From: Fibrobacteria bacterium
GTDB lineage: Bacteria > Fibrobacterota > Chitinivibrionia > Chitinivibrionales > FEN-1185
Length of the DNA: 64,000 nucleotides
Reading direction: 5' to 3'
Assembly (NCBI GenBank): GCA_037447435.1
Contig: JBBIGR010000011.1
Coordinates: forward strand, 32,001 to 96,000
Shown: piece after piece, positions 1 to 64,000 of the stretch
How positions within the stretch are numbered: the first letter of the stretch is position 1
Layout: every line of letters starts with the position of its first letter
Notes under the pieces: generated by a model
What the model was told of the DNA's origin: nothing
The model's input: the letters and a program-made list of their open reading frames with translations, nothing else
Databases searched by the model: none
Position numbers and translations under genes: made by a program

Positions 1-466
1 TATACATGACATCATTGCCGAGGGGAGGGTACACCGTATATTCAATTTGCAAATTGCCGCGGGATACCGTTGAATAATAATTTTTTAAAAACCTGAGTTG
101 ATTGGCAAAATAGGCATAGTCATGGGGAAGGCTGTCGAAATGGTAAACAGAATCTTTTAAATAGTATTTTTGCTCCTGTTGATCGTGCTTTACTCCAAAA
201 AGTCCATCGCCGGTGGTATTGGGGTTATTATCTGCATGAGACGAGTCGAATTCCACTCGGATCGCGATAATATGAATAATATCCGGGCCTGAGGCTGTTC
301 TTTTAAAAAGAAGGGAACCGTTATGATTTGAAGCATTGTCAACAAGATGCTTTTTGGAATATGACCCTTTTAATTTTGCAAGACCAAATAACGGAGAAGA
401 AAAGGACGGCGGAGTCGAAAGAAAAATAAAAACCGAAGCGAGTAACAAAACATTGTTTGTTTTCAT
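1..466 (-). CDS. Partial secreted protein, M6/immune inhibitor A-like metalloprotease N-terminal region (runs off window start)
   Basis: Not in ORF track. Manual translation from ATG 466 is open to position 1: signal peptide MKTNNVLLLASVFIFLS, then IIAIRVEF..D..TTGDG..HDYAYFANQL..YYSTVSRGNLQIEYTVYP, typical of M6-domain N-termini. Confidence 0.6.
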   Translation of the reverse strand, partial: MKTNNVLLLASVFIFLSTPPSFSSPLFGLAKLKGSYSKKHLVDNASNHNGSLLFKRTASGPDIIHIIAIRVEFDSSHADNNPNTTGDGLFGVKHDQQEQKYYLKDSVYHFDSLPHDYAYFANQLRFLKNYYSTVSRGNLQIEYTVYPPLGNDVMY

Positions 467-580
467 ATAAACAATTTAAACTATCCCGTCTGTTGTCAAT
501 AAACTATTTGTCCGAAAGCCTCAAAATGTGTCCATATAAAATAAGCTGCGCGAAATGCTTAGATTTATATACAGCGACAA

Positions 581-2965
581 TTAGAATTTAAATAACATTG
601 AGGCTCTCCATTGACCGTCGCGAGCTCCGCTGCTGCCGTCGGCAACTATGCCTTTCATAAATCCTTCGGGTGAATGAATAAAAGACCAGTCGAAATTTAA
701 ATTTCCTATCTTGAAGCCGACGCCCAAGGTTAATTCGTACCGTTGCCCGGCTTTGTCGAACAAGTTTCCGATTCTGAGGGCAAGAAAATTTGCATACCAG
801 AATTCAATACCTGAACAAACATTGACTTCTGCGAGTTTGTCGTGAAGGGAAGTTGAATTGTCGTTCAGTAATCCGGTAAATATGGCTTTGTAAAACGGAT
901 CCGGCGGACGGTCATCTTGGTAGTTTTTAACGATTTCACGGTTAAAATCGACCAATAATTTAAGGTCGACAAACGATGTTTGAATTGCCCGGTAGGCAAA
1001 TCCCAGCTTTACGGTAAAAGGAATCGGATCTTGTGAGTTTTGGGAAATATAATAAATTGACGGCCCCATATTTTGCAGGTTTAAGCCGATGTCGAAGTTC
1101 TTTACGAACAGGTTACGTTTTAATAGTCCTGCGTCAATAGCAAATGTTCTTCCCGTACCTTCGTCGCCGCCGCCGATACCGGGGGCGAGTGCGCTGTTTG
1201 CATATTTTACATTGATTCCTGCCGACAAATCTTTGGCTAACGAAATACCGTAAGAAAGGCCAAAAACACCTTCCCAAGAACGGGCACGACCTTTTATTCT
1301 GCCTTCCTCATCGGTCAATTCATTGGTGCCGAAATTGATAAAATTAACTGTGAAGCCGATTGTTCCCCAATCTTCCGTTGGGAAAACGCCCGCGAGATAA
1401 CAGTGCCATAAATCCGGTATTTTAAAAGCAGGCAACAACGATTCATAAAATAAAAGGACTTGATTTTCAGCATAATTATATTGATTTACCGCTTCCGATG
1501 TCGCAAGCCATACATCACGGCCTTGCATGGCAATCCCATGTACATTGTCGCCTTTAATGGCATTTTTAGAATGGAAAACTTTCCATTCAGGAGCCATATA
1601 ATATGAATTTCCTTTTTGATCGGTTTTCAATTTTCCCTGTGTGTAACTAATGGCGCCGTTATTGGTGCCAAGCCAAATAGAACCAGAACTATGTTCGGCA
1701 ATCGACGACACCGTGCTTCCTGGAAATTTATATCTTTTCCAACTTGCCTCATCGTAAATAGCAACGCCGTTTTCTCCGCCGACCCAAACGCGATTTTTTG
1801 AATCGACGAACAAGGTTTTGACCGAGTTGCTCATCAAGCCGTTCGATGTATCAAAAAGGATTTCCGACGAGTCTTTAATTATTGTCAACCCTTTCGACGT
1901 ACCGATAAGAATGTCGTTGTTTTTGTTAAACGCAAGTGCGTTTATAGAAGCGGCCAAAGAGTCGGTTTTCATTTCGATTCTGTTCCATTTACCGTCGGCA
2001 TTTACAATTGCGCCTGCATCGGTTCCCACACCGATATCGCCTCGTTGACTGACGCTGAGGCATGTAATAGCGTTTGAGGGAAGGCCGTCAAGAACCGAAA
2101 AAGGCGTCCAAATCGTACCGTCATAACGGAAAAGGCCTTTTTTCGTACCAACCCATACTCGCTCAAGAGAATCAACAACCAGAGTAGTAACGCTCTCATG
2201 AACGGCAATTGAAAAAGGAATTTTTAATTCGACAAGCTCTTCAAACTCCAAATCTTTTTTTGTGAGTATCAAAGCGATATCATCCGACATTTTGTTTGCC
2301 TTGGAAGAATCTACGCGGCTCGCAATTTTACCGAAAATTTGCGTTGAATTTCTATCGGTTTTAGAAAGTGACATTATGTCGTTTGTCAACTTTTGAATGG
2401 AAGTTTTCTTGGTAGTTAAAAGCGAGTCGGATATTTCATTTTTTAAATAGTTTTCCAGGGATTTAGTTCTGATTTGTTCAATTTTATTAAATGATTTTAA
2501 TTGGGAAACTGCCTGTAAAATAAGGTCTTCATTGTCGGTTACCAAATATTTTTGGGCAATCGACGTTAAATTTTCCCCTTGATTTATCAGGTGTCGTTCA
2601 TAGGATTCCCATACTTTTCCATTGAACCTCACGATCCCGTGATCCGTGCCGGCCCAAATTTTATCACTTCCCCCAAAATCTTTTTTTCGTTTTGAAGCAA
2701 TCGAAGTTAAAATGCTTCCGGTTTGTGCGGAATAAATTTTCCATGAATTTGCCAAAGGATCTTGGCCGAGGCCTGCCGGATTGAAAAATGTTGCGTTGGC
2801 ATCATCTGCAACGGCGGTAAATGCTTCCCCGAGGCCGGTTGCCCGAGCTCCCGGAGGGAAAACAAGAGTGATAACCGCAGATTGGCCGACAGCAAAGGAA
2901 GAGGAATGAAAAAATGCTATGACGGCAAATGAAACGGTTAAAATCTTAAAAAAATTGAATCGCAT
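581..2965 (-). CDS. PorV/PorQ-family outer-membrane barrel with inserted two-component-regulator beta-propeller and LysM-like segment
   Basis: Signal peptide from ATG 2965; PorV-type motif GARATGLGEAFTAVADDANATFFNPAGL; repeated IW.GT..G blades; C-terminal barrel (GLNLQNMGP, DPIPFTVKLG, GIEFWY..ALR) ending in Phe. Confidence 0.8.
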   Translation of the reverse strand: MRFNFFKILTVSFAVIAFFHSSSFAVGQSAVITLVFPPGARATGLGEAFTAVADDANATFFNPAGLGQDPLANSWKIYSAQTGSILTSIASKRKKDFGGSDKIWAGTDHGIVRFNGKVWESYERHLINQGENLTSIAQKYLVTDNEDLILQAVSQLKSFNKIEQIRTKSLENYLKNEISDSLLTTKKTSIQKLTNDIMSLSKTDRNSTQIFGKIASRVDSSKANKMSDDIALILTKKDLEFEELVELKIPFSIAVHESVTTLVVDSLERVWVGTKKGLFRYDGTIWTPFSVLDGLPSNAITCLSVSQRGDIGVGTDAGAIVNADGKWNRIEMKTDSLAASINALAFNKNNDILIGTSKGLTIIKDSSEILFDTSNGLMSNSVKTLFVDSKNRVWVGGENGVAIYDEASWKRYKFPGSTVSSIAEHSSGSIWLGTNNGAISYTQGKLKTDQKGNSYYMAPEWKVFHSKNAIKGDNVHGIAMQGRDVWLATSEAVNQYNYAENQVLLFYESLLPAFKIPDLWHCYLAGVFPTEDWGTIGFTVNFINFGTNELTDEEGRIKGRARSWEGVFGLSYGISLAKDLSAGINVKYANSALAPGIGGGDEGTGRTFAIDAGLLKRNLFVKNFDIGLNLQNMGPSIYYISQNSQDPIPFTVKLGFAYRAIQTSFVDLKLLVDFNREIVKNYQDDRPPDPFYKAIFTGLLNDNSTSLHDKLAEVNVCSGIEFWYANFLALRIGNLFDKAGQRYELTLGVGFKIGNLNFDWSFIHSPEGFMKGIVADGSSGARDGQWRASMLFKF

Positions 2966-3060
2966 GTCAAAAAACCTCTTTCGCAATGTCTTTTCGTTAT
3001 TTTTAAACCAAGACATTATTTTTAAAAATCCCCTGAACATTTGATAGGGTATAACACGAC

Positions 3061-3645
3061 TTAAACCGGTGTAATTTCCTTCCAATTTGGAAGAGAAACG
3101 AATTCGCCCGGACGCATAAGAGGAAGCATTCCGATTTCGGTTGTTTCGCGCAACTTGTCTTTACCTTGATATTTGCAAAGTTGACAACCGCAACCAAGAT
3201 GGAATGGAGGAATAAGTTTAGGATTTTCGAAAATCTGCTCACGCGTTACAAACCGTCCTTTTGAAATTATTTTTGCACAAACGGGATCATCCCACTTGAA
3301 GTTATAATAATAAAATTCGGTTCCTTCCTTATCTCCGGCTTCGACCTCATTAATATTCGCTTCCATTAAGGAATTCCATTTTGAAAGCAAATTATCTTGT
3401 TGGACACTCGACAAACTTTTAATATTTACGTTTTGATCGCTAAGATATTTCCGTATTTCTTCTTGCGACGGCTTGAAATCACAAATATTATCGCGAGGAC
3501 TTCTTCGTATAATGGAATATATGCCACTTCCGTGGATTATTTGAGAAGGTATATCATCTTCATTTTTAGCCTTATTCATACCGATTCGAACGGCAATAAG
3601 CATCGCTACCAGCAATAACGCAATTCCAACCAAAGCAAGAATCAT
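3061..3645 (-). CDS. Membrane-anchored hypothetical protein with MuF-like PPxHxxCxC motif
   Basis: AAGGA RBS before ATG 3645; N-terminal TM helix; DDPVC...PPFHLGCGC. Confidence 0.7.
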   Translation of the reverse strand: MILALVGIALLLVAMLIAVRIGMNKAKNEDDIPSQIIHGSGIYSIIRRSPRDNICDFKPSQEEIRKYLSDQNVNIKSLSSVQQDNLLSKWNSLMEANINEVEAGDKEGTEFYYYNFKWDDPVCAKIISKGRFVTREQIFENPKLIPPFHLGCGCQLCKYQGKDKLRETTEIGMLPLMRPGEFVSLPNWKEITPV

Positions 3646-3734
3646 AGCAAAAATTCCTTTGCCAAATTTATCGCAGTACAATTTAATAAACTAATATGTA
3701 CCATTACGGCAATCAAACTACAAGAAATATGATC

Positions 3735-4940
3735 TTACATACAATTTACAATGACTTTACCAAATTCGGAACATGATACCGTCGTTGCATTTTCCATTAA
3801 CCGTGCAAAGTCGTAGGTCACCGATTTTTTTAAAATTGCTTGTTTTACACCTTTTATGACAAGATCTGCAGCCTCGGTCCATTTCATATATCGTAGCATC
3901 ATTTCGGCAGAAAGAATTAACGACGAAGGGTTCACCTTGTCCAAATTAGCATATTTGGGTGCAGTTCCGTGAGTCGCTTCAAAAATAGCATGCCCCGTGA
4001 CATAGTTGATATTTGCGCCGGGAGCAATGCCGATTCCGCCAACCTGAGCAGCCAAAGCATCGGAAATGTAATCGCCGTTAAGGTTCATGGTTGCAACCAC
4101 ATCAAATTCTTCCGCTCTGGTGAGAGCCTGTTGAAAGAATATGTCCGCAATGCAATCTTTAATAAGGATTTTTCCTTGTTCAGGCTTACCTTTGCAGTCA
4201 TCCCATGAAACAGTTTGGTTGCCGAATTCTTCTTTTGCTATTTCGTAACCCCACTGGCGAAAAGCGCCTTCGGTAAATTTTTGTATGTTTCCTTTATGTA
4301 CAAGAGTAACGCTTTTACGGTTGTTTTCTATAGCGTATTTTATTGCGGCTCGTACTAACCGTTTTGAATTCGTAATGGAAATGGGCTTAATTCCAATTCC
4401 GGAGTCGGCGGCTATATTCCAAGAAAATTCCTGTTTTAAAAACGCCAACAATTTTTTCGTTCCTTCTTTTCCCTGTTCAAGCTCTTTTCCGCTGTAAACG
4501 TCTTCGGTATTCTCACGAAAAATTACCATATCTACTTTTTCAGGAGCTTTAACCGGGGAGGGAACCCCGGGGAAATATTGTACAGGCCGAAGACAAACAT
4601 ACAAATCGAGAATTTGACGTAATGCGACGTTGAGAGATCGGATTCCGGTGCCAACCGGAGTTGTGAGGGGGCCTTTCAACCCGATTAAATAAGTATTGAA
4701 ATTATCTAACGTTTCTTGGGGTAGCCAATTTTGTGTTTTATTGAATGCTTTTTCACCGGCTAATACTTCTTTCCAAATAATAGAACGGGACCCGTTATAC
4801 GCTTTTGAAACCGCTTGGTCGATGACGTGTTTGGTAGAATGCCAAATATCGGGACCGGTTCCGTCACCTTCAATAAAGGGAATGATGGGGTTATTTGGTA
4901 CGGTCAACTTTCCATTCTGCATAACGATTTTTTCATCCAT
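3735..4940 (-). CDS. icd: NADP-dependent isocitrate dehydrogenase
   Basis: [54 protein letters not shown]. Confidence 0.97.
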
Positions 4941-5090
4941 GGAAGCGTTCCTTCAGCTTAGTGTATTTAGAAATATTTTTCAATCATAATCAGATAAAAC
5001 GGCGGAAGAAAAAAAATACCATATACCCGTATTGATATCAATACAAGATTATACTATCGGGGGATCATATGTTTAATTTCCCGGGAATTA

Positions 5091-5120
5091 TTGACAGGGC
5101 AACCGGAAAAAAAGTATCTT
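5091..5120 (+). promoter_or_regulatory. Sigma70-type promoter of tRNA-Gly
   Basis: TTGACA-N18-TATCTT, 13 nt upstream of the tRNA. Confidence 0.65.
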
Positions 5121-5133
5121 AATGTTGGTAATT

Positions 5134-5205
5134 GCGGGAGTAACTCAATGGTAGAGTGTCACCTTCCCAAGGTGAAGGTTGCGAGTTCAACTCTCGTCTC
5201 CCGCT
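5134..5205 (+). tRNA. tRNA-Gly (anticodon CCC), CCA not encoded
   Basis: GCGGGAG/CTCCCGC acceptor stem, D arm with TGGTAGAG, TCACC-TTCCCAA-GGTGA anticodon arm, GTTCAA T loop. Confidence 0.97.
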
Positions 5206-5242
5206 AAAAAAAGGCCCCCCAAAACTGGGCGGGCCTTTTTTT
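5206..5242. terminator. Bidirectional intrinsic terminator between the tRNA and the ABC operon
   Basis: A7-GGCCC...GGGCC-T7. Confidence 0.8.
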
Positions 5243-5262
5243 ATTGTTGTTGATTGTTTGAG

Positions 5263-6354
5263 TTATTTTTTCTTTCCTAAAGCTTTTTTCTTTACAAGAG
5301 TTGCGGGTTTTGTATCCGGTTTCTTTTCCTCGATGCCTTTTAGGTTGTTTATGCTTCTGTCAATGTTTTCAATGAGATATTTCGACAAAAGAAAAGTCGC
5401 GTTTTTATCCGGAGTCCTGACCCAACGCGTTCCGTCGGATGATTTCTGTTTGCCAAGCACAATCGTTTTTTTCGTGCCATTGTCCAAAGATGCCGTTACT
5501 ATGCAATAGGGTTTTGAAAATCCAAGGCTATCCTCAGAAAGGGAAGCGTTTGATTCAAAATCCATTGCATTTAAGTTCGACATTGCATTGAGGATTTTCT
5601 CGACTTCAGGTTCTTTCACACTGTCTTTTACAGGCGAAATGAGAGTCCATTTGGCTTTTGCGGCGCTATCGGTAGGAGAAGGCGCAGACAGTGCAAGCTC
5701 TATTGTCGTGTCTTTTTTTACAATAGAAACCGATTTTACTGCAGCTTTGTCAAACTTGGCGATAGTTTTATCTTTCCATCTGTTTTTCTCGGCGAAAAAG
5801 CTGTATTTGACACTACCGCTCACCAAATAAACATCATTCGATCCCTTCATCCGGACAAAATTCGAACTCCAATCGGCACCATTCTTTCCAATGTAAAATG
5901 TGGACGCAGGACCTTTGTCGGATACAAGGTCGACCCGAGTTCCCTTTACCGTATCAACTTCCAAATCCGCTTGCTTAGCTACATTTTGGGAAATGAGATC
6001 GTCCTTTTTCATGGACTTTATTTTTTCCAGAACGGTCTGCAACGATGCGCTGTCGGCAGGATATTCATCGGACGATTTGTTCCTTTGCGTAGTATCACTT
6101 GTTAATAACGGGGATTGCGCTGCATCCGCCTTTTTGCCGGAAGTTACAAACCATGCCGTACCATGCCTTACAAGGGTAACCGAGTCGTGTGAATCGCAAA
6201 TGCTTATAGAATTGCATTCGGCCTCGGAAAATTGCGGAAAAAAAGACAATGATTTTTCCGATGGCTGCTTATTGCTTAGTTGATTAGAAATAACAATAAT
6301 GCCCACTATGACAACGAGAATAATGGCCAATAAAGGTAGTTTTTTCATATTCAT
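5263..6354 (-). CDS. DUF4340-type membrane-anchored periplasmic protein (accessory to Gld-like ABC system)
   Basis: N-terminal TM; two repeats (YPAD..V..L; WKDKTI; LGFSKP..IVLGK); last gene after GldG-like gene. Confidence 0.75.
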   Translation of the reverse strand: MNMKKLPLLAIILVVIVGIIVISNQLSNKQPSEKSLSFFPQFSEAECNSISICDSHDSVTLVRHGTAWFVTSGKKADAAQSPLLTSDTTQRNKSSDEYPADSASLQTVLEKIKSMKKDDLISQNVAKQADLEVDTVKGTRVDLVSDKGPASTFYIGKNGADWSSNFVRMKGSNDVYLVSGSVKYSFFAEKNRWKDKTIAKFDKAAVKSVSIVKKDTTIELALSAPSPTDSAAKAKWTLISPVKDSVKEPEVEKILNAMSNLNAMDFESNASLSEDSLGFSKPYCIVTASLDNGTKKTIVLGKQKSSDGTRWVRTPDKNATFLLSKYLIENIDRSINNLKGIEEKKPDTKPATLVKKKALGKKK

Positions 6355-8099
6355 GATGCTTTTTCCTCCGTTTTTTCCGTAACGACAGTCGATTGTTCGC
6401 GGCGCTTAAAGAAAATGAATAACCCGGTTAATACGACGAGAATCGGCATAAGGAGAATATTGGTAAATCTTACCACCGAATACTTGACTGACCCTTCCTT
6501 TAAATTATCCTTTGAAATAGTCCTGTCAATCATTGCGCGGGAACGGATCGAAATCAAGTTATCATCGGTCGATAACCAATCGACAACATTGAGAATAAAA
6601 GCGACGTTTCCGGGCATGGCGAATTGTGGAGTAAGAAAATCGGAATCACCGATAAGCACCAAATGCCGTCCTTTATTTTGCGCAACAACCGTTCTTGTTT
6701 GATCGGCAGGATTCAAAGCGATTTTGCTGAGAGAATCGGACGTTCCCGGTGTAACTTCTTTTACCGGAGGCACCGGCTTGCCGGCAAAATAACTGGTAAA
6801 ATTGCCGTGTAAATAAACCGCCAAATTACTTTGCTTAAATCCTTCGGCAGGCGCAGCCCATTTTTGTTGAGGATTCAAATCGAAATTTCCGCCGACGGTC
6901 CAACTCTTTTTCGATGATTTAATTAACGCCGTGGCTCTTACCGAACCATCATCCTTCACGTTTTTCTTTACTTCATTGTCAAGCGGAACCGTGAGCTTTA
7001 TAGGAGAAACCCAAGGTAATACTGCTTCGCCAAGCGATGAAACCGCAGGATTGTCGGAGTCTACATCTTCACGTAAAATTCTCAGAAAATAGGGGTAATT
7101 AACAGCGACATTCATTTGGAACGGACCTACTTTTTGGGGAATCTGGACTTGACCGCAGGCTGCGTCACAAACCAAATAATTTTCTAATTTTGCGCCGTAA
7201 TGTTCCATGAGCTTTAAAATGGCGGGATCTTGCGGAATTGCGTTTGCGCCATATTGATAGGAAATTTTGATCGCATCTGCGCAAACAATCAAATTCCCGC
7301 CTTTCATAAAATATTGATCTATTTCAAACAGAGTTCTGTTTGTAAATGTGGTGCCGCCCAAAATGACCAGTGATTTAAGGGTTGTGTCAATTTGTTTTCC
7401 ATCATTCACATCCACTGTTTCCACGGAATAGTTTTTACCCAAGCTCTCAAAAACCGGTTTGTATTTTTCATGTACTTCCTCGGGATTTGGTTGCATTTGC
7501 ATTCTCTGCCGGTACTCCGGAGGAATGTAGGGGAGCGTGTCGGTTTTAAGAATACCGACTCTCGGACTGTCTTTTCGTGCGACTTTTTGAATTGCCTGAG
7601 TCAAATCGTATTCGAGGTTTTTAAGATCCTGAACAACGGGCATGACTTCTTTTTTGTCGCCGTACAAAACCGCTATACCCATGAATCCGTTAATGACTTG
7701 TGCTTTATCCTTTTCATAGGTTTGCATTTGCAATTCAGGAATTCCCATTTGAACCGCTTTGCGTTTTTCTTCCTCATTTTTTGTGGGGTCCTCATAGGTA
7801 ATATGAAGGTTTTTTCCCGCATATGCTTTATATTCGGCAAGCATATCGCGAACGTCCGATTGGAGGGACTTCACATTTACCGGAAGGTTTTTAGAAAAGA
7901 AAACCTTGATATTGACTATATCATCAAGCTTTTTCAATATCTTTTTTGAAGCCGGTGAAATGCTGTAAATTTTCTTTTCCGTAAGGTCGACTCTAAAAAA
8001 AGCTTTTGTCGAAATGTAATTGATAACACCGACAAATCCGAGAATAATCAAAGCATAAATGATTAATTGAGAACTGTTCTTTATTTTTTTTGTTTCCAT
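6351..8099 (-). CDS. GldG-family ABC transporter auxiliary/substrate-binding protein
   Basis: RVDLTEKKIYSISPASKKIL, LEYDLT.AI, IDQYFMKGG, LIGDSDF, N..FILNVVDWL, C-terminal TM; ATG 8099. Confidence 0.85.
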   Translation of the reverse strand: METKKIKNSSQLIIYALIILGFVGVINYISTKAFFRVDLTEKKIYSISPASKKILKKLDDIVNIKVFFSKNLPVNVKSLQSDVRDMLAEYKAYAGKNLHITYEDPTKNEEEKRKAVQMGIPELQMQTYEKDKAQVINGFMGIAVLYGDKKEVMPVVQDLKNLEYDLTQAIQKVARKDSPRVGILKTDTLPYIPPEYRQRMQMQPNPEEVHEKYKPVFESLGKNYSVETVDVNDGKQIDTTLKSLVILGGTTFTNRTLFEIDQYFMKGGNLIVCADAIKISYQYGANAIPQDPAILKLMEHYGAKLENYLVCDAACGQVQIPQKVGPFQMNVAVNYPYFLRILREDVDSDNPAVSSLGEAVLPWVSPIKLTVPLDNEVKKNVKDDGSVRATALIKSSKKSWTVGGNFDLNPQQKWAAPAEGFKQSNLAVYLHGNFTSYFAGKPVPPVKEVTPGTSDSLSKIALNPADQTRTVVAQNKGRHLVLIGDSDFLTPQFAMPGNVAFILNVVDWLSTDDNLISIRSRAMIDRTISKDNLKEGSVKYSVVRFTNILLMPILVVLTGLFIFFKRREQSTVVTEKTEEKAS

Positions 8100-8103
8100 T
8101 TTA

Positions 8104-8787
8104 TTACTCCCATTTCCTGCTGCCCAAGGAACAGACATTTAAGAACAAAAAGAAGCCGATAACCGAAGCATAATAAATTAAATCTCTGGTATCTATTACA
8201 CCTCTGCTGATGCTTTCAAAATGATTTCCAAGCCCGAGATAAGAAAGAACGGGTACCAGAAAAGAAGGGCTTGCCATGGTAACAAACGGATTGCCAACGA
8301 TAAAAGCGACGATTTGGTTTTCCGTAAGGGATGAAACCCAAAGCCCGATTGCCAAATATGCACCGCCAAGCAAGAGTGCACCGATATACTGGCCGACAAT
8401 TTGTCCCATATCCGGATGCCCGAGTATGGCGATTGTCACAGGAATGGTAATTGACAATAAAACAACTATGGAAAGCAATGCAAAGCTGGCGAGGAATTTG
8501 CCGACAACGACTTCAAAGTCGCTGATGGGCCATGTTAAAAGCAATTCAAGGGTTTTAACTTTTTTCTCTTCGGCCCAAGTTCGCATTGTAATAGCAGGAA
8601 CAAAAAACAAAAATACCCAGGGCATTAAGTCGAAATAGCCGCGCATGTCAGCTTGGTTAATAAGAAAAAAACCCTGAAAAAACAAAAAAGTGGTCGTAAT
8701 CAAATAAACCGTAATAAAAATATAGGCGATAGGCGATAGGAAATACGCCTTGAATTCTTTTTTGAAAATAGCTGAGATATTTTGCAT
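8104..8787 (-). CDS. GldF-like ABC-2 permease
   Basis: KEFKAYFLSPIAY, PAITMRTWAEEKK..TLELLLT.P, HFESISRGVID. Confidence 0.88.
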   Translation of the reverse strand: MQNISAIFKKEFKAYFLSPIAYIFITVYLITTTFLFFQGFFLINQADMRGYFDLMPWVFLFFVPAITMRTWAEEKKVKTLELLLTWPISDFEVVVGKFLASFALLSIVVLLSITIPVTIAILGHPDMGQIVGQYIGALLLGGAYLAIGLWVSSLTENQIVAFIVGNPFVTMASPSFLVPVLSYLGLGNHFESISRGVIDTRDLIYYASVIGFFLFLNVCSLGSRKWE

Positions 8788-8791
8788 TATA

Positions 8792-9736
8792 TCAACCCCT
8801 TGTCAGTTGTGTGAATACGTCTTCGAGGCTTGCCGAATGGTGCTTGAGTTCATTAAGTGTCCACCCATTTTCGTAAACGCATTTATATATCTTCTCGCCG
8901 ACATCCTCCCGAGCTCCGGTTGTGACCGATGCTTCAAGCCATTCTCCGCTTTCTTTAATGTCTACTCGAGTAATTCCCTCGATAGCCGATAATTTAGTAC
9001 GGAGTGTTTCTTTGTCGGCTTTGACCCGAATAAGATAGCCGTTGGATTTAGACATGCTTGAGGTAAGTTCGTCGGGTGTTCCTGAGGCGACAATCGCTCC
9101 TTCATTGATAATAAGGATTCGATTGCAGGTCGCAGCCACTTCGGGAAGAATATGTGAACAGTAAATAACGGTTTTTTCCTGTCCCATAGATCGAATAAGC
9201 TCGCGGATTTCGATGATCTGGTTAGGATCCAACCCGGACATAGGTTCGTCGAGAATGAGAAGGTCGGGATTGTGTAACATTGCTTGTGCTAGCCCCACGC
9301 GTTGACGATATCCTTTTGAAAGCTTGCCTGTCTGCCTGTTTGCCATTTTCGCAAGACCGCAAACCGCGTACATTTCGTCTATCCTGGATTTTAAGGTAGC
9401 ACCTTTTAATCCGCGAATTTCTCCGACAAAACGCAAATACTCGCTAACCTGCATGTCATTATATAAAGGATTATTTTCTGGAAGATAGCCTATTTTTTTC
9501 CGGACATCCAGGTCATTTACTTTATTATCGAGGCCATTGACTTTTACGGAACCGCTCGTTGGAGGAATAAAGCAGGTAATCATGCGCATTGTTGTTGTTT
9601 TTCCAGCGCCGTTTGGTCCTAAAAAACCGAGGATTTCCCCTTTTTTGACTTCGAAATTCAGATTTTTTACTGCATGAAAATTACCGAACTTTTTATTAAG
9701 TTCCTTAACTTCAAGCATAATTGGATTATTGCTCAT
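8792..9736 (-). CDS. GldA-like ABC ATP-binding protein
   Basis: Walker A GPNGAGKTT, LSKGYRQRVGLAQA, LILDEP, C-terminal SLEDVF. Confidence 0.92.
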   Translation of the reverse strand: MSNNPIMLEVKELNKKFGNFHAVKNLNFEVKKGEILGFLGPNGAGKTTTMRMITCFIPPTSGSVKVNGLDNKVNDLDVRKKIGYLPENNPLYNDMQVSEYLRFVGEIRGLKGATLKSRIDEMYAVCGLAKMANRQTGKLSKGYRQRVGLAQAMLHNPDLLILDEPMSGLDPNQIIEIRELIRSMGQEKTVIYCSHILPEVAATCNRILIINEGAIVASGTPDELTSSMSKSNGYLIRVKADKETLRTKLSAIEGITRVDIKESGEWLEASVTTGAREDVGEKIYKCVYENGWTLNELKHHSASLEDVFTQLTRG

Positions 9737-9997
9737 ACGCTACCGCCCTGAAAAAGTGGAACCATGATACTCCCTTGTTTTGGTGAGATAGTATATAAAA
9801 ATGAAGATTGACCGTATTGAAAAAATTGCTTTACGACAATTTTCATGTGTCGGAACCGATATTGAAATAAATTGGGCGACTATGGAGCCTAAAAAATGAA
9901 TACTTGAACAGTGCATAGTCAAGTTGGGTTGCCATTTTTTAAAAATAATTGAATGAAAATTACGATTTTGTAATACATTTATTGATTTAAAAATTAA

Positions 9998-10042
9998 GCG
10001 ACAATAGCCGTTTCTAATTTTAAAAGTAGGCGCTATTGTCGC
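9998..10042 (-). terminator. 11-bp inverted repeat downstream of the Hc1-like gene, possible terminator
   Basis: GCGACAATAGC ... GCTATTGTCGC. Confidence 0.45.
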
Positions 10043-10117
10043 GAAATCAAAGGATGCACCAACAATTCCTAAATGGAATTTTATCGGTTGGTGATTTGTA
10101 ATAACGAGAAGGTATTT

Positions 10118-10291
10118 CTATTCTTCTTTTTTCTTTGCATCCTGGATTTGATTCCGAATATCCTGACATATTTTTTTAATATTTTGAAGGCTTTTTCTGG
10201 CTCGAGTGCCTGCGGATTTGTTGCCTCGTTCAAACTTTTCGAATTCCGCTTTGAGAATTTCAATCTCGTCCACAAGATTTTGAAGGCCCAT
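10118..10291 (-). CDS. Histone H1-like nucleoid protein, Hc1 family (57 aa)
   Basis: Missed by track. AAGGAG RBS; MGLQNLVDEIEILKAEFEKFERGNKSAGTRARKSLQNIKKICQDIRNQIQDAKKKEE; GNK.AGTRARK signature. Confidence 0.85.
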   Translation of the reverse strand: MGLQNLVDEIEILKAEFEKFERGNKSAGTRARKSLQNIKKICQDIRNQIQDAKKKEE

Positions 10292-10382
10292 ATTTTGTTC
10301 TCCTTAATGTAAAGTTAAAGTATGATTTTTTTATTGTTTTGAATATAATAAATAATTCATGCCTGAATTTAGCAAAAAAAGA

Positions 10383-11267
10383 CTAAAACCCTCCATGAAA
10401 AAGAAAGTATGATCCGGCGGGTGATTGGGAATTTTTTAAAAAAGGAAATTTATTGACTAGCTCCCCGAATAGCAAAGACCGTAGGTATGATTCCTTTGGT
10501 TTCTTTTCTACGATAGCAGTTTTTTCAGGAAGGTTTAGAAACACTTTTAAATAGTCGGAAGCATCTTCATAACCGCCCAAAGTATCAATCAATCCGAGTT
10601 TTAAAGCTTGAGCGCCGGTAAATATCCGACCGTCGGCAATCGGCCGAATCGAATCGATATTAAGTGACCGGGCCAGACAAACGTCGGACAAAAATTGCTC
10701 ATAAATATCGCCGACTATACCCTGAAACAATTGTTTGTCTTTGGCCGTCATATCGCGTTGCGGGCTCCCAATATCTTTCATTTCCCCGGATTTTATAACC
10801 CGCATGGAAACACCGATTTTTTCCAATAGCTTATTGTATTGAGGAAATTCAACTATGGCTCCGATTGAACCGGTAATTGAGCTTGGGTTTGCAAATATTT
10901 TTGAAGCTGCACTCGCTATATAATAACCGCCGGAAGCGGCCATGTTTCCAACACTGACAAAAACCGGTTTTTTGCATTCCCGAAATTTATAAACCTCTTT
11001 GAAAATTTCTTGCGATGGTGCAGATGCGCCGCCTGGCGAATCGATACGAAGCAATACTCCTGCGATCGCATCGTCTTCACGAAAAGTGCGTAATTGTTTT
11101 ACATATGAATCAGATTCCGTAATAACGTCGGTGATTTGAACCAATCCTATTTTTTTTAAGGAAATTGGCGAATGAAAGCCGGTGTTGTCCGAAAGGATAA
11201 TCCACAATCCGATAAGGATAGGAGCGATACAGATTCCTAGAATGATAACTTTTTGCCTTTGTGTCAT
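10383..11267 (-). CDS. sppA: Signal peptide peptidase SppA (36K type)
   Basis: RIDSPGG, AASGGYYIA, TGSIG, KSGEMKD, ADGRIFTG..A..GLID. Confidence 0.93.
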   Translation of the reverse strand: MTQRQKVIILGICIAPILIGLWIILSDNTGFHSPISLKKIGLVQITDVITESDSYVKQLRTFREDDAIAGVLLRIDSPGGASAPSQEIFKEVYKFRECKKPVFVSVGNMAASGGYYIASAASKIFANPSSITGSIGAIVEFPQYNKLLEKIGVSMRVIKSGEMKDIGSPQRDMTAKDKQLFQGIVGDIYEQFLSDVCLARSLNIDSIRPIADGRIFTGAQALKLGLIDTLGGYEDASDYLKVFLNLPEKTAIVEKKPKESYLRSLLFGELVNKFPFLKNSQSPAGSYFLFHGGF

Positions 11268-11292
11268 TAAATGCCGCCCCGGAATGATAATG

Positions 11293-13428
11293 TTATGAAT
11301 TACGTTTACTCATTGGAATTCTTATGACGGCGCCGACTCGGAGCGGGGAAAATGCCGAAAGATTATTAACCTGGATCAATTCATTGACGCTGACCGAAAA
11401 GGATTGGGCCAACGAATACAGGTTGTCTCCTTTGCAAACTCGGTATAAAACTGTGTCGATTTGCGCTTGAGTCAGCCCACGTTTCGGTTCGATGGAGTAG
11501 GAAATTTTTTCACCGGCCCTGATCACCGGATTTGTGTTGTCAAGGGAGTTCCACATGACAAGACCGGAGACCGATACTCCCAGTTTTTTTGCGATAGAAT
11601 ATAATGTTTCACCTTTTTGGACCTCGTACACATGATCGCCCATACGTTTTAGGATCGAAGACCCTGCTGCGGTAGGTATCGGCTGTTGCAAAGGCTGCTT
11701 GTTCGTTCTGTTTTTTGTTGAAATCAACAATATTTCTCCTGCTCTCAAGCTTTGATTAGCAGGGATATTGTTCAATGCGCAAATGCTTTTTGCGGTCGTA
11801 TGAAATAATTTTGCAAGTTCCCATACCGTTTCGCCTCTGCGAACCCGATATCTAATTTGACTGGTCTGGGCAGAAGATACCAATTGATGTTTGGGAGAAT
11901 CATGTAACATATCTTGGGTTATCATAGCCGCTTCGGCAGTTGACATATGTAACGGTATGGGTATCAAAACGGATTGTCCGGCCGAGACCTTTGCATTTGG
12001 TCCTAAAGCGTTAATTGATTTTATTGCTTCTAAAGGGACCTTGAAAAAACGGGCAATTGAAGCAAGTTTTTGTCCCGATTTTACTTCGTAGGAATACCAC
12101 GCGACGTTAAACGCGTCGGGATCGAGAGAATACAGGGCAACAAAACGATCCTTGGTGTTTTTAGGCAAATAGAGATGAATTTGCGTCGTAGTTGGTGGGG
12201 TACACCAGTGTAAAATGTGTGGATTTATCGACCGTAATGTTTTAGCGTCGATTCCCAGGCTATCGGCAATAGCCTGCATATTTAAGCATTTATCAATAAG
12301 AACGGTGTCCAGATCGAATGTGTCCATTTGACCCGGTGTAAAACCAAAACATTGCGGATTTTTCGCGACAACCAATGCCGCTATGTATTCGGGGACATAA
12401 TGCATGGTCTCTCTAGGTAATTTTAATTGCCAATAATTTGAAGATGATGCCTTGATGCAAGCTGCGGAAACACAGTTCTCGCCGCAATTGTATGATGCAA
12501 GCGCCGTATGCCAGTCCCCGAATTGATTGTATAATTTTTTCAAATATCGAGCAGCCGAAGCAGTTGATTTTATAGGATCTCGGCGTTCATCAAGCCAATA
12601 GTCCATTCTGAGACCGTACAGCATGCCGGTGGATGCGATAAATTGCCATATTCCGGCGGCTTTGGCTCTGGAATAAGCAATAGGATTGAATCCGCTTTCG
12701 ATGAGGGGGAGATATGCCAAATCCGAAGGTAACCCGCTGTCGGAAAACATGCGCTGCATAAAAGGAAGATAGTATGCGGCTCTGGTTAACCAACTGTCAA
12801 TTGGTCCTTTTCTCCCTTTGGCGAAAAAATAAAGCGGGCGATAGACACGATCGTTAAATATGATAGGCACATTGTATGAAACTCCTTTTTGACAGGTCAA
12901 ATTCTTTAAAATCGTGCTGTCCTCAGGGGTCAGTTTTAATGTGTCAAGAGAGGAGGATAATTGCCGTTGGAATACTAATAATGATATATCTTCCGGAATG
13001 CTATCTGAATATTCCTGAGGCATTAAATCGGTATAAATTCGGGCAATATCGTCGAGGTATGATTCTGCTCCTGTAAAATTTTCATCCTGCTCCGATTTTT
13101 CATTAATTTCTTCAATGGCTTTATGGAGAAGTGCGTGAGCCTCCGCGAAGCTGTCCGATTGACAGAATTCTTCAGCACTTGCGATAAGAAAATCAATGTC
13201 TGCGACATTAGAAGAATCCGGGGTGGATTTGTTGGTAAAATTTTCTCGGGCGTTCAATGAATCCTTGATCTTTTGAGCCGCAAGAATTGAATCGATAACA
13301 GCCGTTTTAGGCTGTTTTGAATTTTTAGTAAAGGAATGTAACGTTTTTGATGAGGCGCAGCTTGCGCATAGCGAAAGGAATACTATCGCAAAACCGAATA
13401 AAATGCCTTTGAAAAAGATTTTATACAT
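11293..13428 (-). CDS. mltD: Lipoprotein lytic murein transglycosylase with four LysM domains (MltD-like)
   Basis: IESGFNP.AYSRAKAAGIWQF, ALASYNCGE, LPRETMHYVP; LysM repeats (YEVKSGQ, YRVRRGET, YEVQKGET, YRVCKGDN). Confidence 0.85.
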   Translation of the reverse strand: MYKIFFKGILFGFAIVFLSLCASCASSKTLHSFTKNSKQPKTAVIDSILAAQKIKDSLNARENFTNKSTPDSSNVADIDFLIASAEEFCQSDSFAEAHALLHKAIEEINEKSEQDENFTGAESYLDDIARIYTDLMPQEYSDSIPEDISLLVFQRQLSSSLDTLKLTPEDSTILKNLTCQKGVSYNVPIIFNDRVYRPLYFFAKGRKGPIDSWLTRAAYYLPFMQRMFSDSGLPSDLAYLPLIESGFNPIAYSRAKAAGIWQFIASTGMLYGLRMDYWLDERRDPIKSTASAARYLKKLYNQFGDWHTALASYNCGENCVSAACIKASSSNYWQLKLPRETMHYVPEYIAALVVAKNPQCFGFTPGQMDTFDLDTVLIDKCLNMQAIADSLGIDAKTLRSINPHILHWCTPPTTTQIHLYLPKNTKDRFVALYSLDPDAFNVAWYSYEVKSGQKLASIARFFKVPLEAIKSINALGPNAKVSAGQSVLIPIPLHMSTAEAAMITQDMLHDSPKHQLVSSAQTSQIRYRVRRGETVWELAKLFHTTAKSICALNNIPANQSLRAGEILLISTKNRTNKQPLQQPIPTAAGSSILKRMGDHVYEVQKGETLYSIAKKLGVSVSGLVMWNSLDNTNPVIRAGEKISYSIEPKRGLTQAQIDTVLYRVCKGDNLYSLAQSFSVSVNELIQVNNLSAFSPLRVGAVIRIPMSKRNS

Positions 13429-13512
13429 GCCGTTTCAAATTAAAAGTGTTTTCATTAAAATAACACATTTTTAATTTGAAACGGCATAATAATGTCTAGC
13501 CGTAGGAATTGT

Positions 13513-13749
13513 TTAAGGTGCCGCATGAGAAATTGATAAGGTTTTTCGACTGCTTTTTTTTGGTGAGGTAGAAAAAATGACACTCGTAAGCATATATCCT
13601 CGTTTGGAACGACACTCGGTGATTGCGGCACGAATGTTTTTTTCGATTATTGACGATTTCGAACCGCAATAATTGACAAACATACGTGTTTTCTGGGAAC
13701 AGGTGTCGTACTGTGGACATTGCGAACAGGTGATTTTAAATAGCTGCAT
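13513..13749 (-). CDS. Small Cys-rich hypothetical protein (78 aa)
   Basis: AGGAG RBS, own consensus promoter, CxxCxxxxxC..YC motif. Confidence 0.7.
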   Translation of the reverse strand: MQLFKITCSQCPQYDTCSQKTRMFVNYCGSKSSIIEKNIRAAITECRSKRGYMLTSVIFSTSPKKSSRKTLSISHAAP

Positions 13750-13814
13750 TCTGTTCTCCTGGTTAAAGAAACTGAACTATTCAACCATGATGGACGTTGT
13801 GCAGTTCTATTACA

Positions 13815-13843
13815 AGTATAACCAACTACCCGTAGTATGTCAA
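13815..13843 (-). promoter_or_regulatory. Sigma70-type promoter for the small Cys-rich gene
   Basis: Minus strand TTGACA-N17-TATACT. Confidence 0.75.
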
Positions 13844-14290
13844 GAGTTAAATACGCACAATAGATAGCGTGATTGCTATCGGCTTAAAAGGCAAAGGGTT
13901 ACTGCAATGATCTTTTTTATATAATTTATTAAACGAAGCAAATTGAATGCTATCAGTAGTTTGAATCAGGTGGACGACTTAACTGTATGGGGGGGAAAAG
14001 AAATTAAATTAGAACCTATTTAATTCATTAAAAATTAATAGGATAGGAATTTATTTATTGAATTTAAATACATTGAAATTCCAAACCCATTGAAAGGTTG
14101 GGCCACGATTACAAAAAGGGGAGTATACTCTATTCTGCAGCCTAAAATGGGTTTAGTTATGGATTCAAAAACAGCGTTTGTATTTTATTGCACATACCAA
14201 TAACCTCTTTTATATTTAAAACTCATACTATATTTCGTCAGCGGTATCATATTTCTTGCTAACACTCAATTGGTTTACATCGGAGGTTAC

Positions 14291-16381
14291 ATGAAGAAGT
14301 ACGAGGCGAATGCTATCCGCAATGTTTGCTTGCTTTCACACGGCGGTGTGGGCAAAACTTCCCTTCTTGAAGCTTTGTGTTATACGACAAAAGGTACCAA
14401 CAAATTAAATAAAGTTGCCAACGGAACCAGCATATTCGACACACGTCCCGATGAAAAAGAACGTAAAATGTCGGTTTCTATGAAGCTGGGCTTTTGTGAA
14501 TGGAATAACGTTAAGATAAATATTCTCGACACACCCGGTTTTCTTGATTTGCAAGGTGATGCAAAGGCTGCTTTACGCGTCGTTGAATCCGCCGTTGTTT
14601 TAATAAGCGCTCTTGATGGAGTGCAAGTCGGTACCGAACTCATATCTCGTTTTATAGATGAATCAAAAACGCCCAAACTGTTTTTTGTAAACGGTACGGA
14701 CAGGGATAATGTCGATTTCGAGAAAACAATCGCAAATTTAAAAGAAATGTACGGCACCCAAATAGCGCCATTATCAATACCGATCGGCGCGGGACAATCT
14801 TTTAAGGGTATCGTAGATCTTGTTACAAAAGAGGCTTTCATCTATGAACGAGAAGGCCTTGGAATCGGTAAAAAATCGGATATTCCTTCGGACATTTCCA
14901 AAATGGTAGATAGTATCCGGGCGACGCTCATGGAATCTGTTGCTGAAACGGATGAAAGTCTCATGAACAAATATTTCGAAAATGGTGAATTGACCATAGA
15001 AGAAATAAAACTCGGATTGGCAAAAGGATTTGAAGCCGGATCAATATTCCCTGTTCTTTGTGGGAGTGCAACTCTCAACATTGGAACCGATATTTTATTG
15101 AACACAATTATTTCCCTATGCCCGTCACCATTATCGAGAAAAACCATTCCTGTGCTGCAGGATGACGAAATAAAAAATCTATCATTTACCGAATCCAGTC
15201 CGGCATCGGCATTTGTTTTTAAAACAATAGCTGAAGAACATATTGGCGATTTCAATTGTGTCCGGGTATTCGGCGGAAAAATTTCAACAGGTAAAGACAT
15301 TATTAATGTAACGAGAAACAGCACCGAGCGAATTGGAAATATGTATTTCATGCGGGGACACGAACGAATAGATACACAGGAAATCGGGTTCGGCGATATC
15401 GGTGCGCTTTTAAAAATGAAAGATACCCATACGAGTGATACTTTGGCTGAAAAAGGAGTGTTGTTCGCATTTCCAAAGATTAAATTCAATGAACCATTGG
15501 TTAATGTCGCAATTGTGTCCAAAAACAAGGGCGATGAAGATAAAATCGGTTTGGGAATAGCCAAACTTCATGAAGAAGATCCGACTTTTATTTATAAATA
15601 TCATGCCGATATTAAGCAATCGGTTTTGTCTGCAATGGGCGACATTCATATCGATTTAATACTCGAAAATTTAAAGCATCGCTTTAAAGTGGAAGTCGAA
15701 AAAAAACAAACGAGAATTTCTTACCGGGAAACAATCACCAAATCTGTCAAATATGTCGAATATACTCATAAAAAACAATCGGGCGGTGCCGGTCAATATG
15801 CAAAAGTGGCCATCGATTTGGAACCCCAACAACGAGGCAAGGGATACGAATTTGTCGATAAAATTGTGGGCGGCGTCATAGACCAGTCCTTGCGGCCAAG
15901 TGTCGACAAAGGGGTTCATTCGAAGCTTGAAGAGGGGATATTGGCAGGGTATCCGATTGTCGATTTAAAAGTGTACCTTGTCGATGGAAAAACCCATCCC
16001 GTGGATTCAAAAGACATTGCTTTTCAAATAGCCGGACGGGAAGTTTTTAAAATAGCCTTTGAGCAGGCGAGCCCAATACTATTGGAACCTATTTCCGACA
16101 TGCGAATTACGGTTCCCGATGAATATACAGGAGATGTTATGGGAGATCTATCTTCGCGTCGGGGAAAAATTGGCGGCATGGAACCGGAAGGAAAAGCACA
16201 AACCATCGTAGCGAAAGTTCCCGAAGCGGAAATACAAAACTATTCCCAGGCATTGCGTGCATTATCGCAAGGACGAGGATATTTCTCCAAGTCCTTTTCC
16301 CATTACGAACCTGTTCCAGGTGACGTTGCCAAGAAAATCATCGAATCATCTAAGCATTCGATGACAGAAGTTGATGAATGA
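14291..16381 (+). CDS. fusA: Elongation factor G paralogue (EF-G2 type)
   Basis: GGAGG RBS before ATG 14291; all five EF-G domains (KKQSGGAGQYA, GILAGYP, ILLEPI); divergent G motifs; not in an rpsL-rpsG operon. Confidence 0.92.
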   Translation: MKKYEANAIRNVCLLSHGGVGKTSLLEALCYTTKGTNKLNKVANGTSIFDTRPDEKERKMSVSMKLGFCEWNNVKINILDTPGFLDLQGDAKAALRVVESAVVLISALDGVQVGTELISRFIDESKTPKLFFVNGTDRDNVDFEKTIANLKEMYGTQIAPLSIPIGAGQSFKGIVDLVTKEAFIYEREGLGIGKKSDIPSDISKMVDSIRATLMESVAETDESLMNKYFENGELTIEEIKLGLAKGFEAGSIFPVLCGSATLNIGTDILLNTIISLCPSPLSRKTIPVLQDDEIKNLSFTESSPASAFVFKTIAEEHIGDFNCVRVFGGKISTGKDIINVTRNSTERIGNMYFMRGHERIDTQEIGFGDIGALLKMKDTHTSDTLAEKGVLFAFPKIKFNEPLVNVAIVSKNKGDEDKIGLGIAKLHEEDPTFIYKYHADIKQSVLSAMGDIHIDLILENLKHRFKVEVEKKQTRISYRETITKSVKYVEYTHKKQSGGAGQYAKVAIDLEPQQRGKGYEFVDKIVGGVIDQSLRPSVDKGVHSKLEEGILAGYPIVDLKVYLVDGKTHPVDSKDIAFQIAGREVFKIAFEQASPILLEPISDMRITVPDEYTGDVMGDLSSRRGKIGGMEPEGKAQTIVAKVPEAEIQNYSQALRALSQGRGYFSKSFSHYEPVPGDVAKKIIESSKHSMTEVDE

Positions 16382-16405
16382 CCTTTTGCAAATGGTTGAA
16401 TCTTT

Positions 16406-16448
16406 GTCCCCTGCCGCTCAAAGGACCAGGGACTCTTTTTTTCTTTTT
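16406..16448 (+). terminator. Intrinsic terminator after fusA
   Basis: GTCCC.TG...CAGGGAC followed by T-rich tract. Confidence 0.6.
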
Positions 16449-16465
16449 AAGAGGTAGGTTTTAGC

Positions 16466-17509
16466 ATGTCAAGGCTTAAGACTATAGAATGGTTACACGA
16501 TAACGTTCGAATTATCGATCAAACATTGCTTCCCACAAAATTACAGTATACGGATATAAATACCATAGAAGAAATGTATGAGGCAATAAAAGTTTTGCGG
16601 GTCCGAGGTGCTCCCGCGATTGGCATAGCAGCGGCTTTTGGTTTGTTTCTTGGAATTCGAAACTGTTCCGATGATTTATCATGCCGGCAATTCGATGAAT
16701 TACTCTCTGTCAAAGCTTCATATTTAAACGAATCGCGTCCAACTGCCGTTAATTTATCTTGGGCATTAGCGAGAATGAAAGAAAAATCCGCAATTCTCGG
16801 AGATGTCTCAATTAAACTGAAAAAACAGGCACTATTGAATGAAGCGCAACTCATACTTGACGAAGACAGGAAAATGTGCAGGTCGATCGGTGAATTTGCC
16901 TATGATCTTGTAAAGGATTGTAAGGCAATTCTAACGCATTGCAACGCAGGAGGCTTAGCGACATCAGAATATGGTACAGCTTTATCATGCGTTTATATTG
17001 CAGCGGAAAAAGGGAAAAAAATCCCGGTTTACTCCGACGAAACGAGGCCATTATTGCAAGGATCGCGAATTACTGCTTTTGAACTTTCTGCGGCAGATAT
17101 TCCCGTTACCGTGATTTGCGATAATATGGCTGCAACGGTAATGGCGCGTGGTCTTGTCGATGCCGCAATTGTCGGTGCAGACAGGATAGCTGCAAATGGA
17201 GATACTGCCAATAAAATTGGAACATACGGTGTGGCTTTGTTTGCAAAAGCTCATAATATACCGTTTTATGTTGCTGCGCCATCTTCCACTTTTGATACTT
17301 CAATATCCGATGGCATCAAAATTCCGATTGAAGAAAGGGATCGCGAGGAAATTGTATGTGGATTTGGGAAACAAACCGCTCCTAAAAATGTGGCTGTTTT
17401 TAATCCTGCTTTTGATGTTACTCCGAACAATTTAATTACCGCGATCATAACTGAAAAGGGCGTTTTATATCCGCCGTATACAAAATCTATTTCATCGTTG
17501 ATCGGATAG
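16466..17509 (+). CDS. mtnA: S-methyl-5-thioribose-1-phosphate isomerase
   Basis: VRGAPAIG, RPTAVNL, LTHCNAG.LAT, ETRPLLQG, GADRIAANGDTANKIGTY, NPAFDVTP. Confidence 0.96.
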   Translation: MSRLKTIEWLHDNVRIIDQTLLPTKLQYTDINTIEEMYEAIKVLRVRGAPAIGIAAAFGLFLGIRNCSDDLSCRQFDELLSVKASYLNESRPTAVNLSWALARMKEKSAILGDVSIKLKKQALLNEAQLILDEDRKMCRSIGEFAYDLVKDCKAILTHCNAGGLATSEYGTALSCVYIAAEKGKKIPVYSDETRPLLQGSRITAFELSAADIPVTVICDNMAATVMARGLVDAAIVGADRIAANGDTANKIGTYGVALFAKAHNIPFYVAAPSSTFDTSISDGIKIPIEERDREEIVCGFGKQTAPKNVAVFNPAFDVTPNNLITAIITEKGVLYPPYTKSISSLIG

Positions 17510-17518
17510 AAAAACCAT

Positions 17519-17731
17519 ATGCCAAACGGTTCAGTAAAATGGTTTAGCGAGGGGCGCGGTCAGGGAATCATTTCAGCCGATTTAGACAAAAAAGAATTGT
17601 CGGTATCATTCAAGGATCTGATAGGACCCGGATTTAAAATGTTATTTCCAGGCCAGCGAGTTTCATTTGAGATAGTGGATACAGGCAAAGGGCTCAGCGC
17701 GATTCAGGTCATGCCAACAGATGATATTTAA
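17519..17731 (+). CDS. Cold-shock domain protein (degenerate RNP motifs)
   Basis: GSVKWF, GFKML.PGQRVSFEI..T.KG..A..V. Confidence 0.8.
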   Translation: MPNGSVKWFSEGRGQGIISADLDKKELSVSFKDLIGPGFKMLFPGQRVSFEIVDTGKGLSAIQVMPTDDI

Positions 17732-17758
17732 CAGGAATGTAGTGTAAAGTCATAAAAA

Positions 17759-18622
17759 TCAGTTGCCAATTTTATAGGTTGTTCGGAATTTCCAAAGAGG
17801 AGAACCTTTTGCAAAATGAGGCATGAGCCTGCCTCGAGCAAGGGTATGCGAAAAATAGGGTTGGCGAACTGCGCGTGCAATAATATCCTGAACCGAGTCA
17901 TATGAATATGCACCCCACAACGGTATGATATCGGCAAAATTTTTTCCTTTTAATACGTACGACGTTGCATGGGTATACCCAACTTTCTTCGCAGCATTCC
18001 AAACTCGTTCGTCAACCCGCCCGAACGGGAAAGATATGCTTGTCACTTCCTTTGCTATGATATCCTCAAGAATTCTTTTTGAATCACACAATTCTTTTAA
18101 TAATTCGGAATCCGAGAGTAACGTTAAATTTGCATGTGTCAATGTATGGCTTCCGATTTCATGCCCGAGCGAACTGATTTCAATAATTTGGCTTCTCGTT
18201 AAGTGGGTTTGCTTCGGCAATGCGTCCCATGATGATGTTTTGCCAAGAAAGCCGGCTACAGGGAATACAGTCGTTTTTATTCCATGACGCTCGCAGATGG
18301 GCAATGCTTTTGAATGAAACGTATCAAACCCGTCATCAAAAGTCATTACTATGGAATTTCGACGAGACAACGGAGGTAATGATGAAAAATGAGAAACCGT
18401 TACAAATCGAAACCCTTCACCACGAAGTCGGCAGAGAAGCGAGTCGAATTTGAATGAAGAATAATATGAACAATGCATTGCCGGAATATCAGAAATGGAA
18501 TGAAAAAGTAAACCGATGGGCCCGCTTGATCTTTTCTTTTTACCGAAAAATAAAACAGCGAGTATGCCGCATAAAAATGGAAAGGCAATAATGGAAAATA
18601 GTAATAAAAAAAGTATGTTCAT
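17759..18622 (-). CDS. Membrane-anchored polysaccharide deacetylase (CE4/NodB)
   Basis: N-terminal TM, TFDDG, HEIGSHTLTH, SFPFG. Confidence 0.88.
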   Translation of the reverse strand: MNILFLLLFSIIAFPFLCGILAVLFFGKKKRSSGPIGLLFHSISDIPAMHCSYYSSFKFDSLLCRLRGEGFRFVTVSHFSSLPPLSRRNSIVMTFDDGFDTFHSKALPICERHGIKTTVFPVAGFLGKTSSWDALPKQTHLTRSQIIEISSLGHEIGSHTLTHANLTLLSDSELLKELCDSKRILEDIIAKEVTSISFPFGRVDERVWNAAKKVGYTHATSYVLKGKNFADIIPLWGAYSYDSVQDIIARAVRQPYFSHTLARGRLMPHFAKGSPLWKFRTTYKIGN

Positions 18623-18643
18623 TCGATGAAAATGACGGAAGAC

Positions 18644-19510
18644 TTAATGGTTTTGTTGACGGTTAAAAATTTTCGACAATAGATTGGAATCGTTCTTTTT
18701 CTTTGCGCCGGTAGCGCCTTGTCTTGCTTTGTTTTTAAGAAAATTTACCGATGTGTAATACAGATATTCGGTATTGCTTGGCGGCGGAACACTGCCTGTT
18801 TTTATGGGTGAGCCGCTATTTGAAATGCTTTTTTCAAGCTCTGATGTCGTAGTTGGAACCTGTTCCGAAACCTTGGCTGGAGTTTCTTGAATCGTAAATT
18901 TTTGGGTCGCGGGAGGGTTCGGATGTCCGGCGGCAATTTCATCGGGATTAACCAGATTTTTTTTCCCGATATTTTCCGTTTGCTGTGTCTGAGATTGCAA
19001 AGATGATTGTTGCTCGGGGTTAAAAAAGGAATCAATTCCTTTTTCAACATCATCATCTGACATGGTTAAAGAAGGCATTGCCACAGGGCCAGAAAGCATT
19101 GTTTCTATATTTTGTTTAATTGCAAATAGTGCCGCTTTCAGTTCCTCTATATGGCGAGCAACGCTTGAAGAAACAGCCGATAAGGAAATTTGGCGGTCAA
19201 ATATAGCTGCACAAATCGTGTCGTCGTCGACAAGCGTGATAAGAAGATTTTTTGTTTTTCCGCAGTGAGACATCATGCTGAATTCCTTTTCGCCAATAAG
19301 GCCAGCAATTCCCTGCGTGGAAGCGAAGCTTCCAACAATGAGGGCAGCAAGTGCGGACATGTCGAAAAGGGCCAACGTTCCCTGGCTGGCAAGAAGCCTT
19401 GTATCTTTATTAACAAGGATCGCCGACAGGATCTTCGTCTCAAAAACAAGACTTTGCAGAATCGAATTCAACCTGTCGATGTCTTCCTTGTAAAGGATGA
19501 CGTCGCTCAT
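18644..19510 (-). CDS. mglB: MglB-like Roadblock/LC7 protein with long C-terminal tail
   Basis: [22 protein letters not shown] motif; ATGA overlap with mglA. Confidence 0.82.
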
Positions 19511-20853
19511 TGAGGTTTGTCTTTATTAAATATTTTGCCAAAGAAGCCGCTTTGCGGTTTTGTCTTCGGATTAACCGGCCTTTTTATTTTTTTTCTCTGA
19601 CGATCTGTGTTGACAGAGGTGAAATAGAGAGGCTGTTCCTCTTCGCCGGGCTGCAACGGCTCTTCGGAGTAATTCTGTTGCGGATATTGCGGAATTTGCT
19701 CCGCAGATTCCTCAGGCGGTTCATAGACGTTGTAACTCCCTTGTTGCGGAGGAGGATACGCTATTGGTTGTGTTTGTTGAGGGGAAGCCGGTTGTTGCAA
19801 CGGTTGGGGTTGCTGTGCCGATTGAAGGTTTCGTAATTTACGTTGTTTTTCTTCAATTTCTCTTTGATATTTTTCAATTTCCAAATCAAGTTCTGTTTTT
19901 TCGGCGGACGACGGTTTGAGTTCTTGACTGGAGTAACCAGATGTTTCAGGTTTTTGAAATGGTGATGATGCTTGAGCCGACATTGGTTCAAGGTTAATGG
20001 CGCCATAATCATAATAATCTGATGCCGGCGGTTGTTGCATAGGCGCTTTAGTAGGAGCCGGTTGAATCGGAGTAGGTTGCGGTACCGAAAAAATGTCTTG
20101 TTGCGGCATTGGTTGCGCAGCAAAAGGGCTCTGTTGGGCAATAGGTCGTTGCTGTTGTTGAACAAAAAACGGATCCTGAGCTGGAACAGGCTTGGGTTGT
20201 ATGCGTTGAGGAGCAGGCGAAGCTATTGGGGCGGCTTGAGGTGTCGGAGCCCCATAGGTTGGTCTGGCATATTTTTTATTCAAACTGTCGATAACAATTT
20301 TTCCAATTATTTTAAGCGATTCGAAAACGCCTTTGCCCTGGCTGGCAACGGCTTCATTCCATTGGTATCCTAATTTATTAACGGTTTTATCAATCGCTTC
20401 TACAGGGAGTGCATTCGGAAGATCTCTTTTATTGTATTGCAAAACAATCGGGACGCTTCCTGGTTGATAACCATATTCAGCAAGATTGTCATGAAGGTTT
20501 TGAAGGCTTTCAAGGTTTTCCTGCATTTTGTCTTGAGCAGAATCAACGACAAACACAACGCCATCAACGCCGCGCAAAACAAGTTTGCGGGTTGCATTAT
20601 AATAGACTTGCCCCGGAACCGTGTACAATTGAAACTTTGTCGAAAAACCTTTGATCTTGCCTAAGTCAAGCGGCAGAAAATCAAAAAACAAAGTTCTGTC
20701 GGTTTCAGTGGCCAACGAAACCATATCACTTCTATAATCAATGGGGATTTTCCGGTGAATAACCTGTAAATTTGTTGTTTTTCCGCTTAGCCCAGGACCA
20801 TAATAAACAATTTTTACACTAATTTCCCTTATTGCGTAATTAATGGAAGCCAT
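19507..20853 (-). CDS. mglA: MglA small GTPase with about 250-aa Pro/Gln-rich tail
   Basis: [44 protein letters not shown]. Confidence 0.92.
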
Positions 20854-21018
20854 TGATTAATCCCTCTGTTAAAGCAGATGGCAAAATGTAAAATCGCGGT
20901 GAATGGTTAAAACACCAAATTTTAATATATATAATTGAAATATAGTTCTGTATGAAGGAATACGCAAGCAAAGACACCCAACAATAATTATTAACTAAAA
21001 AAAATAAAATTAGCGCGT

Positions 21019-22071
21019 TTAATCCTTTTTACTTATATCGCATTGGGATAATAATCCTTCTTTAACGAGCGCTGTAACATCGGGAGCGTGGAAACCTTTC
21101 TCAAAATGAAACTGTATTAATGCAATTCGCCGTTTTTGGTCGAATCTGTCCTGGGAATATTTTTCTTTAATGGTCAAACATTGATCGACTCGATTTCTGA
21201 GAACCGTCTTTTGCAAAAAGAAAGAAGCCGCTGAAATGCCTGCAATTGCTGCAATGATCATAATAACGGTTGAAAGCGCATAAATTGAATTTTCCCATGA
21301 GGAGGTTTGTTCGCGAGCGGCAGGTTTTGCAAGTGGAGATTGCTTAACAGATGAAGGAGCGATTTCAGACTCCATCCATAGCCCGAAGATTATTTCATAC
21401 ATCCTGTAAGTAAAAAATACCGATTTTTCGCAAATCGAGCCGACGGAAGATGTCCCGTCTATCAATGAATGAACATAGCCGACGGGATCGTACAACGGTG
21501 ATCCAAGCGGAGATGTAGTCTTTTTTCTCGAACCGTTTGGAGAAATTGAAAAAACGGTTTCGTCGGAAATGTTACGATGCATTCTTTTCCACTCATCCGA
21601 TCTGCGCATAGCTTCCATGGTGATAGCATCGGCAGGAAACATGACGCCCGCAATAATGTATTCATCCATACTTTCTAATGAATCAAATCTGTATTGGCCG
21701 TCGTCCCATAAAAAAAGGCTGCACGCTAAGTCTTCAATGCTCATTTTTAAAAGCGAAATCAACTCCTCGCTTGTAAGGTAGTTTCTGCTCGTCAATTCCT
21801 GCGAAAACAATCGCATTTCACCTTGACATAAAATAAGAAGTTCGTTGAGTTCGGCTTCCGAATATCGTTTGGCGAGTATTAAATAGTTGAATAAGAATGT
21901 TTGTAAATTGCTGTCGGCGTTTCCTGCGGCAACAATTTTCCCCTGTGAAAAAATCACAAAACCTTCCTCTTGGCCGTACGAAAGTACCAGTTGTCCGGTT
22001 TTCCCGTCATGAGAAATCAATTGGAAAATATCCGCCAATTGAAATTCACGCAAGCTGCCCCTTAAAGCCAT
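21019..22071 (-). CDS. DUF4388 domain protein with C-terminal TM
   Basis: MALRGSLREFQLADIFQLI...KTG.L, LFLWDDGQYRF, MEAMRR.DEW. Confidence 0.85.
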   Translation of the reverse strand: MALRGSLREFQLADIFQLISHDGKTGQLVLSYGQEEGFVIFSQGKIVAAGNADSNLQTFLFNYLILAKRYSEAELNELLILCQGEMRLFSQELTSRNYLTSEELISLLKMSIEDLACSLFLWDDGQYRFDSLESMDEYIIAGVMFPADAITMEAMRRSDEWKRMHRNISDETVFSISPNGSRKKTTSPLGSPLYDPVGYVHSLIDGTSSVGSICEKSVFFTYRMYEIIFGLWMESEIAPSSVKQSPLAKPAAREQTSSWENSIYALSTVIMIIAAIAGISAASFFLQKTVLRNRVDQCLTIKEKYSQDRFDQKRRIALIQFHFEKGFHAPDVTALVKEGLLSQCDISKKD

Positions 22072-22072
22072 A

Positions 22073-24178
22073 TTATTCTCCCCGAATTTTCATTTCTTTA
22101 ACAAGCAAAGATGCTGCGCGCCCGATAAAAAACGCGTTATACAAAACGCACAAGACAAAAAACGGCAAAATAACTCCATGTAAAAGCCACGATGGAAAAA
22201 CAATGGCTGGGAAGAGAATGAATGAGTAAATTCCATAAACGATGCTTGTTAAAAGTAGGATGGGAATCGACAGCCACATCGTCGAATTTCTTTGGACCAT
22301 TCCTGCACCGGGAAAAACAACATCGAGGATCAGGGCCCGCAGAGAAGAAAGACGTACGCTTTTAAATTGGATCTTCGACATTATTCTTTGCCGGATGCTT
22401 TCGTTGCGGATATGTTGGGTCGAGTTAAAGCAATCCTGGCAAATTCCTCCTCGTTTGCATTTACGGCAAATAGGTGTCTGGCACAGCTTGCAAGAATAAA
22501 TTTTCTTGACAACATCGCGGGACCAAACGGTCATATCCGATACTATCAGGATGCAAAAAAGAATAAGTGAAAGTATTGCATAAATAAAGAAGGAAAAACC
22601 AAAAAAAGTGACGCCGAACCTTTTGTCAACGCCTTGCGAATGGTTTGCGGAATACGTGAAAATATGTTTCCAAAAGTAGCCCGGAGTATAATCGGGTGAT
22701 ATTAACTGCCTGGCGATGGGCCAATCTTTGGAAAAAAAATCATCGCTTATTTTAATATGGGAATTTATCAGGAGTGGATTTATCCTTGCTGCTTTGGAAA
22801 TATACTCCATACCTTTTGCTGTTTCCATTGCATTAAAAAAATATTGGCCGCAATTAAAATAGGCTGGCGCAAAATTAAAATTTGATTCGATGCATTCGAG
22901 ATAGGTGTTTTTCGCTTCATTCAGCTGGCCGGATTGGTACAAAACATTTCCGAGAACGGTGAGTACGACCGGGTCTGTTGGAGCCAATTGCTGCGCTTGT
23001 CTTATGTGAGATAACGCATTTTGGGTATCTTGCTTCCTTAAATATGAAACTGCCATGCCCGTATGAATCAAAAAATTCGACGAATTTGTTTGTGTTGACT
23101 TTTGTAAATATTCCTCAAATTCAGGATAATATCCTTCGTCGAGCGATTTTTTTAATAACATCGGTGCGCTTGCAGGGTCATTGCACATGTAAAACATATC
23201 GTCGACCTTTAAATTTAAAGGATATAGCATGAAAATTCCCAAGACTATACCTCCAAGGACCTTGTCGCGACCGTGCAAATGGCGCCAAAGGAGGAAAAAA
23301 GTGATCCAAATCCATGCGGTAAATCCAATAAATATCAAAGCGAAGAACAGTGCGCTCGATAATAAAACCCTGGTTTTAATGCTATATTTTTTGGGAAGCA
23401 ACTCCGAAACCGAATGCAATGATTGGGGGAGGTATTTTGCCAGCAAAGTACCAATAATTCCTACGACAAAAAATTCGAATACAATGGTAAGCCAGGTGTG
23501 TAATTGGTAAACAAGTTCCAATTGAATTTCCCATGAATTCAATACCTTTTCGTACAGATCCTTAATTTTTAAAAAAGCATTTTGGGGGTTTGGGTAGAGG
23601 TTCGATTTAATATCTAATATCAATGGCCATATGCAATTCCTGTCGAATATGCCTGCCCAAGATCTCTGGGAACCGTTTAATGAGCTTGTCGAGGAATAAA
23701 CATCGTTATACAAAAGGATTTGGCTAACTAATGGCGCCGATTGGATACCGCGCATCAAGGACAATAGCCTCAATTTTGTAAGACATTTTTCCTGCCACAA
23801 AGGTAAACCGCAGCGTTCAAATTCCAAAGATAATGCAAAAATCGATCCGGGATCCGATTTGGTTGCGGAAATGGCTTTCGAAAACCAAATAGAAGAAACA
23901 GATGCGGTATCATTGCTGTTTGCTAATCCGATGCAAAAACAATACCATACCGACATTGTGTCAAAAGTTAATGTATTTACGTTGATGGAAAACCCTGAAG
24001 CCGGATACAGGGATAATCGTGTTGAGTCTAAGCCGGTCAATTTAAATACGCTATCCCGGGTGGTAAGAGCGGAAATGAATTCGGATTCCCAAAGAATAGG
24101 CAATTCACGGGCTGTCGATCGAATGACCGACAACGAAATAATTATGAGAAGCGCACAGGAAATAAAACGATTTTTCAT
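22073..24178 (-). CDS. Multi-TM TPR protein with Cys cluster
   Basis: Signal peptide, TM helices, TPR-like repeats (LGNVLY, AYFNCG), CKLCQTPICRKCKRGGICQDC. Confidence 0.7.
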   Translation of the reverse strand: MKNRFISCALLIIISLSVIRSTARELPILWESEFISALTTRDSVFKLTGLDSTRLSLYPASGFSINVNTLTFDTMSVWYCFCIGLANSNDTASVSSIWFSKAISATKSDPGSIFALSLEFERCGLPLWQEKCLTKLRLLSLMRGIQSAPLVSQILLYNDVYSSTSSLNGSQRSWAGIFDRNCIWPLILDIKSNLYPNPQNAFLKIKDLYEKVLNSWEIQLELVYQLHTWLTIVFEFFVVGIIGTLLAKYLPQSLHSVSELLPKKYSIKTRVLLSSALFFALIFIGFTAWIWITFFLLWRHLHGRDKVLGGIVLGIFMLYPLNLKVDDMFYMCNDPASAPMLLKKSLDEGYYPEFEEYLQKSTQTNSSNFLIHTGMAVSYLRKQDTQNALSHIRQAQQLAPTDPVVLTVLGNVLYQSGQLNEAKNTYLECIESNFNFAPAYFNCGQYFFNAMETAKGMEYISKAARINPLLINSHIKISDDFFSKDWPIARQLISPDYTPGYFWKHIFTYSANHSQGVDKRFGVTFFGFSFFIYAILSLILFCILIVSDMTVWSRDVVKKIYSCKLCQTPICRKCKRGGICQDCFNSTQHIRNESIRQRIMSKIQFKSVRLSSLRALILDVVFPGAGMVQRNSTMWLSIPILLLTSIVYGIYSFILFPAIVFPSWLLHGVILPFFVLCVLYNAFFIGRAASLLVKEMKIRGE

Positions 24179-24447
24179 AAGGCTAAAAATGTATGTATTA
24201 AAATTTAAATATTCGGTTTCTTCACTTACAATTACGCTTTTTCCTTCAATGGTATTAAAGGAAAAGCGGTAATGATTTTGTTTAATTGTACAAACAAAAC
24301 ATAAAAAAAGGCAAAGTAAATTTAAAAAATATGAGGAGGATAATGAAAGCTAACCCGAAATGAATCGACGGAAATAATAATAGAAAAAAAACAAAAAAAA
24401 GTATGACGGATATTGAATGATTCGATAGTTTTTATCGGTATCGGAAA

Positions 24448-25692
24448 TTATTCCTCGCCTCGAATGAGATCCTCATACGTTTCGCGTTTTCTTATGACCG
24501 AATAAGTCTTGCCGTCAACTAAAACTTCGCATGGCTTAACGCGTGAGTTGTAATTGGATGACATCGTAAAACCATATGCCCCGGCGCTTTTCACCGCAAT
24601 GACCGATTTTTGAGGTAATAGCTCCATAGACCGGTCTTTTGCAAGAAAATCCGATGATTCGCAAATGGGGCCAACGACGTCGACGATAACGGTTTCAGAG
24701 TTTTCGGGTTTTACGACAGGAACTATTCCGTGATAAGAACCGTAAAGTGGCGGTCGAATAAGATCGTTCATCCCTGCATCGCAAATATAGAATAATTTTG
24801 TGTCGGTTTTCTTGATATAGGTAATGGATGTCAACAATACTGCTGAATTTCCGACGACAAATCGCCCCGGTTCTATGATGAGATTACATTTTAAAGAGTC
24901 CATAAACGGAGACATTATTCCCGCGAATTGAATCGGCGTAAACGGTGTCTCCGTATTGTAAACGATGCCGAGGCCTCCGCCGATATCGACGGTGTGAATT
25001 TTAATGCCGATAGAATTTAGCGCCGTAAAAAGGTCCGACAACATTCCTAATGCCTGACGATACGGGTCTAGCGTCAAAATTGGAGACCCTAAGTGCACAT
25101 CGATACCTATCGGGTTGATATTTGGCAAACCGTACGCTTTTTTATAAAAATCAACTGCGGCGGAAATGGGGACTCCGAATTTGTTTTCTTTTTTCGCTGT
25201 TGTGGTATACTGGTGAGTTTTACCGTCGATATCCGGATTAACCCGTAACGAAATAGGGGCGATCACATCCATCGATCTTGCGATTTCAGAAAGAGCAAAT
25301 AATTCCGACTCGGATTCAATATTGAACATTCCGATACCGCTTTTAAGAGCATAGCGAAGCTCAGTCTCTGTTTTTCCAACTCCGGAATAGACGATTTTTT
25401 TGGGATGTATTCCTGCTTTTAATGCTCGAAACAGTTCTCCGCCGGAAACGATATCGGCGCCGATATTTTTCGCAGCCATGAGTCGAAGTATAGATAAATT
25501 AGAATTTGACTTTACTGAAAAACAAATCTGTACATTTCGGGAACCGAAAGCTCCGGAAAGTAAATCTAAGTTATTGATTATGCTGGATTTTGAATAAACG
25601 TATGCCGGAGTGCCGACTTCGCGTGCAATTGAAGCGAGGGAGACGTTTTCACAGAACAATTCGTCTCCCACGTATTGAAAATTTACCATCAA
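24448..25692 (-). CDS. lysA: Diaminopimelate decarboxylase
   Basis: SVKSNSN, DIVSGGEL, KFGV, EPGRF, GPICESSD, AYGFTMSSNYN. Confidence 0.95.
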   Translation of the reverse strand: MMVNFQYVGDELFCENVSLASIAREVGTPAYVYSKSSIINNLDLLSGAFGSRNVQICFSVKSNSNLSILRLMAAKNIGADIVSGGELFRALKAGIHPKKIVYSGVGKTETELRYALKSGIGMFNIESESELFALSEIARSMDVIAPISLRVNPDIDGKTHQYTTTAKKENKFGVPISAAVDFYKKAYGLPNINPIGIDVHLGSPILTLDPYRQALGMLSDLFTALNSIGIKIHTVDIGGGLGIVYNTETPFTPIQFAGIMSPFMDSLKCNLIIEPGRFVVGNSAVLLTSITYIKKTDTKLFYICDAGMNDLIRPPLYGSYHGIVPVVKPENSETVIVDVVGPICESSDFLAKDRSMELLPQKSVIAVKSAGAYGFTMSSNYNSRVKPCEVLVDGKTYSVIRKRETYEDLIRGEE

Positions 25693-25739
25693 TACCCTTT
25701 AAATCAAAATGGGGTTAAGGCTTGTTTAGAAAAAAAACA

Positions 25740-25997
25740 TTAGCCCTGAAGTTTATTTACATGAGCATAAAGACGAGATTTTTTATTCGATGCGTTGTTT
25801 TTATGGATAAGACCGCTACCAGCGCATTTGTCGATAAAAGAAACTGCTTGAGAAAGATGCGCTGATGCATTTTTTTTATCTTTAGCATCTAAAACGTGGC
25901 GGATTACAGTTCTCAATGTGGACTGATCGCTTCTGTTTTTAAGATTGGCTTTTTTGCTTTTACGAACATGTTTTTCACATGCTTTATGTTGCGGCAT
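25740..25997 (-). CDS. rpsT: 30S ribosomal protein S20
   Basis: AGGAG RBS; IDK..G.G.IHKNNASNKKSRL. Confidence 0.92.
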   Translation of the reverse strand: MPQHKACEKHVRKSKKANLKNRSDQSTLRTVIRHVLDAKDKKNASAHLSQAVSFIDKCAGSGLIHKNNASNKKSRLYAHVNKLQG

Positions 25998-26337
25998 TGA
26001 CTGCACTCCTTAATTCATTCAGGTAAGACGGTAAATTATGAATAACGTAATACGCTAAAATATATTTAATCTTAAAGATAAGTCAAATATTGGGAACTTA
26101 AAAATTTCAAATATTTTTTACTCCGATAATCCGGAGCTTCGCAAGCGGATCGTTTTTGATGAGATTATATCTAAGCGAAGAGTCCCCTGTAAGTAACGGC
26201 CATGGTACCGAGTGGATAAAATTAATATAGATTCCAATCTTCAATAGCATATCGATTAAAAAATTAAGGTATTTTAAATTCCGCAATGATACATTCAAAA
26301 AAATGAATCGCTTAAAAGTGAAATTTCCGATACCAAA

Positions 26338-27417
26338 ATGAAAAACGGACCCGAAAAAGAATTTCCTTATACGGAGTTGTGCGGCGCGCTACATCTTCAT
26401 ACGACCTTTTCGGATGGAGGCGTGACGTTTCCGGAATTAATTGAAACCGCAAATGAAGTCGGATTACGTTACATTGTTGTTACCGACCATATGTCTCTTG
26501 CGGGAAAAGAAAAAGGATACGAGGGATTTCATGGGAATCTTTTCGTTTGTGTCGGCTATGAACACAACGATAAAAATAATAAAAACCATTATTTGGCTTT
26601 GGGAACCCAATCGGTAATTGCGCAGCAAAATTCCGTTCAGGACTATATAAACGAAATAAAAATTGACGGAGGAATTGGTTTTTGCGCTCACCCGGTTGAA
26701 AAAAGAAATTATTTGGAATCATACCCTCCTTATCCATGGACGCAATGGAATGCGACGGGGTATGATGGCTTTGAGCTCTGGAACCAAATGTCGGATTGGC
26801 TTGAAAATTTAAAAAGTAAATTCCATTTTTTTAAGCTATTGTATCCTCGCAGATTCCTTGTTGAAATCAGAAAAGAAATGCTTGCTATATGGGATGAATC
26901 GAACCGAACACGATTCGTGAGCGGGATCGGAGGGGTTGATGCGCACACGATGAAAATAAAAATCGGAATTTTCCCCCGTACCGTTTTCCCGATAAAAGTC
27001 GAATTAAAAGGGATACGAACCCATATATATTTGAAAGAACCGTTGCCCAAAAATGATCCCGGCTTGGCAAAAAAAAGAATTTTGGATTCATTAAAAAACG
27101 GACATGGATTCATCAGTAATTTTAGACGTCGGGACGCCGCAGGAACTTGCATATGTATGGAAACCGCAAACGGCTCGATTCTTTGCCCCGGTAATCACGA
27201 TGTGTCAATTGACTTGCCAGTAAAACTTCAAGTGAGTTTGCCAACCAGCGCCGATGTAAGGCTCGTAAAAAACGGCAAAGTGATCCAAACGATAAATGGG
27301 AAAAAGTTATCTTTCGACATTAAGGAAAAAGGTCTGTATAGGGTGGAAGCCTGGCTTCAAAACCATGCGTGGATATATTCAAATCCGTTTTGCGTTGGCG
27401 AATATCCTTTATGGTGA
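26338..27417 (+). CDS. PHP-domain metallohydrolase (CehA/McbA-like)
   Basis: HLHTTFSDG, VTDH, AHP, GGVDAH, C-terminal WIYSNP. Confidence 0.85.
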   Translation: MKNGPEKEFPYTELCGALHLHTTFSDGGVTFPELIETANEVGLRYIVVTDHMSLAGKEKGYEGFHGNLFVCVGYEHNDKNNKNHYLALGTQSVIAQQNSVQDYINEIKIDGGIGFCAHPVEKRNYLESYPPYPWTQWNATGYDGFELWNQMSDWLENLKSKFHFFKLLYPRRFLVEIRKEMLAIWDESNRTRFVSGIGGVDAHTMKIKIGIFPRTVFPIKVELKGIRTHIYLKEPLPKNDPGLAKKRILDSLKNGHGFISNFRRRDAAGTCICMETANGSILCPGNHDVSIDLPVKLQVSLPTSADVRLVKNGKVIQTINGKKLSFDIKEKGLYRVEAWLQNHAWIYSNPFCVGEYPLW

Positions 27418-28379
27418 AAATAAACCGGTTTTCAATTTTATTTGATGCGATTTTTCTATGTAGACCCGTTTTATTAGTCCCGGTGTGGGTTTTTTGTCTG
27501 TTTGGATATTTTTCAGGGATAAATTCCCCGAAAGAATTTTCTATTTCGGCAATATGGCACATGTCAATTCGCGAGTGTTTTTGGATCTTTATATTTTCTT
27601 TATCCGTAGGCTCCGTTTATGTGTTAAACCAAATTAATGACAGAAAAGTAGATGCGCTCAATGGAGGCTTCGCGTTGCTTATTAAAGGAAAAATTCCCTT
27701 ATGGGTAGCATGGGCGACCACCTTTCTTCTTGCAGGAATTTCAATCGTTCTTCCCATGCTGTGGTGTCCGAGACTGGTTCTTTGGTCCTTATATTCCCTA
27801 ATTCTTGGCATTATTTATTGTATAAAGCCAATGTATTTTACCGGTAGGCCGATTTTGGATTTCACAACAAATGCTTTAGGCTACGGTGTAGTTTCGTTTG
27901 GCGTAGGCTGGTTGTTAGCTGGTCAAACTTTCGATATGAATTTTATTAAAGCGTGTTGCCCCTATTTTTTTATGATGTGTGCCGGCTCCATAAGTTCTAC
28001 TTTGCCGGATTGTAACGGAGATAAGCTGGCAGGCAAAAATACAACCGCCGCAAAAATTGGCCTTATGCCGGCGCATTTGTTGTCTATGGGGTTTCTTCTA
28101 ATTGCATCAATTGAAGCTTATTTATTTCACGATTGGATTGCCCAGGCTTGTATTCTGGGGAGTTTTCCATTTTATACATTTTTAGTTTTTCGTAAAAAAT
28201 CCCAAATAGCCATTGAGGCAACTTATAAAGGCGGATATATCGTTTGTATGCTGGTCTCATGCATAATTTTCCCTGCGATTGCTTTGGCAACCGGATTGGT
28301 TTTTGTATTAACCGTGTTGTATTTCAGGATCCGATATAATGTGTTATACCCTTCACTCGTTCCAATTAAACATGAATAA
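27411..28379 (+). CDS. UbiA-family integral membrane prenyltransferase
   Basis: Asp-rich motifs NQINDRKVDALN and PDCNGDKLAGKNT; many TMs; overlaps upstream stop. Confidence 0.85.
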   Translation: MVKINRFSILFDAIFLCRPVLLVPVWVFCLFGYFSGINSPKEFSISAIWHMSIRECFWIFIFSLSVGSVYVLNQINDRKVDALNGGFALLIKGKIPLWVAWATTFLLAGISIVLPMLWCPRLVLWSLYSLILGIIYCIKPMYFTGRPILDFTTNALGYGVVSFGVGWLLAGQTFDMNFIKACCPYFFMMCAGSISSTLPDCNGDKLAGKNTTAAKIGLMPAHLLSMGFLLIASIEAYLFHDWIAQACILGSFPFYTFLVFRKKSQIAIEATYKGGYIVCMLVSCIIFPAIALATGLVFVLTVLYFRIRYNVLYPSLVPIKHE

Positions 28380-29391
28380 ATTGCATTTATTTTCCCTGGC
28401 AATACTTTGCATGTTTGTTGGGCACGCTCTGTGTTTTGTACTTCAAAACACTCAAAAAGAGTACGTCGATTCTATTATGACAAATATAATGAATTGCAGA
28501 TTCGATTCGGCCGATAGCCAATGCGACCGATTAATTAGCAACGATACACAGGATCCTTTAGGATTAGTGATGCGAATGTCCTCATTTGCATTTTGGGATC
28601 TTGATTGTGATCATCCTGCCGATACAACACAATTTTTAGATTTGTATAAAAAAACCTCTTCTAAAATTATTGCATATGAATCCCGATATGGTGCGTCTTC
28701 CTATTCTAAAACGTTAAAAGGATTTTCAAAAGCCGTTCTTGCCTGCTATGATCTTTGGCATAAAAGCTATTTGTCGGGCCTTAATATCGGTTTTGGAGCT
28801 CTTGATGATTTAAAGGAAGCAAAAAGAATTGATGTGGAAAATACAGATGCCGACTTCTTTATCGGACTTTACAATTACACTCGTGCAGATATGAAAAAAA
28901 TGTTTTGGTGGGCTCTTTTCTGGTATTCCGGAGACAAAGAATCCGGAATTAAAAGTATACTGATGTGCAAAAAAAACGGGCAAATTATTAAACCGGTCGC
29001 TGCCTTGGTTCTTGCCGAGCTATGGATACGGGAAAAAAAATATTCTGAGGCGAAACACCTGATCAAAGAATTGGAAACAGCCTTTCCTAAAAGCAGGTTC
29101 GTAAAATGGACACATGCGAAGTATTTCGAGTCTCAAAACGATTTATCGTCAGCGGCGTCTTTATACGGCGAACTTGCGGATGAATATTCTAATTTGCCAA
29201 AAGCAATTAAAAATGAGCTTGCAGCCCGATTAAAAGAATCGGCACTGTTTTTTGAAGCAAATAATTTTGCTGGTTCGAAAGCTGCTGCAAGTAAAATTAT
29301 TTCTTATAAAAACAACGTTTCTGATCCGCTTATTAAACAAGCTGTTAGAGATGCAGAAAAAATAATAAGAAAAATTAATGCCAAATCCTAA
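28372..29391 (+). CDS. Secreted helical/TPR-like protein
   Basis: Signal peptide; DADFFIGLYNY; GDKESGI; all-helical. Confidence 0.6.
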   Translation: MNKLHLFSLAILCMFVGHALCFVLQNTQKEYVDSIMTNIMNCRFDSADSQCDRLISNDTQDPLGLVMRMSSFAFWDLDCDHPADTTQFLDLYKKTSSKIIAYESRYGASSYSKTLKGFSKAVLACYDLWHKSYLSGLNIGFGALDDLKEAKRIDVENTDADFFIGLYNYTRADMKKMFWWALFWYSGDKESGIKSILMCKKNGQIIKPVAALVLAELWIREKKYSEAKHLIKELETAFPKSRFVKWTHAKYFESQNDLSSAASLYGELADEYSNLPKAIKNELAARLKESALFFEANNFAGSKAAASKIISYKNNVSDPLIKQAVRDAEKIIRKINAKS

Positions 29392-29407
29392 AAAAAGGTG
29401 TTTTTTT

Positions 29408-29575
29408 ATGGTAAGCGTTTCTCAAAACAAGTGCGATGAGTGCGGTACGTGTATTGGCGTTTGCCCAAGTGATGCGCTTCTGTTGGATGATCGGTTACGT
29501 GTCAATGAACATCGATGTACCGGTTGCGGTGTTTGTGTGGAAATTTGCCCGTTTGGCGCCTTACAGCTTCAATAA
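29408..29575 (+). CDS. 2[4Fe-4S] ferredoxin
   Basis: CDECGTCIGVCP and CTGCGVCVEICP; alternative start 29378. Confidence 0.92.
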   Translation: MVSVSQNKCDECGTCIGVCPSDALLLDDRLRVNEHRCTGCGVCVEICPFGALQLQ

Positions 29576-29608
29576 AACGATTTATTCTAAGACGAAAGAA
29601 CTTGTTTT

Positions 29609-30769
29609 ATGATGAAAAATAATAGCTTTGATATTGCGGTTATTGGTGGTGGCCCTGCAGGAATCATGGCTGCAACATATGCGGCAAAAAATGGCAGATC
29701 TGTATGCCTTATCGACAGAAAAAGCAAACCCGGGTTCCCAGTTAGATGCGGCGAGGCGACGAGTTTGGATGGTTTTTTAAATATTGCCGAGTTCCAAAAA
29801 GATTGGATCCTTTCAACCGTAACGTCGATGCAATTAATCGCTCCGTCGGGGACAGTAGTGACAGTTCCAAACGACTATGGCGCCTATATTATCGATCGCC
29901 ATAAAATGGAAACGGATTTAACGCAAGAAGCGATAAAATCAGGGGTTGCCTTTCTTCCGCATACGACCATCACTACTGTGGAAAAAGATAAAAATGAATA
30001 TATCTGTTCCTCGAAGAATGTACGTATTATTGCACAATGTCTGATTCTTGCCGAAGGCATAGAATCACGTCTTGCTCGTCAATTGGGATGGACGACTTTT
30101 CTTGAGCCTCACGATGTGCATTCATGTGCATTTGCAAGGGTGGAACATCCCGACGTTATTCAAAACACATGTGTATTTTATCTGGGAAAACAATATGCTC
30201 CTGCAGGATATGTTTGGGTTTTTCACAGGGGTGGATCAACTGCGAATGTTGGATTAGGGACTTTAGGTTCTTTTTGTAAACCCGGACTTTCAAAAGAATT
30301 GTTGTTAAATTTTATAGACTCAAAATTTCACGGAGCAAAGGTATCACAGTTGCATTGCGGAGGCGTTCCAATGGGGAAGTATATTTCCCCGTTGGTAAAA
30401 GAGGGTGTACTTCTTTGCGGCGATTCGGCTCGAATGGTGAATTGCATAAACGGCGCAGGAATTTCCTATTCATTGTTCGCAGGAAAAAACGCCGGTATCG
30501 TATCCGCTTTGGCATTCAAAGAGGGGAAATGCGATTATTCCTTACTTAAAAAATATGATAAAATATGGGGAAAGTCTTTCGGAAAACAACAATTGCGATC
30601 CTATTCGGTGAAAGAAATTATGGTTGGATTTTCCGACAAATTTATCGATGATATGGCTGCTATTGTTACAAAAAATAAAAACAGCAAACCGAGTATACTG
30701 AAAATATTTATCAGAGTATTCATCAGGTATCCGTTTCACCTATTTAAAGTGATCAAGCTGCTTAAATAA
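29609..30769 (+). CDS. Geranylgeranyl reductase family flavoprotein (DGGGPL reductase-like)
   Basis: GGGPAG, PVRCGE, PAGYVWVF, ANVGLG, GDSA...NGAGI. Confidence 0.85.
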   Translation: MMKNNSFDIAVIGGGPAGIMAATYAAKNGRSVCLIDRKSKPGFPVRCGEATSLDGFLNIAEFQKDWILSTVTSMQLIAPSGTVVTVPNDYGAYIIDRHKMETDLTQEAIKSGVAFLPHTTITTVEKDKNEYICSSKNVRIIAQCLILAEGIESRLARQLGWTTFLEPHDVHSCAFARVEHPDVIQNTCVFYLGKQYAPAGYVWVFHRGGSTANVGLGTLGSFCKPGLSKELLLNFIDSKFHGAKVSQLHCGGVPMGKYISPLVKEGVLLCGDSARMVNCINGAGISYSLFAGKNAGIVSALAFKEGKCDYSLLKKYDKIWGKSFGKQQLRSYSVKEIMVGFSDKFIDDMAAIVTKNKNSKPSILKIFIRVFIRYPFHLFKVIKLLK

Positions 30770-30782
30770 ATAGCCCATTTCG

Positions 30783-30811
30783 TTGACTGGGTTTGCCATT
30801 GATGGTATAAT
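30783..30811 (+). promoter_or_regulatory. Sigma70 promoter of the HDOD-CheX-kinase operon
   Basis: TTGACT-N17-TATAAT with TGn extended -10. Confidence 0.75.
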
Positions 30812-30850
30812 AATTAGCATTATGACTACCATTTTTGAGAAAGCAACCCC

Positions 30851-31744
30851 ATGAATATCATTCAACGAATGTATGAAATTCATGAATTGCCTACTCTGCC
30901 CGAGGTAATTCTTAAAATTCAAGCCCTCATTAATTCCGATGAAGGAAGCGCAGGTTCACTTTCTCGAATTATTGCTCAGGATCCGTCTCTTACAACGAAA
31001 ATCCTGAAGGTTGCGAATTCATCCTATTTCGGCCAAACATATCAGCGGATTTCTTCGCTATCCCTTGCAATTGCACGAATTGGTTTCAATGAAGTGCGAA
31101 ACATAGTGACTGCAATTTCCTGTATAAAACAATTTTCAAAGCGCTCTTCGATCCTTGATTACAAATTATTCTGGCGCCACTCATTGACAGCTGCATATCT
31201 CACCAAAATAATTACAGATTCTTATCCGGACAAATTTTCCTCCGAAGATAAGCAATATTTGTTTTTGACGGGATTGTTGCATGATATCGGGATTTTGATT
31301 TTCGATCAATTTTTCCATGAAGATTTTGAAATCATATTGGATTATGCAATTAAAAATGAGGTTTCATATCTAGCTGCCGAACAAGCCGTGTTTGGAAAGG
31401 AGTCGCATCAAGTTGTTGGCAGTGCATTATTGGAATTCTGGAAATTGGATGCTGCGGTAATATCGGGTGTGAGGTTTCATCATTTCGGATTCGAAAAATC
31501 GTCGAGTCATCACAGATTGATTTCTATGGTAAGCTGTCTGGTAGAATATATCCTTTGCAATTGCAGTTTGGGTTCTTTTGAAGGATCCATTGCAGAACTT
31601 GACAAATCAATCGCCGATACCTTTAAAATAACTTCGGAAGGCATGGCCTTTTTATTCGCTGCCGCAGAAGCATATGTCGAAAAGTCGGATCTTGTTATTG
31701 CCATGGGGATGTCTGGGTCTTCAAATGAATTTAAAATGATTTAA
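30851..31744 (+). CDS. HDOD domain protein
   Basis: LPTLPEV, DPSLT.KILKVANS, FWRHSL, GLLHDIG, RFHH. Confidence 0.9.
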   Translation: MNIIQRMYEIHELPTLPEVILKIQALINSDEGSAGSLSRIIAQDPSLTTKILKVANSSYFGQTYQRISSLSLAIARIGFNEVRNIVTAISCIKQFSKRSSILDYKLFWRHSLTAAYLTKIITDSYPDKFSSEDKQYLFLTGLLHDIGILIFDQFFHEDFEIILDYAIKNEVSYLAAEQAVFGKESHQVVGSALLEFWKLDAAVISGVRFHHFGFEKSSSHHRLISMVSCLVEYILCNCSLGSFEGSIAELDKSIADTFKITSEGMAFLFAAAEAYVEKSDLVIAMGMSGSSNEFKMI

Positions 31745-31770
31745 CAATTTTAAAAAAGAGGCTATAAATC

Positions 31771-32229
31771 ATGAATGTTGCTTATATTAACCCTTTTATT
31801 TCTGCAACTATGAATTTTTTTAAAACAATGTTGCGTGTTGATGCAGCTCCTGGAAAACCCGGCTTGAAACAGGAACCGTTTCCTTCTCACGATATTTCGG
31901 CGGTAATTGGCTTATCGGGGGATGCACAAGGTTCTGTTGCATTGAGCTTTCCTAAAGTCGCTGCATTAAAAATCGTTTCCGCAATGTTGGGGGCCGAAAT
32001 CAAAATAGTCGGGCCAGAATTAACTGACGGAATTGGTGAAGTTGTGAATATAATCGCAGGAAATGCCAAAGGAGATTTAACTGCCTTTAAGCTTTCTATT
32101 TCATTGCCAAATATAATTATCGGTAAAGACCATGTCGTGGTTTCTCCAACGGGTGCGCCAACGATCGTTGTTCCATTTACTACCGTTTATGGAAGCTTTT
32201 CGATGGAAGTATCCTTGAAAACAAATTAG
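31771..32229 (+). CDS. cheX: Chemotaxis phosphatase CheX
   Basis: YINPFI, ISAVIGLSGD, GEVVNIIAG (ExxN), ISLP. Confidence 0.9.
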   Translation: MNVAYINPFISATMNFFKTMLRVDAAPGKPGLKQEPFPSHDISAVIGLSGDAQGSVALSFPKVAALKIVSAMLGAEIKIVGPELTDGIGEVVNIIAGNAKGDLTAFKLSISLPNIIIGKDHVVVSPTGAPTIVVPFTTVYGSFSMEVSLKTN

Positions 32230-32245
32230 GAGTGTAAATCCTGGT

Positions 32246-34912
32246 TTGCAATTTTGGTTGTTTCAACGGGAATTATACGCTGTGAATGTATTTGCACTCA
32301 TATCGCTTTTTGCGTGTGCGGTTTCCATTATTCTGGCCGGAATTGTTTATTCGGAAGACAGAAAAAACCATGTAAGCAAAATATTCTTGCTTCTTTGCTG
32401 CTTTGAGATTTTCTTTTGCTTTACGGATTTTATGGTAAAACAATCTGAAAGCAAAGCAAGTCTCGTTTTCTGGGTACGGTGCGAATTTTTATGGCCTGTC
32501 ATATATGCGTCGATGCTTCACTTTGCTTTGGCCTTTACCAAAGTACCAACTGCAAATAATAAAAAGCACCTGTCGATTTTATACGGATTTTCGATTGTGA
32601 TAAGTTTTGTTTTTTTATTTGCAATAAAGGATATTGCCGTCGAAAAAGATTTTTGGGGTTTAGCCATCAAGCGAGACAGCGCATTGCCAATCCCAATGAT
32701 TATAGTTTCTGCCTATGCCGGCGGGATGGGAATTGCTGTTTCATTGATCGTGTTTATATACTATTTAAAAAACGAAGATTTACTAATAAAAAAACAGTCC
32801 TTGAATTTATGTTTGGCTTTTTTAATTCCCACGTTAACCGCTGTCGGTTCAGAAGTGGTTCCTGCAATCCTTCACTTTCATTCTCCAAGCCTTGAGACCC
32901 CTTCGTATTGTTTGGTCTCATTGATAGTCTTTTATTCGATCCGAAAACATAAATTGTTCTTTTTAAATCCCGCTTTTGCAGCGGAAAACATTATTTCAAC
33001 CATTGACGATCTGTTTGTTCTCATGAATCCCGAAAGAATTGTCGTTTCTGTCAATAAAGCCATTTGTGATCTTCTTTGCTATGAAAAGGAGGAATTAATT
33101 GGTAAACCCTTTAGCATGCTTTTCCCCGTTTCAATAAACGATAGTTCAATTGTAGGTATGGATAATCGAACTGAGAAAATAAAGGTGTTTCTCGCATACG
33201 ATATGAGGAAACGGGAAGCCCATTTCATCTCTAAAAACAACAAAATAGTTCCTGTCGCTGTTTCGTTCTCAACGCTTAAAGACAAGTATAACTCGGTTGC
33301 CGGGTATGTCTGCTTTGCAAACGACAATACCGAACGAATAAAATATGAAGAAGACCTCCGAGTTGCGAAAGAACATGCCGAAATTGCCAATAAAGCGAAA
33401 AGTGAATTTTTATCAAATATGTCGCATGAAATACGGACGCCGATGAATGCGGTTATTGGGTTTGCGGAATTATTAAATGATACCGAGTTGAATGAACGTC
33501 AAAAGGAATATCTCGACATTATCTGTAATAGTGGGGAATTGCTTGTTGCGCTTATTAACGACATTTTAGACATATCAAAAATCGAAGCCCGGCATTTAAC
33601 CTTGGAAAATATTGATTTCGATTTCGAATATTTATTGGTAAGCTTAGTGAAAATCGTCAAACAAAAAGCCTCGATGACTGCTGTTGAAATAAAACTGAAT
33701 TATGGTGAAGGAGTTCCTAAAACTTTCAATGGCGATCCGACGCGAATACGCCAAGTTATTTTGAATTTGCTCAATAATGCTGTTAAATTTACGCATGCAG
33801 GAGAAATAAAAATCGACGTAGCAATATCTAATAACAATAAAAATACAACCATCGTCGAAAAAAATATACTAAACCTTGTCATATCAATCAAAGATACGGG
33901 GATAGGAATTCCAAAAGAAAAGCAGGCTGAAATATTCGAAGCTTTTGTTCAAGCGGATGCATCAACTACTCGAAAGTATGGCGGTACTGGACTTGGACTC
34001 GGTATTGCTCGTGCGCTTATCGAATTGATGGGAGGAAACATTTCAGTACGTTCCGAAGAAGGAAAAGGCAGCGAGTTCATTGTTTTATTACCACTAACTA
34101 TCGGGCAAAATTCCACGGAAGATATAGTTCTGTCAACGGTTAATTCTTTGGCACAAAAAAATGTTGTTATTGTCGATGACAACGAAAATGCTCGACGCGT
34201 TATTGCCGGATTTTGTGAAAAAATTAATATGCCGATAATTAAAACATTTTCTTCAGGGATCGAAGCGATTAAATGGTTCGAGGATGCAACAGAAAAAGTT
34301 GATGTTATTTTATGCGATATTATGATGCCGAAAATGAACGGGTGGGAGTTTGCGATTCAAATCAGGAAATTGTCAGTTGGAGAAAACATCAAATTGGTAG
34401 CCTTGACATCGGACGCAATTCCGGGTGTTGCAAGCAAGTCCGAAATTTCCGGATTTGACGCGATGTTAACAAAACCGTTGCTAAGAAATAATTTTTATCA
34501 GGTATTGCAGGCTATGTTCGGCGATTTTAGAAAAGAGAAAAAACAAATTATTACAGGTCATTTAGTGCAGGAATTGATATCCCGGCACATACATGTCCTT
34601 GTTGCGGAAGATAATGAAGTTAATCAAAAACTCATGAAAATATTATTAACAGGAATGGGTTGTACTTTTGAAATGGTTTCTAACGGTCAAGAAGCGATAA
34701 ATAAAGTTAGAAAAAACGACAATTTTGATATAATACTCATGGATGTCCAAATGCCTATAATGGATGGGTTGGAAGCGACTTCAATTTTGCGAAATGCAAT
34801 GCATGTAGAAATTCCTATCATTGCTTTAACAGCATATGCAATGAAAGAGGATCGTAATAAATGCATTTTATCCGGGATGAATGATTTCATCGATAAACCA
34901 ATTGATTCTTAA
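32246..34912 (+). CDS. Hybrid histidine kinase (7TM sensor, PAS, HisKA, HATPase, two REC); C-terminus appears truncated
   Basis: FLSNMSHEIRTPMN, NLLNNAVKFT, GGTGLGL, two receivers (CDIMMP, MDVQMP); start may be GTG 32282. Confidence 0.9.
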   Translation: MQFWLFQRELYAVNVFALISLFACAVSIILAGIVYSEDRKNHVSKIFLLLCCFEIFFCFTDFMVKQSESKASLVFWVRCEFLWPVIYASMLHFALAFTKVPTANNKKHLSILYGFSIVISFVFLFAIKDIAVEKDFWGLAIKRDSALPIPMIIVSAYAGGMGIAVSLIVFIYYLKNEDLLIKKQSLNLCLAFLIPTLTAVGSEVVPAILHFHSPSLETPSYCLVSLIVFYSIRKHKLFFLNPAFAAENIISTIDDLFVLMNPERIVVSVNKAICDLLCYEKEELIGKPFSMLFPVSINDSSIVGMDNRTEKIKVFLAYDMRKREAHFISKNNKIVPVAVSFSTLKDKYNSVAGYVCFANDNTERIKYEEDLRVAKEHAEIANKAKSEFLSNMSHEIRTPMNAVIGFAELLNDTELNERQKEYLDIICNSGELLVALINDILDISKIEARHLTLENIDFDFEYLLVSLVKIVKQKASMTAVEIKLNYGEGVPKTFNGDPTRIRQVILNLLNNAVKFTHAGEIKIDVAISNNNKNTTIVEKNILNLVISIKDTGIGIPKEKQAEIFEAFVQADASTTRKYGGTGLGLGIARALIELMGGNISVRSEEGKGSEFIVLLPLTIGQNSTEDIVLSTVNSLAQKNVVIVDDNENARRVIAGFCEKINMPIIKTFSSGIEAIKWFEDATEKVDVILCDIMMPKMNGWEFAIQIRKLSVGENIKLVALTSDAIPGVASKSEISGFDAMLTKPLLRNNFYQVLQAMFGDFRKEKKQIITGHLVQELISRHIHVLVAEDNEVNQKLMKILLTGMGCTFEMVSNGQEAINKVRKNDNFDIILMDVQMPIMDGLEATSILRNAMHVEIPIIALTAYAMKEDRNKCILSGMNDFIDKPIDS

Positions 34913-34965
34913 AAGTTGAAACGAAAATTGGTTTCCTGGTCACGTCATAATCAAAAAGGGGCAAC

Positions 34966-35289
34966 ATGACTTCAAATGTAAATGCAATATTACAGAGGTT
35001 GGGTATTTCAAAGGAAATTTATTATGAGCTTTTATCCGATTTTGTTGGCCTTGCACAAGAAAAATATTTGCAATTAGAAAAAGCGGCTGAGCAAAACTTG
35101 CTTGAGGAGATTAAAAAAATAGCTCATTCAATCAAGGGTAGTGCGGCTAATTTAGGTGTTGAATTAATTGCGGAAACAGCAAAAAAAATCGAAACTGATG
35201 CTGCTACAGGTGAATGTTCAGAACGGGTAAAAGAAAATATTTCCGTCTTAGGCAGACAAATAATTTTGTGTAAAAATGAAAAACAATAA
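34966..35289 (+). CDS. Hpt phosphotransfer protein
   Basis: AHSIKGSAANLG. Confidence 0.9.
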   Translation: MTSNVNAILQRLGISKEIYYELLSDFVGLAQEKYLQLEKAAEQNLLEEIKKIAHSIKGSAANLGVELIAETAKKIETDAATGECSERVKENISVLGRQIILCKNEKQ

Positions 35290-35304
35290 ATTAAAAACTT
35301 TCCC

Positions 35305-36165
35305 ATGGATAATAAAATGAACGAGTTGGAAAAAACGCTTGGTACCATAAAAGACCTCCCCACGTTGCCGGAAGTAATCAGACAAGTGGGTACGCTTATC
35401 GAAAATGATGAAACAGATATAAAAAAAATAGCCGACGTCATTATGACAGATGCAGCGTTGTCGATGCGAATCATCAGGTTGGTCAATTCTGCATTTTACG
35501 GGCTTAGAAATCGGGTAACTTCCTTGCACCAGGCCGTAGTTGCATTGGGATTACGTTCGGTGTATAATCTTATGCTTGGTCTTTCGGTAGTAAAAATGTT
35601 TAAGAATAATGAATCGGAGTTTTTTAATCCTGTTCTTTTGTGGCAACATTCGTTCGGTTGCGCATTGGCAAGTGAAAAGCTCGCTACAATTTTGAAATAT
35701 CCTTATCCTGATGAAACATTTATTGGCGGTTTGCTTCATGATATGGGCAGATTGGCTTTAGATCAATTCGCTCATGATCAATTTGCCTTAGCCTGTCAGA
35801 ATAGTAACGACAATAAAATTTCACTCATTGCAGCCGAAAAAGAAATTTTTGGTTTTGATCATGCAGAGGCTGGAGCATGGCTTTCGGAGCGTATGAATAT
35901 TCCCGATTCTTTTATCAGCGTGATTCGATATCACCACAATTCATCAAACCTGCCGAAAGAAGTTGAAACATACCGTGGATTAATATCTATTACGGCATTT
36001 GCAAATCGAATTTGCTTAATGGAAAAAATCGGCACAAGCGGCGAAACAATTATGGACAATGAATCTGTAGCTTTGCCGTTCGATATATCTGATTTTGACA
36101 TCCAAATTTTGGGTAAATCTGTGCGGGAAATTATTTCTGCTACTATGAAAAAGTGGGGATACTAA
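35305..36165 (+). CDS. HDOD domain protein
   Basis: LPTLPEV, VNSAFYG, WQHS, GLLHDMG, RYHH. Confidence 0.9.
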   Translation: MDNKMNELEKTLGTIKDLPTLPEVIRQVGTLIENDETDIKKIADVIMTDAALSMRIIRLVNSAFYGLRNRVTSLHQAVVALGLRSVYNLMLGLSVVKMFKNNESEFFNPVLLWQHSFGCALASEKLATILKYPYPDETFIGGLLHDMGRLALDQFAHDQFALACQNSNDNKISLIAAEKEIFGFDHAEAGAWLSERMNIPDSFISVIRYHHNSSNLPKEVETYRGLISITAFANRICLMEKIGTSGETIMDNESVALPFDISDFDIQILGKSVREIISATMKKWGY

Positions 36166-36175
36166 AGCGGTATTG

Positions 36176-37360
36176 CTACAATAACTCTATTGTAACCATT
36201 GTTATGTCGTCACTTTGGGGTAATCCTGTTGTATAGTTTTGAATTTTATTAATTATTTCCAAGTTAAAATCTTTGGCATTTAATGATGAAATTCCTAAAA
36301 CCGCATTTTCTAATTTGATCTTGCCGAATTGTTTTCCTTGATTATTGATACATTCAATCAATCCGTCCGTATACAAAACAATTTTGTCACCAGGACGTAT
36401 TGGTGCCGATTTTTGTTCGAATGGCACGTCTGGAAATAAGCCGATAAAGGTACCCGTCGTCGTCAGGTAGTCGCACTTATTTGTTTCTTTATGAAAAAGC
36501 AAGGCTGGCGGATTAGCCGCACGTACATGGGTGAATTCCATGTTCTGAGTATCAACGATTCCTAAAATGGCAGTTACAAATCGTTCCGGAGGCATATAGT
36601 GAATAAGTTCATTATTGACCCTATGAAAAATTTCCTGCGGCGAAATACCTTTGTAGATATGCCGGGAAAAAGAAAGCTTTGCCATTGCGGAAATAAGTGC
36701 TGCCGGAACTCCGTGACCCGCAACATCAACGAGCAATACTGCCGTCCTATGATCGTCAAGCGGTACAATATCATATAAATCGCCCCCAACTCGTCCAGAA
36801 GGCAAATACTGGGAATTAATGTTTACACTTTTAATTTTAAAAGTATCTTGCGGTAAAAAGGATTTTTGAACCCGGCGGGCTGTTTCCAATTCAGCGTTTA
36901 TATTAGAAAGCGCTTCCTCAAGTTCTTCTTTGGTTGCAGCAAGTGATTCACGGGATTTTTTTAACTCATCAAGAATTTTGTGACGTTCCAAAGCATAGCT
37001 TATTGATCTTTCAATCTGGTTCCGGTTTAATTGTCCCTTTATTAGATAATCTTGCGCTCCCTTTTGCAATAATTCCAATGCGAGTGATTCATCATCGGTA
37101 CCGGTTAGAACAATAATTGGGGTCATTTGAGATTGATTTTGAATTTTCCAAAACGTATCTATGCCCTGAGAATCGCCAAGTGACAGGTCGGCTAAAATTG
37201 CATCAAAGGAATCGAGTTCAAGTTGTTTCAAGGCTGCAGCTAGGGTATCAACACAGGTGAGTTCGAAGGTCAATATCCTGGCGTTTTTCACTATTTCGCG
37301 AATCAAGCGGGCATCGAGAGGATTATCTTCAACAAGAAGAATTTTTGCTGTTGTTGCCAT
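36176..37360 (-). CDS. Response regulator receiver fused to PP2C/SpoIIE (RsbU-like) phosphatase
   Basis: LLVEDN, GAQDYL.K; VGGDLYD, DVAGHG, YTDGL, DDIT. Confidence 0.92.
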   Translation of the reverse strand: MATTAKILLVEDNPLDARLIREIVKNARILTFELTCVDTLAAALKQLELDSFDAILADLSLGDSQGIDTFWKIQNQSQMTPIIVLTGTDDESLALELLQKGAQDYLIKGQLNRNQIERSISYALERHKILDELKKSRESLAATKEELEEALSNINAELETARRVQKSFLPQDTFKIKSVNINSQYLPSGRVGGDLYDIVPLDDHRTAVLLVDVAGHGVPAALISAMAKLSFSRHIYKGISPQEIFHRVNNELIHYMPPERFVTAILGIVDTQNMEFTHVRAANPPALLFHKETNKCDYLTTTGTFIGLFPDVPFEQKSAPIRPGDKIVLYTDGLIECINNQGKQFGKIKLENAVLGISSLNAKDFNLEIINKIQNYTTGLPQSDDITMVTIELL

Positions 37361-37507
37361 AATTGGAATTATATCATTAAAAATTATTTTATCAAACAGG
37401 AAATAATTTATGAATTTATTGATATTAGAATTAACATTCGCCCCATAAATTATTTTATTTAATTCAAAAATATGTATAATAAAGCTAATTATTGTAAAGG
37501 AGAAACA

Positions 37508-39586
37508 ATGGAGCAGGATGTTTTAAAACGTGCAGCAGATTCGGTACGAATACTTTCCGCCTCAATGGTCGATAAAGCAAACTCGGGGCATCCTGGCGGT
37601 GCAATGGGCGGGGCCGATTTTGTTTCAGTTTTATTTTCCGAATTTCTGTCGCATGATCCAACTGATATGAATTGGCATAATCGCGACCGTTTTTTTCTTG
37701 ATCCTGGCCATATGTCGCCAATGTTGTATTCGGTACTGGCTCTTATGGGACATTATTCAATGGAAGATTTGAAAAACTTCAGACAATGGCAAAGTGTCAC
37801 TCCCGGTCATCCTGAACGTGATATAATGCGCGGTGTCGAAAATACTTCCGGGCCTTTGGGACAAGGCCATACGATGGCACTTGGCGCAGCAATTGCCGAA
37901 CGTTTTTTTGCAGCAAGGTTTGGTGAATGGCTTTCACATAAAACATTTGCTTACATTTCCGACGGAGGGATTCAGGAGGAAGTAGCGCAAGGTGTAGGAA
38001 GAATTGCCGGGCATTTGAAATTGTCTAATTTTATTATGTTTTACGATTCAAATAGCGTGCAATTGTCAACCGAAACCAGCGCAGTTACCAGTGAAGATAC
38101 GGCTATGAAATATGAATCATGGGGATGGAATGTTGTAAAAATAGATGGTAACGATATTCTGCAAATACGAAATGCATTATCGGCTGCTCTTAAAGAAACA
38201 TCTAAACCTACATTGATAATTGGCAAAACAATAATGGGGCTCGGAGCAAGGACCGAATCCGGCGAAAGTTTTGAAGGTAAGGTCGAAACTCATGGCATGC
38301 CTCTTTCAAAAGCCGGGGCATCCCTCGAAAAGACTATTGTAAACCTTGGCGGAGACCCGAAAAATCCGTTTTGTATTTTCCCCGATGTTCAAACACATTT
38401 CGAAAAAGTTAAAGAAAACGCAATTAAAAATGCAAAAGCGAAAAAAGAAAAGCAAAAAAAATGGGAAATTGAAAATCCCGAACTTGCTGCAAAATATCAT
38501 TCGTTTTGGAATGAGGACTTTAGCTCTATCGATTGGACGAGCATAGAACAAAAACCGGGAATTGCTACACGAGCAGCATCTGGAAAAGTATTGTCGGTTT
38601 TTGCAAAGAAAATAGAAAATATAATTGTTTCGTCCGCAGATTTAAGCAATAGCGACAACACCGACGGGTTTTTAAAGAATTCAAGAAGCATGCTTTGTTC
38701 AGATTTTGGCGGGTGTTTTTTGCAAGCCGGTGTCGCAGAATTGACCATGGCTGGCATAATGAACGGAATTGCCTTACACGGTGGAATAGTGCCGGTATGC
38801 GGAACCTTTTTTGTCTTTTCCGATTTCATGAAGCCTGCAGTAAGGTTGGCGGCACTTATGGAACTACCGGTTAAATATGTTTGGACTCATGACTCTTTTC
38901 GGGTCGGTGAAGATGGTCCTACTCATCAACCTATCGAGCATGAAGCTCAAATTAGACTTTTGGAAAAAATGAAAAATCTTGAGGGAAAAAGGAGTATGTT
39001 GGTTTTACGACCCGCAGATTCAGCCGAAACAACAATTGCATGGAAACTGGCTTTGGAAAATCGTAAAGCACCAACAGCATTAATTCTATCCCGCCAACCA
39101 ATAAACGATTTGCAATCGGTTAGCGGACAAACGCGATTCACCGAGGCGCAACAGTCATCAAAAGGCGCGTACACGGTATTCGGACTGCATAAAAACCCAG
39201 ACTGCGTGCTTGTGGGGAATGGATCAGAAGTGAGTACGCTAATCGGAGCCGCGCAAAAATTAAGTAAGGACCGAGGTCTTAAAATAAATGTTGTATCGGT
39301 AATTTCAGAAGGATTGTTCTCAGAACAGCCAGTAGACAAGAGAGAAGAAGTCGTTCCCTTCGGTATTCCGGTTTTCGGACTCAGTGCCGGTTTGCCGCAA
39401 ACGTTACAGGGAGTAGTCGGAATATTCGGAAAAGTTTTCGGTATGCAGCGATTTGGCGCATCCGCTCCATTTAAGGTGTTGGATGAGAAATTCGGATATT
39501 CAATTGAGGCCGTTTGTGGTGAAATTGAAAAATATTTAGGTGAGTTTAAGGTTCTTATCAAAAGAATTGGATCTTTACAAAAATAA
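37508..39586 (+). CDS. tkt: Transketolase
   Basis: SGHPGGAMG, TPGHPE, GPLGQG, THDS..VGEDGPTHQP. Confidence 0.96.
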   Translation: MEQDVLKRAADSVRILSASMVDKANSGHPGGAMGGADFVSVLFSEFLSHDPTDMNWHNRDRFFLDPGHMSPMLYSVLALMGHYSMEDLKNFRQWQSVTPGHPERDIMRGVENTSGPLGQGHTMALGAAIAERFFAARFGEWLSHKTFAYISDGGIQEEVAQGVGRIAGHLKLSNFIMFYDSNSVQLSTETSAVTSEDTAMKYESWGWNVVKIDGNDILQIRNALSAALKETSKPTLIIGKTIMGLGARTESGESFEGKVETHGMPLSKAGASLEKTIVNLGGDPKNPFCIFPDVQTHFEKVKENAIKNAKAKKEKQKKWEIENPELAAKYHSFWNEDFSSIDWTSIEQKPGIATRAASGKVLSVFAKKIENIIVSSADLSNSDNTDGFLKNSRSMLCSDFGGCFLQAGVAELTMAGIMNGIALHGGIVPVCGTFFVFSDFMKPAVRLAALMELPVKYVWTHDSFRVGEDGPTHQPIEHEAQIRLLEKMKNLEGKRSMLVLRPADSAETTIAWKLALENRKAPTALILSRQPINDLQSVSGQTRFTEAQQSSKGAYTVFGLHKNPDCVLVGNGSEVSTLIGAAQKLSKDRGLKINVVSVISEGLFSEQPVDKREEVVPFGIPVFGLSAGLPQTLQGVVGIFGKVFGMQRFGASAPFKVLDEKFGYSIEAVCGEIEKYLGEFKVLIKRIGSLQK

Positions 39587-39729
39587 AACCTTGAATACTT
39601 AAAACACCATAAATTCGGAGATTTTAAACAGGGCAGTTCCCGATGTAACCTTGGGCGCTCCCTGTTTAATAGTAGAAATAACGATCCCTTATTTCTACCA
39701 ACGGTATTCATTCGCCTGGGAGGTTTATT

Positions 39730-40257
39730 GTGAAAATCGGAATTGTAAGCGATACGCATCGCAATGTCGAATATCTCTCAGATGTAGTAGATTGGCTGAT
39801 AGAGCGTCATAAAATTGCCATGCTCTATCACTTGGGTGACGATTATGACGATGTAAAATGCCTTGCTGAAAAATATATAGACATAGTTCAAGTTCCCGGA
39901 ATTTACGACGAACGATATAGCAACGGATCTTTACCTAAAAAAATTGTAGAAAATGTGCTCGGCCTCCGTATTTTATTAGTGCATGCGATGGAAAAAGATG
40001 TTTCCAAGGAGGATAAATTAATTTCGGACGTGATCCTTCACGGCCATACGCATAAGGCTGAGATTTCCCTTGAAGATAGTTTGCTTTGTTTTAATCCCGG
40101 CCATTTAAAAGCTCCTAAAGATAAAAATTTTCCTCCGTCTTTCGGGGTTCTTGACATACAAGATAACGCATTGTTTGCAAAAGTTTTTAGCCTCGATTTT
40201 AAACCGGTTTTATCCATGGAATTGCTCCGTGCTGAAAACGGATTATATAAGGCTTAA
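39730..40257 (+). CDS. YfcE-like metallophosphoesterase
   Basis: VSDTH, HLGD, HGHTH, FNPG; GGAGG RBS, GTG start. Confidence 0.85.
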   Translation: MKIGIVSDTHRNVEYLSDVVDWLIERHKIAMLYHLGDDYDDVKCLAEKYIDIVQVPGIYDERYSNGSLPKKIVENVLGLRILLVHAMEKDVSKEDKLISDVILHGHTHKAEISLEDSLLCFNPGHLKAPKDKNFPPSFGVLDIQDNALFAKVFSLDFKPVLSMELLRAENGLYKA

Positions 40258-40272
40258 AGAGAAACAAATTGC

Positions 40273-42267
40273 ATGCATGCTTCCATTCTCACTACGACAG
40301 TCGTTATTTTTGGATTATCCATTCTTGTTTTGTTGATTTGCTATAGGCTTAAAATTCCAACCATTGTCGGTTTTCTTATAACCGGCGTATTATGCGGTCC
40401 CTCAGGTTTTGGCCTAGTTAATGCGACAAATGAAGTCCAAACTTTGGCCGAAATTGGCGTTATACTGCTATTGTTCAGCATCGGTCTCGAATTCTCGTTA
40501 AATAATTTGCTTCAAATTAAGCGGATTGTCATGGTCGGAGGAACTTTACAAGTATTATACACCATCGGAGCCGTTACCGTATTGGGCCTCGGATTTGGAT
40601 GGACCGTTCCGAGATCGGTTTTTATGGGCTTTCTACTTTCTCTTTCAAGTACCGCGATAGTACTGAAATGGTTGCAAGAAAAGGCCGAAGTGGAAAGCCC
40701 GCACGGCAAAACAAGTTTGGGTATTCTAATATATCAAGATATTGTCGTGGTTCCCATGATGCTCATCTTGCCGATTTTATCGGGTAATTCCGTCCATATC
40801 GGCATGTCGATTTTAATTTTAATTGCAAAAATCATCGGCATTATTGGTTTTATGGTACTACTCATAAAATGGGTCGTCCCATTTATCATGTACAGAGTCG
40901 CAAAAACGAGAAGTCGCGAATTGTTTTTGTTTACTATAATAGTGATTTGCTTTTCCGTAGCGACATTAACATCTCAGGCCGGACTGTCTTTAGCTTTAGG
41001 GGCATTTTTGGCGGGATTAGTACTTTCGGAGTCGGAATACAGCTATCAAGCGCTCGGCAGCATATTGCCTTTCAGGGATGTCTTTACTAGCGTGTTTTTT
41101 ATTTCGATCGGAATGTTGTTTAATGTCGATTATTTTCTTCATCACCCAATGCTCGTTGTATCATTGGCTTTATTGGTATTAATAATCAAGGTCGTTATTG
41201 CATCAATGGTTCCTGCAGTGCTTGGTTTTCCTTTGCGAACAATGATTTTAACGGGAATATCGCTGGGGCAAGTTGGTGAATTTGCCTTTATTTTATCTAC
41301 TGCCGGAATAACGTACGGATTATTGAATGAAAGCACATATCAGTTATTCTTGGGAGTGTCAATCATTACAATGGCAATGACACCGTTCATCATGAGCATT
41401 GGGCCATGGCTTTCAGATGCATTACTCAAGCTTCCGTTGCCCAAACGAATTCAATCTGGTTTGTTACCTGCCGAAGTGCCTCATATTCCCGAGCAAAAAC
41501 AAAAACTGACCGACCATCTAGTTATTATCGGATTTGGAATTAACGGGCAAAATGTTGCTAAGGCCGCAAAAGCCATGAATATTCCGTATGTTGTCACTGA
41601 AATGAACCCGGAAACCGTCAGAAGGGAAAAAGCATCTGGGCAGCCGATACTGTACGGTGACGCAACACAAGAAGCTGTATTGCTTCATGTTAATATTCGC
41701 AAAGCGAGAGTTGTTGTTGTTGGTATTCCCGACCCTGTGGCCACCCGCCGGGTTATTGAGGTTGCCCGGAAATTAAATCCATCGGTTCACATCATTGCAA
41801 GGACCCGTTTCTTTCCGGAAACCGAGCAGTTATACTCTTTAGGGGCAAACGAGGTCGTGCCGGAAGAATTTGAAACGTCCGTCGAAATCTTTACGAGAGT
41901 TCTAGTAAAATATTTGATTTCTCCCGAGGTAATTGAAATGTTCGTTGCAGAAATACGTTCGGACACCTATCAAATGTTTAGAAATATTTCTAAAGAAAAT
42001 TCAACTTTTTCAGATTTGAAGTTTGCTTTGCCGGATGTTGAAATAAATATGGCTTGGGTAGGTGAGAACTCGGCTCTAATCGGCAAAACACTCGCCGAAG
42101 TAAAAATTCGATCGGAATTCGGAATCACATTACTTGCCGTAAGAAGAGGAAGCGAGGTTATTTCCAATCCGGATAGTGGAGTATCGCTTTTTGCAGGAGA
42201 CATTCTCGTAATTCTTGGAAAGCCTCAAAATATTGTTTCGTTTACCGAAGCACTAAAGGCAGATTGA
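40273..42267 (+). CDS. CPA2 K+/H+ antiporter with TrkA-N and TrkA-C domains (KefB/C-like)
   Basis: LAEIGV.LLLF.IGLE, SSTAIV, LGAFLAG, IIGFG..G, YGDAT, C-terminal RCK_C. Confidence 0.92.
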   Translation: MHASILTTTVVIFGLSILVLLICYRLKIPTIVGFLITGVLCGPSGFGLVNATNEVQTLAEIGVILLLFSIGLEFSLNNLLQIKRIVMVGGTLQVLYTIGAVTVLGLGFGWTVPRSVFMGFLLSLSSTAIVLKWLQEKAEVESPHGKTSLGILIYQDIVVVPMMLILPILSGNSVHIGMSILILIAKIIGIIGFMVLLIKWVVPFIMYRVAKTRSRELFLFTIIVICFSVATLTSQAGLSLALGAFLAGLVLSESEYSYQALGSILPFRDVFTSVFFISIGMLFNVDYFLHHPMLVVSLALLVLIIKVVIASMVPAVLGFPLRTMILTGISLGQVGEFAFILSTAGITYGLLNESTYQLFLGVSIITMAMTPFIMSIGPWLSDALLKLPLPKRIQSGLLPAEVPHIPEQKQKLTDHLVIIGFGINGQNVAKAAKAMNIPYVVTEMNPETVRREKASGQPILYGDATQEAVLLHVNIRKARVVVVGIPDPVATRRVIEVARKLNPSVHIIARTRFFPETEQLYSLGANEVVPEEFETSVEIFTRVLVKYLISPEVIEMFVAEIRSDTYQMFRNISKENSTFSDLKFALPDVEINMAWVGENSALIGKTLAEVKIRSEFGITLLAVRRGSEVISNPDSGVSLFAGDILVILGKPQNIVSFTEALKAD

Positions 42268-42270
42268 GCG

Positions 42271-43212
42271 CTATGAACAATCCTCAAAGATTTCATCGAT
42301 AATGCTTCTGTAGGTTTCCAACGTTTTTGCACGCTGAATTTTTAATAATGTTTCTTCGCCTTTTGGAATGGAATTTGATAAATACCACCATAATTGCTTC
42401 ATTCTGCCTAGCAAAGCAACATGTCCGTTAAAATTGTCACGGCAGGTTCTTAATATTTCTTCATGGAACCGATATAATCTCTTGAAAAAATCATCAGGTT
42501 TTTCTTTAAGATTATTTTTTATCATTTCAGCAAGACACGGATTCATCGCTAAACCGCGACCTATCATAAAGCTTTGAATTGTAGGAAATTGCGACCTGAT
42601 TGAATTGAAAGAATCACAATCGACAATGTCGCCATTATAAATTATCGTATGTTTTGAAAATTCAAGGCATTTTCCAAATGCTACGAGATCCGGAGTACCG
42701 GAATACATTTGTTTTGCAGTTCGTGGATGAATAGTAATATTTTCGAGAGAATATGAATTAAACATATCTAAAATAGGGTAAATTTCATCAGTTTCAATTT
42801 TCCCCAGCCTCATTTTTATTGACAATTGTCCTTTTAATAATGGTAAAACACTATCCAGCAGGGCTTTAATCATTTCAGGATATTGTAATAAACCTGCTCC
42901 ACGTTTCTTGTTTACAACCATAGGATAAGGGCAGCCAAGATTCCAATTTACTGTTTTATACCCTAATTCAAATACTTGATTAGCCAACACTAAAAATTCC
43001 TGGGGATCTTTTCCGAGGATTTGAGGAATAACAACAGGAACTTTATTGAACTTAGGTAAAATATCCGTTAAATGGGAATTTTTCACATAAGAACCTTTAA
43101 CTGTTGTTAAAAAAGGAGTTACAAAATAATCGATACCCGGAAAATAACGTGACAATGCGTTTCGAAAAACGTAATCAGTATGTCCTAAGATTGGCGCCAA
43201 ATATATATACAT
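42271..43212 (-). CDS. tRNA-dihydrouridine synthase family protein
   Basis: NWNLGCP, SIKMRLG, IHPRT, YNGDI, MIGRG. Confidence 0.9.
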   Translation of the reverse strand: MYIYLAPILGHTDYVFRNALSRYFPGIDYFVTPFLTTVKGSYVKNSHLTDILPKFNKVPVVIPQILGKDPQEFLVLANQVFELGYKTVNWNLGCPYPMVVNKKRGAGLLQYPEMIKALLDSVLPLLKGQLSIKMRLGKIETDEIYPILDMFNSYSLENITIHPRTAKQMYSGTPDLVAFGKCLEFSKHTIIYNGDIVDCDSFNSIRSQFPTIQSFMIGRGLAMNPCLAEMIKNNLKEKPDDFFKRLYRFHEEILRTCRDNFNGHVALLGRMKQLWWYLSNSIPKGEETLLKIQRAKTLETYRSIIDEIFEDCS

Positions 43213-43224
43213 ATTATTAAAATA

Positions 43225-43668
43225 TTACTTTAATCTATCTTCTGTAATTCCTTTTAAACCAATGTAATAAGCTATAGCAATCGATAATGAACCTGTTAAA
43301 AAGTCAATAGGGCCGATAATTGCTTTTAATAAAATTATAATCATTGAAAAATTTGTTTTTAAAATAAGTGAAAGAATTGTAATTCCTTTCAGGTTTGAAA
43401 ATATAATGGCAGCGGTACAATAGTTTCCCAATAGCCATAGAAATAGTGCGCAACACCCTGCAAAATAACCAAATCTAACGGAATTACCTTTTCCGAAAAT
43501 CCGCATGCTATACCCAATTGCAATTCCCGACGGTATTGCCATCCAGCCGATTTTCAATCCGGAAAGCCGGACGCATAACACCCATACTAATAGACAAATA
43601 GCTGAGGAGATCAATGTCGCAATCAATCCGCAAGTCAAGGATTCTTTCTTAGGGGCAATTTTATCCAT
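43225..43668 (-). CDS. Small multi-TM hypothetical protein
   Basis: About 4 hydrophobic helices, IGWMAI..G..IGY.MR.FGKG; start uncertain (track 43719). Confidence 0.6.
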   Translation of the reverse strand: MDKIAPKKESLTCGLIATLISSAICLLVWVLCVRLSGLKIGWMAIPSGIAIGYSMRIFGKGNSVRFGYFAGCCALFLWLLGNYCTAAIIFSNLKGITILSLILKTNFSMIIILLKAIIGPIDFLTGSLSIAIAYYIGLKGITEDRLK

Positions 43669-43859
43669 TTGTATTTGCCTTTTAAATATTTCGTATTTTT
43701 CAAAATTTATTAATGCCAAAAGGAATGATCTTTACAAAATAAAATAGATGTTTGAGCTAAGAATGTCAATGGCAAAGGGCAATAAATTCCCTTCGGCTGG
43801 TAAAAAATTCAGCAATAAAGGGTGAGGCTCGGAAATACAATAAACTGTAACTATTACAA

Positions 43860-43905
43860 TATCAATTACTTAAAACAAGTCAATAAATTGGGCACGAAAA
43901 ATGCT
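43860..43905 (+). promoter_or_regulatory. Sigma54 (-24/-12) promoter with upstream IHF site for flgFGAHI
   Basis: GGCACG-AAAA-ATGC at 43891-43904 (GG-N10-GC); TATCAA-TTAC-TTA at 43860-43872 matches WATCAANNNNTTR. Confidence 0.7.
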
Positions 43906-43940
43906 TATAATATAGACGTAAAAATAAAAAGGGAGGAACA

Positions 43941-44675
43941 ATGATCCAGGGAATATACCTTGCATCAATGGGCATGACGCCGCTAATCGATAAACAAGAT
44001 CAAATCGCTAATAATCTTGCCAATATTCAAACAACAGGTTTTAAACAAAGCGGTTCATTTTTAAAAGCCTACGAGAAATACCTTAACAACGACCAAAAAC
44101 AACCGTTTGCAAATGCTGAAATAAAGACCGATCAAACATATATCGATTATTCTCCCGGAACAATGCAAAAAACCGATTCTCCATTGGATGTTTATATTCA
44201 AGGAAACGGATTTCTCACCATGATGACCGCCAGCGGAATACGATATTCTCGAAACGGTAATTTATCGATCGATTCCGACGGCTTTATCGTATCTGGAGAT
44301 GGTGCTAAAGTGATGGGCACCCAAGGCTATATAAAAATCGATAAAAAGCTCCCTATTCAAATTTCCGAAACAGGCGAAATCTTACAAAATGGAAGTAGTT
44401 TAGGAAAACTTCGAATTGCCGATTTTAAAAAGCCGTATCAAATGTTACGTGAAGGAAACGGATATATGAGACCATCTTCAATTGAAGGCACAGTGGGTGA
44501 GGCGTCAAATTATTCCATTAAGCAAGGATTCTTGGAAGCATCCAATGTAAATGTCGTGCAAAATATGGTTAACATGATAGCGACGTATAGAAATTACGAA
44601 GCCGATCAAAAAGCAGTGAACGCTCAAGACGAAACACTTGAAAAGGCTGTAGATCAAGTTGGAAAAGTAGGGTAG
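43941..44675 (+). CDS. flgF: Flagellar basal-body rod protein FlgF
   Basis: IANNLANIQTTGFK, YSRNG, LEASNVN; directly upstream of flgG. Confidence 0.85.
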   Translation: MIQGIYLASMGMTPLIDKQDQIANNLANIQTTGFKQSGSFLKAYEKYLNNDQKQPFANAEIKTDQTYIDYSPGTMQKTDSPLDVYIQGNGFLTMMTASGIRYSRNGNLSIDSDGFIVSGDGAKVMGTQGYIKIDKKLPIQISETGEILQNGSSLGKLRIADFKKPYQMLREGNGYMRPSSIEGTVGEASNYSIKQGFLEASNVNVVQNMVNMIATYRNYEADQKAVNAQDETLEKAVDQVGKVG

Positions 44676-44723
44676 CAAACGTTCTTTCGAATGTGATTTT
44701 GCATTAATAAAAGGGGAAAGATC

Positions 44724-45515
44724 ATGGTACGTAGTTTGTATACTGCAGCAACCGGAATGCAGGCGCAACAATTGTTCATGGATACGATTTCTCACAATCT
44801 GTCCAATGTCAACACTACCGGATTTAAAAGATCAAAAGTCGAATTTCAGGATCTTATGTATCAAACGCTCAAAGAACCCGGAGTAAAAAATCAAGAGGGT
44901 GAAATGGCGCCGGTAGGAATTGAAGTTGGACTAGGAGTAAAGTCCGGATCCACGCAGAAATTGTTTGAACAAGGTTCTTTGAATCAAACAGGAAATTCTC
45001 TCGATGTAGCTATACAAGGAAACGGATTCTTTCAAATAACAATGCCCGATGGAACAATTGCCTATTCGCGTGACGGTTCTTTTAAAAAGACGGCTGATGG
45101 CACAATCGTTACGTCCGACGGTTATCCCGTTTCTCCTCAAATTAATATTCCTCAAGGTGCCGACCAGCTTGGAATCGATTCTGCAACAGGAAAAATAACG
45201 GTTATAATGCCGGGTCAAACAACTTCAACAGAACTCGGGCAAATGGAACTTGCAAGGTTTGTAAATCCTGCAGGATTAAAATCAATAGGCGATAATCTGT
45301 ATACCGAAACCGAAGCTTCCGGGCAACCAATTATTGGGGCACCTTCAGAAGAAGGTATGGGTACATTGTCTCAAGGATATTTGGAATCCTCAAACGTTCA
45401 AATTGTTGACGAAATGGTAAATATGATTTCGGCTCAACGGGCATATGAAATTGTATCAAAGTCAATCCAAGTCTCGGACGAAATGATGCAAATAGCAAAC
45501 AGCTTGAAGAGATAA
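44724..45515 (+). CDS. flgG: Flagellar distal rod protein FlgG
   Basis: SLYTAATGMQAQQ, EFQDLMYQ, LESSNV..V.EMV.MI.AQRAYE. Confidence 0.96.
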   Translation: MVRSLYTAATGMQAQQLFMDTISHNLSNVNTTGFKRSKVEFQDLMYQTLKEPGVKNQEGEMAPVGIEVGLGVKSGSTQKLFEQGSLNQTGNSLDVAIQGNGFFQITMPDGTIAYSRDGSFKKTADGTIVTSDGYPVSPQINIPQGADQLGIDSATGKITVIMPGQTTSTELGQMELARFVNPAGLKSIGDNLYTETEASGQPIIGAPSEEGMGTLSQGYLESSNVQIVDEMVNMISAQRAYEIVSKSIQVSDEMMQIANSLKR

Positions 45516-45519
45516 CGAT

Positions 45520-46500
45520 ATGGCCCTGCGTAATCAAACACTTATAGGGATATGTCATTTTGTAGTTTTGTTGGGAATCAACGGCTACGCTCATTTTTCT
45601 ATTTCATTCAAAGATTCAGCCATTGTAAATGATACCTGCATCAGATTAAGCGATGTTGCCATTGTAACCTCGGACTGCAGTCCAAATGAAACACGGGATT
45701 TTATTTCAAAAATAGTCGGCGAATCAGCGCCGGCTGGATATTGCAGAAAGGTAAATAGTGACGACATTATTTCTTATGTTTTAAAAAAGGACTTTCCAAA
45801 TTATACTGTTGTTTCAAAACATAAATCCATAAAAGTTTCTACATTTTCGGTGGACAAAAAAGTCGGTGATTATAAAGAAAAGATTATTGGCTTTTTAACG
45901 GATTCTATTTCATGGAATGCTCAAGATTATAAAGTGGAAATCCGCAATGAAAACGAAAAATGGAAATGTTTAAACACCCCGGTTTCCGTTCAAATTACCG
46001 GATTGTCGAATCGGTATCCCAAAGGAAATTTGAACCTTAAACTCCTTGCAAAGCAAAACTCGAAAATTTATACAATTCCGGTAACCTGTTTTATTACCGT
46101 CAATGCATCGGTAGTAGTCGCGAAAAGACCCATTTTACGGGGTGAGGCGATAAATTCCGATAATTGCAGCATCGAACGACGAGATATAACTCGATTTGGA
46201 TATGAACCTTTTTCAAATAATGCAATTTTAAAGGACATGATTGCTTCTCGAACAATTCCTAAGGATGCAATTCTTTACGATAAATATTTAACCAAATTAC
46301 CGATTGTTGCAAAAGACGATCAGGTTTTTGTTATCGTTGATCGAGGTGTTGTAAAAGTGTCCATTATTATGCGTGCCCGCGAGCAGGGTGCAATGGGAGA
46401 CAGAATCTGGGTAGAAAACGAAAATACGCATAAACTTATAAAGACTAAAATAATCGGCAAAGGTACTGTCGAACTTCTTCAAGGAGGAAAAGTAATATGA
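45520..46500 (+). CDS. flgA: P-ring assembly chaperone FlgA (long form)
   Basis: SAF-like VVAKRPILRGEAI; A.EQG..GD.IWVEN; position between flgG and flgH. Confidence 0.85.
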   Translation: MALRNQTLIGICHFVVLLGINGYAHFSISFKDSAIVNDTCIRLSDVAIVTSDCSPNETRDFISKIVGESAPAGYCRKVNSDDIISYVLKKDFPNYTVVSKHKSIKVSTFSVDKKVGDYKEKIIGFLTDSISWNAQDYKVEIRNENEKWKCLNTPVSVQITGLSNRYPKGNLNLKLLAKQNSKIYTIPVTCFITVNASVVVAKRPILRGEAINSDNCSIERRDITRFGYEPFSNNAILKDMIASRTIPKDAILYDKYLTKLPIVAKDDQVFVIVDRGVVKVSIIMRAREQGAMGDRIWVENENTHKLIKTKIIGKGTVELLQGGKVI

Positions 46501-47069
46501 GAAAAATTACTATTTCAAAAATTATTATTACATTTTTGTCAATATTTTCCATTGGTCATGCAGCTTCCATTTTTAGCTTGTACAATGATAAAAAAGCTTT
46601 AAGTACTGATGATATCATGACCGTGGTGATAACCGAATCAGCCAAAGCGGGGAGTCAGAGCGGGACAAATACCAGCAAGCAGAATGATTTGGGGGTTCAA
46701 AGCGCCGGCGGGTCCGGATTGCTCAGATTTATTCCCAGTTTTGGTGCCTCAGCAGGTAATAAAATCGGGTATGATGGAAAAGCCGGTACATCGCGTGAAG
46801 GAAGTTTGGATGCAAAAATATCTGCCAGAGTTACAAAAGTTCTTGATAATGGAAATCTGGTTATTGAAGGAAGCAAAGTCGTTGAAATTAACGATGAGAA
46901 GGAAATTATTAAAGTAAGCGGAGTTGTCAGACCTCAAGATATCGAATCCAATAATGTGATTTACTCCTATAATATTGCGGATGCTCAAATAACGTATTCG
47001 GGAAAAGGGACGGTTCATACCGGCGAAAGGCCCGGTTTAATAGCAAGATTTTTTAATTGGATTTTTTAA
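46497..47069 (+). CDS. flgH: Flagellar L-ring protein FlgH
   Basis: D.MTVVI.E, V..VLDNGNLVIEG.K, SGVVRPQDI, IADAQI.YSG. Confidence 0.92.
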   Translation: MRKITISKIIITFLSIFSIGHAASIFSLYNDKKALSTDDIMTVVITESAKAGSQSGTNTSKQNDLGVQSAGGSGLLRFIPSFGASAGNKIGYDGKAGTSREGSLDAKISARVTKVLDNGNLVIEGSKVVEINDEKEIIKVSGVVRPQDIESNNVIYSYNIADAQITYSGKGTVHTGERPGLIARFFNWIF

Positions 47070-47118
47070 CTCCGTATCTCTTGTCAATTTGCTAAAAAAA
47101 TCTCACAAGGATGGCAAC

Positions 47119-48270
47119 ATGAATAAATGGATTAGTAGAATTAAAATTTTTTGCATTTTCATAGCTTTGATGCCGACATCATTTCTGGTTTTTGGGCAGG
47201 ATAGTGGTGTAAGAATTAAAGATGTTGCCGCCATAAGCGGTCTTGAAGATATACAAATTTACGGGTACGGACTTGTTGTAGGCTTAGACGGCACCGGAGA
47301 TAGATATCAGACGTTGTTTACCAATCAGACTATTCGAAACATGTTGAAAAATCTCGGAATCGAATTGCCCAACCAGCAAATGTGGGTTCGAAATGTCGCA
47401 GCAGTTATGGTTACCTCGAATTTAAAACCCTTTAAACGAAAAGGGACTCGTTTCGACGCGACAGTTTCATCGATTGGTGATGCCACAAGTTTAGAAGGCG
47501 GAACATTGCTTTTAACGCCGTTACAGGGCAACGATGGTCACGTATATGCGTCAGTGCAAGGACCTTTGGCGACCGGCGGATACGATGCAAAATATAAAGG
47601 TGCTTCTTATATTAAAAAGAATCATGTTCTTGTCGGAAGGATTCCAGACGGTGCTATTGTTCAAAAGGAATATGTGTTTAATGTTCTCGACGGGCGAGAT
47701 ATTTCGCTATCTTTGACATCCCCGGATTTTACTTCTTCAGTTTCAATGGCAAATGCAATAAACTATGCATTTAAAAACTCAACTGTGCCGGTTGCAAAAG
47801 CTATTGATGCCGCAACAGTAAAATTAAACTTTGATGCAGTTGCGAGAGATTCAATTCGAAATTATCTAGGCCTTATGGAATTTATTTCAAAAATAGAAAA
47901 TGTAACTTTTGCCGTATCAAGTCAGGCTAGAGTGGTTGTAAATGAACGAACAGGGACTATTGTGGCTGGTGGAGATGTGAGAATTTCAGAAGTTGCAGTA
48001 ACTCATGGCGGAGTTAAAGTCGAAGTGATAAATTCTCCGGAAGTTGTTCAACCTTTACCATTGACTCAAGGTCAAACAACGGTTATTCCCAATCCAGCGG
48101 TCACTGTAGAAGAAAAAAATCCGGAAATGGTTGTATTAAAAGGAACTACGACAGTTTCAGACTTGGCGCAAACATTGAATTCCTTAGGCGTAAGCCCTCG
48201 TGACGTGATTTCAATTTTTCAAGCAATTAAAGAAGCAGGGGCGTTACAGGGACAACTTGTTATAATGTAA
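47119..48270 (+). CDS. flgI: Flagellar P-ring protein FlgI
   Basis: RIKD, GYGLVVGLDGTGD, NVAAVMVT, SLEGGTLL.TPL, NERTGTIV, AGAL. Confidence 0.96.
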   Translation: MNKWISRIKIFCIFIALMPTSFLVFGQDSGVRIKDVAAISGLEDIQIYGYGLVVGLDGTGDRYQTLFTNQTIRNMLKNLGIELPNQQMWVRNVAAVMVTSNLKPFKRKGTRFDATVSSIGDATSLEGGTLLLTPLQGNDGHVYASVQGPLATGGYDAKYKGASYIKKNHVLVGRIPDGAIVQKEYVFNVLDGRDISLSLTSPDFTSSVSMANAINYAFKNSTVPVAKAIDAATVKLNFDAVARDSIRNYLGLMEFISKIENVTFAVSSQARVVVNERTGTIVAGGDVRISEVAVTHGGVKVEVINSPEVVQPLPLTQGQTTVIPNPAVTVEEKNPEMVVLKGTTTVSDLAQTLNSLGVSPRDVISIFQAIKEAGALQGQLVIM

Positions 48271-48313
48271 CGTGTTGCAATAATAGTTTAATGTTGCTAA
48301 TCAATATGATTTG

Positions 48314-49921
48314 TCATGATAAATAAATTGGACTTGTTGCTGCAAATGAAGATGATCCGTCATTTTTTCGGCAGGTCAATTCTGCTCGCAGGTACCCTTT
48401 CTCCAGGATGTTAGTAATAGGAATGGTTTCATTTTTTTCGAATTCATTATTTGAATAATTGGTATTATAAAACAGTACTTCTTTTTTTTCTGAATATTTT
48501 CCCAAAAAGAGTTTTAAATTATCTAGGCCCCCAAATTCATAATTGCTTTTAATAATAGCAGTTATTGAATTTGTACCTAAACGTATTGAGTTGCAATAGG
48601 TTCCTGTATTGCTCAAAGTGTCGAATTGGCTTAATTGCAAGTAAGGTCCTGAAGTTACAAACGTTGCGCCGTCTTTTATAGCTTTTGCTATATCATTTAC
48701 AGATAAATTTTTACCATAAATACCGGTTTTGGCAAAACCTAAAAACCTCTCAAAATCCTCGGCAATTGAAATAAATGGCATGGAAATATACCTGTATCTA
48801 TTAAAATCGCCATGAGAATCATTTCCTGCAACCAAAGATATTTTTCTTCCTTTTAGTAATTCATTGATCCACAAAGCTTTAGAAATATTCCATGATTTTT
48901 TAAAACCATTATTTACCGCTTGAACCGCATCAATGTCCTGCATCATATCGGGCAGTTGCCAACTTCCGCGTTTAAGTAAAAGCCTTTGTAGAACTCCGAA
49001 TCTTGATCCTGGATGCGCTGCGATTGCCACACCGCCTTGACTATGAATGTTTTGAATTGCGTCTTTCAAATTAAACGTACCAAGCTTATTCTTTCTTGCC
49101 CCATCGATGCATCCGGCAATATAATTGCGGATATTTAATGCACATAAGTGGATAGAACGATTCTCAGAATTAATGCATGAGATTTCTTCTCCAAGAATTA
49201 AAATCTTTTTTAATTCTTGTTTAGAATCATTTAGAAAAGCAATCCATCTGCTTAAGGTAGCATCGGATTTTAAAAAATCATCAAGTCGACATGCTAAATC
49301 GTATGAATGATCGGTAATTGAGTAAAAATCCAGACCCGAACTATCGATCATAGTGTCTATAATGTTTATCGGCGGTCCAAATTCAATATGGCTTTCTGAA
49401 TATTGAGAATGAATATGAATATCGCCAAATAAACAAGAATTGGATCCGGGCAATTTAAATTCGGAAAGCAAACAAGTGAAGGGCATTTTTGACGTTGCAA
49501 ACAAATTGTCATTTAAAACGTCCCAGCAACGATTGCGATTGCTGACCGTCGCTTTGCAATTAATGTAAGAAACACCGCTTTCCAATGATTTTCTATCAAT
49601 TGAGAATAAATAAATATCCGATTTATTTTTCAATGAGTGTTCAACTTTATATTGTTCTGGATCGTTAAAAATAAACGGTACGGGCTTTTTTCCTTTTTGA
49701 GAGATCGCTATTGAAACGTTTTCAATTTTTATTGGAAAGCGGTTGATATCATTACAGATTAGCATAATTGGCAAATTCTTGTCAGGATCGATCCGGCGAG
49801 GCAAATCAAATAAAATTTCAGGTTCTTTTCGAAATAATAAACTTGGAAGTAGTTTGAAAAACTTAAAATGAGTTTCTGCATAAAGCAGTACAGCAGGAAT
49901 TTGAAGCGAAGGAAATAGCAT
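48314..49921 (-). CDS. PHP-domain metallohydrolase (CehA/McbA-like) with N-terminal extension
   Basis: GDIHIHSQYS, ITDHSYD, GEEIS, AAHP, GNDSHGD, FVTSGP. Confidence 0.82.
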   Translation of the reverse strand: MLFPSLQIPAVLLYAETHFKFFKLLPSLLFRKEPEILFDLPRRIDPDKNLPIMLICNDINRFPIKIENVSIAISQKGKKPVPFIFNDPEQYKVEHSLKNKSDIYLFSIDRKSLESGVSYINCKATVSNRNRCWDVLNDNLFATSKMPFTCLLSEFKLPGSNSCLFGDIHIHSQYSESHIEFGPPINIIDTMIDSSGLDFYSITDHSYDLACRLDDFLKSDATLSRWIAFLNDSKQELKKILILGEEISCINSENRSIHLCALNIRNYIAGCIDGARKNKLGTFNLKDAIQNIHSQGGVAIAAHPGSRFGVLQRLLLKRGSWQLPDMMQDIDAVQAVNNGFKKSWNISKALWINELLKGRKISLVAGNDSHGDFNRYRYISMPFISIAEDFERFLGFAKTGIYGKNLSVNDIAKAIKDGATFVTSGPYLQLSQFDTLSNTGTYCNSIRLGTNSITAIIKSNYEFGGLDNLKLFLGKYSEKKEVLFYNTNYSNNEFEKNETIPITNILEKGYLRAELTCRKNDGSSSFAATSPIYLS

Positions 49922-49967
49922 ATGGTATTTTAATATAGCATTTTATTTTTACGCAGAATGTGATATT

Positions 49968-51008
49968 ATGAAAACCGATGATTTTGATTATTTTCTTCCA
50001 GCCGAATTAATTGCACAATATCCAATTGCAAACAGGGCAGACTGCAGGCTATTGAATCTCGATAAGACGAATGGCAATATAACCGATTGTTTATTCAGCG
50101 AATTAGAACGATTACTTAAACCAGGGGATTGCTTGGTTTTCAATGATACGAAGGTAATGCCCTATAGACTATTCTGTAAAAAGGAATCCGGAGGAGTAGT
50201 TGAACTTTTGCTCACCGAAGAAATGGAAGACGGCTCATTTAAAGCCTTGGTAAAGTCTTCAAAAAAAATAAACATAGGGAGCCGGCTTGAACTTACCGCT
50301 GATTCCACATTAAAGTTTGAGATTACCGGAATTTTAAGCGATGGTGCACGGCAAGTTATATTGTGTAAAAACCCCTTATTTATTTCACTTATCGAAGTCG
50401 CAAGAAAATATGGCTCAGTAGCATTACCTCATTATATTAAACGGCCGGTTCTTGATTCGGACAACGAAACGTATCAAACAATCTATGCTAAGAACGAAGG
50501 AGCAATTGCCGCGCCGACCGCTGGATTACATTTCACTGAAGAAGTGTTCAATCGCCTTTCAAATGCGGGAGTAAGATTTGCGTTTATTACTTTGCATGTC
50601 GGTATTGGAACCTTTCGACCTGTCAAAGTTGCTGATCCGCGAATGCATCATATGCATGAAGAACGGTTCATAATTAACAATGAAGCTGCAAAGGTGATTA
50701 ACGATGCAATCTTCAATAAAGGAAGAATTATCGCCGTTGGGACTACGGTTATCCGTACTTTGGAACACTGTGTCCAAGAATACGGCAAAATCATTGCCGC
50801 AACCGGAAAAACCGATATGATGATTTTACCCGGGCACAAATTCGGTATTGTAAACGGAATAATAACGAATTTTCACGTTCCGCGCTCAACTTTACTTATG
50901 CTTATATCGGCATTCGCAGGGCGAGAAAATGTTTTAAAAGCGTATTCGCATGCGGTTGAAAAAAAATACCGGTTTTTCAGTTACGGAGATGCAATGGCTA
51001 TTTTATAA
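49968..51008 (+). CDS. queA: S-adenosylmethionine:tRNA ribosyltransferase-isomerase
   Basis: DFDY.LP.ELIAQ.P, AAPTAGLHF, LHVG.GTF, TNFH.P.STL, YRFFSYGDAM. Confidence 0.97.
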   Translation: MKTDDFDYFLPAELIAQYPIANRADCRLLNLDKTNGNITDCLFSELERLLKPGDCLVFNDTKVMPYRLFCKKESGGVVELLLTEEMEDGSFKALVKSSKKINIGSRLELTADSTLKFEITGILSDGARQVILCKNPLFISLIEVARKYGSVALPHYIKRPVLDSDNETYQTIYAKNEGAIAAPTAGLHFTEEVFNRLSNAGVRFAFITLHVGIGTFRPVKVADPRMHHMHEERFIINNEAAKVINDAIFNKGRIIAVGTTVIRTLEHCVQEYGKIIAATGKTDMMILPGHKFGIVNGIITNFHVPRSTLLMLISAFAGRENVLKAYSHAVEKKYRFFSYGDAMAIL

Positions 51009-51028
51009 TAAAAAAAGTGTTCTTGGTG

Positions 51029-51057
51029 TTGACAAGGATTTTGCCGCTACTTATCTT
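51029..51057 (+). promoter_or_regulatory. Sigma70-type promoter upstream of the 51142 gene
   Basis: TTGACA-N17-TATCTT, same -10 as the tRNA promoter. Confidence 0.65.
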
Positions 51058-51076
51058 ATTATAAATTCATGTAGAA

Positions 51077-51116
51077 AAGCCCGTATGTTTTTTCAATCAT
51101 ACGGGCTTCATTTTTT
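51077..51116 (+). terminator. 11-bp hairpin with T tract (queA terminator or leader attenuator)
   Basis: AAGCCCGTATG-loop-CATACGGGCTT-CATTTTTT. Confidence 0.6.
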
Positions 51117-51141
51117 AGTCCACTGAAACAAGGAAAAAATC

Positions 51142-51789
51142 ATGAGCACGGGAATTATGAAAAAGTCCCCAGACAGCATAACATGGCAGGATTATCGCGC
51201 AACAACAATCGGCATGGTTGTTGTTTATTCTTCCGACCCTGTTTCTGAAATGGCCATACGCGAAATCCCGGAGGAATTAGAATCGTCCGTAACTCCGGAA
51301 CCCAATTATGAAACAGGAACCTATGGGTTTTACGGTTGCGAGAAAACCAAAATCAGGGCGGCATTTGCAAAAAGCAAAGTCCGCTATCTGTTTTTCCTCA
51401 CAAAATATGCCGGAACGAAAGAAGAATTTAAAGATAAAGTCTTATTAACCGGATATTACCGTATTGCAAAGACCGCCGATGTGCAAAAGCTTCATTTAAG
51501 ATATCTTGATGATTGCTCCTGTATTGATGCAACATCGTGCATTGCTTTTAAAGCCGATGAAGTTTGTTTCGTTTCTTTGGCAGATGCCTTTGTCGTTGAT
51601 GAAGCCCAATTAAAAGCTTGGGGATATAATGCAAAAGTTTCAAAACAACTTCGCATTATTTTGACTCCCGAACAAACAGCGCAGATATTAGACCATTTGA
51701 AATCAAAGAAAAATGAAGTTGAAGCCTATATTGCTGAAACGAAACGTCTTTCTCCGGATGAAGATGAAAATGAAGAAGAAGCTGAATAA
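51142..51789 (+). CDS. Hypothetical protein, possibly nucleotide-modification-associated (Nmad-like)
   Basis: AAGGA RBS; EPNYETGTYG..GC..IR...YLFF.T...LTGYY; acidic tail. Confidence 0.55.
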   Translation: MSTGIMKKSPDSITWQDYRATTIGMVVVYSSDPVSEMAIREIPEELESSVTPEPNYETGTYGFYGCEKTKIRAAFAKSKVRYLFFLTKYAGTKEEFKDKVLLTGYYRIAKTADVQKLHLRYLDDCSCIDATSCIAFKADEVCFVSLADAFVVDEAQLKAWGYNAKVSKQLRIILTPEQTAQILDHLKSKKNEVEAYIAETKRLSPDEDENEEEAE

Positions 51790-51829
51790 ATCGATATAAA
51801 GCTTGCATTTAAATTAAATTTGCTATTTC

Positions 51830-51858
51830 AAAACGGGCACCATGCCCGTTTTTATTTT
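51830..51858 (+). terminator. Intrinsic terminator
   Basis: AAAACGGGCA-CCA-TGCCCGTTTT-T-rich. Confidence 0.75.
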
Positions 51859-51922
51859 AATCAAAGCTAAAACTAGTAGTTGCAAGCATCGGATTACTTT
51901 GAATACCTTGGATTTGTGCAAT

Positions 51923-52990
51923 ATGGATTTAATAAAGCGACTCATAACCAATAGAATCAATAAAGCTATCCACGATCAGATTTTTCCCGGATGTGTTCTG
52001 GGATATATTATTCCCGATCGGGATCCGGTGTATATTTCTTTTGGCCGTCATACCTATGATTGTGATTCAAATAAAATTCATAATGATTCGGTGTTTGATG
52101 TTGCCTCAATTACTAAAACTATTCCGACATCCTCTTTAGCGATTATGTTGATTGAGAGGGGATTGCTCAATCTTGAAAAAAAAGTTGTGGATATTATACC
52201 GGAATTAAAAAATCCGCAAAAAGAAAAATTGCTTATTAAACATTTGCTCACGCAAACGCTGGATTTCAATTTCAGACTTTCTGCATTCAAAGAGAGTGGG
52301 GCGGATGGAATTTTAAATGCAATTTTTGCAGCGGATTTTTCCAAAGATCCCGGTACATCTTATTTTTATTCAAATGCGACAAGTATTTTGCTCGGCATTG
52401 TAATAGAAAGAATTTCAAATAAAAAATTAAATGATTTTGCTCAAAAAGAATTGTTTGGACCATTAAAAATGGATAAAACCTCTTTTTTTCCCGAATCATT
52501 GAATAAATACGACATTGTTCCAACAGAATTTGACCCTTGGCGAAACAGACTGATTCAGGGAGAAATTCATGATGAAAGTGCCTGGGTTTTGAGAAAAAAA
52601 ATGATTGCCGGATCAGCCGGGCTTTTTTCTACAGCACCGGACATTATGAAATTTTTACAGATGATTCTAAATGATGGCTTTTTTATGGGCAAAAGATATT
52701 TTTCAAAAAATACAATTCAACAAATGCATACGAATCAAATTGAGCATTTAGGGTTATCGGCCGGACTTGGATGGGAATTGAATCAAAATAAATATATGGG
52801 AAAAATGGGAACCGTTCATACCATAGGAAAAACGGGTTTTACCGGCTGCGTGTGCGTTTGTGATATCGTTTTGCAAAAAGCATTTGTGCTATTGTCGAAT
52901 TTTACCTATCCGTCTCGAAAAGATGTATCATTAATCAATTGCGTTCGCTCCGACATTGCAGATATAATTTTGGGAACTGAAACTGAATAA
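51923..52990 (+). CDS. Serine hydrolase, beta-lactamase class C/AmpC-like fold
   Basis: FDVASITK (SxxK), YSN, GEIHDE, AGSAGLFST, GKTGFTG. Confidence 0.88.
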   Translation: MDLIKRLITNRINKAIHDQIFPGCVLGYIIPDRDPVYISFGRHTYDCDSNKIHNDSVFDVASITKTIPTSSLAIMLIERGLLNLEKKVVDIIPELKNPQKEKLLIKHLLTQTLDFNFRLSAFKESGADGILNAIFAADFSKDPGTSYFYSNATSILLGIVIERISNKKLNDFAQKELFGPLKMDKTSFFPESLNKYDIVPTEFDPWRNRLIQGEIHDESAWVLRKKMIAGSAGLFSTAPDIMKFLQMILNDGFFMGKRYFSKNTIQQMHTNQIEHLGLSAGLGWELNQNKYMGKMGTVHTIGKTGFTGCVCVCDIVLQKAFVLLSNFTYPSRKDVSLINCVRSDIADIILGTETE

Positions 52991-53033
52991 TCCTTATAAA
53001 AATATTATCCGGATTTAAAGGAGAATTAATCTC

Positions 53034-54413
53034 ATGGCAGGGTTTAAAAAAAATATTCTTTGTATCGGTGCTGGATATGTCGGCGGGCCGACAATGGCTG
53101 TTATAGCAGCCAAATGCCCGGATTACAAAGTTACTGTTGTCGATATTAACGCTGAACGTATCGAGGCATGGAAAAGTGACAACCTGCCGATTTATGAACC
53201 CGGGCTTCTTGATGTTGTTAAAACCGCAAGGGAAAGAAATTTGTTTTTTTCCACAGATGTCGATTCGGAAATAAAATCTGCGGATATAATATTCGTATCG
53301 GTAAATACCCCGACCAAAACGTTTGGCGAAGGCTATGGCAAGGCCGCGGATTTGCAATATTGGGAAAAAACAGCGAGAAACATTGTAAAAAACTCAACAT
53401 CAAATAAATTAATTGTTGAAAAAAGTACTTTGCCCGTTAGAACCGCGGACGCGATGGAACGCATTTTAAATGCAAATGATAAAGGAATTCATTTCGAAGT
53501 CGCATCTAATCCCGAGTTTCTAGCAGAAGGGACCGCTGTTTGTGACCTGCTAAATCCTGATAGAGTTCTCATCGGAACTCATGAAACGGAAACAGGACTT
53601 TTAGCAAGAAAAGAACTCGTTGAATTATATGCCCATTGGGTTGATCGTTCAAAAATCCTTACAAGCAATGTTTGGAGTGCGGAATTATCAAAATTAACTG
53701 CGAATGCATTTTTAGCTCAGAGAATATCTTCTATCAACAGTATTGCGGCCTTATGCGAAAAAACCGAAGCAAATGTTTCCGAAGTGGCTTTTGCCATAGG
53801 AAAAGACACGAGGATCGGATCGAGGTTTTTAAGCGCCAGTGTCGGATTCGGCGGCTCTTGTTTTAAAAAAGATATTCTCAATTTAGTTTATCTGTGCGAG
53901 CATTATGGCCTCACCGAAGTAGCCCTTTATTGGGAAAATGTTGTGAAAATTAACGATTATCAAATGAAACGATTTGTCCGGACAATGTTGCATTCAATGT
54001 TCAACACCATTGCGAAAAAAAGAATCGCTTTATTCGGATTTGCGTTTAAAGCCGATACCGGAGATACACGAGAATCGCCGGCAATTTATGTCGCAAAACA
54101 GCTATTGGATGAACAAGCGCATTTGGTAATCACCGATCCAAAGGCAATTGAAAATGCCAAACATGATTTGCATGGAGTAAAAGGAACCATCGAATATGAT
54201 TTAAATCCGTATGCTGCTGCAAAAGGCGCTCATGCCATAGCTGTTCTTACCGAATGGAAAGAATTTACCGAGCTTGATTTTGAAAAAATCTATGCAAGTA
54301 TGGAAAAACCCGCATTTATTTTTGATGGAAGGAATATACTGGATCATCAAAGGTTGTTCGATATAGGATTTAACGTTTTCCCTATTGGTAAAAAAGCATT
54401 AACGCATTTTTAA
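53034..54413 (+). CDS. ugd: UDP-glucose 6-dehydrogenase
   Basis: [41 protein letters not shown]. Confidence 0.95.
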
Positions 54414-54427
54414 TTTTAAAATGAATA

Positions 54428-54469
54428 AAAAAAGAAAAAGGGCAACGATTCTTGCCCTTTTTCTTTTTT
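54428..54469. terminator. Bidirectional terminator between ugd and trpB2
   Basis: 18-bp inverted repeat AAAAAAGAAAAAGGGCAA / TTGCCCTTTTTCTTTTTT. Confidence 0.85.
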
Positions 54470-54483
54470 CTAGTGGCTGCAAA

Positions 54484-55884
54484 TTACCATTTGCCTGTTT
54501 TATTCGCAGGTGCTTTGGGGAATACTTTTAATTCCGCCTCAGCTTTATCGATTTGCGATTGAGGCAAATCGTAATCGGACAATTGTCCGTCAAAATATTT
54601 TTGATATCCTGCTAAATCAAGCAATCCGTGACCTGAAAGAGATACTAAAAGGATTTTTTCTTTTCCTTCTTCTTTGGCCTTTTTTGCCTCCTGAATAGTG
54701 GCGGCGATAGCGTGGGATGTCTCGGGTGCAACAACATACCCTTCGGTCTGGGCCCAAAGAACTGCAGCCTTGAAACATTCTGTTTGCGGAATTGCGCGGG
54801 GCTTTAGCAACCCTTCAACGCAAGCCTGACTGACAAGCGGCGACATGCCGTGATATCGTAATCCACCGGCATGTATTGCTTCAGGTATGAAATTATGGCC
54901 AAGCGTATACATTGCCGCAAGCGGCGTCATTCCTGCAGTATCACCGGAATCATATGAAAATATACCCTTTGTCATAGAGGGGCAAGAAGTGGGTTCAACG
55001 GGAATAATTTCTATTTGCGAACCGTTTATTTTATCTGCAACAAATGGAAACGCCAAGCCGCCGAAATTGCTTCCGCCGCCGGCACACCCGATGACAACAT
55101 CCGGTTTTTTTATCCCGACTTTTGCCAACTGTTTTTTTGCTTCAAGCCCCATAATTGTTTGATGAAGCAAAACAAAATTCAAACAACTTCCGATTGAATA
55201 CCTGGTTTTTCCCGTTGGATCTGAAACCGCTGCTTCAATCGCTTCGCTGATAGCCATTCCTAGACTACCGGGAGTATTGGGATCTTTGGCTAAAAATGAT
55301 CGACCGGCCTGGGTCTCATTGCTCGGAGAAGCAATACATTTGCCACCCCAGGTATGCATTAAACTTTTTCTGAAAGGCTTTTGGTCGAAACTGATTCGTA
55401 CCATAAATACCTTACATTCAAGGCCGACCAGTTTGCAGGCGAAACTGAGAGCAGATCCCCATTGTCCGGCACCGGTTTCAGTTGTCAGGCGTTCCAGTCC
55501 GAATTGTTTTGAATACCATGCTTGCGGAATCGCGGTGTTTGGTTTATGGCTTCCTGCAGGTGAAACGCTTTCATCTTTATAAAATATTTTTGCCGGTGTG
55601 CCAAGGGCTTTTTCCAAAAACACTGCACGGCGTAGCGGAGTGGGCCTCCAACGATACAACATATCAATGACTTCATCCGGAATATCTATCCAGCGTTTTG
55701 TACTATATTCCTGTTCAACAAGATTCATCGGAAAAACGGGTGCCCAACCTTCGGGAGGAACAGGCTTGCCGTCAGGCCCTAAATAGGGAAGCATCGGTGT
55801 CGGCAAATCGGCGGCAAGATTGTACCATTGCCTCGGAATATCACATTCGTCAAGATTGATTTTAACCGGTAACTCAAAACCCAT
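54484..55884 (-). CDS. trpB2: TrpB2 (TrpB-like PLP enzyme)
   Basis: IPRQWYNL.ADLP, SPAGSHKPNTA, ETGAGQWG, GCAGGGSNF, HAGGLRYHG. Confidence 0.93.
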   Translation of the reverse strand: MGFELPVKINLDECDIPRQWYNLAADLPTPMLPYLGPDGKPVPPEGWAPVFPMNLVEQEYSTKRWIDIPDEVIDMLYRWRPTPLRRAVFLEKALGTPAKIFYKDESVSPAGSHKPNTAIPQAWYSKQFGLERLTTETGAGQWGSALSFACKLVGLECKVFMVRISFDQKPFRKSLMHTWGGKCIASPSNETQAGRSFLAKDPNTPGSLGMAISEAIEAAVSDPTGKTRYSIGSCLNFVLLHQTIMGLEAKKQLAKVGIKKPDVVIGCAGGGSNFGGLAFPFVADKINGSQIEIIPVEPTSCPSMTKGIFSYDSGDTAGMTPLAAMYTLGHNFIPEAIHAGGLRYHGMSPLVSQACVEGLLKPRAIPQTECFKAAVLWAQTEGYVVAPETSHAIAATIQEAKKAKEEGKEKILLVSLSGHGLLDLAGYQKYFDGQLSDYDLPQSQIDKAEAELKVFPKAPANKTGKW

Positions 55885-56115
55885 ACCCACTCCTTGAAAA
55901 GTTTATTTGAAAATCAAATGAGTTGCCATACGGAAAAAACGTATATGGATCTTCAAGCTCTTTAAATTAATACCAGCCCAATTTCGGCTACAATAATTCG
56001 ATGAAATAAATTATCCTTTTAATACTGTTTTAATAACATATCGAGGTAAAAAACGCGTATTTTGATTTTATGCATAAGGGTTTGAATTTGGAATTCAGCA
56101 TAAGGAACAAAATTA

Positions 56116-58392
56116 ATGAAATTTGTCAGTATAATTTTAATCTTTGCCGCCCTGGTTTTTTCAAAAGAAGCTTTAAAACCCGTTCGAGTCGTCGCATCCG
56201 GTGAATCGCATGCGATGCTTTCCGCATGCGATTGTCCCGTAGAACCGGGAGGCGGATTTTCCAAACGATCGTTTCTTCTCGGCCGGGTTCGGGATACGTT
56301 TGATTTGCTGCTCGTCGATGCGGGCGGTTTTGCCGGCGGCGGCATATACGATCCGTATACTGAAGGAAGAAAAATCGATTCTTTAAGGACCATGGCAGCC
56401 ATTGTGGCAATGGGAAAAATGAAATATGATATAGCCTGCATCGGCGATGATGATTTGCAATACGGATTAGCGTGGCTGCTTTCACAGGCGAAAACGAATT
56501 CGCTAAATCTTGTTTCCGCCAATTGCTATACGTTTGATAATAAACGGGCGACCCAACCTTACTCCATTGTGAAAAAAGGTACCTATTCGATTGGAATAAC
56601 CGGTGTGACAACGCAGGAATCCTTGCTGGCGCAATCCGATTCATTTGTGATTAAAGAGCCGATTAGTTCGCTTAAATCAATTTGGAATGATCTTAAAAAA
56701 CAGTCCGATTTTCAAATAATTTTGGCCCATGTCGGAGAAGCGTTAAGCAAACAAATACTGGACTCTTTTCCCGAATGCAAATTAATCGTCAATGGTCATC
56801 GAAAAAATACGACGCAGGAATATAATACGAAAAATGGCCAGGTCATGCTGCAATTCGGTTTTCAGGGAAAGTCATTGTCGTTTGCGGATATCGTTGCCGA
56901 CGGTAAAGTTCCTGCTGTCGGAAAAACAGGCTGGTATGCAATAACCCCGAATATCCCCGATGACCCGCAAATAGCAAAACTTACTCAAATTAATAAAGAC
57001 AATAAAACCGCAGACGGGAAACAGGTTTTGGATCTTTATATAATGTCCCAATGTCCGTATGGGTTGCCGGCATTAAAAGAAATGATGGGGCTTATTGATG
57101 CCTATCCATCGCTTCAGTGGAGCGTTTGGTTTATTGGATCCGTCGATTCTGCCGGGAATTTTTCCTCGCTCCATGGGCCTAAAGAAGTGAATGATGAACT
57201 TTTATGGCTGTCGGTTCAATCCTTATACCCGGATAAATGGCTTTCGTTTCTTAAAAAACGGTCCGCTACTTTGCAGATATCAACGGAATCGATACTCCGG
57301 GAAATGGGTTTGGATTTGACTAAAATCAATGATTGGAAAGCCAAAAAAGGAAATGCGGAATTACGAAAACATTACGAACGATCGATTCGTATGGCGATTT
57401 ATTCTTCACCGACGTTACTGATCAATAATACGCCGTACCAGCTGGAAATTAAAAAATTCAGATTATCTAAAACGATTTGCGAAACCATGTCGGGGCAAAA
57501 CGCCTTTTGCGATTCATTGCCCGAATGTGAAACAAATGAGGACTGTAAAATGCCGGGGAAAACCGGATACTGCAAAAGCGTCAAAGGCAAAAAAGCTTCT
57601 TGCGAATTTCACGAGGCCCCTCGGTTTGCCGTGAAAGTATTAATTCCCGATACTTCGCGTTTCCACCCCGAGATTCCGATAATGTCAAGTATTGCCGACG
57701 AATTTCCCGGCGCACTATTCGATACGGTTCGAATCGGATCGACGGCTGGCAAATCTATGGAGAAGAAATTCGGCCCTCGTTTTTTGCCTTTTTTTGTATT
57801 TGACAAAAAAATCGAAAATACCGTGGGCTTTTCCGCTTTTTCATCGCAAATCTCATTGCTTAAATCCGGCTATATTTTTAAAGACGGTATGGTGAAGCCG
57901 TCGTATTTTTACAACAGGCAAAAAAAGCCCAATTCGTTGACGATTTTCACGGACCCATTATTTAAAGGTTCTCGCGATGCTCTGCGAATGGTCTTGGATA
58001 AAAAAGAAATCCGATCTAAAATCAATATTCAACCCATTATTTTTGAGAAACCGGACACATCGATTTCTGCCGAAGAATCGATAAGGCATGAAGAAGCATT
58101 GAGATGGCTGATGATCCAAAAAGAATTTCCGGAGAAATATTTGGAGTATCTGGTTCTGTATTGCAATAGAAAAAACATGAGCTATTGGTTCACCGATTGC
58201 CAAAAAATCGGTATTCCAGTTGACTTGTTAGTACAAAAAATTCAGCAAAATCCGAAGGAACTATTATCCTATTGGGAAGAGACAAAAAACTTTGGAATGC
58301 TTGAGCCGGTGGAAATACTTTGGGAGAACAGGGAAGTGATTGCGGTAAAAAATCCAAAGGAATTCATGGATGATTTAAAAATGATACGCTGA
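56116..58392 (+). CDS. Secreted multidomain protein: UshA-like metallophosphatase fold plus thioredoxin/DsbA-like domains
   Basis: Signal peptide; SACDC....GGFSKR, LLVDAGG; LYIMSQCPYG..SSLHG..EV; SPTLLIN; Cys-rich linker. Confidence 0.65.
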   Translation: MKFVSIILIFAALVFSKEALKPVRVVASGESHAMLSACDCPVEPGGGFSKRSFLLGRVRDTFDLLLVDAGGFAGGGIYDPYTEGRKIDSLRTMAAIVAMGKMKYDIACIGDDDLQYGLAWLLSQAKTNSLNLVSANCYTFDNKRATQPYSIVKKGTYSIGITGVTTQESLLAQSDSFVIKEPISSLKSIWNDLKKQSDFQIILAHVGEALSKQILDSFPECKLIVNGHRKNTTQEYNTKNGQVMLQFGFQGKSLSFADIVADGKVPAVGKTGWYAITPNIPDDPQIAKLTQINKDNKTADGKQVLDLYIMSQCPYGLPALKEMMGLIDAYPSLQWSVWFIGSVDSAGNFSSLHGPKEVNDELLWLSVQSLYPDKWLSFLKKRSATLQISTESILREMGLDLTKINDWKAKKGNAELRKHYERSIRMAIYSSPTLLINNTPYQLEIKKFRLSKTICETMSGQNAFCDSLPECETNEDCKMPGKTGYCKSVKGKKASCEFHEAPRFAVKVLIPDTSRFHPEIPIMSSIADEFPGALFDTVRIGSTAGKSMEKKFGPRFLPFFVFDKKIENTVGFSAFSSQISLLKSGYIFKDGMVKPSYFYNRQKKPNSLTIFTDPLFKGSRDALRMVLDKKEIRSKINIQPIIFEKPDTSISAEESIRHEEALRWLMIQKEFPEKYLEYLVLYCNRKNMSYWFTDCQKIGIPVDLLVQKIQQNPKELLSYWEETKNFGMLEPVEILWENREVIAVKNPKEFMDDLKMIR

Positions 58393-58414
58393 AAAGAGAA
58401 AAACAATGCGCCAT

Positions 58415-58445
58415 AAAGGGCTCAGTTTTTATCTCCGAGCCCTTT
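58415..58445. terminator. Hairpin between convergent genes
   Basis: AAAGGGCTC ... GAGCCCTTT. Confidence 0.6.
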
Positions 58446-58455
58446 CATACATATT

Positions 58456-59700
58456 TTACGGCTGCAAATCCAAAGTCGGTGCGCATTGTTTGAATTGTTT
58501 CTCGGTAGGAAGTCCCATTCTGTCTAACAAATCAAGGAAGGGGTCCGGATCGAGTTCTTCGACATTCACCATCGTTTTAACGTCCCACACGCCTTTTGCA
58601 ATGAGGATCGCCGCCGCTGCCGGCGGGACTCCGGCCGTATAACTGATTGCCTGGGCCTCAACTTCCCGGTAACAATCCGCGTGGTCGCAAATGTTATATA
58701 TAAACATTTCGCAATCTTCGCCGTTATTTTTCCCTTTTATCCAATTGCCGATACAGGTTTTTCCCGTATAATTCGGAGCAAGCGACGAAGGATCGGGCAA
58801 CAAAGCTTTTAAAACCTTCAAGGGGACGACTTCAATGCCTTCCGCCGTTCTGATAGGTTCGTTAGAGGTGAGGCCGAGCTTGGTCAGTACGGTAAATACA
58901 TTGATATAATGGTTGCCGAAGCCCATCCAAAACCTGATACTGTTTGCATCAATATTTTTTGAAAGCGAATGCAATTCATCGTGACCGGTGAGGTAAACCG
59001 TTTGTTTCCCGACTACCGGAAAATCGTATTGTTGCTTAACGGAATGAATTTTATTCTCGACCCAGCTTCTTTCTATCCACGACCAAACCTTTTTAAACTC
59101 CCGGAAATTTATTTCGGGATCAAAATTTGTGGCAAAATATTTTCCATGGCTGCCGGCATTGACATCCATGATATCAATGGTGTCAATCATGTCGAAATGA
59201 TATTTCGCGGCATACGCGCACCATGAGTTGACTACTCCGGGGTCGAATCCCACGCCGAGAATCGCTGTAATTCCTTTTTCCCTACAACGATCTTTTCTTT
59301 TCCATTCATAATTGCCGTACCAAGGCGGGTCTTCGCATACTTTATCGGGTTCTTCATGAATCGCAGTGTCCATATAAGCGACCCCGGCTTGAATGCAAGC
59401 CTCCAAAATAGACATATTCAAAAACGATTGCCCGAGGTTTATGACAATATCGGATTTTGTCTTTTTTATCAAATCGATAACCGCAGGAACATCCAACGCA
59501 TTGATCTGACGCGAATATATTCGTTTGTTTTGGACTTTTTTGCTTTTTTTACGCTTGATACTTTCGATGATTGCATCGCATTTTTTGATGGTTCTTGACG
59601 CAATGCAAATGTCGCCTAAAATATCATTGTTTTGAGCGCATTTGTGGGCTGCAACATGAGCCACACCTCCGGCACCAATAATAAGGACATTTTTTTTCAT
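58456..59700 (-). CDS. Carboxy(nor)spermidine dehydrogenase (saccharopine dehydrogenase family)
   Basis: IIGAGGVAHV.AHKCAQ, GFDPG, FATNFDPEINFRE, QAISYTAGVP; adjacent to nspC. Confidence 0.92.
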   Translation of the reverse strand: MKKNVLIIGAGGVAHVAAHKCAQNNDILGDICIASRTIKKCDAIIESIKRKKSKKVQNKRIYSRQINALDVPAVIDLIKKTKSDIVINLGQSFLNMSILEACIQAGVAYMDTAIHEEPDKVCEDPPWYGNYEWKRKDRCREKGITAILGVGFDPGVVNSWCAYAAKYHFDMIDTIDIMDVNAGSHGKYFATNFDPEINFREFKKVWSWIERSWVENKIHSVKQQYDFPVVGKQTVYLTGHDELHSLSKNIDANSIRFWMGFGNHYINVFTVLTKLGLTSNEPIRTAEGIEVVPLKVLKALLPDPSSLAPNYTGKTCIGNWIKGKNNGEDCEMFIYNICDHADCYREVEAQAISYTAGVPPAAAAILIAKGVWDVKTMVNVEELDPDPFLDLLDRMGLPTEKQFKQCAPTLDLQP

Positions 59701-59714
59701 AACACCGCCTTATC

Positions 59715-60818
59715 CTATGAGAGGCTGTTTTTAAAATCAGCGTATCCGAATTTCTTTATGACTTCCACTTTTCCGTTCAATCGTTTTACCGCAATTGACG
59801 GCATTGAAACACCGTTGAACCAATTTTTTTTAACCATCGTGTATCCGCCTGCGTCGGAAAACCGTATCGTTGATCCGATTTTAAGACGATTCGGAAAAGA
59901 ATAGTTCCCAAAAATATCGCCGGCCAGACAGGATCTTCCGGCCACAAAATACTCGTATTTGCCTTTTGAGTCCGCGTCGATTTTTGCATTCAAACGATAT
60001 ATCAATAAATCAAGCATATGCGCTTCGGTAGAAGCGTCGACAATGGCAATGTCTTTTTCATTATGCACAATGTCGAGGACCGTAGTCACCAATTCTGTCG
60101 ATTGGGTGATTGCAGACTCGCCGGGTTCAAGAAAAATCTGCAAATTGAACGTATTGCCGAAATCTTTTAATAATCGGCAAAAATCGTCGACCGGGAAACC
60201 ATCCTTGGTAAAGAATATCCCGCCCCCCAAGCTTATCCAATCGAGATTCTTTAAAATATGGCCGTATTTTTTAGAAATTATTGAAAGATTTTTCCTAAGG
60301 TTTCCGATTTCGTCGTTTTCGCAATTAAAATGGAACATGCAGCCATTGATTAAAGGCAATACTGATTCCAGGTCATTTAAATTTGTGACGCCAAGTCTGC
60401 TGAACCTGCGGGCAGGATCAGCCAGATCAAAATGCGAATAGCTGACATTGGGATTGATTCGAAGTCCGGTATTTTTATTTTTTAATAACGAGCGGTACCG
60501 TTTGAGTTGGGAAATCGAATTAAAAATAATCGTATCGGAATATTTTACCACTTCTTTTATTTCGGCATCCGAATATGCAACACAATAGGCATGCGTCTCT
60601 TTGCCGAATTTTTCATGACCCAGCCGTACTTCAAATAATGAACTTGATGTCGTACCGTCCATATACTTCCGCATTACATCGAAAACCGACCAGGTTGAAA
60701 AGCATTTGAGGGCCAATAATGATTTTGCGCCGGAATTATCGCGAACCTTTTTAATGATTTTAAGATTTTTTGCAAGCTTTTTTTCATCAAGAAGATAATA
60801 AGGAGTAGGTATTGTCAT
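59715..60818 (-). CDS. nspC: Carboxy(nor)spermidine decarboxylase
   Basis: TPYYLLDE, LLALKCFS, DLADPA...SRLG, CLAGD, YTMVKKNWFNG. Confidence 0.93.
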   Translation of the reverse strand: MTIPTPYYLLDEKKLAKNLKIIKKVRDNSGAKSLLALKCFSTWSVFDVMRKYMDGTTSSSLFEVRLGHEKFGKETHAYCVAYSDAEIKEVVKYSDTIIFNSISQLKRYRSLLKNKNTGLRINPNVSYSHFDLADPARRFSRLGVTNLNDLESVLPLINGCMFHFNCENDEIGNLRKNLSIISKKYGHILKNLDWISLGGGIFFTKDGFPVDDFCRLLKDFGNTFNLQIFLEPGESAITQSTELVTTVLDIVHNEKDIAIVDASTEAHMLDLLIYRLNAKIDADSKGKYEYFVAGRSCLAGDIFGNYSFPNRLKIGSTIRFSDAGGYTMVKKNWFNGVSMPSIAVKRLNGKVEVIKKFGYADFKNSLS

Positions 60819-60920
60819 TTTCAATTCTCGGCAAATAGTAATGGTACGCAAAATGAAACGCTATAAAATACATGGTCAATCCAAACAGAAGAACAGTAAA
60901 TCGTATTCTTTTTAAAAAAA

Positions 60921-62642
60921 TTAAAAAACGAAATCTGATGAAACCGGTAAATCGATTTTTTTATCTGTTTCAAAAGTAAAAGCCTTGTCGTTGTTTTTAA
61001 TGATAACCGTATTTCCCGATTTTGAGATTTCAGTATTTTTTAAACCTTCACGGTTTTTTATGACATTCATCAGGCAAATGGCTTTTTCCATTCCATCCCC
61101 TCGTTTGTAATTCCAAACTTCGTCCGGTTGGGCTAGCCGGGTACTGTCGTAAATGGAACTGTTTTCCATGTCGCCGAGCAGGGCATACACCGCATCAAAT
61201 TCAAGAGCGCCGGTTCCCGCAAGACAAACGGGGTTTCGTTCAAAAGCCGCTTTTAAAAACGGTTTCCAGGGTGAATGCGACAAGTCCCTGAATGCTGAAA
61301 AAGCAAGAGCTGCCGTTTCGTTTTTATCTTTTATTGATAGGAGATATTCTATAATTTGCTCGCGGCCCAAGCTTGTGTCGATGGAAATGATTTGAGATGC
61401 ATCCCATTTTTTGCGTTCGTCGGGCAACGACGGATTTATTCTACAGAAGGCAATAAGGTCTTTTGTAACACAGTCAACATTATAACATCCGTGATGGAGA
61501 TGTTTTTGCAAGTCTTCCAAAGACGGGGGATGGTCTAAGGAGACTTTATTCGTTTTGAAGAATTCCTCGACTTCATCCAAAAGCAATCTGCTTTCCATGG
61601 GTTCCGTATAAAATTCATCTTCGTCGATTTCATGAAGCAACTGCGCTCTAGTCGTATCGCCGACTTTGAATTTGCTGTTATGCTCGTAGGAGTACACTTT
61701 TTCAGCTTCAATATATCGGGGCTTTCCGCAGCAGAGATGTGCAATTTGAAAGCATTTCTGGAGTTTGCTGTTTTGCCTGAGAAAATTTGCCAGAATTTCA
61801 AAGGTTATATCCGTGGTTAAAAACTTTGAAATTTTCATTTTGAACGTTTGATACGATTCCGGCGAAATGGTCGCATTCGGATACAAGGTATGAATAAAGC
61901 CCGTGTTATTGCTGACTATGGTTATCCGTTCATGCTGTATGGCCCGTCTTGCCTTTTCACTCAATTCAGTGCCGTTAAACCACATGTTTTTTGTGACAAT
62001 GCGCCTATTATTCGTTATCACGCCGTCGTTGACATCGACAAAGTTCTGCGAATGCAAAGGAGTAGCCATTAAATAAATTTTATCCAAAGGAATCTTTGCA
62101 ATGACAAACAATGCCGCAGCATATAACGTTGCCAAAGAAACGCATTCACCCGCACCGGAGGAATAGTTGGGTTTAAATTTGAATGCCTGCATTGCTTCTA
62201 CGGTTTCTGTTTTCCAATAGGGAATCACATCGGAATTGTATTTGTCGAGACCGAAATGGCGGCGGATGTCTATGTCGAAATAATATTTGTCGCCCTCATA
62301 TCCGAACAAGGCATTGCTTTGAGATAATGCGTCTTGTGAAATGAAAGAAGAAAAGCGGGCCATTTCCTTGTCTTTGGTCGTAAGCCCCCACGTGTCCAAA
62401 TCCAAATTGAATGTAAAATGGTCCATGATGTATTGCTTTACACGCAATAGCCGGCGATAGGGGTTTTGTTTTTCCAACCCGTCGAACCAGGGATCTTCCC
62501 CCCATTTCCATAATAACGGGGACATCGCGTTGGCAAGAACCAGCGAATACAAAAGTTCCGGGAAAATAAAAACTTCCATATCCGACAAAGTAATTGCTGA
62601 GGAATATTTTTCCAATGATGCCGGATCGTCGAGATTATACAT
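60921..62642 (-). CDS. Conserved hypothetical protein with transglutaminase-like Cys-His-Asp core
   Basis: GECVSLATLYAAALF..A.IP...LHSQNFVD; second degenerate core QPDEVWNYKRGDGMEKA. Confidence 0.6.
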   Translation of the reverse strand: MYNLDDPASLEKYSSAITLSDMEVFIFPELLYSLVLANAMSPLLWKWGEDPWFDGLEKQNPYRRLLRVKQYIMDHFTFNLDLDTWGLTTKDKEMARFSSFISQDALSQSNALFGYEGDKYYFDIDIRRHFGLDKYNSDVIPYWKTETVEAMQAFKFKPNYSSGAGECVSLATLYAAALFVIAKIPLDKIYLMATPLHSQNFVDVNDGVITNNRRIVTKNMWFNGTELSEKARRAIQHERITIVSNNTGFIHTLYPNATISPESYQTFKMKISKFLTTDITFEILANFLRQNSKLQKCFQIAHLCCGKPRYIEAEKVYSYEHNSKFKVGDTTRAQLLHEIDEDEFYTEPMESRLLLDEVEEFFKTNKVSLDHPPSLEDLQKHLHHGCYNVDCVTKDLIAFCRINPSLPDERKKWDASQIISIDTSLGREQIIEYLLSIKDKNETAALAFSAFRDLSHSPWKPFLKAAFERNPVCLAGTGALEFDAVYALLGDMENSSIYDSTRLAQPDEVWNYKRGDGMEKAICLMNVIKNREGLKNTEISKSGNTVIIKNNDKAFTFETDKKIDLPVSSDFVF

Positions 62643-62735
62643 AGCTGTCCTTTTTTTCCGATTGTTTTGAATACTTGCAATAAAACTACTATTTTATACC
62701 GATGCGATTGTTTAAAAAAAGGTAACAAGATAAAA

Positions 62736-63875
62736 ATGAAAATTCTTGCCGATTCGAATATCGTTTTTGCCCAGGAAGCGTTTGGCGGTTTTGGCGAAGT
62801 GACACTGTCGAGCGGGCGTGAAATTACTAATGCGAAGCTGTCGGATACGGATATTCTTTTGGTGCGTTCGATCACAAAAGTTAACGAAGAACTGTTGCAA
62901 AATACAAAGGTCAAATTCGTTGCAAGCGCAACCATAGGAACCGACCATATCGATCTTGCGTATTTGCGTCAAAACTGCATCGGGTTTGCCCATGCACCGG
63001 GATCAAACGCGACCGCGGTGGCCGAATATATAGTTGCCGCGATATTGGAAATGAATCAAAGAAAAAAACTGGAAATTACCCCGGATTGCACCCTCGGCAT
63101 CGTCGGTGTCGGGAATATCGGGACCAAGGTATTGTCGTACGCGCAATCGCTCGGTATGAAATGTTTATTATGCGACCCACCTAAAAAGGCGTTGACAGGA
63201 AGTGATTTTTACGTTTCGCTGGAAACGGTCTTATCGCAATCGGATATTGTCACTTTGCATGTTCCTTTGACCAAGACCGGGACCGATGCGACCTATCACA
63301 TGGTAAACAGCCATTTTCTTTGCGCAATGAAAAAAAATGCGATTCTCATCAATGCGAGCCGGGGAGACGTTATTGACGAAAGCAGTTTGATCAAAGAAAG
63401 ACCGCATTTGGGAGGGGTTGTTTTGGATGTTTTCAGCAACGAGCCGAAACCGCATTCGAATACCATTGCCGCCTGCGACCTCACGACGCCGCATATTGCC
63501 GGCTATTCATTCGACGGCAAAGTGTGCGGGACCGCAATGATTTACGAAGCGATTTGCTCGTTTTTTTTCAAAGCCAAAACCTGGAGACCGCCGAATTCGG
63601 GATCGGCTAAAATCAATATAGTTCTTGATAACGAGGATATGTACGGAGCCTTGGCCGAGGCAGTATCCAAGGCCTATTCCATTAAAAACGACGATATGAA
63701 TTTACGGAAAATATTGGAAATAAAAACAGAGAACAGAGGTTCGTATTTCGATGAACTGAGAAAAAGTTATCCAAAACGATTGGAATTCAGCAACTATATA
63801 ATTTCCTCGCAAAAAAAGATTCAGCCGGAAATATTGCAAAAATTGATAAGCCTTGGGTTTATTATTGCAGAGTAG
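62736..63875 (+). CDS. pdxB: Erythronate-4-phosphate dehydrogenase
   Basis: MKILADSNI, LLVRS.TKV, SATIGTDH, APGSNA.AVAEY, TPHIAGYS.DGK. Confidence 0.93.
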   Translation: MKILADSNIVFAQEAFGGFGEVTLSSGREITNAKLSDTDILLVRSITKVNEELLQNTKVKFVASATIGTDHIDLAYLRQNCIGFAHAPGSNATAVAEYIVAAILEMNQRKKLEITPDCTLGIVGVGNIGTKVLSYAQSLGMKCLLCDPPKKALTGSDFYVSLETVLSQSDIVTLHVPLTKTGTDATYHMVNSHFLCAMKKNAILINASRGDVIDESSLIKERPHLGGVVLDVFSNEPKPHSNTIAACDLTTPHIAGYSFDGKVCGTAMIYEAICSFFFKAKTWRPPNSGSAKINIVLDNEDMYGALAEAVSKAYSIKNDDMNLRKILEIKTENRGSYFDELRKSYPKRLEFSNYIISSQKKIQPEILQKLISLGFIIAE

Positions 63876-64000
63876 ATACCTTAGATCGAAGCGCCGCGGT
63901 CGGGTTGGTAAAAAATTCCCCATGCTAGGTAAATAAGTTCACAGTGTATCGGATTGATCTTTTTTAAACTTTAGATTTTTCTAAAGTTTTTTAATAAAAT

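Follow-up and report, generated by a model that had tools for sequence, protein, structure and literature searches.

A long-tailed MglA-MglB pair of Chitinivibrionales with a predicted membrane-targeting end and tail motifs that track type IVa pilus genes

An mglA-mglB locus encoding two extended proteins

The window, a 64,000-nt stretch of DNA from a Fibrobacteria bacterium (order Chitinivibrionales, phylum Fibrobacterota), encodes an MglA GTPase and its Roadblock partner MglB, both carrying long C-terminal extensions (Table 1). Searches covered 33,944 stop-to-stop ORFs of at least 60 aa from the 5.05 Mb genome (G000). The two genes overlap by 4 nt, and mglB lies within four genes of mglA, the coupling expected of a Group 1 MglA. 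The initial annotation had pointed out a gene order reversed relative to Myxococcus; the order is as described, but it is nothing peculiar to this genome, as mglA precedes mglB on one strand at all 66 phylum loci having both genes. Promoter and terminator scans of the locus gave nothing above shuffled sequence. Elsewhere, G000 encodes two PilT proteins, PilM, PilB and flagellins, while bactofilin, MinD above the family cut-off, GYF_2 and the MJ0042 zinc ribbon were not found in this genome, the GYF_2 control having matched nothing either.

Table 1. Features of the mglA-mglB locus in window coordinates
Feature	Position	Strand	Description
Polysaccharide deacetylase gene	17759..18622	(-)	Common downstream neighbour within the order
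mglB	18644..19510	(-)	288 aa; sole Roadblock gene found in the genome
MglB C-terminal amphipathic segment	18659..18685	(-)	8/48 order MglBs, six from this family and two from f4
Predicted MglB helix 247-275	18686..18772	(-)	Holds older YL-x-LKNK motif, split by the insert; motif in 26/48 order MglBs
Box1 copy in MglB (LYYTSVN)	18743..18763	(-)	6-residue insert, limited to genus g1
Myxococcus-type acidic Ct-helix of MglB (aa 151-163)	19022..19060	(-)	MSDDD aligns with MSDDD of PDB 6izw
MglB Roadblock/LC7 fold (aa 1-140)	19091..19510	(-)	pLDDT mostly >90; homology
mglA	19507..20853	(-)	448 aa; MglA G domain and tail of ~250 aa; sole MglA detected in G000
MglA C-terminal amphipathic, MinD/FlhG-like segment	19522..19548	(-)	Likely membrane-targeting; hydrophobic end pattern, helical-face analysis
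MglA Box2 (KRPVNP)	19567..19584	(-)	Within polybasic stretch; 43/49 order MglAs; absent exactly where PilM was not found
MglA Box1 (LYFTSVN)	19609..19629	(-)	Strict form in 36/49, loose form in 43-44/49
Pro/Gln-rich linker	19630..20268	(-)	Predicted disordered; P 19%, Q 18%; pLDDT mostly <50; three conserved internal motifs
Internal motif M3 (Y[DN]VY)	19720..19737	(-)	25/49 order MglAs
Internal helix M2 (aa 320-344)	19822..19896	(-)	Possible coiled coil; 35/49 order MglAs, 3/4 in family f17
Internal motif M1 (YG.[IV]N[LF])	19981..20016	(-)	23/49 order MglAs
MglA G domain (aa 1-195)	20269..20853	(-)	P-loop, R53, T54, T78, Q82, NKRD, K181/K185 of allosteric pocket; model
DUF4388 (PATAN-like) protein gene	21019..22071	(-)	Hydrophobic stretch close to C-terminus; conserved upstream neighbour, 52/75 loci
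Multi-pass membrane protein gene, TPRs and Cys-rich segment	22073..24178	(-)	Conserved upstream neighbour

The MglA and MglB cores are ordinary

The cores of both proteins are ordinary, with catalytic residues intact. Residues 1-193 of MglA match solved MglA structures (E = 1e-73 to PDB 3t12 and 2e-71 to 6h17), and R53, T54, T78, Q82, K181 and K185 are invariant across 43 aligned MglA sequences. All residues diagnostic of Group 1 are present, namely a GxxxxGKT P-loop, the intrinsic Arg53, Thr54, a G3 motif with Gln82 (PGQ) and NKRD, but the length of 448 aa lies beyond the 150-240 aa that PMC4316618 gives as a working cut-off for the group. The window's MglA is thus a long-tailed variant of Group 1 rather than a canonical member.

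The Robl_LC7 fold of MglB is homologous to that of M. xanthus MglB (E = 1.5e-35), and residues 150-157 align with the Ct-helix of that protein, which is described as acting on the helix 5 pocket of MglA and speeding nucleotide exchange (PMC6785124). Both the acidic Ct-helix and the matching basic residues on MglA helix 5 are found here; among relatives, the Ct-helix pattern occurs in 5 of 6 f1 MglBs and is rare elsewhere. With 288 aa, the protein falls outside the 129-179 aa reported as typical of close MglB homologues (PMC4316618), and 27 of the 48 order MglBs are longer than 200 aa. The ~150 extra residues that had been annotated as disordered are a real extension, but one that includes the Ct-helix (151-163) and a predicted 29-residue helix (247-275) containing LYYTSVN. 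The MglB extensions described in PMC6785124 are acidic helices or proline-rich stretches.

An order-wide MglA tail ending in three conserved parts

MglA was present in 172 of 201 phylum genomes. Of the 73 order-level genomes with an MglA match, 49 contributed whole proteins, as did 25 genomes from outside the order that were hand-picked for spread; the counts exclude five short paralogous MglAs, G158 (broken frame) and genes cut by contig ends. Every one of the 49 order MglAs has a tail, ranging from 95 to 632 aa. AlphaFold2 folded the G domain and a helix at residues 321-344 (pLDDT ~90) of the full-length protein and returned the remainder at low confidence. A profile of the tail drew only chance chemokine matches from the PDB.

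The tail end was initially annotated as a bipartite motif, an account that overlooked Box2: MglA has three parts, Box1 ([YF]FTS[VI][ND]), Box2 (P[VI]NP) and a MinD-type amphipathic end. The positions given for LYFTSVN and LYYTSVN, and the linkers of 24 (MglA) and 23 (MglB) residues separating them from KIFN, were correct. Outside the order, f15 keeps the hydrophobic end (7/7) with different upstream boxes, and families f10, f16, f17 and f19 have other terminal motifs and no hydrophobic end (0/18); within this set, the Fibrobacter-like f10 tails end in IELRPY (end helix 0/11). The MglA tail is old and its end order-wide.

Box1 and Box2 are lost together with PilM and PilN

The two boxes follow the type IVa pilus genes. 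Among the 49 genomes, Box2 and PilM were both present in 43 and both missing in six, with no discordant case; further loci scored by eye added eight with both and two with neither (the added negatives belong to genus g22 and are not independent), for totals of 51, 8 and 0 discordant across 59 of the 73 genomes. The six Box2-less MglAs comprise four from g22 as well as those of G022 and G010, and Box1 is gone in five of them and degraded in G010. PilM was not found in g22 (0/7), g17 (0/1) or g6 (0/1), and a PilN orthologue was not found in G033, G022 or G010, the representatives of the three box-less lineages. In a tree of 64 MglA and MglB cores, on which G010 forms a long branch, the losses map to three distinct clades (g22 in f5, g17 in f2 and g6 in f4). 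Three coincident losses among 28 genera would occur by chance about 1 time in 3,000, a hand estimate that ignores the several markers tried. The co-loss amounts to three independent events, spotted after the fact among several markers, in box-less genomes that are incomplete (G022 90%, G010 94%); other systems may have been lost from these lineages as well, for instance one like the Agl/Glt-like core reported for Fibrobacter (PMC3169522).

By phylogenetic profile, the PilM/PilN module is the tightest partner of the boxes, because PilB and PilC persist in some box-less genomes: PilB was not found in g22, but a diverged copy (50%) is kept in G022 and G010, and PilC is kept in G022. Both proteins, tracking the boxes only in part, were set aside as partners by co-occurrence. 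Since the evidence is co-loss, it speaks for a shared pilus function and not for direct contact. On these sequence comparisons, we lean towards Box1 and Box2 serving a type IVa pilus function; PilM would be the first candidate for direct binding of the two boxes, although such binding is itself rather unlikely. One joint model of the MglA tail end together with PilM, PilT (1-340) and PilB (1-235) scored 0.20, short of the mark of 0.32 and with controls not folded, and weighs neither for nor against binding. Beyond the order, the f15 version of the tag is retained by G116, with no PilN or PilB orthologue found and no entry among the PilM matches, and f10 has PilM-like genes in 78 of 78 cases yet no end helix (0/11).

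Several other candidates were discarded. PilT, searched as a family, has paralogues in 40 of 41 genomes and does not discriminate. The flagellum is rejected as the co-lost system, since G010 and G022 still encode flagellin and it is missing from six genomes that have the boxes. An 863-aa TPR protein encoded close to a pilT paralogue also persists in 4 of 4 PilM-less genomes. Genome size does not account for box loss (6.3 Mb for G022; 2.2-3.4 Mb for the box-positive f9 genomes), and a reading of Box2 as imitating the INLLP motif at the PilN N-terminus fails on inspection by eye, the two leucines being missing. The DUF4388 neighbour, which the initial annotation had offered as a docking candidate, is disfavoured as a Box1/Box2 partner, being discordant with the boxes in both directions: it is kept in box-less genomes and was not found in box-keeping g16. 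For the proposed docking site, the unexpected pointer is the joint loss of Box1 and Box2 with PilM/PilN, not this neighbour.

A predicted membrane-targeting segment at the MglA end

A strict pattern detects the hydrophobic end on 47 of the 49 order MglAs, and a relaxed pattern on every one. Drawn as a helix, the MglA and MglB ends each place F/L, F/L, I and F on one face, within 90 degrees, as the initial annotation had anticipated, but the hydrophobic moment taken by itself does not stand out: among 3,084 long-ORF ends, 38% and 23% reach values as high. The MglA segment has the attributes of a MinD-type targeting sequence, that is, C-terminal position, one hydrophobic helical face and basic flanks, and the same C-terminal pattern is carried by the genome's MinD-family FlhG-like protein, encoded downstream of an flhF-like gene. 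Across the genome, the pattern, which was defined after the sequences were seen, occurs in 8 of 3,093 long ORFs. AlphaFold2, which models no membrane, gave the MglA tail end a pLDDT of 43-54, assigned just 3 residues of its end segment to a helix and left the MglB end as coil. The segment persists in genus g22, where every other tail motif is lost; the residues after it vary freely, with acidic runs following some ends (g12).

MinD offers a precedent in which the terminal helix is weak and two copies are needed, and in which the activator MinE carries a helix of its own (PMC6803595). For MglA, the helix and basic stretch are likely to bind membrane weakly, and more strongly when doubled, as in an MglB dimer or if M2 were to dimerise MglA. 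The suggestion that both GTPase and GAP are membrane-tethered is supported for MglA order-wide (47-49/49), and tethering of MglB is plausible in this family.

A Box1-like insert in the MglB of one genus

Box1 occurs on 5 of the 48 order MglBs, all in genus g1, where G001 raises the count to 6/6; Box2 is absent from every MglB. In two alignments, the copy (YFTSMN or YYTSVN) is a 6-residue insert within an older MglB helix. The MglB of the closest relative (P0041) reads YYTAVN, a sister genus (G007) has a degraded 5-residue insert, and a third genus of the family (G006) has a tail-less MglB of 133 aa. Because AlphaFold2 predicts residues 247-275 as one helix containing the insert, the copy in MglB may take a shape other than that of Box1 in MglA.

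As initially annotated, the match between the two proteins lies at the protein level, since third codon positions seldom agree: the window has agreement at 2 of 7 codons and five further genus genomes at 1-3 of 7, hence 1-3 of 7 across all six. Recent gene conversion from mglA to mglB left no DNA-level signal. When the MglB tail was shuffled 5,000 times, 90 shuffles matched the MglA tail at 6 of 7 positions somewhere along its length; a match within 5 residues of the same C-terminal distance occurred in 0 of 200,000. With this family left out, a profile of MglA tail ends placed the window's MglB second of 33,944 ORFs, though only at E = 0.095, and gave E = 3e-4 to 0.04 for the MglBs of four other genus genomes. 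Within the genus, whole MglBs are 54-57% identical and their tails otherwise diverge, yet the insert is held in 6/6. The copy may derive from mglA, or it may have arisen by local duplication and then converged.

Only mglA and mglB match L[YF].TSVN among the 33,944 ORFs. When a profile of 37 tail ends was run against 1.84 billion representatives, it retrieved 66 proteins, of which 28 include parts of a G domain and the other 38 resemble fragments of MglA tails; a motif check and inspection revealed no Roadblock or other recognisable N-terminus among them. A word-based search yielded 39 proteins, 38 with a GTPase Pfam and one truncated MglA. The call for further tagged proteins in the genome and beyond therefore turned up only MglA, MglA-like tail fragments and the MglB of genus g1. 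Nor did the idea of a shared address tag as a general design hold, with Box1 on 5 of 48 order MglBs and Box2 on none; across the order, Box1 (43-44/49 in its loose form) and the end segment (47-49/49) are widely kept on MglA, compared with 5/48 and 8/48 on MglB. The sharing between MglA and MglB is recent and narrow, with Box1 on the MglBs of genus g1.

Discussion

The tailed MglA/MglB switch, end-anchored as we read it, is real and conserved, and we did not find it described in the literature searched. Our preferred model, held at close to but below even confidence, is that this Group 1 MglA is probably tethered at the inner membrane through a MinD-type tail helix and likely docked through Box1 and Box2 at the base of the type IVa pilus, and that the MglB of genus g1 gained a similar helix and a Box1 copy bringing the GAP there. 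The tip of the ~250-residue disordered tail would anchor MglA to the inner membrane, the two boxes, beside the anchor, would park it at the pilus base, and the G domain on its long leash would stay free to act on effectors. By analogy with Myxococcus and Thermus, the tethered G domain would turn pilus activity on at one pole: in Myxococcus, MglA governs type IVa pili and MglA-GTP recruits PilB through SgmX (PMC11580455), and Thermus mglA and mglB mutants are reported to misplace their pili (PMC12024867). In this genus, each MglB dimer would have a pair of anchors and a pair of Box1 copies, which would enrich the GAP where MglA is docked. That the MglB copy functions in this way, competing for or sharing the site, is a tentative proposal. 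Improbable as we judge it, a bolder version would have the Chitinivibrionales MglA plug directly into the pilus base, with Box1-Box2 on PilM and the helix on the adjacent membrane, dispensing with the adaptor cascade of Myxococcus; one genus' GAP would then have captured the docking motif and anchor, and competition for one membrane site would make a MinD/MinE-like pattern-forming pair from a Ras-like GTPase.

Where the boxes dock could be read differently. The leash may be real and the boxes pilus-related while their partner is a polar adaptor (SgmX-, FrzS- or RomR-like) that was lost with the pili, rather than a core pilus protein, the MglB copy then being incidental. Co-loss cannot separate direct from indirect partners, and Myxococcus MglA itself reaches PilB via SgmX, for which direct contact with PilB or PilM was looked for and not detected (PMC11580455). 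We nevertheless consider an adaptor unlikely: neither candidate tried, the DUF4388 neighbour or the 863-aa TPR protein, follows the boxes, and the GYF_2, MJ0042 and bactofilin searches of G000 were empty, with the GYF_2 control silent everywhere. Quite improbable is a Box1 that acts within the module, folding back on the G domain or the Roadblock dimer, so that the MglB copy would displace the MglA tail in a cycle of auto-inhibition and release. There is precedent for such mimicry, as a single MglA pocket may be contested by the MglB Ct-helix and a RomR helix (PMC6785124) and, in GltJ, MglA-GTP and a zinc ribbon take turns on the linker (PMC11135422), and the copy does occur solely on MglA's own partner. 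However, the tail end is predicted at low confidence in full-length MglA, and the box-less lineages keep MglB and G domains 70-79% identical to that of the window's MglA, such that a change in the module does not explain the loss.

A further pair of alternatives concerns the two ends themselves. The terminal hydrophobic-basic segment could be a protein-binding motif or degradation signal and no membrane anchor, a view that can draw on its ordinary moment, the lack of a confidently predicted helix and the acidic runs after some g12 ends. The FlhG-like protein ends in the same pattern, however, and the segment is kept independently of Box1, Box2 and pili. In most C-terminal degrons the last few residues are not freely variable, unlike the residues that follow the MglA segment. 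Taken together, these points make a non-anchor role very improbable. For MglB, the resemblance might be neutral, a short tandem duplication within its helix that looks like Box1 by chance, next to a common type of amphipathic end. By eye, the insert could derive from duplication of the flanking TNYLY, a 6-of-7 match anywhere appears in 1.8% of shuffles, and the missing DNA-level trace of copying, the absence of Box2 and the drift in P0041 and G007 fit as well; the matching C-terminal distance (reproduced in 0/200,000 shuffles) and the retention of the insert in all six genus genomes despite diverging tails speak against it, and on balance we find neutrality somewhat unlikely. A neutral resemblance would leave the conclusions on MglA intact.

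The preferred model of a membrane-leashed, pilus-docked MglA gains interest from the clean split of the tail end into an anchor independent of pili and a motif dependent on them. How MglA finds a pole and activates pili has been worked out mainly in Myxococcus, where several adaptors intervene; here, a 25-residue stretch of tail provides a bait for how a bacterial Ras-like GTPase contacts the pilus machine. The MglB insert provides a dated case of a regulator gaining the targeting motif of its target. Because PMC4316618 left out sequences longer than 240 aa, a whole phylum of tailed MglAs lies outside that standard survey, which does note PATAN neighbours. The module may also control polar attachment to substrate, since Fibrobacterota are described as attaching to cellulose, and perhaps chitin, by type IV pili (PMC4704652).

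Comparison with known systems

The closest known system is MglA-MglB of Myxococcus xanthus and Thermus thermophilus (PDB 6izw, 6h17, 3t12), which shares with the window's pair the intrinsic Arg finger and Gln, a Roadblock partner from the same operon, the MglB Ct-helix with K181/K185 of MglA, and a link to type IV pili. Those proteins are tail-less, at ~195 aa (MglA) and ~160 aa (MglB), in contrast to 448 and 288 aa here with a motif array and amphipathic ends; the mglA-mglB gene order and the upstream TPR and DUF4388 membrane proteins are further differences. In layout, MglA resembles eukaryotic Ras-family proteins, in which the hypervariable region follows the G domain as a variable linker, a basic stretch and a terminal membrane anchor. 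This likeness is convergent: MglA has no CAAX or lipid modification signal, and its linker is much longer and contains several conserved motifs.

With MinD/MinE and FlhG, the pair has in common the short C-terminal amphipathic segment with basic flanks, and, as for MinD and MinE, NTPase and activator would each carry one such segment (PMC6803595). MinD is a SIMIBI ATPase, though, whereas MglA is a TRAFAC Ras-like GTPase with its anchor on a 95-632-residue leash, and nucleotide-dependent dimerisation is not known for MglA. An MglA with an extra C-terminal region already appears as 'MglA2' or size group 2 in PMC3000849 (225-327 aa, including a Fibrobacter succinogenes protein of 313 aa), where the region is called 'of unknown function' and, in the available text of that paper, the tail goes unanalysed; the Fibrobacter-like f10 tails, with their IELRPY end, differ from the window's MglA in lacking the amphipathic end. 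Our literature search, covering mainly openly accessible journals, returned no description of an MglA membrane-targeting tail, a tailed MglA of Fibrobacterota or a contact between an MglA tail and PilM. The proposed contest of short motifs in disordered regions for one site recalls the GltJ linker and the competition between the RomR and MglB Ct-helices (PMC11135422, PMC6785124). In those cases the motifs sit on effectors or regulators and bind MglA, whereas here the GTPase itself carries one motif, of which its GAP has a copy.

Tail motifs of MglA and MglB

Within the MglA tail end, which comprises Box1 ([YF]FTS[VI][ND]), Box2 (P[VI]NP) and an amphipathic MinD-type end, the spacing between Box1 and Box2 shows little variation, unlike that between Box2 and the end helix, where poly-Gln runs of up to ~13 residues intervene at four loci (L095, L099, L103 and L166). 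The Box2-to-end-helix spacing in MglA is free to vary. Outside the order Chitinivibrionales, the MglA end motif is conserved within each of four families but distinct per family (see table); these motifs are possibly diverged versions of Box1-Box2. Strong divergence was also seen in the PilM of family f10.

The MglB tails of family f5, inside the order, carry an acidic-aromatic motif, [DE][VI][FY]Y[ILM][DE] (L100, L107, L110 and L112), that resembles the internal MglA tail motif M3 (Y[DN]VY), and DYEVY is present in MglB of another Fibrobacterota genome, G007 (L094:183-1046). Motifs may have been shared between MglA and MglB tails in more than one episode. MglBs of family f4 (L117:3273-4154 and L118:3616-4431) have a hydrophobic end segment without the six-residue Box1 insert, which argues that the MglB anchor predates the insert or is independent of it.

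Genomic context and related genes

Across much of the phylum, mglA is preceded by genes for a TPR membrane protein and a DUF4388 protein. Searches against Pfam at E 1e-8 gave no match for four long window ORFs, 48314-49921 (-), 56116-58392 (+), 60921-62642 (-) and 28339-29391 (+).

Several f5 genomes encode a second, short MglA (206-230 aa) that is tail-less (L160-L164), for which no adjoining mglB match was found. Genome G020 has a tandem pair of mglB genes 3´ of mglA (L126:4447-5432) and, at a separate locus (L058:1480-3165), encodes a long-tailed Roadblock protein of 554 aa that contains a hydrophobic stretch.

Features in the window, the source genome (G000) and other Fibrobacterota
Feature	Location	Strand	Remark
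TPR membrane protein	window 22073-24178	-	four-pair Cys segment; precedes mglA
DUF4388 protein	window 21019-22071	-	precedes mglA
MinD-family protein	G000:C31:43438-44253	+	downstream of flhF-like gene
Diverged PilB orthologue	G022:C248:1398-2090		PilB kept; PilM and PilN not found
Diverged PilB orthologue	G010:C2:124125-124724		PilB kept; PilM and PilN not found
f10 MglA end motif	L150-L159		IELRPY
f15 MglA end motif	L134-L141		GIV[ST]TYED with KLP.P
f16 MglA end motif	L146-L147		LDIKP[YF]
f17 MglA end motif	L142-L144		YPT.R[ML]P

The hydrophobic-basic C-terminal pattern of MglA and MglB also ends the MinD-family protein of the source genome, which is probably FlhG.
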